Below are positions 1 to 34,102 of a stretch of DNA of 34,102 bases, in pieces. Made by a program: the position numbers and the translations under genes. Position 1 is the stretch's first letter. Every line of letters starts with the position of its first letter. Origin of the DNA: an uncultured Thermotogaceae bacterium (lineage in GTDB: Bacteria > Thermotogota > Thermotogae > MWEM01); contig CAYYNI010000002.1 in assembly GCA_964472765.1 (NCBI GenBank), positions 1 through 34,102 on the forward strand, read 5' to 3'. The notes under the pieces are model-generated. The model saw nothing but the letters and a program-made list of their open reading frames with translations. It was not told the origin of the DNA and ran no database searches.

Positions 1-41
1 AAAAAATCACCCCTGAATCTGATATTCGTTATTACAGGGGT
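1..41 (-). terminator. candidate rho-independent terminator downstream of galE (touches window edge)
   Basis: Read on the minus strand: a 7-bp stem (ACCCCTG 9-15 pairs with CAGGGGT 35-41), a 19-nt loop, then a U-run encoded by A1-A6. It lies about 60 nt past the galE stop. The loop is long and the run is cut by the window edge. Confidence 0.4.
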
Positions 42-104
42 AATTATAGCATTCATTAAGTTGTGGATGGTTCAAAGAATAAAAAGTTCTTTTAACGTAT
101 CATC

Positions 105-1094
105 TTATTCATCATACCCATTGGGATGGTTCTTGTGCCAATTCCAAGCGGTGGAAAGGATTTGCTCCAGATCACTGTATTGGGGTTTCCAGTTTAATTC
201 TTTGTTTATTTTTTCCGATGAGGCAATCAAAACGGCGGGGTCCCCGGCTCTTCTTTGTGTATTCACCACAGGAATATCTTTTTCCGTTACTTTTCGGGCA
301 GTTTCTATCACTTCATTCACAGAAAAACCCACACCATTTCCCAGATTGAACACCGTGCTTTTTCCGCCGGACAGCAATCTTTTCAGTGCCAGTATATGTG
401 CTGTTGCCAAATCCGATACGTGGATATAGTCCCGCACACAGGTGCCGTCTTTTGTGGGATAATCCGTTCCGTAAACGGCTATGTGTTCCCTTTTACCCAA
501 TGGAACTTGAAGGATAAGGGGGATGAGATGCGTTTCAGGCGTATGGTCTTCGCCAATTTCACCACTGGGATGGGCACCCGCTGCGTTAAAATATCTTAAG
601 GCGGTGTATTTTATATCATACGCATGGTCAGACCAATACAGTAATTTTTCCACGGTGAGTTTGGTTTCTCCATACGGGTTTTTTGGGATGGTTGGATCTG
701 ATTCTAGAATGGGAATCTGTTCAGGTTCACCATAGGTGGCGGCGGTTGATGAGAAAACGATATGGTTTACTTTGAATTCTCTCATCATTTCTAACAGGCA
801 GATTGTGCCGCTTACGTTGTTATCATAATACTTTAGTGGATTCTCCATACTTTCACCAACAAGTGAATCTGCTGCGAAATCGATGACGGCATCTATTCTT
901 TCCGATTCAAACAGTTCTCGTAATTCCGTCTCTGAGCGAATATCGCCGAGATAAAAGGGCACCTCTTTAGGTACGGCATGTCGATGTCCTTTATACAAAT
1001 TATCAAACACCACCACCTTTTCTCCACTTTCTAATAACGCCCTTACTGTATGACTGCCTATGTATCCTGCTCCTCCACAAACCAGTATTGACAT
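105..1094 (-). CDS. galE: UDP-glucose 4-epimerase
   Basis: 329-aa ORF. It has an N-terminal Rossmann motif (VCGGAGYIGSH), the SDR catalytic YxxxK (PYGETK), and full-length resemblance to GalE (DYIHVSDLA, NLGNG). AAAGGGGG lies 7 nt upstream of the ATG. Confidence 0.95.
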   Translation of the reverse strand: MSILVCGGAGYIGSHTVRALLESGEKVVVFDNLYKGHRHAVPKEVPFYLGDIRSETELRELFESERIDAVIDFAADSLVGESMENPLKYYDNNVSGTICLLEMMREFKVNHIVFSSTAATYGEPEQIPILESDPTIPKNPYGETKLTVEKLLYWSDHAYDIKYTALRYFNAAGAHPSGEIGEDHTPETHLIPLILQVPLGKREHIAVYGTDYPTKDGTCVRDYIHVSDLATAHILALKRLLSGGKSTVFNLGNGVGFSVNEVIETARKVTEKDIPVVNTQRRAGDPAVLIASSEKINKELNWKPQYSDLEQILSTAWNWHKNHPNGYDE

Positions 1095-1294
1095 GTTTTG
1101 ACCCCCTTTGTCGATTCCAAAAATTGTTCTTTGATTTAGTGTATAATATTGTGATTACAGTGAAAAATGTTGTTATAGATTTGTTTTCAGTATGTCTGTT
1201 GTTTATTGATGAATAAAAACAAGCTGTTTGAATTATACCACTGTTGTTTGTTTGACTTTGCAGTCAGTTTATAAAGTCAGTATGGAGGGATAAT

Positions 1295-3142
1295 ATGAAG
1301 GCAATAGGGTTGGTTTTAATGATGATTATGTTGAGTGTGTCCGTTTTAGGAGAGGAGTTCAAGACAATTACATACGATTTGACGGATCTTTATTATGATA
1401 ATGATTTGATTTCAACCGGGGTTGATCAAAATTACAACTTCTATTTTCCGGTTGTGAATACGGATGCAGTTGAATCTGGAAATTTTTTAGTATTTTACGA
1501 ATATGCACAGATAGCCGGTCCAGGCTCGATGCTTGTGTTCAGCATCGACGATGTCCCTGTTCAAACGGTTTTTCTTGAACAATCAAAAGGTCAGATGTCA
1601 CTTTCAATCCCTTCGGACTTTTTAAAACTGAATTCATTAGTCAAATTATCGTTGGCTATTACACTTGATTATTCCCTTTGTGATGATTCCCGAATCAACA
1701 AAGACGCTTTGTGGTTTAGAATAAAGAAAGAGAGTCGGCTTGAATATGCCTATTTGGAGCAGTCTATTGAAACGATCAGTGCTTTTCTTTCACCGATGAA
1801 TCCCGATCGGTTCTTTGAGCTGGTTTACGAGGGTTCTGATGAACAGTTTGTGTTGCTCACTCAAATGGCTCAGTATTTGGGCTATCTTTCAAGAGGGGTT
1901 AAAAGGCAATTGAATGTGGTTAATACGCCTACCGGTTTGCATAACTCGATTGAGATAAGCTCAGATTCATCCCGTGTGCAATTGGCAGATAACGGATCCA
2001 AGCTATCCATTGGAAAGGAAATTTCAGAGGTTTTTCCTTTCATTAACGTCATTCCCACGGACTCCTTGCTGGTTGAACAAGGGAGTGTTAAAGAGCGTAA
2101 TGATCATACCCTTTCCTTTTCAGATTTGAATATCAATACCATACGGACCGATGTGGTTTACAACAACCAGGTCAGTTTTCCGCTGACTTTGGATCGATTC
2201 GGCGGTGTTCCTGAAGAGGTTTGGTTGGATTTGAAATTCTCCTTTTTCAACAAATTGAGAGAGGAGGGATATTCTCTTAATATCTTTTTAAATGATGATT
2301 TGCTTCAATCCATTAACGTTTCACAATTTGATCATGAGCAACGCATGAATCTGAAAATAGCCGTTCCTTCTGATTATTTTAGGGCTTTTAACACATTGAG
2401 TTTTGAAATGGTTAATCAAAAGAGTGAATGTGATGAATTTTCTGTGATCATATACGATGATTCAACCTTTTCGTTCACCGATTCAAGGCCTTATCTCAAT
2501 CCGCTTATCAATGAATTCCCCTATAGTGTCTATGCCAGGACCCTTTATGTTGTTTCAAATTTTTCGGATGATACGGCCAAAGCAATAGTCAAACTGGCGT
2601 ATGAAAAAGGGCGTATCGCTTCAATGTATTTATCCCCGCAAGTGATAACAATGGAGGAATTTGCTCAGGATGAAACGGCATTGAGTCAATATGACAGTCT
2701 TGTTTTTCTGATTGATTCGGCTGACTTTTTCCCGTTAACCCAGTTGGTTCAACTCACCGATTCATTCAGTATTAGTGACGATGAAGGTGGAATGATATTT
2801 GAAGCGATGACTTCCGATGCCTTTGATGTGGTTTACAGCTTCAATTACAAAGGCTTACCGGCTGTTGCTTTTAGCGGTTTTTCAAAGTCATTTGGCCCTG
2901 TAGACAGCCGTTTTTTCATAAAAACTTCGCAAGCGGCATCCAATTTCGCACTTTTCAGTGAATCCGGTATCTTTGCTTTTGATGTCGGTGAAGAGAAATT
3001 GAGCGTTGAATCTGAAAGAAAGGATCAAGAGCAAACAAAATCCTTTTGGATGCAAAACAGATTGTGGATTGTTGTTTTGATCGTTGTAGTGATTCTGTAT
3101 ATTCTTATTAGCTCTTATAACAAAACATCCAAAGGCAGATAA
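1295..3142 (+). CDS. secreted, C-terminally membrane-anchored protein, BcsB-like (putative synthase regulatory/periplasmic subunit)
   Basis: 615-aa ORF with GGAGGG 5 nt upstream of the ATG. It has a signal peptide (MKAIGLVLMMIMLSVSVLG) and a single C-terminal TM helix (LWIVVLIVVVILYILISSY). Two internally repeated modules end in IPSDFL...SLCDD and VPSDYF...SECDE. The segment LNIFLNDDLLQSINVS resembles the conserved BcsB segment as I recall it from E. coli BcsB. The stop is 2 nt before the GT2 synthase start. The BcsB assignment is from memory, not from a search. Confidence 0.6.
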   Translation: MKAIGLVLMMIMLSVSVLGEEFKTITYDLTDLYYDNDLISTGVDQNYNFYFPVVNTDAVESGNFLVFYEYAQIAGPGSMLVFSIDDVPVQTVFLEQSKGQMSLSIPSDFLKLNSLVKLSLAITLDYSLCDDSRINKDALWFRIKKESRLEYAYLEQSIETISAFLSPMNPDRFFELVYEGSDEQFVLLTQMAQYLGYLSRGVKRQLNVVNTPTGLHNSIEISSDSSRVQLADNGSKLSIGKEISEVFPFINVIPTDSLLVEQGSVKERNDHTLSFSDLNINTIRTDVVYNNQVSFPLTLDRFGGVPEEVWLDLKFSFFNKLREEGYSLNIFLNDDLLQSINVSQFDHEQRMNLKIAVPSDYFRAFNTLSFEMVNQKSECDEFSVIIYDDSTFSFTDSRPYLNPLINEFPYSVYARTLYVVSNFSDDTAKAIVKLAYEKGRIASMYLSPQVITMEEFAQDETALSQYDSLVFLIDSADFFPLTQLVQLTDSFSISDDEGGMIFEAMTSDAFDVVYSFNYKGLPAVAFSGFSKSFGPVDSRFFIKTSQAASNFALFSESGIFAFDVGEEKLSVESERKDQEQTKSFWMQNRLWIVVLIVVVILYILISSYNKTSKGR

Positions 3143-3144
3143 GT

Positions 3145-5007
3145 ATGCCGGAAAGTTTAACGAAAGGGGAAAGGATTGGTCAAATCTGCATTCAAGAAGG
3201 TTTGATTACCCCTGAGCAATTGGATGAAGCCCTTATTATTCAGAAGAATAAAGGGGGCAGGATCGGATGGATTTTGTCATCCATGGGTTACATCAAACGG
3301 ATAGAGCTGTTCAGGGTTTTGAGTCAGCATTATTCACTGAAATTCGCCACCCCGGATTTTGACAGGATCAAGAAGACCATTGATAAATCACTTTTTCAGC
3401 GGATTACAAGGGAAGAAATACTTGATCGGCAGGCAATACCCTATCAAATGACGGGTGAGGGGACATTAATTCTATTGAATTCGTATCCCGGAACAGAAAA
3501 AACAAAACTTTTTTTTAAAGAACGGTTTGAAGTAAATGAGATTGAAGAATGGGTAATCACCGATCTGGATTTAGTGGATTTGGTTCAGACCGTTTATGCG
3601 GAAAAATTAGCCGATGATTCGATTTTTGGGTTGTTTTACCGTGAGCCGGATGAATCAGCTTACCGGGTGTTTTCATCCCGTCAAGTGGTTTTTTTTGCTG
3701 CGTTGACTTTGTTGGCAGCTGCTTTCATCTTTTTTTATCCACTGAAAACGCTGGGTTTTTTGATCTTCATCGCCCAGATGATATACCTGGTTATGATTGG
3801 GTTTAAATTTCTCCTCACCATTAACGGGTCAATCGATGAAATCACTTATAAGGAAAATAGCGAGGAACTTCGTGCGATTGCCGATTCGGAACTGCCTGTT
3901 TACACGATTCTTATACCCGTTTTCAAGGAACCCGATGTGATCAAAACGTTGATAGAGGCCGTAAAAAAGTTTGATTATCCTCAAAATAAGCTGGATGTAA
4001 TCTTATTGTTGGAGGAAAAGGACAAAGAGACCTATGAGGCAGCAAAAAAGGCTGAACCGCCCTCCAATTGGCGATTTTTGGTTATTCCACCATCCCAACC
4101 TCAAACCAAGCCAAAGGCCTGCAATTATGGTTTGTTTTTTTCCAGAGGGGAATATTTGGTTATTTACGATGCAGAGGATATTCCCGAACCGGATCAGCTA
4201 AAAAAATCCTATTTGGCTTTCAAAAACAATGACGAGTCTTACATTTGTTTTCAGGGGGCTTTGAACTATTTTAACAAAGATCAGAATTTGCTGACGAAAC
4301 TCTTTACTTTGGAATATTCCTATTGGTTTGATTACATGCTTCCGGGTTTATTCATGATGGATTTGCCCATTCCTTTGGGTGGAACCAGCAATCATTTCAA
4401 GGTTGACAAATTGCGTGAGATTGGCGGATGGGATCCTTTCAATACGACGGAAGATGCTGATTTGGGAATCAGGGCTTCCGCTGAGTCTTATCGAGTGGGG
4501 ATTATCCGTTCCACAACATATGAGGAAGCGAATCCACAGGTTTGGAATTGGATTCGCCAACGATCCAGATGGGTGAAAGGGTACATGCAAACCACGCTTG
4601 TTTACAACCGCCATCCTTTGAAGATGATCAAGGTCCTGGGATTAAAAAAGTGGCTGTCTTTTCAGTTTTTTATCGGGGGTACACCTCTTGTTTTTCTCAT
4701 CAATCCTATATTATGGAGTTTTTTTATACTGTGGATGACTGTCAACCCGGCGTTTTTAAATGAGATGTTTACCCCATTTACATTGGGGCTTTCACTTTTC
4801 AATTTTTTATTCGGAAACTTTTTAGGCATTTATATGAATCTGCTGGGCGCATTCAGAAGACGGAATTTTTCGCTGATTCCCATCAGTCTGCTGAACCCTT
4901 TTTATTGGTTGCTGCATTCAGCCGCTTCTTATAAGGCTTTGTGGCAATTACTTTATAAACCGCATTATTGGGAAAAAACGGTTCACGGCTTAAGCAAAAA
5001 GGATTGA
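3145..5007 (+). CDS. membrane-embedded processive family-2 glycosyltransferase (BcsA/PgaC/NodC-type synthase) with an N-terminal MshEN (T2SSE_N) c-di-GMP-binding domain
   Basis: 620-aa ORF. Residues 10-33 and 39-62 are tandem MshEN motifs. Hydrophobic helices span roughly residues 180-225. The GT2 core carries YDAED (4165-4179), TED (4447-4455) and QRSRW (4558-4572). Several C-terminal TM helices follow, and there is no PilZ domain. Confidence 0.85.
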   Translation: MPESLTKGERIGQICIQEGLITPEQLDEALIIQKNKGGRIGWILSSMGYIKRIELFRVLSQHYSLKFATPDFDRIKKTIDKSLFQRITREEILDRQAIPYQMTGEGTLILLNSYPGTEKTKLFFKERFEVNEIEEWVITDLDLVDLVQTVYAEKLADDSIFGLFYREPDESAYRVFSSRQVVFFAALTLLAAAFIFFYPLKTLGFLIFIAQMIYLVMIGFKFLLTINGSIDEITYKENSEELRAIADSELPVYTILIPVFKEPDVIKTLIEAVKKFDYPQNKLDVILLLEEKDKETYEAAKKAEPPSNWRFLVIPPSQPQTKPKACNYGLFFSRGEYLVIYDAEDIPEPDQLKKSYLAFKNNDESYICFQGALNYFNKDQNLLTKLFTLEYSYWFDYMLPGLFMMDLPIPLGGTSNHFKVDKLREIGGWDPFNTTEDADLGIRASAESYRVGIIRSTTYEEANPQVWNWIRQRSRWVKGYMQTTLVYNRHPLKMIKVLGLKKWLSFQFFIGGTPLVFLINPILWSFFILWMTVNPAFLNEMFTPFTLGLSLFNFLFGNFLGIYMNLLGAFRRRNFSLIPISLLNPFYWLLHSAASYKALWQLLYKPHYWEKTVHGLSKKD

Positions 5008-5012
5008 TCAAG

Positions 5013-6431
5013 ATGAAGATTACTCAATTTCCTTCTCTAAAAGACAATTGGAAAAGATTTCTTGTTTTTTTCATCCTTCTGGTTTTTCTTTATATGTTTA
5101 TCAGCCAACTGTTGATGGCACAAAATTTCTATCCGAATGTTGATCAGCGGATGTTATCCCGAATTTTACTTGATAAGGTACATTCCAGGGGATTTCTGGA
5201 ATCGGATTCTTTTGATATTCCTTTGTTTCTCTATTACAGTTTATGGTTTTTTCCTCAATGGCCGGCTTTTTTTTCCATTATCGTTGGAGCCTTTGTCATT
5301 TCTTTTCTGATTGTGTATGTTTTGGAAAATTTTAAGACCCCTCTGATCAAAATTGTTTTTTCATCTGCCATCGCTCTGTTGCCATCCTCTGTTTACGTGA
5401 TATCAAATCAGCCCATGATTGCTCTGTTGATGTTTTTTTTCAGTCTCGCTCTGTATTTTTTGCTTGAATTTTATCAATCTCAAAGGGTATTTTATCTTTT
5501 TTTGTCTGCCATCGCCTTCGGATTGCAGTTTTATATACAATTTCAATTTTTCTGGCTGGGTCTTTTGTTGATTCTTTTTTTTGCCGTGAGTTACTGGAAA
5601 ACGGGTTTAATTATCAATTATCTGATTACCATTCTATTTCCTTTGCTGTTTTTCTTACTGAGTTGGTTTTTTCTCATTTGGGTTTTTCGTGGGGATCTTT
5701 CTCGTTTGAGCACTCAAGTGTTTAGTCTGGATTTGAAAAACGGTATAAACTGTCTGTTTCAATGTTTTCAAACGAATTTGATCAGCCGATGGCCGATTAT
5801 GCTGTTTTATTTGTATATTTTATTCAGGGTGGGCCGATACCGTTCGTTTTATCGCTCGCCGCTTTTTTTAGCCTTTATGGCACCATTTATCCTCATTTTT
5901 ATTTTAGGGACCGGTGGCAATCAGACATCCACGTCTGCCTTTATTATTCTGTCTTTGATGAACTTGATTATCTTATTCCCCTATTTGGGACCCCTGGTTA
6001 ATGAAAAACGCCAAAAAGTCGTGATAGCCATTTTCCTGATTTTTATTTTTGCTTATGATGTCTGTTCCTTTTTGTATTTGAGAAGGGAGAATGAAGGAGC
6101 TTTTTTAAAGGCGTTTCAAGGGGAATACAAAAATGAGTCGGTAGCAGAATACCGTATAGCTGCTTCTCAATTGACGCCGTTCCACTCGGTTTTAACGGAT
6201 ACGGAATACACCTATCCGATTTTTTGTTTTTACGAGGGAAACGGAACAATCATAACAAAAGGCTCCCCACTTTATCAAACGGCTATGGCCAATCCTGCGC
6301 ATTTTGCCCAGGCTTATTTGGTTGACAAACAGTCAATGTCAATCAGTCAGGATTCTGAGAGATTATCTGAGGCGTATGGCTATCGCTATTACGAATCGGA
6401 ACGGTTTATCATCTTTAGCACACAAAAATAA
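5013..6431 (+). CDS. polytopic integral membrane protein of unknown function with a C-terminal soluble domain (possibly GT-C-like or polysaccharide-handling)
   Basis: The ORF track starts at 4968, inside the upstream gene. I prefer ATG 5013 (MKITQFPSL), which lies 5 nt after the GT2 stop with AAAGGA upstream. The protein is very Phe/Leu-rich with roughly ten or more hydrophobic segments, followed by a hydrophilic tail of about 100 aa. No catalytic motif was recognised. Confidence 0.7.
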   Translation: MKITQFPSLKDNWKRFLVFFILLVFLYMFISQLLMAQNFYPNVDQRMLSRILLDKVHSRGFLESDSFDIPLFLYYSLWFFPQWPAFFSIIVGAFVISFLIVYVLENFKTPLIKIVFSSAIALLPSSVYVISNQPMIALLMFFFSLALYFLLEFYQSQRVFYLFLSAIAFGLQFYIQFQFFWLGLLLILFFAVSYWKTGLIINYLITILFPLLFFLLSWFFLIWVFRGDLSRLSTQVFSLDLKNGINCLFQCFQTNLISRWPIMLFYLYILFRVGRYRSFYRSPLFLAFMAPFILIFILGTGGNQTSTSAFIILSLMNLIILFPYLGPLVNEKRQKVVIAIFLIFIFAYDVCSFLYLRRENEGAFLKAFQGEYKNESVAEYRIAASQLTPFHSVLTDTEYTYPIFCFYEGNGTIITKGSPLYQTAMANPAHFAQAYLVDKQSMSISQDSERLSEAYGYRYYESERFIIFSTQK

Positions 6432-6472
6432 ACCATATATGATTGAAATCTATAATATCAACCAATAACGGA

Positions 6473-7615
6473 TTATTTCGTTTTTCTTAAGAAGAACTCG
6501 CCCCGATCAGGTCTAAATTGGAAGATCGTTACGTGTTCGGCGTTGTAATCCCTGTATTTGTCGTTGGAGATAATGTGGTATTTTTTTTCGTAGGCAATTT
6601 TTAAGACCAGTTCATCGGCGGGGGAATAGAAGCTTACGTTGGGGTTATTCAGAAAATTCTTTTCCCAATAATCCCTTTTTTTGTTGATGATAAAATCCGC
6701 ATTGGCATCAAATACAAAAAGCAATGGAAAGTAGAGTGTTTCAGTGATGCCCAATACATTCAACAGTTCTTTCAGTCTCAACGGATCCGGTTCTATCAAA
6801 CCTGAAAAGATGATATTGCTGCCGTCAATCACCAGACCAGTTTTGGATGTTTGCGTAATGATGCGTCTGAGGTAAGGATGGATGGAATGCGCTTTTAGTG
6901 TTTCGATCATGGCGTCTTTTTGTGAAGGTTCCAACGTTGAATAAAATTCTTGTATCCATTTTATTTCAAATTCTTTCAACCGATAGGGATCCAGTTGTTG
7001 AACCTCTTGAACGATCTCGTTTTGTATTTTGATATCTTGTGAATCCGAAAAGGGACTTGTTCTTACTCCGCCGGAAGACTCGCTGTGTGATAGGGTTTTA
7101 AAGGCAGCTTCCAATTCGATGGGATCTTTGAAATAATCAGCTAAATCCGTTCCTTTTATTTTCTGTGAAAGAAGTGTGTTGAACGTTAGGTAGGACATTC
7201 CGGAAATGTTGATCCCTAAGGTTCTTTTAGCATGCGTTAAAAGAGCCGCTGAGGGAAAATAAAAAAAACGGGGTGCGGTGTAAAATAAAAAAGGGGCAAT
7301 AGTCCAGTCGTCGCATTCCAAGATTTTTAACGATTCGTTAAATCTTGTCTGAAATTTGCCTTTGCCGTAGAGTATTTCATCCAAAGCAATGACGATGCTG
7401 AGGGGGTCTTTCAATTTAAGTTTGTCAAACAGTCTTTGATCGCATTTTTTAAGAAGCGTATGGAGTTCCTTTTTTGACAGGTTCTTCAGGTGTTCCCTTG
7501 AGCAACTTGTTCGGATGGCTTTTGATTTGGCTCTTAAGTCGCTTAGATTTTTCAGATATTGGGCATCATAGGCGATATCCTTTAACTTTTTCAACTGTTC
7601 ATCACATTCCTCCAT
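6473..7615 (-). CDS. protein with a C-terminal Zc3h12a-like NYN (PIN-like) ribonuclease domain and an uncharacterised N-terminal region of about 250 aa
   Basis: 380-aa ORF. Residues 260-358 read LVIDGSNII ... FVFDANAD ... ADELVLKIAYEKKYHIISNDKYRD. This parallels the MCPIP1/Zc3h12a NYN core (VVIDGSNVA ... [24 protein letters not shown]), including the acidic residues. The start overlaps the upstream transporter stop by 14 nt and has no clear SD. Confidence 0.7.
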   Translation of the reverse strand: MEECDEQLKKLKDIAYDAQYLKNLSDLRAKSKAIRTSCSREHLKNLSKKELHTLLKKCDQRLFDKLKLKDPLSIVIALDEILYGKGKFQTRFNESLKILECDDWTIAPFLFYTAPRFFYFPSAALLTHAKRTLGINISGMSYLTFNTLLSQKIKGTDLADYFKDPIELEAAFKTLSHSESSGGVRTSPFSDSQDIKIQNEIVQEVQQLDPYRLKEFEIKWIQEFYSTLEPSQKDAMIETLKAHSIHPYLRRIITQTSKTGLVIDGSNIIFSGLIEPDPLRLKELLNVLGITETLYFPLLFVFDANADFIINKKRDYWEKNFLNNPNVSFYSPADELVLKIAYEKKYHIISNDKYRDYNAEHVTIFQFRPDRGEFFLRKTK

Positions 7616-8555
7616 TTACGATGGAGAACCAGACGGGGTAAGTAAAAAGGAATAGAAATGTTGAATAGACTACAACCGCACTGGCAAAGTCTTTTTCTTT
7701 CTCATGACTATTGGCATCGGATAACCCTTCGGCTAATATAGCCGTATTCACAGCGGTGGGCATCGCCAGTTCTAAAACAAATATTTGGAATACCAATCCT
7801 TCCATTCCCATTATTTTTCCTACAAATAGGGCGAGAGCGGGGGGAAGGAAAAGCTTCATAAGAGAGGCAGGTAAGATACTGAAAAGATTTTTCAACTTGA
7901 TAGGGATGTGTGATAAGTTGATCCCAACCACAAGCAATATGACCGGAATCGAACTGTCTTTCAGCATGCCAACATAATTCTTGGCCGGAGCAGGCAGATC
8001 TTGTGACCAATTAAAGCCAATTGTTCCCAATATCCAGGATACAATCAGGGTGTATAGCCAAGGGATTTTTAATATGTTCAACAAGCCTTTTTTGATCAGA
8101 CCTTTTCCCTTTGCCGAGAGCATGGTGGTTCCAATAATGGGTAACAAGACCATATTGGCACTGGCCATTATCACCGCTAAGGGAATAGCTTGAGGGCCTA
8201 TGGAATATTCCAAAACCGGATAACCAATGTATCCCGTATTGGAGAATGAATTGGTGTAAGACCATAAAATCAGATTTTTTTTGGTTATTTTACTGATGAT
8301 CCAATAAACGATCACGATGGCAAAGGTTACAATCAGAGTGCCGAGAAAATAGCGCCAAATCATGTCGATGGTGGGAACATGCTCTGTGATATAAGTAAAG
8401 ATCAGAACGGAGCCGAACAAGTAAAATGCAAGTTTTGACAGCATTTCTCCTTTTCCTTTGAATAATTTACCAAACAAGAATCCGGTGATAAAGATAGCGA
8501 AAACGGGAATGATGGATGCAAATGAATGTTGGAAAATGCCTTGGAAATCAGTCAT
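7602..8555 (-). CDS. AEC (auxin efflux carrier) family membrane transporter
   Basis: About ten hydrophobic segments, with an N-terminus typical of AEC permeases (IIPVFAIFITGFLFGK). The ORF track begins at GTG 8570. I prefer ATG 8555 (MTDFQ) because AAGGTGGG lies about 10 nt upstream. This start overlaps the mnmG stop by 8 nt (ATGACTGA). Confidence 0.8.
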   Translation of the reverse strand: MTDFQGIFQHSFASIIPVFAIFITGFLFGKLFKGKGEMLSKLAFYLFGSVLIFTYITEHVPTIDMIWRYFLGTLIVTFAIVIVYWIISKITKKNLILWSYTNSFSNTGYIGYPVLEYSIGPQAIPLAVIMASANMVLLPIIGTTMLSAKGKGLIKKGLLNILKIPWLYTLIVSWILGTIGFNWSQDLPAPAKNYVGMLKDSSIPVILLVVGINLSHIPIKLKNLFSILPASLMKLFLPPALALFVGKIMGMEGLVFQIFVLELAMPTAVNTAILAEGLSDANSHEKEKDFASAVVVYSTFLFLFTYPVWFSIVNGGM

Positions 8556-10434
8556 TTTTGGTATTCCCACCTTTTTTATGTCGCAAGAAAAAGATGATAT
8601 TGGCTATGTCAGCCGGATTGATACCCGGTATTCTGCTGGCCTGTCCAACGGATGAAGGCCTGATTCGAATCAATTTTTGTTTGGCTTCGGTAGCGAGATT
8701 TTCCACTTTTTCGTAATCAACATCATGGGGAATCAGAAAATTCTCCATTTCTTCAAATTGTTTGATTTCACGGAGCGATCTTTCGATGTATCCCTCATAT
8801 TGAATTTCAATGTCTACCTGTTCAATAATGTCGTCATCTTCAATGGGATGATCATCCCATTTTTTTATCATAGAATAGCTTATGTCTGGCCTTTTCAGTA
8901 AGTCAATCAGTTTTTTGGATTCTCTTAAGGGCGAGGAGTTTTTTTTCACCAGAAAATCATTGATCTCGTCTCCCATTTTGACTGGGACTTCTGCCAATCG
9001 CTTGACTTCACGGCTGACCCTTTCCTGAATCTTGAGTGTTTTTTTGTAGAATTCTTCAGGGATAAGACCAAAGGAGTAGCCGTATTTGGCCAATCTCAAA
9101 TGAGCATTATCATGCCTTAATAATAAACGGTGTTCTGCTCTTGAAGTGAGCAAACGGTAAGGTTCATCCGTTCCCTTGGTAACCAGATCATCGATGAGAA
9201 CGCCTAAATAGGATTCGTTTCTCTTTGGATACCAGTTTTGTTTTCCGTCTAATGTCAACACGGCATTAAGTGCCGCAATAAAACCTTGCCCAGCCGCTTC
9301 TTCATAACCACTTGTTCCATTGACTTGCCCAGCGAAGAACAATCCTTCAATGGATTTGACTTCCAGATACTCAGTCAGTTGTTCAGGGAAGATGTAATCG
9401 TATTCAACGGCGTATGCCGGCCTGATGATCTGAGCTCTTTCCAATCCTTCAATGGTTCGGATCATTTCTTCTTGAACATGAAATGGCAGACTGGTACTTA
9501 ATCCGCCGATGTAATATTCTTCGTTTCTCCTTGTCTCCGGTTCGATAAACAATTGATGGGAATCCCGGTCGGAAAATTTAAGCACTTTATCTTCTATAGA
9601 GGGGCAGTACCTGGGCCCGGTGCCATCGATGAGTTTAATGTCACCGTAAAGAGGTGAGTATGAGATGTTCTTTTGGATGATCTCGTGGGTTTTCTGATTG
9701 GTCCGTGTGATATAGACCGGCCACTGGTCAGAAAGGACCTTTTTTTCTGAAAAAAAGGAAAAGGCCAAGGGTTCATCGGATGTTGTCTGCTTTTCCATTT
9801 TGTGAAAATCAATGCTGGATTTTAGGATTCTCGCAGGTGTACCGGTTTTAAATCTGCCGATTTCCAGTCCTATTTCTTTGATGGAATCGGAGATAAGATC
9901 AGCTGAGAACTCTCCCAGTCGTCCGGCAGACAGTTCGGTAGGGCCAACAAATATCTTTCCCTTAATAAATGTTCCAGCAGTAATGATCAAACTTTTACAA
10001 GTGTATTTTTCACCAAAATGTGTTTGGACGCCGGCAATCTTGGAACCTTTCAGCAGGATTTTTTCTGCGAGCCCGTATCGAATTTGGAGGTTTTCCTGTA
10101 ACATCAATCGACGTGTCATTTCTTCACTGTAATCGTATTTATCAATTTGGGCCCTAAGAGCGTGAACCGCAGGACCCTTACCGGTATTGAGCATTCGAAT
10201 GTTCGTCATGGTGGCATCGGTATTTTTTGCCATTTCTCCGCCTAAGACGTCTATTTCACGAATCACAACCCCTTTGGCCGGTCCTCCGACAGAAGGATTA
10301 CAAGGGGCCCAAGCAACTGTATCAAGGTTTAGATTTAAAAGTAGTGTGTTTTTCCCCATTCTGGCTGAAACCAAAGCTGCTTCTACACCGGCATGTCCGG
10401 CGCCTACTACAATAATATCAAAATCGTAACTCAT
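8548..10434 (-). CDS. mnmG: tRNA uridine 5-carboxymethylaminomethyl modification enzyme MnmG (GidA)
   Basis: 628-aa ORF with an FAD-binding N-terminus (DIIVVGAGHAGVEAA). Family-typical blocks run throughout (GPRYCPSIEDK, FFAGQVNGTSGYEEAA, GQASRIPGINPADI). Confidence 0.97.
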   Translation of the reverse strand: MSYDFDIIVVGAGHAGVEAALVSARMGKNTLLLNLNLDTVAWAPCNPSVGGPAKGVVIREIDVLGGEMAKNTDATMTNIRMLNTGKGPAVHALRAQIDKYDYSEEMTRRLMLQENLQIRYGLAEKILLKGSKIAGVQTHFGEKYTCKSLIITAGTFIKGKIFVGPTELSAGRLGEFSADLISDSIKEIGLEIGRFKTGTPARILKSSIDFHKMEKQTTSDEPLAFSFFSEKKVLSDQWPVYITRTNQKTHEIIQKNISYSPLYGDIKLIDGTGPRYCPSIEDKVLKFSDRDSHQLFIEPETRRNEEYYIGGLSTSLPFHVQEEMIRTIEGLERAQIIRPAYAVEYDYIFPEQLTEYLEVKSIEGLFFAGQVNGTSGYEEAAGQGFIAALNAVLTLDGKQNWYPKRNESYLGVLIDDLVTKGTDEPYRLLTSRAEHRLLLRHDNAHLRLAKYGYSFGLIPEEFYKKTLKIQERVSREVKRLAEVPVKMGDEINDFLVKKNSSPLRESKKLIDLLKRPDISYSMIKKWDDHPIEDDDIIEQVDIEIQYEGYIERSLREIKQFEEMENFLIPHDVDYEKVENLATEAKQKLIRIRPSSVGQASRIPGINPADIANIIFFLRHKKGGNTKND

Positions 10435-10479
10435 TGTCTTTATTCATTTCCTTTCATCTTCTATTGTATGGCATAAAGC

Positions 10480-11616
10480 CTATTTTGTTTTAATTCTGAA
10501 AATCATTAATGATGCAAATAAAGAAGCTCCCAAATAGGTGAACAGATAGATGGATTCATTGAGCAAGGATCCCAATGGTTTTCCGGCAATCATCAGTTTT
10601 CTTAAGACGTCGGTCAAAACGGTGATGGGAAGAGCCGGTGCGATCATTTGCATGATTTTGGGCATTTGAGAAAGGGGAAAAAACACCCCACCTCCTAAAA
10701 ACATGAGGAAAACGATGGCAGCTGCTACACCCATTGACACATCGGAGTTTGGGGAAAATACAGAAATCAGAAGTCCCAATGACAGATAAGTCAGCATGCC
10801 GATGGTTAACAACAATCCGACAATCAAAACCGATCCTTCAAAATTGATATGTAGGATGTAAATGCTTCCCAGCAATAATGAGATAGTTTGAACGAGTCCC
10901 AATATGGAATGGGCGAAATATTTTCCTAAAACATAAGATAATCTACTGGAAGGTGTGACTCTGAAACCGTCGATGATGCCTTTGTCTTTTTCACGGCTGA
11001 CTGATCCGGTGATGCCTATCAGCATGGTGGATAGGATAACGAATGCCAGTACTCCGGGTGCCATGACATCCGGATAGTCCAACGTGTTATGTTCTATACC
11101 TTCAACTCTTAATTCAGGAACTTTTACATCTCTGGAAGGGGTCATTTTTTCATCCAAATCCATTTCGATCATGGCGCCATATTCTATCTCACCCAATGCC
11201 GTTCTGAGTAATTTGAAAATGGTAACGCTTTCAAGGAGTGATGCACTACTTGGGATGTAGGAGATATAGGTATCATTCCCTTGAAGCATATTGGCGGTAA
11301 ATCCAATGGGTATGACAATCAACCCGTCAATTTCACCTTTGTCAAGAGCCGTCAAGGCCTGATCTTTGTCTGTAATTCTGTATATGTTTTCCTGTTTTAA
11401 GAATCCGAGGATGAAATTAGCCAAGTATTTTCCCAAAAATGTTTTGTCTTCTCCCAATACGCCAATTGAAATGTCATCCAGCGCTCTTTCCGTTGGAATA
11501 AACATCAGTGACACCGTCAAAAGGAGAAAAGGAGTAACAATTAATATAACAAAGAAAATGGGATTTCTAATAATGTACTTTATTTCAGTCAAAAAATGTT
11601 GAACAAATGAATTCAT
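10480..11616 (-). CDS. ABC-2 type transporter permease (no cognate ATPase gene adjacent)
   Basis: 378-aa ORF. It has one N-terminal TM helix, a large extracytoplasmic loop of about 150 aa, then 5 clustered TM helices, which is the ABC-2/YhhJ-like topology. AAGGTGA lies 6 nt upstream of the ATG. Confidence 0.8.
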   Translation of the reverse strand: MNSFVQHFLTEIKYIIRNPIFFVILIVTPFLLLTVSLMFIPTERALDDISIGVLGEDKTFLGKYLANFILGFLKQENIYRITDKDQALTALDKGEIDGLIVIPIGFTANMLQGNDTYISYIPSSASLLESVTIFKLLRTALGEIEYGAMIEMDLDEKMTPSRDVKVPELRVEGIEHNTLDYPDVMAPGVLAFVILSTMLIGITGSVSREKDKGIIDGFRVTPSSRLSYVLGKYFAHSILGLVQTISLLLGSIYILHINFEGSVLIVGLLLTIGMLTYLSLGLLISVFSPNSDVSMGVAAAIVFLMFLGGGVFFPLSQMPKIMQMIAPALPITVLTDVLRKLMIAGKPLGSLLNESIYLFTYLGASLFASLMIFRIKTK

Positions 11617-11654
11617 AATCCATCACCTTAAAAAAGAATAAAAACTACATGGGA

Positions 11655-11663
11655 ATTATAACA
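11655..11663 (-). promoter_or_regulatory. candidate extended -10 promoter element for the ABC-2 permease/mnmG operon
   Basis: The minus strand reads TGtTATAAT, about 40 nt upstream of the permease ATG and just downstream of the terminator-like hairpin. The -35 is weak (TATTTC). Confidence 0.35.
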
Positions 11664-11689
11664 GAAATAACCCCCAAGAAATAATTAAG

Positions 11690-11723
11690 AAAAAACTCCG
11701 AGTTTTAAACCCGGAGTTTTTTT
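11690..11723. terminator. candidate bidirectional-looking terminator after the lipoprotein gene
   Basis: AAAAACTCCG (11691-11700) pairs with CGGAGTTTTT (11712-11721) around an 11-nt loop. It is flanked by A and T runs, so either orientation gives a U-tail. It lies about 20 nt past the lipoprotein stop. The GC core is only 5 bp. Confidence 0.45.
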
Positions 11724-11741
11724 ATATGGCGTAAAAACGAT

Positions 11742-13358
11742 TTAATAAATGGAATAGGGACTCAGTTCTACAGAATAAATAGGCCGTGCGGGAAAATGAT
11801 ATCGTTCTTGTTGTAAATATTCAACAGTATATTCAGTTGTGAGTTCAAACGATGGAATGACATCCAGGTGACTTTGTTGATCACGCTGGAATTGATTAAA
11901 TTTTAAACCAAACCTCAGATCATTTTGATTTGAATCGAAAATGTTTAAAAAGGAAAGCGTGCTATCAAGATGTAAACTGGGTTCGATGGAACAAACCGCT
12001 GTATGCTGGGTTCCAGTGGCTGAAACGATGTCAATGCTTCTTCTAAAATCGGCATATGGGAGCCATTGTGATGGATTGTCCCAATCCTGGGCATCAATTC
12101 GAAGAGAGTAATAAGTGTCGTCGAATTGATAAGTCACTTGTGAATTTATCCGCCCTTCTCCTTCAGAATGAGTTGAAAAGCCAAATCTGATTGTACCGGA
12201 TAGTGGAATATCCATAATATCTACGGTGATGGGTTCATCGAAAAAATAAGTACTGGGTATTTCTCTTTCGGATGAATTGACTTCCATGGTGATATTTCCA
12301 CGAATGGCAAATATCGGATGATAGAAAAACCGAATCAAATCATCGTTTAAACCCATTTCAAAATCAATGTCCATAAATGACAGGAGGATTTGAACCGGTT
12401 CATGAGAATGTATACGGATACTGGAGTTTTCACTCTGAGAGCGATGGTCTATCCTGCCCGACCACAAAACATACTCTTCATCCATCCTGTTTTCAAACAG
12501 ATAAGGTTCGTCTGGGTTTGTTCTGAAAACCCCTTTATATTTAATGCCTTTAAGAAAATCAGAAAACTCGGAAAGCTCCAGTTCACCCAGTTCCAATGTC
12601 TTAATATTGCCCGTTCCCTGAACATTCTCGATTCTTTTTAGCGGACAACCCATGGAATGATCGTAAGAAGGCCCCAAAAGGAAAAAATCGCCACTTTTAA
12701 TCTCCAGATTCATGGAGTTCGTGTCGATATCAATGGTCCTTTCCCCCGGATCATAATGATTGAGTACGGGTAATCCTTTTTCATCGATACATATTTTGTT
12801 TGCCCTATCGATTGTCATAATAGGGTAGTTCTTCTGCCCATCAACGGGAATGATTCTGAAAGTAGCGGACATTTGGGGTGTGTTGTTCAGTTCCAAGAAA
12901 ACGGCATTGGATAAATTTCTTGTTTGAGATAACGTTGTGTCAGTACCTGAAAATCGTATATCCCAAATCTCGTCTCCGTTGAGATCCAGCGTTTGATCAT
13001 TGCTCAGATCATGAATACTAACGGTTTTAGATGCTTCCGAAGTGTAAAAAATGTTTTTAAAGGAAACTACGTTTTCGCTGATAGCTAAAAACTCTAGGCA
13101 TGAATAATCCTCACTGTAGCCGGTGGTGGTTTGTTTTAGCATTCTGACACCGACCTTGTCTGCAGTGCTGAACATTGATATTTGCGGGTTATCAAAATCA
13201 TGCAAAATCTTTCCATTTCTGAAAAAACCCGCTTTCAATTCCTCCAAAGAAAGATATGGATCGGGAATCGGATCATTCCTGTCATTCACGCAAGAAGTTA
13301 GCCCCAAAGCGACAATAATCGATAGAATAATAAACAAAAAAGTGGTTTTACTCTTCAT
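11742..13358 (-). CDS. lipoprotein of unknown function
   Basis: 538-aa ORF. It has a signal peptide with a lipobox (IIVALGL-TSC, Cys23). The remainder is hydrophilic and rich in beta-strand-favouring residues, with no motif I can assign. GGGGGGG lies upstream of the ATG. Confidence 0.75.
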   Translation of the reverse strand: MKSKTTFLFIILSIIVALGLTSCVNDRNDPIPDPYLSLEELKAGFFRNGKILHDFDNPQISMFSTADKVGVRMLKQTTTGYSEDYSCLEFLAISENVVSFKNIFYTSEASKTVSIHDLSNDQTLDLNGDEIWDIRFSGTDTTLSQTRNLSNAVFLELNNTPQMSATFRIIPVDGQKNYPIMTIDRANKICIDEKGLPVLNHYDPGERTIDIDTNSMNLEIKSGDFFLLGPSYDHSMGCPLKRIENVQGTGNIKTLELGELELSEFSDFLKGIKYKGVFRTNPDEPYLFENRMDEEYVLWSGRIDHRSQSENSSIRIHSHEPVQILLSFMDIDFEMGLNDDLIRFFYHPIFAIRGNITMEVNSSEREIPSTYFFDEPITVDIMDIPLSGTIRFGFSTHSEGEGRINSQVTYQFDDTYYSLRIDAQDWDNPSQWLPYADFRRSIDIVSATGTQHTAVCSIEPSLHLDSTLSFLNIFDSNQNDLRFGLKFNQFQRDQQSHLDVIPSFELTTEYTVEYLQQERYHFPARPIYSVELSPYSIY

Positions 13359-13387
13359 TTTTATTCCCCCCCTATTTAATTAATGCT

Positions 13388-13418
13388 ATTATAACATGAT
13401 TCTATTTACTTTTTTCAA
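13388..13418 (-). promoter_or_regulatory. candidate sigma-70-type promoter for the lipoprotein gene
   Basis: The minus strand reads TTGAAA (13418-13413), a 19-nt spacer, then an extended -10 TGtTATAAT (13396-13388), about 30 nt upstream of the ATG. Confidence 0.4.
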
Positions 13419-13508
13419 GTGCATTTAACAAAAAAACCATGTGGGTTTCGGATAATTTGGAATATGTACTATAATAAGATCATTATATTATACGGGAGGA
13501 TGAAAAAA

Positions 13509-14981
13509 ATGTCACAACTTGAAATGATTGAACCTCAATCGGTTATCAGAAATTTTCAGAAGCTCTGCGCCATTCCGCATTGTTCAGGCAGTGAAAAGGC
13601 TATCAGTGATTTTTTAGTGAAATTTGCTGAGGATTTGGGATATGAAGCCTATCAGGATAAAGTATGGAACGTCATTATTAAAAAACCGGCTTCTGAGGGA
13701 TATGAGGGGTTATCGCCTGTTATTCTTCAAGGACATATGGATATGGTTTGCGAAAAAAATAAAGCGACTGAACATGACTTTTCAAAGGATCCTTTGAAAT
13801 TAGTTGTCGAAGGGAATATTTTAAGAGCATCTGGTACTACCCTTGGTGCCGATGATGGCATAGCTGTGGCCTACTGCATGGCTATTCTTGAAGACAAAAG
13901 TCTTTCCCATCCGCCATTGGAGATAGTCATCACCACTCAGGAGGAAACAGGTATGGGAGGAGCGATGGAACTGGAAAGCGAAAAACTCGCCGGTAAGACT
14001 CTCATTAATATCGATGCTGAACAAGAAGGTGTTTTTCTCGTTAGTTGTTCAGGAGGGATAAGGTCTACACTAACGCTTCCTTTAAAGAAAAAGGCAGCCA
14101 AAAAAGAAGAAACGTTAATGGAGCTGTCTATTACTGGTTTAAGGGGCGGCCATTCAGGAGCAGAAATCCATAAAGGTCGAGGAAACGCCAATAAATTGAT
14201 GGGGCGTGTGCTTTACGAATTGAACCGAAAAGTGAAATTCAACCTTTATTCGCTTGAGGGCGGGGCAAAGACCAATGCTATCCCCAGAGAATGTCTTGCT
14301 GTGGTCGGCTTTGACCCGCAAGAGAATGATGCAATAGAAAAAAGAATCAAGAAGATAGAAAATATCATTTCTCAAGAGTATGCTAAAACCGATCCGGATT
14401 TTAAAATTGTTTTTGCAAACACCAATAGTTTAGCGAAAGATCGGCAATTACCCTTAAAAAAATCATGCAAAAACAAGGTTATTCACCTTTTGCTGAATAA
14501 TCCAAACGGTGTTTATACCATGAGTCAAGATATGGAGGGTTTGGTGGAAAGCTCAAATAACCTAGGCGTTATTCTCTTTGAAGGAGATAAGATTCTTTTC
14601 TTAAATTCCATCAGAAGTTCAGTGGAAAGTAAAAAGGTTGAAATCAATAGAAAATTGGAAGAGCTGGCGGAATTTACCGGTTGTAGTTTTGAAAGTGGTT
14701 CGGATTACCCAGGATGGAAGTACCGAGAAGATTCGAAGTTGCGAGAACATATGAAGCGGGTATATCAGGAAATGTATGGAAAAGAGCCCGTTATAGAAGC
14801 GATACACGCCGGATTAGAGTGTGGGTTGTTTTTGGAAGTAATCAACAATGAGCTGGATATGATTGCAATGGGACCCAATATGCATGATGTGCATACTCCT
14901 GATGAACATCTCGAATTGGATTCTGCCGGAAGAGTTTATGACTTTTTAGTTGAAGCATTGAAAAGAATGAAGGAGATGTAA
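13509..14981 (+). CDS. pepD: aminoacyl-histidine (Xaa-His) dipeptidase, M20C family
   Basis: M20 metal-binding blocks are present (LQGHMDMV, GADDGIAVA, TTQEETGMGGA, NIDAEQEG, PNMHDVHTPDE). The ORF track starts at 13419. I prefer ATG 13509 (MSQLEMIEP), which has GGGAGG 9 nt upstream. Confidence 0.9.
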   Translation: MSQLEMIEPQSVIRNFQKLCAIPHCSGSEKAISDFLVKFAEDLGYEAYQDKVWNVIIKKPASEGYEGLSPVILQGHMDMVCEKNKATEHDFSKDPLKLVVEGNILRASGTTLGADDGIAVAYCMAILEDKSLSHPPLEIVITTQEETGMGGAMELESEKLAGKTLINIDAEQEGVFLVSCSGGIRSTLTLPLKKKAAKKEETLMELSITGLRGGHSGAEIHKGRGNANKLMGRVLYELNRKVKFNLYSLEGGAKTNAIPRECLAVVGFDPQENDAIEKRIKKIENIISQEYAKTDPDFKIVFANTNSLAKDRQLPLKKSCKNKVIHLLLNNPNGVYTMSQDMEGLVESSNNLGVILFEGDKILFLNSIRSSVESKKVEINRKLEELAEFTGCSFESGSDYPGWKYREDSKLREHMKRVYQEMYGKEPVIEAIHAGLECGLFLEVINNELDMIAMGPNMHDVHTPDEHLELDSAGRVYDFLVEALKRMKEM

Positions 14982-14984
14982 TCA

Positions 14985-16283
14985 GTGGAGGATATTTATT
15001 TAAAAGAAGCCGGTGAGTTAATCGGTTTTATTGAAAAATCACCCAGTCGTTTTCATGCAATAGAAATGGCAATGAAAATAGCAGAAGGGTTTGGTTTTCA
15101 AAGGCTGGATATCAAGAGGAAATGGGAACTAAAAAGAGGCGGCAAATATTTTACAACTAAAAATGATTCATCCATGGCTCTTTTCATCTTGGGAGAGGAT
15201 TCGCCGGCTGAAGCCGGATTTAAGATTATTGGTTCTCATACGGATTCTCCCGCTGTTCGGATTAAGCCAAATCCGGAGATTAAAGTCGGTGAAAATTATC
15301 TGAAACTAAACACCGAAATTTACGGTGGCCCTATTCTTTACTCGTGGTTTGATCGCCCTCTTGGACTTGCAGGCAGAGCGGCTTTTAGAAATAAGGCATC
15401 GGGTGCCATCATTTCCAAACCGGTTGTTTTGAAAGGGCTTAAAACCATTATTCCCAGTATTGCCATTCACATGAACCGAGAAGTCAATTCCGGGTTTAAG
15501 GTGGACAATCAAAAGGATATGCTCCCTTTCATTGGTTCAGTGACCAAAGCAGTTCAAGAGTTTAATCTCATGCAGTTGATAGCGGATCAATTAGATATTC
15601 AAAAGGATCAGGTGCTTGATTTTGAGTTATATTTGTTTGATCTGGCCGAGGGCCAGATTATTGGCTGTGATCATGATATGATTTCCTGTTCTCAATTGGA
15701 TGATTTAGCCATGGTATATGCTTCAATGAAGGCCTTGGTTGAAACGCAAAGCGGTTCAGAAACCAAGATGGCCATGTTTTTCGACAATGAAGAAATTGGG
15801 AGTCAGACGATGCAGGGGGCTGATTCGCCCCTCTTGGGATCCATTTTGGAGCGAATTTCTATCGGGTTGGGAGAAGGACGTGAGGGTTTTTTGAGGTCTT
15901 TGGAAAATTCTTTTGTGATTTCATCGGATATGGCCCATGCCCTTCATCCAAATGCCACAGAAAAACATGATCCTACGAACAAACCGGTCATCAACGGTGG
16001 TCCGGTGATCAAAATCAGTTCGAATTTTCGATATACTAGTGATAGTGAATCATCTGCCTATTTTGAAGGGCTCTGCAAAAAGGCGGGGGTATCGGTTCAA
16101 CGATTTGTGAATCATTCCAATGAAAGAGGTGGATCGACAATAGCGCCTATCACTGCGGGAAGATTGGGGATTCGGTCTGTTGATATCGGTAATCCCATGC
16201 TTTCGATGCATTCGATCAAAGAATTGTGTGGCGTCATGGATCATTATCATCTTATCCAAGTTTTTAAGGCTTTTTATCAATAA
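14985..16283 (+). CDS. M18 family aminopeptidase (aspartyl aminopeptidase-like)
   Basis: 432-aa ORF with a GTG start 3 nt after the pepD stop. M18 signature blocks are present (GSHTDSP, FDNEEIGS, SSDMAHALHPN, GGSTI, MLSMHS). Confidence 0.9.
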   Translation: MEDIYLKEAGELIGFIEKSPSRFHAIEMAMKIAEGFGFQRLDIKRKWELKRGGKYFTTKNDSSMALFILGEDSPAEAGFKIIGSHTDSPAVRIKPNPEIKVGENYLKLNTEIYGGPILYSWFDRPLGLAGRAAFRNKASGAIISKPVVLKGLKTIIPSIAIHMNREVNSGFKVDNQKDMLPFIGSVTKAVQEFNLMQLIADQLDIQKDQVLDFELYLFDLAEGQIIGCDHDMISCSQLDDLAMVYASMKALVETQSGSETKMAMFFDNEEIGSQTMQGADSPLLGSILERISIGLGEGREGFLRSLENSFVISSDMAHALHPNATEKHDPTNKPVINGGPVIKISSNFRYTSDSESSAYFEGLCKKAGVSVQRFVNHSNERGGSTIAPITAGRLGIRSVDIGNPMLSMHSIKELCGVMDHYHLIQVFKAFYQ

Positions 16284-16310
16284 AAACGCTTCTTAAGAAT
16301 ACTAATATAA

Positions 16311-16362
16311 AAAAAGAACCCGCAGAAAAACGATTTGCAGTGAACCTGCGGGTTCTTTTTTT
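16311..16362. terminator. bidirectional rho-independent terminator between convergent genes
   Basis: GAACCCGCAG (16316-16325) pairs with CTGCGGGTTC (16346-16355) as a 10-bp GC-rich stem. An A-run precedes it and T7 follows. It sits between the M18 peptidase stop (16283) and the yegP stop (16388). The loop is long at 20 nt. Confidence 0.65.
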
Positions 16363-16387
16363 ATCTTTGCGTTTCTTAACGTTGATG

Positions 16388-16768
16388 CTATTCTTTTTCT
16401 TCAGTTACGGGCGCATCAGGTGCATTCTTAATGACACTGTTGATGCCGTTTTTACATGATGCTTTAGATTTGTAGCCTTCTGATGCCAAGATGTTTTCAC
16501 CATTTCTGGCGTTCAATCTGAATCTGAACTCCCCGCCTTTGTCAGTATACATCTCAAATTTTGGATTGGTGATTTTTTCGTAGTTTTCTTCTGTTTGGTC
16601 TTCTATTTTTTCTTTTGCAACTTCAGCGTTTTTCTTAACGCTTTCAATTCCGTTTTTACAGGCTGCGATAGAAGAATATACCTCGCTGGTACCTATGACT
16701 TCTCCGTTTGAGGCTTTCAAGTCAAATTTAACCCCTGTTTTAGTTTCACGAATGACAAATTTACCCAT
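16388..16768 (-). CDS. yegP: YegP family protein (tandem DUF1508)
   Basis: 126-aa ORF made of two repeats with the DUF1508 pattern (F.LKASNGEVIGTSEVYSS..ACKNGIESVKKNA and FRLNARNGENILASEGYKSK.SCKNGINSVIKNA). AAGGAGG lies 6 nt upstream of the ATG. Confidence 0.85.
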   Translation of the reverse strand: MGKFVIRETKTGVKFDLKASNGEVIGTSEVYSSIAACKNGIESVKKNAEVAKEKIEDQTEENYEKITNPKFEMYTDKGGEFRFRLNARNGENILASEGYKSKASCKNGINSVIKNAPDAPVTEEKE

Positions 16769-16885
16769 GATGACCTCCTTTAATTTAATGGCCTAGATAA
16801 CCTATACACTGGTTCGTAATGGATCGTGCTGAAAAAATCTGAAATACAATTTCCATTTAAAAAACAGGTTGATTATAAATTGATT

Positions 16886-16914
16886 TTGATAGAGAATAAT
16901 TGAAAGTCTATAAT
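16886..16914 (+). promoter_or_regulatory. candidate sigma-70-type promoter upstream of fliQ
   Basis: TTGATA (16886-16891), a 17-nt spacer, then TATAAT (16909-16914), 85 nt upstream of the fliQ ATG. Confidence 0.5.
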
Positions 16915-16957
16915 TGCTTTATTATAACATATACCTGGTATCATTTTTTTCATCCCG

Positions 16958-16966
16958 TGATATAAT
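16958..16966 (+). promoter_or_regulatory. second candidate promoter element (extended -10) upstream of fliQ
   Basis: TGaTATAAT lies 33 nt upstream of the fliQ ATG, with no good -35. Confidence 0.35.
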
Positions 16967-16998
16967 CTATTTAAAAGAGCGGCAAAAAGGGGGGGCTA

Positions 16999-17265
16999 AT
17001 GACAGTCGAGTCGATTCTTGATGTTGTCAGAGAAGGGGTTTATACCCTTTTGATTACTTCAGCACCAGCGTTGTTGTTAGCGTTAGGTGTGGGTTTATTG
17101 ATCGGAATTTTCCAGGCGGTTACATCAATAAACGAACAGACTTTGACGATGGTTCCAAAGATTCTGGTGGTGTTTTTGACGCTTGTTTTTTTGGGTGGTT
17201 GGATGTTGGAAAATCTGATCGATTATTTCGTTCAGATCTTCAATTTCTATTTTACCTTAATTTAG
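16999..17265 (+). CDS. fliQ: flagellar type III export apparatus protein FliQ
   Basis: 88 aa with two TM helices and the family-typical central block (LLIGIFQAVTSINEQTLTMVPKI). A G-rich SD lies upstream. Confidence 0.95.
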   Translation: MTVESILDVVREGVYTLLITSAPALLLALGVGLLIGIFQAVTSINEQTLTMVPKILVVFLTLVFLGGWMLENLIDYFVQIFNFYFTLI

Positions 17266-17271
17266 CAAACT

Positions 17272-18051
17272 ATGGATATCGTTTTACAGAATTGGTTTTT
17301 CTTTAGGTTTATGACTTGGATGGCGATTCTCTCCAGATTTTCAGGCTTGTTTGTGATTGCGCCATTTTTCTCTGGGAACCTTTTTCCCCTTCGGGTTAAA
17401 ATACCTTTGACGGTTACCCTATCTTTTATTGTTCTTTATTTTGTGCCGGATTACATTCCAGTAGATTTACCGGTCGGTGATATAGCAGCGATTATCTTGA
17501 TCAACTTCTTGTATGGTTTTTCAGCAGGACTGATTGCCAATTTGATGTTTTTTGGTCTTCTTTTTGCGGGTGATATCTTCGGGTATCAACTGGGTTTTGC
17601 TGCGGCTAATATCTTTGATCCTCAGAGTCAAACTGAAAGTGTCATTGTCAGTCAACTGGTTTTTTTAACCGGTACTTATATATTTACGATTATCAAAGGT
17701 CCGGTCGTTTTGCTGGGAATCCTGATAGAAAGTTTTAGTCAAGTACCGGCGGGAATCATGGCTTTTGAGAGAGAGTTATCATGGAATCTTTCTTTGGTGT
17801 TGGGTGAAGTTTTTGTATTTGGAATGAAGGTGGGAATGCCCATGATTGTGTTCATGCTATTGGTCACAGTAGTATTGGGAATTATGGCAAAACTGTTACC
17901 TCAATTGAATGTCTTTGTTGTGGGAATTCCTTTAAAAATATTTGTCGGATTGATCATTCTCATTGGGCTTCTGCCGATTCTTGCTGAGACTATGGTAAGA
18001 TATACACAAGAACTGGGGGATTGGATATCAAATACGATGAAAGCCTTTTAA
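17272..18051 (+). CDS. fliR: flagellar type III export apparatus protein FliR
   Basis: 259-aa polytopic membrane protein, 6 nt after fliQ and before flhB. FliR-like blocks are present (RFSGLFVIAPFFS, FGYQLGFAAANIFDPQ). Confidence 0.9.
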   Translation: MDIVLQNWFFFRFMTWMAILSRFSGLFVIAPFFSGNLFPLRVKIPLTVTLSFIVLYFVPDYIPVDLPVGDIAAIILINFLYGFSAGLIANLMFFGLLFAGDIFGYQLGFAAANIFDPQSQTESVIVSQLVFLTGTYIFTIIKGPVVLLGILIESFSQVPAGIMAFERELSWNLSLVLGEVFVFGMKVGMPMIVFMLLVTVVLGIMAKLLPQLNVFVVGIPLKIFVGLIILIGLLPILAETMVRYTQELGDWISNTMKAF

Positions 18052-19154
18052 CAGTTAGATCAAGTGGTTTGAAAATTAATATTCAGTTCTTTGCCAATGA
18101 TCCGGATAAAACCGAAAAAGCCACTCCCAGGAGAAGGCAAAAGGCTAGAGAAGAAGGTCAGGTCTCTTATTCAAAGGATCTCGCTTTGGCAGTGGTCTTT
18201 TTGGGTGTTATCGTCATGTTGCGTTTGATGATTCCGATGGTATACAAGGGTATAGAGCAAATGCTCATCTTTTTTTGTGCTTTACCGGATATTGGCGATT
18301 ATCAGGAATACAGTGCCTTGGGGCACTATTTATCTGCTAACGGCCAGGATTTGATGTGGGGATTGGTGATTATTTTGCTATCGGGTGTGGTCATGGCTAT
18401 CGCCACGGGATTTGCCCAGACAAAAGGGTTGGTCGTTCTAAAAAAAGCGTTTAAATTCGATCTGAAGAAGATAAATCCCATTGAAGGCTTTAAACGGTTG
18501 TTCTCTTTGAGATCAGTGATCGAGTTGCTGAAAAATCTTGCAAAATTGGCCATATTGGGATTTATCGGTTATTCATTTATTAGTGGTGTCTGGTCGGTTC
18601 TTTTCCTGTTGCCGGATTATTCGTTGGAACAATCGTTGATATTTTTAGCTGATTCTTTGTATCAAATGTCGTTGAGGATAGCCATGGCCCTGATTGTTTT
18701 GGGCTTTGTCGATTTTTTTTACCAAAGGTGGGAATTTGAACGGGATATAAAAATGTCCAAAAAAGAAATCAAAGACGAAAGAAAGGATATTGAAGGAAAT
18801 CCGGAGATTAAACGAAAACAGCGACAGATGATGGCGGAGATGTCTCAAAGGAGAATGATGGAAGAAGTGCCGTCTGCTACCGTTGTGGTAACTAACCCGA
18901 CCCATTTGTCCATCGCCATCAAATTCGTATTGGAGAAGATGAATGCTCCCGTAGTCGTGGCGAAAGGTGCCGATCATATCGCCTTCCGGATTCGGGAAAT
19001 TGCAAAAGAGTACCATGTTCCCCTATACGAGGATAAAAAGCTGGCATGGGAACTTTACGAAAGAGTGGAAATCGGCGAGGAGATTCCAAATGATATGTAC
19101 AGGGCAATTGCTGAAGTATTGGCGTTTATTTTTAAAAACTCTGGAAAGGTGTAA
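18021..19154 (+). CDS. flhB: flagellar type III export switch protein FlhB
   Basis: The N-terminal signature is FANDPDKTEKATPRRRQKAREEGQV, followed by 4 TM helices and the NPTH autocleavage site (VVTNPTHLSIA). The start is uncertain. The ORF-track ATG 18021 overlaps fliR by 31 nt. An in-frame TTG at 18069 (MKINIQFFA) would give a more typical N-terminus. Confidence 0.9.
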   Translation: MDIKYDESLLTVRSSGLKINIQFFANDPDKTEKATPRRRQKAREEGQVSYSKDLALAVVFLGVIVMLRLMIPMVYKGIEQMLIFFCALPDIGDYQEYSALGHYLSANGQDLMWGLVIILLSGVVMAIATGFAQTKGLVVLKKAFKFDLKKINPIEGFKRLFSLRSVIELLKNLAKLAILGFIGYSFISGVWSVLFLLPDYSLEQSLIFLADSLYQMSLRIAMALIVLGFVDFFYQRWEFERDIKMSKKEIKDERKDIEGNPEIKRKQRQMMAEMSQRRMMEEVPSATVVVTNPTHLSIAIKFVLEKMNAPVVVAKGADHIAFRIREIAKEYHVPLYEDKKLAWELYERVEIGEEIPNDMYRAIAEVLAFIFKNSGKV

Positions 19155-19157
19155 ACA

Positions 19158-21275
19158 ATGAAAAACCGTGATGTCATCGTTTCGTTAATGATCGTCGGTA
19201 TCATCTTTTTAATGATATTGCCTGTACCCACGTTTTTGCTGGATTCCTTCCAGATGATCAATATATCTTTTTCTCTTGTAATTATTTTATCAACGATGTA
19301 TGTTCGATCGGCGCTTGAATTGTCATCTTTTCCCAGTATTCTTTTGATCATTACTTTGCTGCGTTTGGCATTAAACGTCACTTCGACCAGATTGATTTTA
19401 TTGAACGGGAAAAATTTCGACGGTAAGGTTGTTAGAACTTTTGGTAATTTTGTGGTGAGCGGAAATTATGTTGTGGGATTGATTATCTTTTTGATTCTCG
19501 TCATCATCCAATTTATTGTTATCACAAAAGGTTCCGAGAGAATTTCTGAAGTCGCTGCCCGTTTTACATTAGATGCAATGCCCGGAAAACAAATGAGTGT
19601 TGATGCTGATTATAACGCCGGTTTAATCACTGAAGATGAAGCGAGAAAAAAAAGAGAAGATATTCGCCGTGAAGCTGACTTTTACGGAGCGATGGATGGT
19701 GCCAGTAAGTTTGTTCGTGGAGATGCCATTGCGGGAATTATTATTGTTTTTATTAACATCATCGGCGGTTTGATTATTGGTGTTGTCCAACAGGGGATGG
19801 ACGTGGCGGAAGCTGCACAGGTGTTCACTCTGCTCACAGTTGGAGACGGATTGGCTTCCCAGATACCGGCATTGCTGATTTCAACTTCAAGCGGTATTTT
19901 GGTTTCTAGATCTGCTTCTGAGTCAAACCTGGGGAATGATATGCTTCGTGAATTAGCAGGCGAAACGAAGGTTTTGTATCTGACAGGCGGTGTTTTGGTA
20001 TTCTTGACAGTTTTTACTCCGCTACCTACGATTTTGGGTGTCATTATTGGCGGCGGTTTGATTTTGGTGGCTTATTTTTCATCTCAAAAAGAAAAAGAGG
20101 TAGCGGTTGCACAAACTTCTGGGGGAACAGGGGGCGGCTTTGCCGGCTTGGAAGGGCCTAAGTCAAAAGGACCTTCAGGAGGGGGAGCAGAAGGCGAAAG
20201 CGCACAAATGCCCAGTGCGCCCTCACTCACCTCTGCAGAGGAGGTCTCAGAAATTCTTCAATCGGATACCTTGGATGTGGAATTTGGTTATGGGATTTTG
20301 CCATTGGCTGATCCGGGGCAAGGAGGAGATTTACTGGACAGGATTACGATGGTGAGAAAACAAACCGCATATGAATATGGGCTTATTCTAAGCCCAATCA
20401 GAGTAAGGGATAGCGTATTGTTAAAAGCAAACGAATATATGATAAAATTAAAGGGGACCGAATTAACTAAATACGAATTATGGCCTGATAGATTATTGGC
20501 TATCAATCCGGGAACAGCCCAAGGCATTTTGCCTGGTATAGCCAGCAAAGAACCTGCTTTTGGTTTGAGTGCTTATTGGATTGATGAAAGTCAAAGGGAT
20601 CAAGCAGCCAATCAAGGCTATACCGTGGTAGATCCGCCAAGTGTTTTTGCCACCCATTTTTCAGAAATTGTGAAGCAGCATGCTCATGAATTGTTGGGTA
20701 GAAAGGAAATGGATTTGTTGATCAAAGGATTAAAAGAAAACTTTTCCGAGCTTGCTGATGAAGTGATTCCAGATGTTCTGAAAGTCTATGAAGTTCAGAA
20801 AATCCTCCAAAACCTTTTAAGAGAAAGGGTATCTATTAGAAATTTACCCCTAATCTTTGAGACAATTTCGGAGTATGCCGAGAAAACAAAGGATATTGAT
20901 TATCTTACTGAATTTTCGAGACGTGCTCTTAAAAGGCAAATTTGTATTGCAAACCGATCGGATGATGGCCAGATTCACGCCGTGGGGATTGATCCGAATC
21001 TGGAAAGACAATTGTCTTCACAAATCAGGGAGACGGAAGATGAAAGGTATCTTGCCCTTAATCCTGATATGATGCAGCAATTAGTTGATCGGTTTTCAAA
21101 AGGTGTGGAAAAGATCATGCAGAAGGGTTATATGCCGATTATCGTTTGTTCAGGAAACATCAGGATTTATTTGTACAAAGCTTTAGAAAAGTCTTTGCAG
21201 AGTATTGCCTTTGTATCATATGAAGAATTGGTGGATGATATTCCATTCAGTGTAGAAACGGTGATTAAAATATGA
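19158..21275 (+). CDS. flhA: flagellar type III export gate protein FlhA
   Basis: 705 aa. It carries the conserved loop RFTLDAMPGKQMSVDADYNAG, eight TM helices, and a C-terminal cytoplasmic domain (FGYGILPLAD...). GGAAAGGTG SD lies upstream. Confidence 0.97.
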   Translation: MKNRDVIVSLMIVGIIFLMILPVPTFLLDSFQMINISFSLVIILSTMYVRSALELSSFPSILLIITLLRLALNVTSTRLILLNGKNFDGKVVRTFGNFVVSGNYVVGLIIFLILVIIQFIVITKGSERISEVAARFTLDAMPGKQMSVDADYNAGLITEDEARKKREDIRREADFYGAMDGASKFVRGDAIAGIIIVFINIIGGLIIGVVQQGMDVAEAAQVFTLLTVGDGLASQIPALLISTSSGILVSRSASESNLGNDMLRELAGETKVLYLTGGVLVFLTVFTPLPTILGVIIGGGLILVAYFSSQKEKEVAVAQTSGGTGGGFAGLEGPKSKGPSGGGAEGESAQMPSAPSLTSAEEVSEILQSDTLDVEFGYGILPLADPGQGGDLLDRITMVRKQTAYEYGLILSPIRVRDSVLLKANEYMIKLKGTELTKYELWPDRLLAINPGTAQGILPGIASKEPAFGLSAYWIDESQRDQAANQGYTVVDPPSVFATHFSEIVKQHAHELLGRKEMDLLIKGLKENFSELADEVIPDVLKVYEVQKILQNLLRERVSIRNLPLIFETISEYAEKTKDIDYLTEFSRRALKRQICIANRSDDGQIHAVGIDPNLERQLSSQIRETEDERYLALNPDMMQQLVDRFSKGVEKIMQKGYMPIIVCSGNIRIYLYKALEKSLQSIAFVSYEELVDDIPFSVETVIKI

Positions 21276-22651
21276 AGATAAAAAAATACGTTGTTGATGA
21301 TGTCAAAACAGCACTTAAACGAATAAAAAACGAACTAGGCGAAGATGCGGTCATCTTACAAACCCGTAAATTTAAGAAAGGCGGGTTTTTGGGGATTGGC
21401 AGTAGTATCAAATATGAAGTAACCGCTGTTGCAGATGATCGTGAGAAAAAGAGAGAAAATCGTGTTCAAGAGGGAAAAGGGGAATATGATGGTTGGGTGG
21501 ATAGTAAAAAGCTCTATGAATTAAAGAAGATTCTTTCACAGAACAGCTTGATGAGAAATAGTGAAAATCAGAATAATCAAGCAGTAACATCCAGGAGAAC
21601 TGAATACACACCGTCCATTCCCGAAATAGACTATCAACCTATCTATGAGAAACCAAATATGCAAAATCGGATGCCCGACAGAAATTATAATGCCATGAAT
21701 AATCAGGCCAAAAACAAAGAGGAAACGACGGCGGTTTCTGTTTCCGACTATAAATCGATCAATGAAATGAAAAAAGAAATGTTGTCTATAAAACGGATTA
21801 TGCAGGATTTATCTTTGAAGATGGATAAGGAATCCTATCTTCCTGGAATTCCGGAGGAGTATAAAAAGATTTTCAGGGCTTTAAAAGAGCATGAGATCAA
21901 CGATGATATTGCCAGAAAGGTTGTTGAATCGCTAAGAATTGTGACGCAGGATAAAAACATCAGTACCATGGAATTCGAAAAGAAGTTTGTGGATATTCTA
22001 CATCCCATCATTAAAACGGAAAACCCGCTGAAGGAATACGAAAAAGGGGATATCATTTTTTTTGTAGGCCCGACGGGTGTGGGAAAAACCACAACTTTGA
22101 CTAAAATAGCTGCAATGCTTTCTTTGGAAATGCGTCGTAAGGTTGGTATCCTGACAATTGATACCTATCGTATAGCGGCTGTGGATCAGCTGAAAACCAG
22201 TGCAGATATTATGGGAATTGAAGTAGGTGTGGCGTATAATCCGGGTGAATTAAAGACGATGCTGGATAAATTTGTAAACTATGATCTTATTCTGGTGGAT
22301 ACTGCTGGAAGAAGTCAAAAAAATGATATGCAAATGTCTGAACTGACCCGGTATCTCCAGATTGTCAATCCGAAATTCATTTTCTTGACGGAAAGCATGA
22401 ATGTAAGAAAGAGCGATCTTTTTGAAATCATAGAGCAATTCTCGGTGGTTTCACCAACGCATATCATATTAACCAAATCAGATGAAACCAGTTGTTACGG
22501 TTCAATTGTAGAGATTACTAACAATTATGATATACCCGTTGCTTTTGTGACTAATGGGCAGAGAATACCGGAGGATATTATGGTAGCAGATTCAAAAAGA
22601 CTGGCTTCGATTATTGTTAAAGAGGTGTTAAAAAATGCCCGATCAAACTGA
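21272..22651 (+). CDS. flhF: flagellar SRP-type GTPase FlhF
   Basis: The C-terminal SRP-GTPase domain carries GPTGVGKTTT, DTAGR and TKSDET. The N-terminal B-domain is long and N/Q/K-rich. The ATG overlaps the flhA stop (ATGA). Confidence 0.9.
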   Translation: MKIKKYVVDDVKTALKRIKNELGEDAVILQTRKFKKGGFLGIGSSIKYEVTAVADDREKKRENRVQEGKGEYDGWVDSKKLYELKKILSQNSLMRNSENQNNQAVTSRRTEYTPSIPEIDYQPIYEKPNMQNRMPDRNYNAMNNQAKNKEETTAVSVSDYKSINEMKKEMLSIKRIMQDLSLKMDKESYLPGIPEEYKKIFRALKEHEINDDIARKVVESLRIVTQDKNISTMEFEKKFVDILHPIIKTENPLKEYEKGDIIFFVGPTGVGKTTTLTKIAAMLSLEMRRKVGILTIDTYRIAAVDQLKTSADIMGIEVGVAYNPGELKTMLDKFVNYDLILVDTAGRSQKNDMQMSELTRYLQIVNPKFIFLTESMNVRKSDLFEIIEQFSVVSPTHIILTKSDETSCYGSIVEITNNYDIPVAFVTNGQRIPEDIMVADSKRLASIIVKEVLKNARSN

Positions 22652-23483
22652 GACGCTAAAACAGGTCGTAGCGAGTCAAAATCTTGAAATTATATTAGTG
22701 GCCAGCGGAAAGGGTGGAGTCGGTAAAAGTGTAATAGCGACAAATTTAGCTGTTTCTTTAGCAAGAAATCAGAAAAATGTCCTGCTATTTGATGCAGATG
22801 CAGGTTTTGCGAATGCCGATATTCTTTTGGGGGTTACTACAAAAAATACACTTCGGGATTATCTGATCAGCGATATGGAACTGAAGGATGTCATTTATCC
22901 TACCCGTTATGGCGTTTGGCTTCTGAGTAGCGGTACGGATGTTCAGGATTTGATTGCTTTTCGTAAGGAGCCAAAAACCCGTTTGATTGATGATTTTATG
23001 CATATGGCATTGGATATGAACTATGCTATTGTGGATACCGGTGCCGGCTATACTGAGGAATTATTTTCCTTTTATTCAGCCGCCGATAAACTGTTTCTGG
23101 TTACTACCCCGGAACCCACAGCTCTTATGAATGTCTACACTTTGGCGAAGGTTTTATCCAATAACGGAATTTTTCCTGAGCTGTATCTCATCATGAACCA
23201 ATCAAGAAACACTTCCAAAGATATTAAAGTGTTGGATCGATTTTCATATGTAATAGAGAAATTTGCGGGATGGAAGGTTCAGGAAAGATTTATTCTAAGA
23301 AGTGACAAGACCGTTAGCAACAGTGTGATCAAACAGGTTCCCTTAATTGAGCTGTATAAGCATAGTCAACCGGCTCAAACCATTGCTAGGCTTACGGATC
23401 AGGTGTTAAAAGATAATTCGGAAGAGAAAGATCAGAATGGCGGCTTTTTAACAAAGATTAAAAAGTTGTTTGGTATAAAGTAG
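22635..23483 (+). CDS. flhG: MinD/ParA-family flagellar number regulator FlhG (YlxH/FleN)
   Basis: It has the deviant Walker A (ASGKGGVGKS) and Walker B (IVDTGAG), and sits directly after flhF with a 17-nt overlap. Confidence 0.85.
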   Translation: MPDQTETLKQVVASQNLEIILVASGKGGVGKSVIATNLAVSLARNQKNVLLFDADAGFANADILLGVTTKNTLRDYLISDMELKDVIYPTRYGVWLLSSGTDVQDLIAFRKEPKTRLIDDFMHMALDMNYAIVDTGAGYTEELFSFYSAADKLFLVTTPEPTALMNVYTLAKVLSNNGIFPELYLIMNQSRNTSKDIKVLDRFSYVIEKFAGWKVQERFILRSDKTVSNSVIKQVPLIELYKHSQPAQTIARLTDQVLKDNSEEKDQNGGFLTKIKKLFGIK

Positions 23484-23493
23484 GCTGTTCAAG

Positions 23494-24120
23494 GTGAGCG
23501 AGAAGGAAGAAAAACTATCCTATTTAATGTCCCTGGGTCATTGGCAGGTGTCATTGGAGATGGGAAACAAAAGTATATCAGCCGTTTATATGGGTAAATA
23601 TAAACAGCATTTGCTTTTCGAAACAAGTAAACTTTATGGCAAAAATGAAATTGTCGGTCAAACTATGGCTTTTAAAATTTTTCTGCCATCGTTCTTGATT
23701 TCAGGCTCCGGCGAATGTAGTAAAATTACAGAATGCGAGGGCTTAAGGAACGAATTGGTTGTAAGGTTTATGTTGAGACCGGAGAAATTGAGAATTAGGC
23801 AGCAAAGATGCTTTAAGCGTTTGCCAGTTCTAGAAAAGGGTAAATTGGTGTTAGAACATCAAACAGCCCATGTGATTGTAAAGGACATGTCTTTGCAGGG
23901 AATTGGATTATTTACAATTGAAAGAATTAGAGGCGAATCAGGGACATTGACACTGCTGAAAAACGGATTGGATTTATCGGTGGAAAAAGTCCATGAATTT
24001 ACTGATTTCAACCTTTTTCAATATGGTATGAAGCTAGTTCCCGAACAGAATACTGAGCAACTGAAGGCCTATTTGTTATCGCTTCATGATCAGATTACAA
24101 AAATGGACTTTGTGCTTTAG
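23494..24120 (+). CDS. PilZ domain protein (putative c-di-GMP receptor)
   Basis: 208 aa with a GTG start and a weak SD. The PilZ signature is RCFKR (RxxxR), then 21 residues, then DMSLQG (DxSxxG), at nt 23806-23901. Confidence 0.7.
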   Translation: MSEKEEKLSYLMSLGHWQVSLEMGNKSISAVYMGKYKQHLLFETSKLYGKNEIVGQTMAFKIFLPSFLISGSGECSKITECEGLRNELVVRFMLRPEKLRIRQQRCFKRLPVLEKGKLVLEHQTAHVIVKDMSLQGIGLFTIERIRGESGTLTLLKNGLDLSVEKVHEFTDFNLFQYGMKLVPEQNTEQLKAYLLSLHDQITKMDFVL

Positions 24121-24144
24121 AAATTGAATTTAAGGATTGATATT

Positions 24145-24903
24145 ATGGATTATTTAAGTTCAAAAGTATCAACAGAATCCGTATTATCCATTGGGAAGCC
24201 CTTGCTGCTTGATGTTTCAGATCCCGAATTGGCGGGCGTTTACAAAAGCAGTATTTTTGAGCTGGATTTTCAGAAAAAAGTTATGACGATTGGCATGCCT
24301 AGCTTTAAAGGACAGTTTATTCCTATACCAGCAGGTGTGACTGCTTATGTAAAGATGTTTGATCAAAGCTCTATGTATGTTTTTATGGCTAAAGTGATCG
24401 GTTATGAAAAGAACAAAGAGGGTTTTTTAATAACGTATGTAACCCTTCCCGATCAAGCAAGAAAGATTCAAAGAAGGCAGTTTGTGAGAATTCCTTTTTA
24501 CCAAAAGGGAATTTTTGCTCTCGAACCCTTCCCGCCTGAACCGATGATAAAAGATATGGAAGATCTCAAGGATTTGAAGAATGAGAAAAAAGAAAAAGAG
24601 ATCGAAGTCAATTTCTTTATAACGAAAGATTTAAGTGCGAACGGATTGCAAATGGTTACTAAACCAAGATTAACGGCTGGTTTGAATATCTTTGTTAACT
24701 TGGAAATTGGCGGAGGAATTAACTTAGAAAATCAGGCGGCTAAGATTATTCGAAAAGACGCTTCCGTTGATACGGCTAACAACATATACGGTGTGCAGTT
24801 TTTGTCTATGTCCAAGAGTAAAGAGGATAAATTGGTTAAATATATCTTCCATTTGCAGCAAGAGAGGAGAAAAAAAGAAAAACAATTGAAAGAAGGGAGT
24901 TAA
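24145..24903 (+). CDS. YcgR-like PilZ domain protein (putative flagellar brake / c-di-GMP receptor)
   Basis: The signature QRRQFVR (RRxxxR) ... DLSANG (DxSxxG) lies at nt 24472-24645, preceded by a YcgR-N-like domain of about 110 aa. The ORF track starts at TTG 24124. I prefer ATG 24145, which has AAGGA 8 nt upstream. Confidence 0.75.
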   Translation: MDYLSSKVSTESVLSIGKPLLLDVSDPELAGVYKSSIFELDFQKKVMTIGMPSFKGQFIPIPAGVTAYVKMFDQSSMYVFMAKVIGYEKNKEGFLITYVTLPDQARKIQRRQFVRIPFYQKGIFALEPFPPEPMIKDMEDLKDLKNEKKEKEIEVNFFITKDLSANGLQMVTKPRLTAGLNIFVNLEIGGGINLENQAAKIIRKDASVDTANNIYGVQFLSMSKSKEDKLVKYIFHLQQERRKKEKQLKEGS

Positions 24904-24907
24904 GTTT

Positions 24908-25522
24908 ATGTCAGTTTATGATAAATTAGAATCCATTCACTTAGAAGCAATGAAAGAGATTGGAAACATAGGAACCGGTAATGCAGCGACTGCATTATCT
25001 ACCATGATGAATAAAAAAGTTGAGATTACAGTTCCAAATGTTTCGGTGGTTGAAATTTCCAAAATACCCTTCATGTTTCAGGATCCCGAAAAGGTAACCG
25101 TTGGCATTCAGATGAGCTTTTTTGAAGACTTAAATGGGCAACTCCTTTTGCTGTTTGATGCTGAACCGGCAAAGCAGATTCTGCAGCTGCTCATTGGTCA
25201 GGGAAGTGATGATCTCACTCAGATGGATGAGATGCAAACGTCAGTTTTTTCAGAACTGGGAAATATTGTCTGTGGTTCTTATTTGGTTTCGTTATCCCAA
25301 TTCACGAATTTAAATTTAAATTCAGAAGTGCCACAGGTGACTTTTGATATGGTATCTGCCATTGTAGCAGAAACCTGTTTAACCTATGCAGAAGAGGAAG
25401 ATAAAAGCATTGTTATTGAAACGGAGTTTGAAATTGAATCTCAAATGAACGTTGAAGCATACCTTTTTCAGATCATGGAACCCAATTCCGTTCCGAAACT
25501 GTTAACCAGCATCGGGATGTGA
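24908..25522 (+). CDS. cheC: chemotaxis CheY-P phosphatase CheC
   Basis: 204 aa. The N-terminal signature is EAMKEIGNIGTGNAATALS, with a second internal repeat (SELGNIVCGSY), matching the CheC/FliY duplicated motif. AAGGGAG SD lies upstream. Confidence 0.85.
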   Translation: MSVYDKLESIHLEAMKEIGNIGTGNAATALSTMMNKKVEITVPNVSVVEISKIPFMFQDPEKVTVGIQMSFFEDLNGQLLLLFDAEPAKQILQLLIGQGSDDLTQMDEMQTSVFSELGNIVCGSYLVSLSQFTNLNLNSEVPQVTFDMVSAIVAETCLTYAEEEDKSIVIETEFEIESQMNVEAYLFQIMEPNSVPKLLTSIGM

Positions 25523-25527
25523 ATTGA

Positions 25528-26016
25528 ATGGGACAAAAAAAGATCATCGGTATCGGTGAGTATATTGCCGAGAGAAATCCGCAAATACTGGTTACCCTTG
25601 GTTTAGGTTCTTGTGTGGGTGTCTGTTTGATTGATAAAAAAGCCGGTGTGGGGGGTCTTATTCATATCATGTTGCCTGACAGCGGTGGAAAAGAAGTGGG
25701 TAAACCGGGTAAGTATGCGGATACCGGTATTCCTATTTTAATTGAGGAAATGAAAAGCCTGGGAGCATCCAGCGGAAATCTGGAAGCGAAAATAGCTGGA
25801 GGCGCAGCAATGTTCCAAAAGTCAGGCTCTACGATGGAAGTTGGAAAAAGAAATGTTGAAGCGGTAAGAAAGACACTCTCTAAAATGAGAATCAAGATAA
25901 AAGCCGATGATACAGGTGGAAATCGAGCAAGAAGTATAGAGTTTAATATCTCTACGGGGATCTTAAATGTTAGAAAGGTTGGCGGAGGAGAAAAAACAGA
26001 GATATCTCAAATCTGA
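25528..26016 (+). CDS. cheD: chemoreceptor glutamine deamidase CheD
   Basis: 162 aa. It carries the catalytic Cys context TLGLGSCVGVCL and HIMLP, followed by MFQ...VGKRNVE. It lies directly after cheC. Confidence 0.9.
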   Translation: MGQKKIIGIGEYIAERNPQILVTLGLGSCVGVCLIDKKAGVGGLIHIMLPDSGGKEVGKPGKYADTGIPILIEEMKSLGASSGNLEAKIAGGAAMFQKSGSTMEVGKRNVEAVRKTLSKMRIKIKADDTGGNRARSIEFNISTGILNVRKVGGGEKTEISQI

Positions 26017-26026
26017 GGTGTTGTAG

Positions 26027-26770
26027 ATGAATTCTAATTCCTATGGAAAATATCAGAAAAATATGACTTCGAATGAAATGATTAAACATTTCCTTCCGCG
26101 AATAAAAGCCATAGCAATTTCGCTAAAAAGTTCATTACCGGAAAACGTTGAATTAGATGATTTGATCCAGGAAGGATTAATCGGATTGCTAAATGTTCGT
26201 GAAAGATATGACCCTATGCGGGGAGCCAGTTTTTTTACTTTTGCCATGAAAAGGGTAAGAGGCGCTATGTACGATTATCTGAGAAAGATCGATTGGATTC
26301 CCCGAAATACAAGGCATTTGATGAAAACGGTAGAAGCGGCCATGATTGAGCTTCAGAGCGAGGACGGTGAGATTCCCAGCAACGAGCGCCTCCAAAAACA
26401 CCTTGGTTTAAGTGAGAAAGAGGTTACCCTGGCAATGAACGAAATGTCCAGAAGACAGTTGTTGAACTTAGATGGATTTCTATCCGATGATACGGATGAT
26501 TTTACAGAAATCTTTTCAGCGAAAGCCGATACCCCTGAAGAATTGTATTTTAAAGAAGAACTCATCGACCATCTTAAAGAGGAAATTGAATTGCTAAAAG
26601 AACGAGAACGTCAGATTTTGTCGTTGTATTACGTCGAAGAATTGAACTTTAAAGAGATTGCTCAGATTTTATCTGTGACTGAATCCAGAATCTCTCAAAT
26701 TCACAGGAGTATTATGCTTAAATTAAAGGAAAGAATGAATCTTTTCCTTGGAAGGCAAGAGGCGGATTAA
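26027..26770 (+). CDS. fliA: flagellar RNA polymerase sigma-28 factor FliA/SigD
   Basis: 247 aa. It has region 2 (DDLIQEGLIGLLNVRERYDP, FFTFAMKRVRGAMYDYLR) and a region 4 helix-turn-helix (LNFKEIAQILSVTESRISQIH). GAGGTG SD lies upstream. Confidence 0.92.
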   Translation: MNSNSYGKYQKNMTSNEMIKHFLPRIKAIAISLKSSLPENVELDDLIQEGLIGLLNVRERYDPMRGASFFTFAMKRVRGAMYDYLRKIDWIPRNTRHLMKTVEAAMIELQSEDGEIPSNERLQKHLGLSEKEVTLAMNEMSRRQLLNLDGFLSDDTDDFTEIFSAKADTPEELYFKEELIDHLKEEIELLKERERQILSLYYVEELNFKEIAQILSVTESRISQIHRSIMLKLKERMNLFLGRQEAD

Positions 26771-26771
26771 A

Positions 26772-27080
26772 ATGACTGGTCCTGTTGAAATGCAAACTAA
26801 TTTTATACGAGCACCTCAAACAGCTCAACAGATTGCGAATCAATCCAGTGCTGAAAATGCAGCTTATACAACAATCGCTCAAGAACAATCCCAAGAGGCA
26901 AAACGAAAAACCGAATCAACTCGTGATTCAAAAAAAAGTGAACAGGAAGAAACGAAAAACTCTACCCAAGATCAGAAAAAGAATGCCTATATTCAACGAG
27001 ACATGAAGGCCAAAGAGAAAAAAGATCAAAAGATTGTTGACGATGAATTTAGAGGTCATTTTTTAGATATCCACTTGTAA
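26772..27080 (+). CDS. small hydrophilic, low-complexity protein of unknown function
   Basis: I prefer ATG 26772 (MTGPVEMQ), 1 nt after the fliA stop, with AGAGG upstream; the ORF-track start at 26748 lies inside fliA. The product is 102 aa, rich in Q/K/E/S/T, with no Cys or Trp, and ends in a short hydrophobic tail (IVDDEFRGHFLDIHL). Its status as a real gene rests on position and ORF length only. Confidence 0.6.
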   Translation: MTGPVEMQTNFIRAPQTAQQIANQSSAENAAYTTIAQEQSQEAKRKTESTRDSKKSEQEETKNSTQDQKKNAYIQRDMKAKEKKDQKIVDDEFRGHFLDIHL

Positions 27081-27122
27081 ATAATTTCAATTTAAAAAAA
27101 CAGTTGATTTGAGGTGTGGACC

Positions 27123-27638
27123 ATGTCAGATGTAAATATGAGTCTGGGTTATTTAATGGTTACAAGGACCGCTGATAACGATTACGTTGGTGGAATCATG
27201 GTGACAGATCCTTATGCTATTCCTGTTGAGTTCAAATATTCTGAACCCATAAAACCCACGGGGCTCCAAAAGATTTTGTACGGAAATTCCATCGAAAAAT
27301 ATCTGTTGGTAGATGTTATCGCAAAAAAGCTTTTACAGAATTTGGAAGAAAAGCCAAAATTTATTTTAATTGAAGACTCACGACTATTGGATATCCAGTT
27401 TAAAACGCCGATTATCTTCATCAATATGCCCACAAAGGGTGCTGAGGAATCCAAAGAAAGCAAATTACGTGAGGAACTTTCAAAAGACACATTGGAAAGC
27501 GGGTATGACATCCTGTTTAATGGGACGCTTACCAGTGATGATATCAAATGGCTTGAAAGAATTTCCGATGAAATCGATATATTAGAACCTTTTCACAGAC
27601 TCAAGGAGGCATTGAACTACGTTTGTTCAGAAGAATAG
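27123..27638 (+). CDS. hypothetical cytoplasmic protein
   Basis: 171 aa from ATG 27123, with GAGGTG 6 nt upstream. No TM segment, signal peptide or recognisable motif. Composition is globular-like. Confidence 0.7.
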   Translation: MSDVNMSLGYLMVTRTADNDYVGGIMVTDPYAIPVEFKYSEPIKPTGLQKILYGNSIEKYLLVDVIAKKLLQNLEEKPKFILIEDSRLLDIQFKTPIIFINMPTKGAEESKESKLREELSKDTLESGYDILFNGTLTSDDIKWLERISDEIDILEPFHRLKEALNYVCSEE

Positions 27639-28579
27639 GCGATTTTTTAAAGGATATAACCGAAACGCTGAAACGAGAAAGGGGAAAACTGCAGATTAAA
27701 ACAGATCCCGTTGATTTTTCTTTTCGTGTAGAAACATTAAAATCAACAGAGCATCAGATCAATATTCAAGACAGTGTGATGTTTCAAGAAATGTTTCTTC
27801 CCCTGAGCATGGAAGAGCGTTCTCAAAAGGTTAATATCCTTGGAGAATCTGATCATTCACCTTCTGTGCATATCAATAGCGCCAGCACGATTCTCAAAGC
27901 GAATTTAAAAAGATTAGTCGAAAGTGAAGCGGTTTTGTCTATTCGAGACAATCCTTGTGTGTTTGGCGAAAAGATAACCTTTCAAGAGATAGAATTAGAG
28001 AATTATCAAAAACAAGGTGCCGTTCACGATGTTTATGAATTGAATCAACTGAATCAAGTTAAAGTAAACAAAGAGGCTCATTCAGAAGATTTCAGACAAG
28101 CTAGCGTTCTATTAAAATCATCTGAATTGGCATTCTCTGCTTTTTTGAATAGTCTGGAAACTGAATTTAATCGTCAACAACGATTAGCGTTTCATTTTGA
28201 TAATTCCATAATTTTTAACATTTCAGTGGAGGCCCATTCTACTCTGTTTCGCATTAGTTGTCATAAAGCCCTCTCAAGTATCATGCAATTTCCAATTAAA
28301 CGGAACAGAGTGTCAAAGGCTGGTTATGAAACAGAAGAACTTAAACGAGCCCTCGAATTCATCGTCAATCGTTATGCATACAGAGGGAAATTGAGTATTA
28401 TAGGTATTTATAAAAACGTTCCCATTGATACAGTAGAAAGACTGACTTTTTCAAAGCATCAGGAGTTGTTTTTTTATCTGAAGAAAGGGAATCAGAAAAG
28501 ACAAATTCTAATGGATGTTCTTATTGTTCGAACAAACGAAGGAAGATATCATGTGGGTCCAATCGTTAGAAAAGCTTAA
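27623..28579 (+). CDS. hypothetical cytoplasmic protein
   Basis: 318-aa ORF from TTG 27623, overlapping the upstream ORF by 16 nt. Alternative in-frame starts are GTG 27776 and ATG 27779. The 3' end overlaps the mfd start by 29 nt. No motif recognised. Confidence 0.65.
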   Translation: MFRRIGDFLKDITETLKRERGKLQIKTDPVDFSFRVETLKSTEHQINIQDSVMFQEMFLPLSMEERSQKVNILGESDHSPSVHINSASTILKANLKRLVESEAVLSIRDNPCVFGEKITFQEIELENYQKQGAVHDVYELNQLNQVKVNKEAHSEDFRQASVLLKSSELAFSAFLNSLETEFNRQQRLAFHFDNSIIFNISVEAHSTLFRISCHKALSSIMQFPIKRNRVSKAGYETEELKRALEFIVNRYAYRGKLSIIGIYKNVPIDTVERLTFSKHQELFFYLKKGNQKRQILMDVLIVRTNEGRYHVGPIVRKA

Positions 28580-31500
28580 GAAAAAGACGTTGTCGAAAAG
28601 AAGTATTATCGTTGCAGGCGAAGCGGGTTTCTACGACAAGGTTCCTTCTGTGCTGGAAACTTTGTGCGAGTATTCCGCAAAACCAACCGTTATCGTTCTT
28701 CCCGATTTAAAATATTACAGGAAGTATTTAGAAATGATCAATCCGGATCATTTTAGTTTGTTCCCCCCCCCGGATGTTTTGCCGTTTGAGCCCGTGAGCG
28801 CTTCCTATTCTACTCTGAGAGACAGAATGAAAACGCTTTTAAATATTCAAGATCAGACAAAGCCCATTTTGACAACTACACTGGGATTGCTCCAGAGAAC
28901 CATTAGCATTGATGAATTAAGAGTAAAGATGATGCCGTTGCATGTATTTGATCAGATGAGTATGAGCAACATCAGAAATTATCTGGAAAAAACGGGTTAT
29001 GAGCATGTTTTTACCGTTAAAAACCCAGGTGAATTCTCAGTCAAAGGCTTTATTGTAGATTTTTTTCCCCTTCATGCTGAAAATCCCTTGAGAATTGAGC
29101 TGTTTGATAATGAGATTTCTGAGATTCGATTGTTCAATTCACAAACCCAAAGAACAATTAAGCAAGAAGATCATTGTCTCGTCTCTCCTGCAAAAGAGCT
29201 TATTTTTGATGAAGAAAATGAACATTCATTTCTTGAAAGGATTGGGAAATTAAAAGATAAATATCCCAATAGTGAATTTCTTGAGGATTTGGAGCTTCAT
29301 CCCATGGACTATTCAGCTCTTTCTCCATTGTTTCTGAAATCAGCTGTTCCGGTAATCTCTCTTTTTTCTGACCGAAAGTTTATATTTGTGGATTTGGAAG
29401 AATCCATGTATGCCATGAACCAATACGAGAAGGACCTATTTGAAATCTTTCCCAATCCTCAATATCGTGAAATCTATTATCATTATCTGAGAATTAGCGA
29501 ATCCATGTTGTTAAGAACAGAAGACTGGATCAATCTAACCAAGGTGGAACCCCAATTTGAGGATTCCGCTTTGAATTTCGGCGTTTATGAAATGGTCAAA
29601 CTGGATACTTCCTCGATTAAAGGCGCCAAGAAACTGCATAAGACTTCCAAGTTTTTGGAATATGAAACCGAAAAGATTATTGATGAGGATACAATTGAAC
29701 TCGATGCATTGATCGTCCATGAAGATTACGGAATTGGAAAATACAAAGGGAACGAGGTCATAACCAATTATGCAGGAACCCGTGAATATCTGAAATTAGA
29801 GTATGCTGACGATGTGAGTATCTTTGTCCCGGTTGAAAATATCGACAGAATCCACACCTATGTAGGTGATGAGAATCTAGTCAAGCTAACAAATCTTAAG
29901 AGTAAAACATGGGCCAATACCAAAAAGAGAGTCAGAGAAGATATTGAACAAAAAATCGAAGAGTTAATCCAATTATATGCCATTCGGACTAAGACGCAAG
30001 GAAATGTTCTTTTAGGTGATCACGAGTTGGAAAAGAAGTTCTTTGACAGCTTCCCGCACATTGAAACCCTCGGCCAAGATAAGGCTATCGCTGAGGTTTT
30101 TGCTGACATGGAATCGGAACAACCCATGGACAGGCTTATTTTTGGCGATGCCGGGTCGGGTAAAACAGAGGTGGCCATGCGGGCAGCTTTTAGAACCGTA
30201 TGTTCTGGGTTTCAGGTAGCAATGTTAGTTCCCACTACTGTTTTGGCAAAACAACATTATAACCAATTTTATCGGAGGATGACAGAATTTGGTTTAAAAG
30301 TCCATTTGCTGGATCGATTTGTTACAGCTAAGCGGAGAAGTGAGATTATAAGAGGGCTTAAAGAAGGTACCATCGATATTGTCATCGGAACCCATTCTCT
30401 TCTATCCAAAAATATCAAATTCAATAATTTAGGGTTATTAATCATAGATGAAGAACAAAAATTTGGTGTACTTCAGAAAGAAAAGATTAAATCTTTGAAA
30501 GAGAAGATTGACGTGTTAACCCTTTCGGCTACCCCAATCCCAAGAACCCTTTACATGGGTTTGTCTGGGATAAAAAATATGTCGATTATTGACACCCTTC
30601 CTCCGGGAAGGATTCCGGTCGAAGTTGCCAGTTCTCCCTACAATGATAAACTTATCAAAACAGCGGTTTTAAGGGAAGTGTCCAGGGGAGGGCAAGTAAT
30701 TTATGTTCACAATCGAGTTGAAGATATTGATGAAATTTATGATGGATTAAGAAAAACGATACCGGATATAATCTGTGGATTAGCTCATGGACAGATGAAA
30801 AAAAGCCAATTTGAAAGCTCTGTGCAAGCCTTTTACGAGGGTGAAATGGACATGCTTATTTGTACGACCATTATTGAGAGCGGTGTGGATATTCCCAATG
30901 CTAATACGCTTATTATAGATGATTCCCATCGATATGGACTATCTCAGCTTTATCAATTAAGGGGTAGAGTGGGAAGGAGTGACAGAAGGGCTTATGCCTA
31001 TTTTCTGTACCCCAGAAAAACTCGTTTAAAACCGGAAGCTTTTTCTAGATTGGAGGCGATTGTTTCACTCCATGGAGCGGGAAGTGGACTGCAATTAGCG
31101 ATGCGGGATATGGAAATTCGAGGGATCGGAAATGTACTTGGAATGGAGCAGCACGGTGAAATCAATACCATCGGATTGCACCTTTACAGACAAATCCTTG
31201 ATGATGTGATGTTTAAGCATGGTTTAAAGGAAAGAAAAGAGGAGCAACCATCTGAAATCAAGTCATTGATTCAAGTGGAATTAAAAGGATTCTATTTTGA
31301 GGTGTTGATTCCTGAAGATTATATTGAAAATAACATTGAACGGATGAAAGTGTATCGTAAGATTGCCCTGAGTGAACGAATTGAAGATATAGATGATGTT
31401 GAAAAGGAAATAGAAGACCGGTTCGGAAAGGTACCAAAACAGATTAGTGATTTGATGTTTTACTCAAAAATCAAGTTATATGCAGAAAGTTTGGGGATTA

Positions 31501-31703
31501 TGAGCATTGAAAAAACGATAAACTCCGGGCAATACCTGTTGTTTTTCAAAGACCTGAAATCAGCGGATCTTTTTTCCATTGGAAAACACAGGGGATTCAT
31601 CAACCGTGAAGAACACCAGGCAGTTGTTTATTCCAGAAAGGATGATGAATTGTACCAGCTTTTCAAAGAGAATCAGAAAGGAGATGGCAAACGCCATGGA
31701 TAA
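28551..31703 (+). CDS. mfd: transcription-repair coupling factor Mfd
   Basis: It has the CarD/RID-like block (VHEDYGIGKY), SF2 helicase motifs (GDAGSGKTEVA, DEEQKFG, LSATPIPRT, QLRGRVGRS) and a TRG-like region. I prefer ATG 28551 with GAAGGAAG 5 nt upstream, rather than the ORF-track ATG 28515. Confidence 0.95.
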   Translation: MWVQSLEKLKKKTLSKRSIIVAGEAGFYDKVPSVLETLCEYSAKPTVIVLPDLKYYRKYLEMINPDHFSLFPPPDVLPFEPVSASYSTLRDRMKTLLNIQDQTKPILTTTLGLLQRTISIDELRVKMMPLHVFDQMSMSNIRNYLEKTGYEHVFTVKNPGEFSVKGFIVDFFPLHAENPLRIELFDNEISEIRLFNSQTQRTIKQEDHCLVSPAKELIFDEENEHSFLERIGKLKDKYPNSEFLEDLELHPMDYSALSPLFLKSAVPVISLFSDRKFIFVDLEESMYAMNQYEKDLFEIFPNPQYREIYYHYLRISESMLLRTEDWINLTKVEPQFEDSALNFGVYEMVKLDTSSIKGAKKLHKTSKFLEYETEKIIDEDTIELDALIVHEDYGIGKYKGNEVITNYAGTREYLKLEYADDVSIFVPVENIDRIHTYVGDENLVKLTNLKSKTWANTKKRVREDIEQKIEELIQLYAIRTKTQGNVLLGDHELEKKFFDSFPHIETLGQDKAIAEVFADMESEQPMDRLIFGDAGSGKTEVAMRAAFRTVCSGFQVAMLVPTTVLAKQHYNQFYRRMTEFGLKVHLLDRFVTAKRRSEIIRGLKEGTIDIVIGTHSLLSKNIKFNNLGLLIIDEEQKFGVLQKEKIKSLKEKIDVLTLSATPIPRTLYMGLSGIKNMSIIDTLPPGRIPVEVASSPYNDKLIKTAVLREVSRGGQVIYVHNRVEDIDEIYDGLRKTIPDIICGLAHGQMKKSQFESSVQAFYEGEMDMLICTTIIESGVDIPNANTLIIDDSHRYGLSQLYQLRGRVGRSDRRAYAYFLYPRKTRLKPEAFSRLEAIVSLHGAGSGLQLAMRDMEIRGIGNVLGMEQHGEINTIGLHLYRQILDDVMFKHGLKERKEEQPSEIKSLIQVELKGFYFEVLIPEDYIENNIERMKVYRKIALSERIEDIDDVEKEIEDRFGKVPKQISDLMFYSKIKLYAESLGIMSIEKTINSGQYLLFFKDLKSADLFSIGKHRGFINREEHQAVVYSRKDDELYQLFKENQKGDGKRHG

Positions 31704-32556
31704 AACGATTAAGGTAACCGTGTTGATGGATGATCTGGCGGGAAAAGTGAGGGATATAAGGGCCCACCACGGCTTATCCTTCCTGTTTGATATTCAGTAT
31801 TCTTCCGGTAATAGTTTTAAGTTTTTGTTTGATACCGGTACAAACGGTGATGATTTATTAAATAATATGAAGATTCTTGGCGTTGATCCTGATGAGATTG
31901 ATGCGGCGATGATTACCCATAAACACTATGACCACTCCGGAGGATTACCCCAAGTGTTGGATGCCAGAAAAAAGCCTTTAACGATATTCATTGGCAGAGA
32001 TTTTTTTGTTCCGGCTTTTTCAGCCAATCCATGGAAGATAGCGGGAGTGGAATATTCACGAGCTCAATTGGAACAAAATGGGGCAGTTTTTGTCGAATTG
32101 GTGTCACCCTATGAAATCTCAACGGATGTGATCATCAGTGGTCAATTGAACCAGGTTGACCCGCATTTTGAAAACATTCAGGGGTTTACACGATTGCATG
32201 ACGGTCATCCCGATGAAGAACATCAACAGGAGGAAATCGCACTCTACATTACTGAAGGCGATCGTGTACATGTGTTTTCGGGTTGTTCACATTCCGGTAT
32301 TGTTAATATTTGCCGTGATGCTTTGATTAAAACGGATAAGCATAGAATCGGATTGATTATGGGTGGATTTCATTTTGTTAATGCTTCTTCGGTGACTATA
32401 AACGAAAACATCAAAGCATTACAGGCACTTGAGCCTCTTGCCGTTTTAGCCGGTCATTGTACAGGTTTTACAGGTCTTTCTCTTTTGTTTAATGCTTTTG
32501 GGAAGCGTTTTACCCGCTACGCCTGTTCTGATCGGTTTAATCTGATCAGAGATTGA
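31696..32556 (+). CDS. MBL-fold metallo-hydrolase family protein
   Basis: It carries the HxHxDH motif (THKHYDHSGG) and later His/Asp ligand contexts (GCSHSG, GGFHF). I prefer ATG 31696, which overlaps the mfd stop (ATGGATAA), rather than the ORF-track start 31579 inside mfd. Confidence 0.8.
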   Translation: MDKTIKVTVLMDDLAGKVRDIRAHHGLSFLFDIQYSSGNSFKFLFDTGTNGDDLLNNMKILGVDPDEIDAAMITHKHYDHSGGLPQVLDARKKPLTIFIGRDFFVPAFSANPWKIAGVEYSRAQLEQNGAVFVELVSPYEISTDVIISGQLNQVDPHFENIQGFTRLHDGHPDEEHQQEEIALYITEGDRVHVFSGCSHSGIVNICRDALIKTDKHRIGLIMGGFHFVNASSVTINENIKALQALEPLAVLAGHCTGFTGLSLLFNAFGKRFTRYACSDRFNLIRD

Positions 32557-32642
32557 ATCATTTCACAGGATATGCCCTCTAATTGTAACGTTTGTGTAAT
32601 TAAATATTTGTTGAAGTTTTTCTAAGCTGTCATAACACCGTG

Positions 32643-32671
32643 TTGACTAAAAAACCTTTTTCAGTTATACT
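32643..32671 (+). promoter_or_regulatory. candidate sigma-70-type promoter for ffh-rpsP
   Basis: TTGACT (32643-32648), a 17-nt spacer, then TATACT (32666-32671), 13 nt before the AGGAGG SD. Confidence 0.55.
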
Positions 32672-32700
32672 CACGGTGGCTCTTAGGAGGAGTGGGTATT

Positions 32701-34026
32701 TTGTTTGAAAATCTTCAAGAGAAACTTGGAAAGGCCTTTAAAACTTTAAAAGGCCAGGGTAAAATTAGCGAAAAAAATATAAAAGAAGCCATTAAGATGG
32801 TGAAAATGTCTCTTTTAGAGGCAGATGTTAATTATAAGATCGTAAAGGGTTTTGTTGCCAAAGTCAAAGACAAGGCTATGGGCGAAGAAGTGATGAAAAG
32901 CCTCACACCTGATCAGCAGTTCATCAAAATTGTGAGCGATGAATTGACGACGCTTATGGGTGAGAAGACTGAAAAACTCAAATTCGTTCATCGACCATCC
33001 TATATTATGATGGTAGGACTCCAAGGAAGCGGTAAAACCACTACTGCCGCCAAGATTTCCAGAAAACTAAAATCGGAAGGCAAAAAGGTTTTACTGGTAG
33101 CCGCAGATGTTTACAGGCCAGCGGCTATCGATCAGCTTGAAGTGTTGGGTGGAGAAATTGGCGTTGAAGTTTTTTCTGGTGATAGGAAAAATGCTTTGAA
33201 TATCGTCCGTGAGGCTCAAGAAATAGCCATTCGTAAAAATGCCGATTGTGTGATATTAGACACTGCTGGGCGATTGCATATAGATGAAAAGATGATGGCT
33301 GAGCTTGAAAATATTAAGGAAATGGTTAATCCGGATGAAATCCTCATGGTAATTGATTCCATGATCGGTCAGGATGCTTTGGTAACTGCTAAAACATTTA
33401 ATGAAAAGCTTGAGGTAACGGGATTTGTTTTAACAAAACTTGACGGTGATGCCAGAGGTGGTGTGGCTTTATCCATTCGTGAAGAGACGGGAAAGCCCAT
33501 TAAATACGTTGGAATTAGTGAAAAAACGGACGGAATTGAAGAATTTCACCCGGATAGAATGGCCAATCGAATCCTTGGAATGGGTGATGTGTTAACACTG
33601 ATCGAAAAAGTGGAACAATCAGTCGACATGGAAAAGGCCAAAGAGATGGAAAAGAAATTCAAAAAGGCCCAGTTTACCTTTGATGATTTTTTGGATCAAT
33701 TGAAGCAGATCAGGAAAATGGGATCCCTTAGTTCGATATTGGGGATGCTTCCAGGAGCCAATAAAATCAAAAATCTGGATGTGGATGAAAGCAGACTCAA
33801 TCATATCACGGCAATCATCCAATCTATGACGAAGAAAGAACGTAAAAATCCCAAGATAATCAATTACGCTAGAAAGAAGAGGATTGCCAGTGGCAGCGGT
33901 CAGCCTTTATCGGAAGTAACCAAGCTCATCAAGAACTTTGAGGATATGAAAAAGATGATGAAAAAAATGAATAAAACCGGGCTAAAAGGATTAAAAGGCC
34001 TTTCCGGCGGCGGTTTTCCATTTTAA
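32701..34026 (+). CDS. ffh: signal recognition particle protein Ffh
   Basis: It has an N domain, a G domain (GLQGSGKTTT, DTAGR, TKLDGDARGG) and a Met-rich M domain. The ORF track starts at GTG 32692, only 1 nt after AGGAGG (32685-32690). TTG 32701 has 10-nt spacing and gives MFENLQEKL, matching the usual Ffh N-terminus. Confidence 0.93.
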   Translation: MFENLQEKLGKAFKTLKGQGKISEKNIKEAIKMVKMSLLEADVNYKIVKGFVAKVKDKAMGEEVMKSLTPDQQFIKIVSDELTTLMGEKTEKLKFVHRPSYIMMVGLQGSGKTTTAAKISRKLKSEGKKVLLVAADVYRPAAIDQLEVLGGEIGVEVFSGDRKNALNIVREAQEIAIRKNADCVILDTAGRLHIDEKMMAELENIKEMVNPDEILMVIDSMIGQDALVTAKTFNEKLEVTGFVLTKLDGDARGGVALSIREETGKPIKYVGISEKTDGIEEFHPDRMANRILGMGDVLTLIEKVEQSVDMEKAKEMEKKFKKAQFTFDDFLDQLKQIRKMGSLSSILGMLPGANKIKNLDVDESRLNHITAIIQSMTKKERKNPKIINYARKKRIASGSGQPLSEVTKLIKNFEDMKKMMKKMNKTGLKGLKGLSGGGFPF

Positions 34027-34078
34027 TTTTAGAATGATAAAACATTCAAAAAACAAATTGAAGGAGGTCAATTGAAAA

Positions 34079-34102
34079 GTGGTAAGAATCAGGTTAACCC
34101 GT
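34079..34102 (+). CDS. rpsP: 30S ribosomal protein S16, first 8 codons only (truncated by window end)
   Basis: GTG 34079 followed by VRIRLTR matches the conserved S16 N-terminus (MVKIRLxR). AAGGAGG (34061-34067) lies upstream. The ffh-rpsP order is canonical. Confidence 0.7.

What the first reader, a model, noticed from the sequence alone, without database searches (positions are those of the whole stretch)
3172..3330. Tandem MshEN-type c-di-GMP-binding motifs fused to the N-terminus of a processive GT2 polysaccharide synthase
Residues 10-33 (RIGQICIQEGLITPEQLDEALIIQ) satisfy every fixed position of the 24-residue MshEN motif RLGxx(L/V/I)(L/V/I)xxG(L/V/I)(L/V/I)xxxxLxxxLxxQ. After a 5-residue spacer (KNKGG), residues 39-62 (RIGWILSSMGYIKRIELFRVLSQH) repeat it, with one degenerate hydrophobic position and the terminal Q shifted by one.

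Two such motifs separated by a short spacer is the arrangement that binds c-di-GMP in the N-terminal (T2SSE_N) domain of Vibrio cholerae MshE. In this protein the domain is followed by TM helices, a GT2 core with YDAED, TED and QRSRW motifs, and more TM helices. The protein ends without a PilZ domain.

This implies a synthase that senses c-di-GMP through MshEN rather than through the C-terminal PilZ used by BcsA/Alg44-type systems. MshEN-glycosyltransferase fusions have been noted in domain surveys. To my knowledge no such synthase has been characterised, but I cannot verify that here.
Basis: partly seen in the sequence, partly recalled or inferred. Interest (0 to 1): 0.7.

Follow-up and report, generated by a model that had tools for sequence, protein, structure and literature searches.

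The report
MshEN-fused GT2 exopolysaccharide synthase (XagB-type)
A bacterial sugar-polymer synthase carries a well-preserved sensor domain for the signalling molecule c-di-GMP at its front end; the feature is real, but this protein type is already catalogued and widespread, so it is a new member of a known kind.

Summary
ORF 3145..5007(+) encodes a 620-aa protein. Residues 10-62 (nt 3172..3330) form two 24-residue MshEN-type motifs joined by a 5-residue linker.

- **Sensor domain.** NCBIfam's curated MshE-related c-di-GMP motif model hits above its cutoff. A family profile matches the MshE and PilF c-di-GMP domains. The AlphaFold model's best PDB match is the MshE-c-di-GMP complex (TM 0.87, RMSD 2.1 A).
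- **Catalytic part.** The rest is a membrane-embedded processive GT2 (DxD, TED, QxxRW) with a hyaluronan-synthase/BcsA-like fold. There is no PilZ domain.
- **Operon.** A BcsB-like gene lies upstream and an unassigned polytopic membrane gene downstream. This trio recurs across many phyla.

Motif I does not match every fixed position (I11, C15). MshEN-GT2 synthases are not uncharacterised: E. coli NfrB, with the domains in reverse order, binds c-di-GMP and needs that binding. The MshEN-GT2 order was listed in 2016. Relatives are known as XagB (Xanthomonas biofilm) and Sfz2 (iron-oxidiser stalks).

c-di-GMP binding and activation remain inferred. In the papers I searched, no N-terminal-MshEN member has been tested biochemically. 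Verdict: a new member of a known kind, of modest interest.

The parts
1295..3142 (+). BcsB-like periplasmic partner (615 aa): N-terminal signal peptide and C-terminal TM anchor at residues 590-608. Its stop codon lies 2 nt before the GT start codon.
   Evidence: Pfam BcsB PF03170 scores 61.9 bits against a cutoff of 21. Hydropathy was computed. It is homologous to the partner in Hydrogenobacter (E=1e-17). BcsB-like genes sit next to the GT in 52 of 85 loci. All 9 partners sampled from different phyla pass the Pfam BcsB cutoff.
3145..5007 (+). MshEN-GT2 synthase (620 aa): cytoplasmic MshEN domain, TM hairpin, GT-A catalytic domain, then C-terminal TM/interface helices.
   Evidence: The AF2 model has pLDDT 90.2 and pTM 0.89.
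3172..3243 (+). MshEN motif I (residues 10-33, helices alpha1-alpha2).
   Evidence: NF053729 hit. G12 and Q33 are invariant, L26 and L30 are at least 94% conserved, and R/K10 occurs in 30 of 48 sequences.
3244..3258 (+). 5-residue linker KNKGG (residues 34-38).
   Evidence: G38 is invariant and G37 occurs in 45 of 48 sequences. The spacing is the same as in MshE.
3259..3330 (+). MshEN motif II (residues 39-62, helices alpha3-alpha4).
   Evidence: R39, W42, G48 and R52 are invariant. G41 occurs in 47 of 48, L55 in 40 of 48 (otherwise F), L59 in 44 of 48 and H62 in 39 of 48.
3331..3624 (+). MshEN_C-like alpha/beta subdomain (residues 63-160; strands 97-103, 107-112 and 132-137).
   Evidence: AF2 secondary structure. 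The profile match to 5HTL extends to chain residue 135. Foldseek aligns 144 columns to 5HTL.
3628..3672 (+). Highly conserved linker GLFYRxPEESAYxVF (residues 162-176) between the MshEN domain and TM1. It is a candidate signal-relay segment; that role is inferred.
   Evidence: G162, L163 and A172 are invariant; F164, S171, V175 and F176 are at least 90% conserved. pLDDT is lower here.
3676..3846 (+). TM hairpin (residues 178-234), which places both the MshEN and GT domains in the cytoplasm.
   Evidence: AF2 helices 178-197 and 199-234. Hydropathy peaks at 181-199 and 206-224.
3892..4584 (+). GT2 (GT-A) catalytic core (residues 250-480), with DxD (D342-A-E-D345, nt 4168-4179), TED (435-437, nt 4447-4455) and QRSRW (472-476, nt 4558-4572).
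   Evidence: Pfam Glyco_tranf_2_3 at 1.3e-20 and Glyco_trans_2_3 at 1.1e-19. These motifs are invariant in 48 homologues. BcsA 4p00 is matched at E=1.7e-9. Foldseek finds hyaluronan synthase 9yq5 at E=4e-13 and BcsA 4p00 at E=1.8e-12.
4642..4956 (+). C-terminal membrane helices (residues 500-604).
   Evidence: AF2 helices 500-532, 544-571 and 584-604. Hydropathy was computed.
4969..4989 (+). Invariant C-terminal W609-E-K-T-V-H-G615. It may be the equivalent of the gating loop of processive GT2 synthases; this is inferred, not tested.
   Evidence: W609, K611, T612, H614 and G615 are invariant in 48 homologues. The analogy with BcsA FxVTxK and HAS WGTR rests on my recollection.
5013..6431 (+). 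Polytopic membrane partner (472 aa from ATG 5013; about 10 TM plus a C-terminal soluble domain), with no family assignment.
   Evidence: No Pfam, NCBIfam or PDB hit. Homologues are present in 76 of 85 loci, mostly immediately downstream of the GT. It is homologous to the Hydrogenobacter gene.
105..1094 (-). UDP-glucose 4-epimerase GalE, transcribed divergently from the operon. It may supply a precursor; the association is seen only in the 93%-identical relative whose contigs were inspected.
   Evidence: TIGR01179 galE scores 457 bits against a cutoff of 262. The same arrangement occurs in the closest relative's contigs but not in Hydrogenobacter.

Best explanation
The three tightly packed genes 1295..6431(+) encode an inner-membrane exopolysaccharide synthase complex of the XagB/Sfz2 type. 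The catalytic subunit (3145..5007) is a processive GT2 synthase. Its cytoplasmic N-terminal MshEN domain binds one c-di-GMP molecule between two tandem 24-residue helix-turn-helix motifs. Binding is proposed to reorient the MshEN subdomains. That change would be relayed to the GT active site, either through the conserved linker and TM hairpin or by direct contact with the catalytic domain and the C-terminal WxKTxHG tail. This would switch polymer synthesis on when c-di-GMP is high, which is the role PilZ plays in BcsA.

The BcsB-like protein (periplasmic, C-terminally anchored) and the polytopic membrane protein are partner subunits that receive or translocate the polymer.

**Shown here:** domain identity, fold, motif conservation, predicted topology, GT signature motifs, and conservation of the gene trio.

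**Inferred:** ligand binding, the direction of regulation (activation), the relay path, and the partner roles. The polymer is unknown.
For: **MshEN identity**
- NF053729 scores 54.5 bits against a cutoff of 38.
- phmmer finds 5HTL at E=1.6e-8, in register.
- The family profile matches PilF at 1.4e-36, PilB at 1.5e-15 and 5HTL at 3.3e-14 across both subdomains.
- The AF2 N-terminal model (pLDDT 87) has 5HTL, the c-di-GMP complex, as its top PDB match: TM 0.87, RMSD 2.1 A, 144 columns. The c-di-GMP-bound PilF GSPII-B domains follow.

**Contact residues**
- Wang et al. (PMC5013675) name these MshE positions as ligand contacts or as changed in non-binding XpsE: R9, G11, I19, L25, L29, Q32, R38, G40, L54, L58, Q61.
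- They correspond here to R10, G12, L20, L26, L30, Q33, R39, G41, L55, L59 and H62. All are kept except Q to H.
- These positions are invariant or nearly so in 48 homologues of 52-93% identity from Thermotogota, Aquificota, Nitrospinota and Deltaproteobacteria/Desulfobacterota.

**Selection on the motif**
- Across 85 loci the motif is intact in some clades and decayed in others, while the domain itself is kept.
- The curated model agrees, passing 5 and failing 3 of 8 sampled proteins along the same lines.
- The motif is therefore a separately selected feature of the domain.

**Topology**
- A two-helix TM hairpin lies between the MshEN and GT domains, so both are on the same side of the membrane. 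For a nucleotide-sugar GT that side is the cytoplasm.

**Processive synthase**
- DxD, TED and QxxRW are invariant.
- The fold matches hyaluronan synthase, BcsA and chitin synthase.
- The BcsB partner passes its Pfam cutoff.

**Precedent**
- xagA/xagB are required for the raised biofilm of a Xanthomonas rpfG (c-di-GMP phosphodiesterase) mutant (PMC3609779).

**c-di-GMP use by the organism**
- Two PilZ ORFs with RxxxR and D/NxSxxG motifs lie in the flagellar cluster of the same window.
Against: - No binding or activity data exist for this protein. In the searched literature there are none for any N-terminal-MshEN GT2.
- The motif deviates from the strict consensus at I11, C15, I40, S45, Y49 and H62. 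The terminal Gln of motif II, which hydrogen-bonds the ribose and phosphate, is His here.
- In PilF, single Gln-to-Glu changes at these positions lowered affinity 77- to 158-fold.
- PilF GSPII-A has a nearly intact motif I and a His at the equivalent position of that motif. It does not bind, and restoring the consensus alone did not rescue binding.
- Pfam's own MshEN/T2SSE_N model (PF05157) does not hit this protein even at E<=1. It does hit many homologues.
- Clades with decayed motifs keep the domain, so the domain must also have a c-di-GMP-independent role.
Confidence: 0.7

Rival explanations
1. The N-terminal domain has the MshEN fold but does not sense c-di-GMP in this protein. It would serve as a structural or protein-interaction module, for example in oligomerisation or partner docking, and synthase activity would be controlled in some other way.
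For: - Several MshEN-fold domains do not bind c-di-GMP: XpsE, PilF GSPII-A and Xanthomonas PilB-N, which binds PilZ instead (7lkm among the fold hits).
- Family members in Mucilaginibacter, Ignavibacterium and Microbacteriaceae keep the domain with a decayed motif.
- This protein has H62 in place of the ligand-contacting Gln, and also carries C15 and S45.
- Pfam PF05157 gives no hit.
Against: - Ten of the eleven MshE positions listed are kept, and they are invariant or nearly invariant across phyla in this branch.
- Non-binders such as XpsE have lost many of these positions.
- The curated c-di-GMP-motif model is passed by a clear margin.
- The closest structural matches are the ligand-bound forms.
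Confidence: 0.15
2. The domain binds c-di-GMP, but the output is not allosteric activation of catalysis. Binding might instead inhibit the enzyme, or control complex assembly, localisation or interaction with a dedicated diguanylate cyclase.
For: - MshEN domains regulate very different outputs, including ATPases, kinases and CheX.
- NfrB works with a dedicated local cyclase, DgcJ, through direct contact.
- No structural information on the MshEN-GT interface could be obtained here.
Against: - Every characterised c-di-GMP-controlled exopolysaccharide synthase cited is activated by the ligand (BcsA, NfrB, PgaCD).
- The xag-dependent biofilm appears when the c-di-GMP phosphodiesterase RpfG is deleted.
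Confidence: 0.1
3. The GT is not a polysaccharide synthase-translocase. It would be a membrane glycolipid or oligosaccharide GT2, in line with the automatic annotation of relatives as beta-monoglucosyldiacylglycerol synthase.
For: - Relatives have been auto-annotated that way.
- Only about four clear TM helices are predicted in the GT, fewer than in BcsA.
- No NCBIfam equivalog cutoff is reached.
Against: - The QxxRW, TED and DxD motifs of processive enzymes are invariant.
- The best fold matches are the membrane-integrated processive synthases hyaluronan synthase, BcsA and chitin synthase.
- The gene is coupled to a BcsB homologue and a polytopic partner across phyla.
- xagB mutants lose a biofilm matrix phenotype.
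Confidence: 0.05

Closest known systems
XagB (Xanthomonas xagABCD) and Sfz2/Sfb2 ('xag-like' stalk cluster of iron-oxidising Zeta- and Betaproteobacteria)
   Same: - Same domain order: N-terminal T2SSE_N/MshEN, TM helices, then a GT2 with DxD, TED and QxxRW.
- A BcsB-like gene (Sfz1/CDS9) lies upstream and membrane-protein genes lie downstream.
- Homologues 53-54% identical to the window protein are named 'glycosyltransferase XagB' by JGI and carry PF05157.
- The N-terminus of Xanthomonas XCC0678 aligns with the window protein (E=4e-8) and with a gammaproteobacterial family member (44% identity, E=3e-21).
   Different: - The host is a Thermotogota bacterium, not a proteobacterium. Identity to the proteobacterial branch is only about 41-46%.
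- No xagD-like fourth gene was recognised here. The 380-aa ORF on the opposite strand is unrelated to the Hydrogenobacter fourth gene.
- I could not verify directly that XCC0678 is XagB.
- Xag and Sfz are known only genetically or by comparative genomics. The Sfz2 paper did not read the N-terminal domain as a c-di-GMP sensor.
E. coli NfrB (c-di-GMP-activated GT2 exopolysaccharide synthase)
   Same: A processive-type GT2 (DxD, TED, QxxRW) is fused to an MshEN domain through TM helices. c-di-GMP binding to that MshEN domain is demonstrated and is required for function.
   Different: - The domain order is reversed, with MshEN at the C-terminus of NfrB.
- The window protein matches the NfrB models only in the MshEN region (18.5 bits against a cutoff of 1170), so the two fusions are probably independent.
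- The partners differ: NfrA outer-membrane barrel and YbcH in E. coli, against a BcsB-like protein and a polytopic membrane protein here.
BcsA-BcsB cellulose synthase
   Same: - Membrane-integrated processive GT2 with the same catalytic motifs and a similar fold.
- A BcsB-family partner with a C-terminal TM anchor.
- Proposed control by c-di-GMP.
   Different: - There is no C-terminal PilZ domain; an N-terminal MshEN domain takes its place.
- There are fewer TM helices.
- The CelA models fall far below their cutoffs (47.9 against 699).
- No bcsC, bcsZ or bcsQ genes are present in the operon.
- The product is unknown.
MshE / PilF GSPII-B MshEN domains of type IV pilus and T2SS ATPases
   Same: - The same two-motif four-helix bundle plus alpha/beta subdomain.
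- The same 5-residue spacing, with the motif starting about 9-10 residues from the N-terminus.
   Different: - The domain is fused to a glycosyltransferase rather than a secretion ATPase.
- Family-specific invariant residues W42, R52 and H62 occur.

Membership tests
MshEN (T2SSE_N / GSPII) c-di-GMP-binding domain | Two tandem 24-residue motifs, RLGxx(L/V/I)(L/V/I)xxG(L/V/I)(L/V/I)xxxxLxxxLxxQ, separated by 5 residues. | tested here: met
   The motifs occupy residues 10-33 and 39-62 with the linker KNKGG. There are conservative deviations at I11, C15, I40, S45, Y49 and H62. The curated motif model NF053729 scores 54.5 bits against a cutoff of 38.
MshEN (T2SSE_N / GSPII) c-di-GMP-binding domain | Pfam PF05157 (MshEN/T2SSE_N) match. 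| tested here: not met
   The protein and its first 182 aa give no hit at E<=1. The same model does hit many homologues of 52-64% identity, some weakly.
MshEN (T2SSE_N / GSPII) c-di-GMP-binding domain | Fold: N-terminal four-helix bundle plus a C-terminal subdomain with a three-stranded sheet flanked by helices. | tested here: met
   AF2 predicts helices 11-17, 23-36, 40-46 and 52-62 and strands 97-103, 107-112 and 132-137. Foldseek's top hit is 5HTL, with TM 0.87 and RMSD 2.1 A.
MshEN (T2SSE_N / GSPII) c-di-GMP-binding domain | Conservation of the ligand-contacting residues (MshE R9, G11, L25, L29, Q32, R38, G40, L54, L58, Q61). | tested here: met
   The equivalents here are R10, G12, L26, L30, Q33, R39, G41, L55 and L59. 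The tenth, Q61, is replaced by H62.
MshEN (T2SSE_N / GSPII) c-di-GMP-binding domain | Measured, specific c-di-GMP binding. | not testable with these tools
   This needs ITC, MST or DRaCALA on the purified domain.
Processive membrane-integrated GT2 synthases (BcsA / HAS / chitin synthase / PgaC type) | GT-A domain with D, DxD, TED and QxxRW signatures. | tested here: met
   D293, D342-x-x-D345, T435-E-D437 and Q472-RS-RW476 are all invariant in 48 homologues. The Pfam GT2 models hit at 1e-20.
Processive membrane-integrated GT2 synthases (BcsA / HAS / chitin synthase / PgaC type) | Catalytic domain embedded between TM helices, with overall fold similarity to solved synthases. | tested here: met
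   TM hairpin at 178-234 and helices at 500-604. Foldseek finds 9yq5 HAS at E=4e-13 and BcsA 4p00 at E=1.8e-12, plus chitin synthases.
Processive membrane-integrated GT2 synthases (BcsA / HAS / chitin synthase / PgaC type) | Makes and translocates a polymer. | not testable with these tools
   No product information is available. GalE next door is only suggestive.
BcsA cellulose synthase proper | C-terminal PilZ domain that binds c-di-GMP. | tested here: not met
   There is no PilZ hit in Pfam or NCBIfam, and the protein ends at residue 620 just after the last helix.
BcsA cellulose synthase proper | Equivalog-level match to CelA/BcsA models. | tested here: not met
   TIGR03030 scores 47.9 bits against a cutoff of 699, and NF008558 scores 41.1 against 992.
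BcsA cellulose synthase proper | BcsB partner encoded adjacently. | tested here: met
   The upstream ORF hits PF03170 at 61.9 bits against a cutoff of 21. The match covers only part of the model, and the BcsB equivalog cutoffs are not reached.
NfrB-type c-di-GMP-activated GT | Domain order GT2 - TM - C-terminal MshEN, with NfrA and YbcH partners. | tested here: not met
   MshEN is N-terminal here. NF008411 scores 18.5 bits against a cutoff of 1170 and aligns only to the MshEN part, residues 7-105 against model positions 480-573. The neighbours are a BcsB-like protein and a polytopic protein.
XagB / Sfz2-type MshEN-GT2 module | N-terminal T2SSE_N/MshEN domain plus GT2 in one polypeptide. | tested here: met
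   The architecture is listed by Wang et al. 2016 and described for Sfz2.
XagB / Sfz2-type MshEN-GT2 module | Conserved neighbours: a BcsB-like gene and a polytopic membrane-protein gene. | tested here: met
   The same order occurs in Hydrogenobacter. Iterative profiles find the polytopic partner in 76 of 85 loci and the BcsB-like gene in 52 of 85. The BcsB Pfam cutoff is passed in all 9 sampled.
XagB / Sfz2-type MshEN-GT2 module | Direct sequence relationship to the genetically studied Xanthomonas XagB. | tested here: inconclusive
   Only the 79-aa N-terminal fragment of XCC0678 printed in Wang's supplement could be compared. It gives E=4e-8 to the window protein and 44% identity to a gammaproteobacterial member. 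That XCC0678 is XagB was not verified. JGI names homologues of 53-54% identity XagB.

The most novel reading that the evidence does not exclude
The BcsB-like / MshEN-GT2 / polytopic-protein trio could be a distinct, very widespread and biochemically untouched class of exopolysaccharide synthase. Three features would set it apart.
1. c-di-GMP would gate catalysis by a route different from BcsA-PilZ: an N-terminal MshEN domain acting through a conserved linker and/or the invariant C-terminal WxKTxHG tail.
2. The unassigned polytopic partner would be an obligatory subunit of a kind not seen in the Bcs, Pga, Alg, Pel or Nfr systems. It might complete the channel or have a GT-C-like role.
3. The sensor motif would have decayed repeatedly in some lineages while the domain was kept as a structural part.

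A Thermotogota member might make a convenient subject for structural work.
Probability: 0.3. Interest if true: 0.55.

Novelty: new member of a known kind. Interest (0 to 1): 0.3.

Why it matters
c-di-GMP control of matrix polysaccharide synthesis is central to the switch between motile and biofilm life. So far it is understood structurally only for PilZ in BcsA and for the PgaCD interface. NfrB shows biochemically that an MshEN domain can do this job. The much more widespread N-terminal-MshEN family (XagB/Sfz2), to which this gene belongs, has no binding data, no structure and no known polymer.

Confirming the mechanism would add a second structural solution for c-di-GMP gating of a synthase. 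It would also assign a function to a conserved three-gene module found in many phyla, including plant pathogens and iron-oxidising stalk formers.

For this window, the practical outcome is a confident annotation, not a discovery. The architecture is already in the literature and in curated profile libraries.

Tried and rejected
- **Pfam PF05157.** Run on the protein and on residues 1-182, with no hit even at E<=1. I did not treat this as refutation, because NCBIfam, PDB profile and fold searches all agree.
- **Relaxed regex of Wang et al.** Applied to all six frames, with zero literal matches because of C15. Regex matching is too brittle here, so profiles were used instead.
- **Single-sequence tblastn for the two partner proteins.** It failed beyond Thermotogota and Aquificota and was replaced by iterative local HMMs.
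- **Identity of the polytopic partner.**
  - The word-indexed homologue search found only 9 close relatives, none with an informative name.
  - phmmer and a family profile against the PDB gave nothing meaningful.
  - Pfam gave only sub-threshold PMT_2 hits in 2 of 9 sampled.
  - The GT-C idea is kept only as a weak lead.
- **The 380-aa ORF on the opposite strand (6473..7615) as an XagD-like fourth gene.** It has no similarity to the fourth gene of Hydrogenobacter, so this was rejected.
- **c-di-GMP riboswitch or other RNA element ahead of the operon.** There is no Rfam hit in the whole window.
- **Promoter and terminator pattern scan.** Uninformative: 18 promoter-like sites against 14 expected.
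- **MshEN-GT inter-domain contacts.** These could not be examined because model coordinates are not exposed.
- **Membership of NfrB or BcsA proper.** Both were rejected after defining features were tested and not met.
- **Literature searches.** No paper in the searchable library reports biochemical characterisation of an N-terminal-MshEN glycosyltransferase.


Full report
**1. Observation**

ORF 3145..5007(+) encodes a 620-aa protein. Residues 10-33 are RIGQICIQEGLITPEQLDEALIIQ, residues 34-38 are KNKGG, and residues 39-62 are RIGWILSSMGYIKRIELFRVLSQH. These correspond exactly to nt 3172..3330. The start codon lies 2 nt after the stop of the upstream gene, and a close homologue (93% identity) starts at the same place.

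Residue 11 is Ile where the consensus has Leu, and residue 15 is Cys where L/V/I is expected. Because of C15, the relaxed regular expression of Wang et al. 2016 finds no literal match in any frame of the window. Motif II deviates at I40, S45, Y49 and H62. H62, not the preceding Q61, aligns with MshE Q61. H62 is also the conserved residue in the family, present in 39 of 48 sequences, whereas position 61 is variable.

**2. Is it more than chance?**

Yes, for the following reasons.
- NCBIfam's curated 53-position model 'cyclic di-GMP-binding domain, MshE-related' (NF053729) matches residues 10-61 end to end at 54.5 bits against a cutoff of 38, E=7e-15.
- phmmer of residues 1-182 against all PDB sequences finds Thermus PilF (E=9e-17) and the Vibrio MshE N-domain 5HTL (E=1.6e-8), with residues 9-75 aligned to chain residues 8-72.
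- A profile built from 21 family N-termini matches PilF at 1.4e-36 and PilB at 1.5e-15. It matches 5HTL at 3.3e-14 over positions 8-141 against 6-135, which covers both the four-helix MshEN_N and the MshEN_C subdomain.
- Pfam's PF05157 does not hit this particular protein. It is precomputed on many homologues of 52-64% identity.

**3. Structure**

An AlphaFold2 model of the whole protein, built with 48 homologues, is confident (pLDDT 90.2, pTM 0.89). It predicts, in order:
- four helices (11-17, 23-36, 40-46, 52-62);
- an alpha/beta subdomain with three strands;
- a TM hairpin (178-234);
- a GT-A domain;
- C-terminal membrane helices (500-604).

A separate model of residues 1-176 (pLDDT 87) has the MshE-c-di-GMP complex 5HTL as its best PDB match: TM 0.87 normalised to the target, RMSD 2.1 A, 144 columns, 25% identity. 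The c-di-GMP-bound PilF GSPII-B structures come next. The full-length model matches hyaluronan synthase (E=4e-13), BcsA (1.8e-12) and chitin synthases. Model coordinates are not exposed, so I could not inspect how the MshEN domain sits against the GT domain.

**4. Ligand-contact residues**

Wang et al. (PMC5013675) describe the following for MshE:
- Arg9/Arg38 stack on the guanines.
- The Leu clusters (L10, L25, L29, L39, L54, L58) pack against the guanines.
- The backbone amides of Gly11/Gly40 and of the following residue read O6 and N7.
- Gln32/Gln61 hydrogen-bond the ribose and phosphate.
- XpsE lost binding through G11V, I19R, L29R, R38G, G40L, L54H, L58C and Q61V.

With the +1 offset of the alignment, the window protein has R10, G12, L20, L26, L30, Q33, R39, G41, L55 and L59, with H62 in place of Q61. 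In 48 homologues of 52-93% identity:
- G12, Q33, G38, R39, G48, W42 and R52 are invariant.
- G41, L26, L30 and L59 are at least 90% conserved.
- Position 10 is R or K in 30 of 48. This is tolerable, because PilF GSPII-B binds with 6 nM affinity using Lys and Leu at these positions (PMC11731258).

There are two caveats. Single Gln-to-Glu changes in PilF lowered affinity 77- to 158-fold. PilF GSPII-A does not bind, and reinstating the consensus alone did not restore binding (PMC12002112). Binding is therefore likely but not certain, and the affinity cannot be predicted.

**5. The catalytic part**

Pfam GT2 models hit residues 253-534. YDAED (341-345), TED (435-437) and QRSRW (472-476) are present and invariant. 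No PilZ is detected, and the chain ends at residue 620. The two-helix hairpin between the MshEN and GT domains puts both on the same side of the membrane. The RRR at 571-573 after the helix at 544-571 argues that the C-terminal tail is also cytoplasmic (inference).

The last residues, W609-E-K-T-V-H-G615, are invariant. From memory they resemble the gating-loop motifs of BcsA (FxVTxK) and HAS (WGTR). This is a lead, not a test.

**6. Surroundings**

- **Upstream (1295..3142).** A BcsB-family protein (PF03170, 61.9 bits against a cutoff of 21) with a signal peptide and a C-terminal TM anchor.
- **Downstream (5013..6431).** The TTG at 4968 is an ORF-caller artefact, and relatives are called at 471 aa. 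This is a polytopic membrane protein with a C-terminal soluble domain and no match in Pfam, NCBIfam or the PDB.
- **Spacing.** The three genes are separated by 2 and 5 nt.
- **galE.** It is transcribed divergently upstream.
- **Elsewhere in the window.** There is a flagellar/chemotaxis cluster (flhB, flhA, flhF, flhG, cheC, cheD, fliA) containing two PilZ ORFs with RxxxR and D/NxSxxG motifs. The organism therefore very probably uses c-di-GMP.
- **RNA elements.** No Rfam family, and hence no c-di-GMP riboswitch, is found.
- **Source.** The best homologues come from Thermotogota metagenome bins.

**7. Related loci**

The 80 loci kept span Thermotogota, Aquificota, Chloroflexota, Cyanobacteria, Clostridia, Synergistota, Gemmatimonadota, Actinomycetota, Bacteroidota, Ignavibacteriota and Proteobacteria.
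- Iterative local profiles find a homologue of the polytopic partner in 76 of 85 loci, mostly immediately downstream. They find a BcsB-like gene in 52 of 85, mostly immediately upstream. In Clostridia it lies downstream, and it is absent from nearly all of the Actinomycetota and about half of the Chloroflexota loci.
- Nine BcsB-like partners sampled across phyla all pass the Pfam cutoff.
- Scoring the two motifs in all loci shows they are intact in Thermotogota, Aquificota, most Chloroflexota, most Clostridia, many Proteobacteria and some Actinomycetota. They are degenerate in Mucilaginibacter, Pedobacter, Chitinophaga, Ignavibacterium and Microbacteriaceae, where the RxG glycine and terminal Gln are lost.
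- The curated NF053729 model draws the same line. Five of eight sampled proteins pass at 53-73 bits. Three fail at 18.5 bits or with no hit, although two of those three (Mucilaginibacter and Ignavibacterium) keep PilB-N-like similarity.
- The motif therefore behaves as a separately selected function of a retained domain. This supports ligand sensing where the motif is intact. It also shows that the domain has some ligand-independent role.

**8. What is already known**

- **Wang et al. 2016.** They list 'MshEN - Glyco_trans_2_3' (Rhodobacter sphaeroides Rsph17029_0522; Actinobacteria, Firmicutes, Proteobacteria) and 'Glyco_trans_2_3 - MshEN' (E. coli NfrB) among MshEN architectures. They predict c-di-GMP binding for Xanthomonas XCC0678, whose motif starts at residue 14.
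  - That fragment aligns with the window protein (E=4e-8).
  - It is 44% identical to a gammaproteobacterial family member.
- **NfrB.** It was characterised in 2021. [quoted passage not shown] Both the motif and the GT active site are needed for exopolysaccharide-dependent phage N4 infection (PMC8669469).
- **XagB.** JGI names homologues of 53-54% identity 'glycosyltransferase XagB'. In Xanthomonas oryzae, xagA and xagB are required for the raised biofilm of a mutant lacking the HD-GYP phosphodiesterase RpfG (PMC3609779).
- **Iron oxidisers.** The same bcsB-like/xagB-like/xagC-like cluster is the candidate stalk-formation locus (PMC4643136). Sfz2 was described as 'EpsE-like T2SS domain + GT2' with a BcsB-like Sfz1, but the N-terminal domain was not recognised as an MshEN sensor (PMC8250860).
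- **Gap.** I found no paper in the searchable library reporting binding or activity data for any N-terminal-MshEN glycosyltransferase.

**9. Mechanism proposed**

- **Shown.** A cytoplasmic MshEN domain with an intact-looking binding site is fused through a TM hairpin to a processive GT2. That GT2 is genetically coupled to a BcsB homologue and a polytopic membrane protein.
- **Inferred.**
  - c-di-GMP binds between the two motifs and causes the subdomain reorientation documented for PilF GSPII-B.
  - This is passed on to the active site, either via the strongly conserved GLFYRxPEESAYxVF linker and TM hairpin or by direct contact with the GT domain and C-terminal tail. The result is activation of synthesis.
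  - The BcsB-like protein guides the polymer on the outer face.
  - The polytopic partner may complete the channel, given the GT's few TM helices, or may modify the polymer. This is speculation.
- **Confidence.** About 0.7 for c-di-GMP-gated synthesis.
- **Rivals.** A non-binding structural domain (0.15), binding with a different output (0.1), and a non-polymerising GT (0.05).

**10. Verdict**

However, the architecture is catalogued, has a curated motif model, belongs to a very large family with named members (XagB/Sfz2), and has a characterised cousin (NfrB). It is a new, Thermotogota member of a known kind.

The residual interest lies in the lack of any biochemical or structural study of the N-terminal-MshEN branch and in the unassigned, near-universal polytopic partner.

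Noticed in passing
window 5013..6431 (+): Polytopic membrane protein (472 aa, about 10 TM plus a C-terminal soluble domain) with no Pfam, NCBIfam or PDB match. A homologue accompanies the MshEN-GT2 gene in 76 of 85 loci from many phyla. Only sub-threshold PMT_2 (GT-C) hits appear, in 2 of 9 relatives sampled. It looks like an unassigned, widely conserved subunit of this synthase system.
   Followed up: partly
loci L025, L032-L033, L035, L037-L039, L041-L045, L049, L054-L055, L058, L060, L062, L064-L065, L069-L071, L073, L075-L076, L078-L080, L084 (GT N-termini): In Sphingobacteriia/Chitinophagia, Ignavibacterium and Microbacteriaceae members of the family, the MshEN domain is retained but the c-di-GMP motif has decayed. 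The RxG glycine and terminal Gln are lost, and NF053729 fails in the three such members sampled (L033, L037, L070). This suggests repeated loss of sensing while a structural role is kept. Whether it tracks loss of GGDEF/EAL genes was not tested.
   Followed up: partly
window 23494..24120 (+) and 24124..24903 (+): Two adjacent PilZ-type ORFs lie inside the flagellar cluster (flhB-flhA-flhF-flhG-...-cheC-cheD-fliA). The second has a YcgR-like PilZN+PilZ architecture. Both carry RxxxR and D/NxSxxG motifs, so c-di-GMP probably also brakes motility in this organism.
   Followed up: partly
window 4969..4989 (+), residues 609-615 of the GT: An invariant W-x-K-T-x-H-G sits at the extreme C-terminus, after the last membrane helix. 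It may be the gating-loop equivalent of this synthase family. The analogy is from memory only.
   Followed up: no
window 3628..3672 (+), residues 162-176 of the GT: The segment GLFYRxPEESAYxVF, between the MshEN domain and TM1, is one of the most conserved stretches of the N-terminal region. It is modelled with low confidence. It is a candidate relay element.
   Followed up: no
window 6473..7615 (-) and 11742..13358 (-): Two sizeable ORFs (380 aa and 538 aa) have no family assignment. The first gives only a sub-threshold NYN-RNase hit. Both are also called in the closest relative's contigs. The first is unrelated to the fourth gene of the Hydrogenobacter cluster.
   Followed up: partly
window 16388..16768 (-): A small protein with two DUF1508 repeats (E=4e-42) stands alone between the peptidase genes and the flagellar export genes.
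   Followed up: no
locus L004 7243..8016 (+) (Hydrogenobacter): In Aquificota an extra 257-aa ORF without any family hit is inserted between the BcsB-like gene and the GT gene. It is absent from the window.
   Followed up: no
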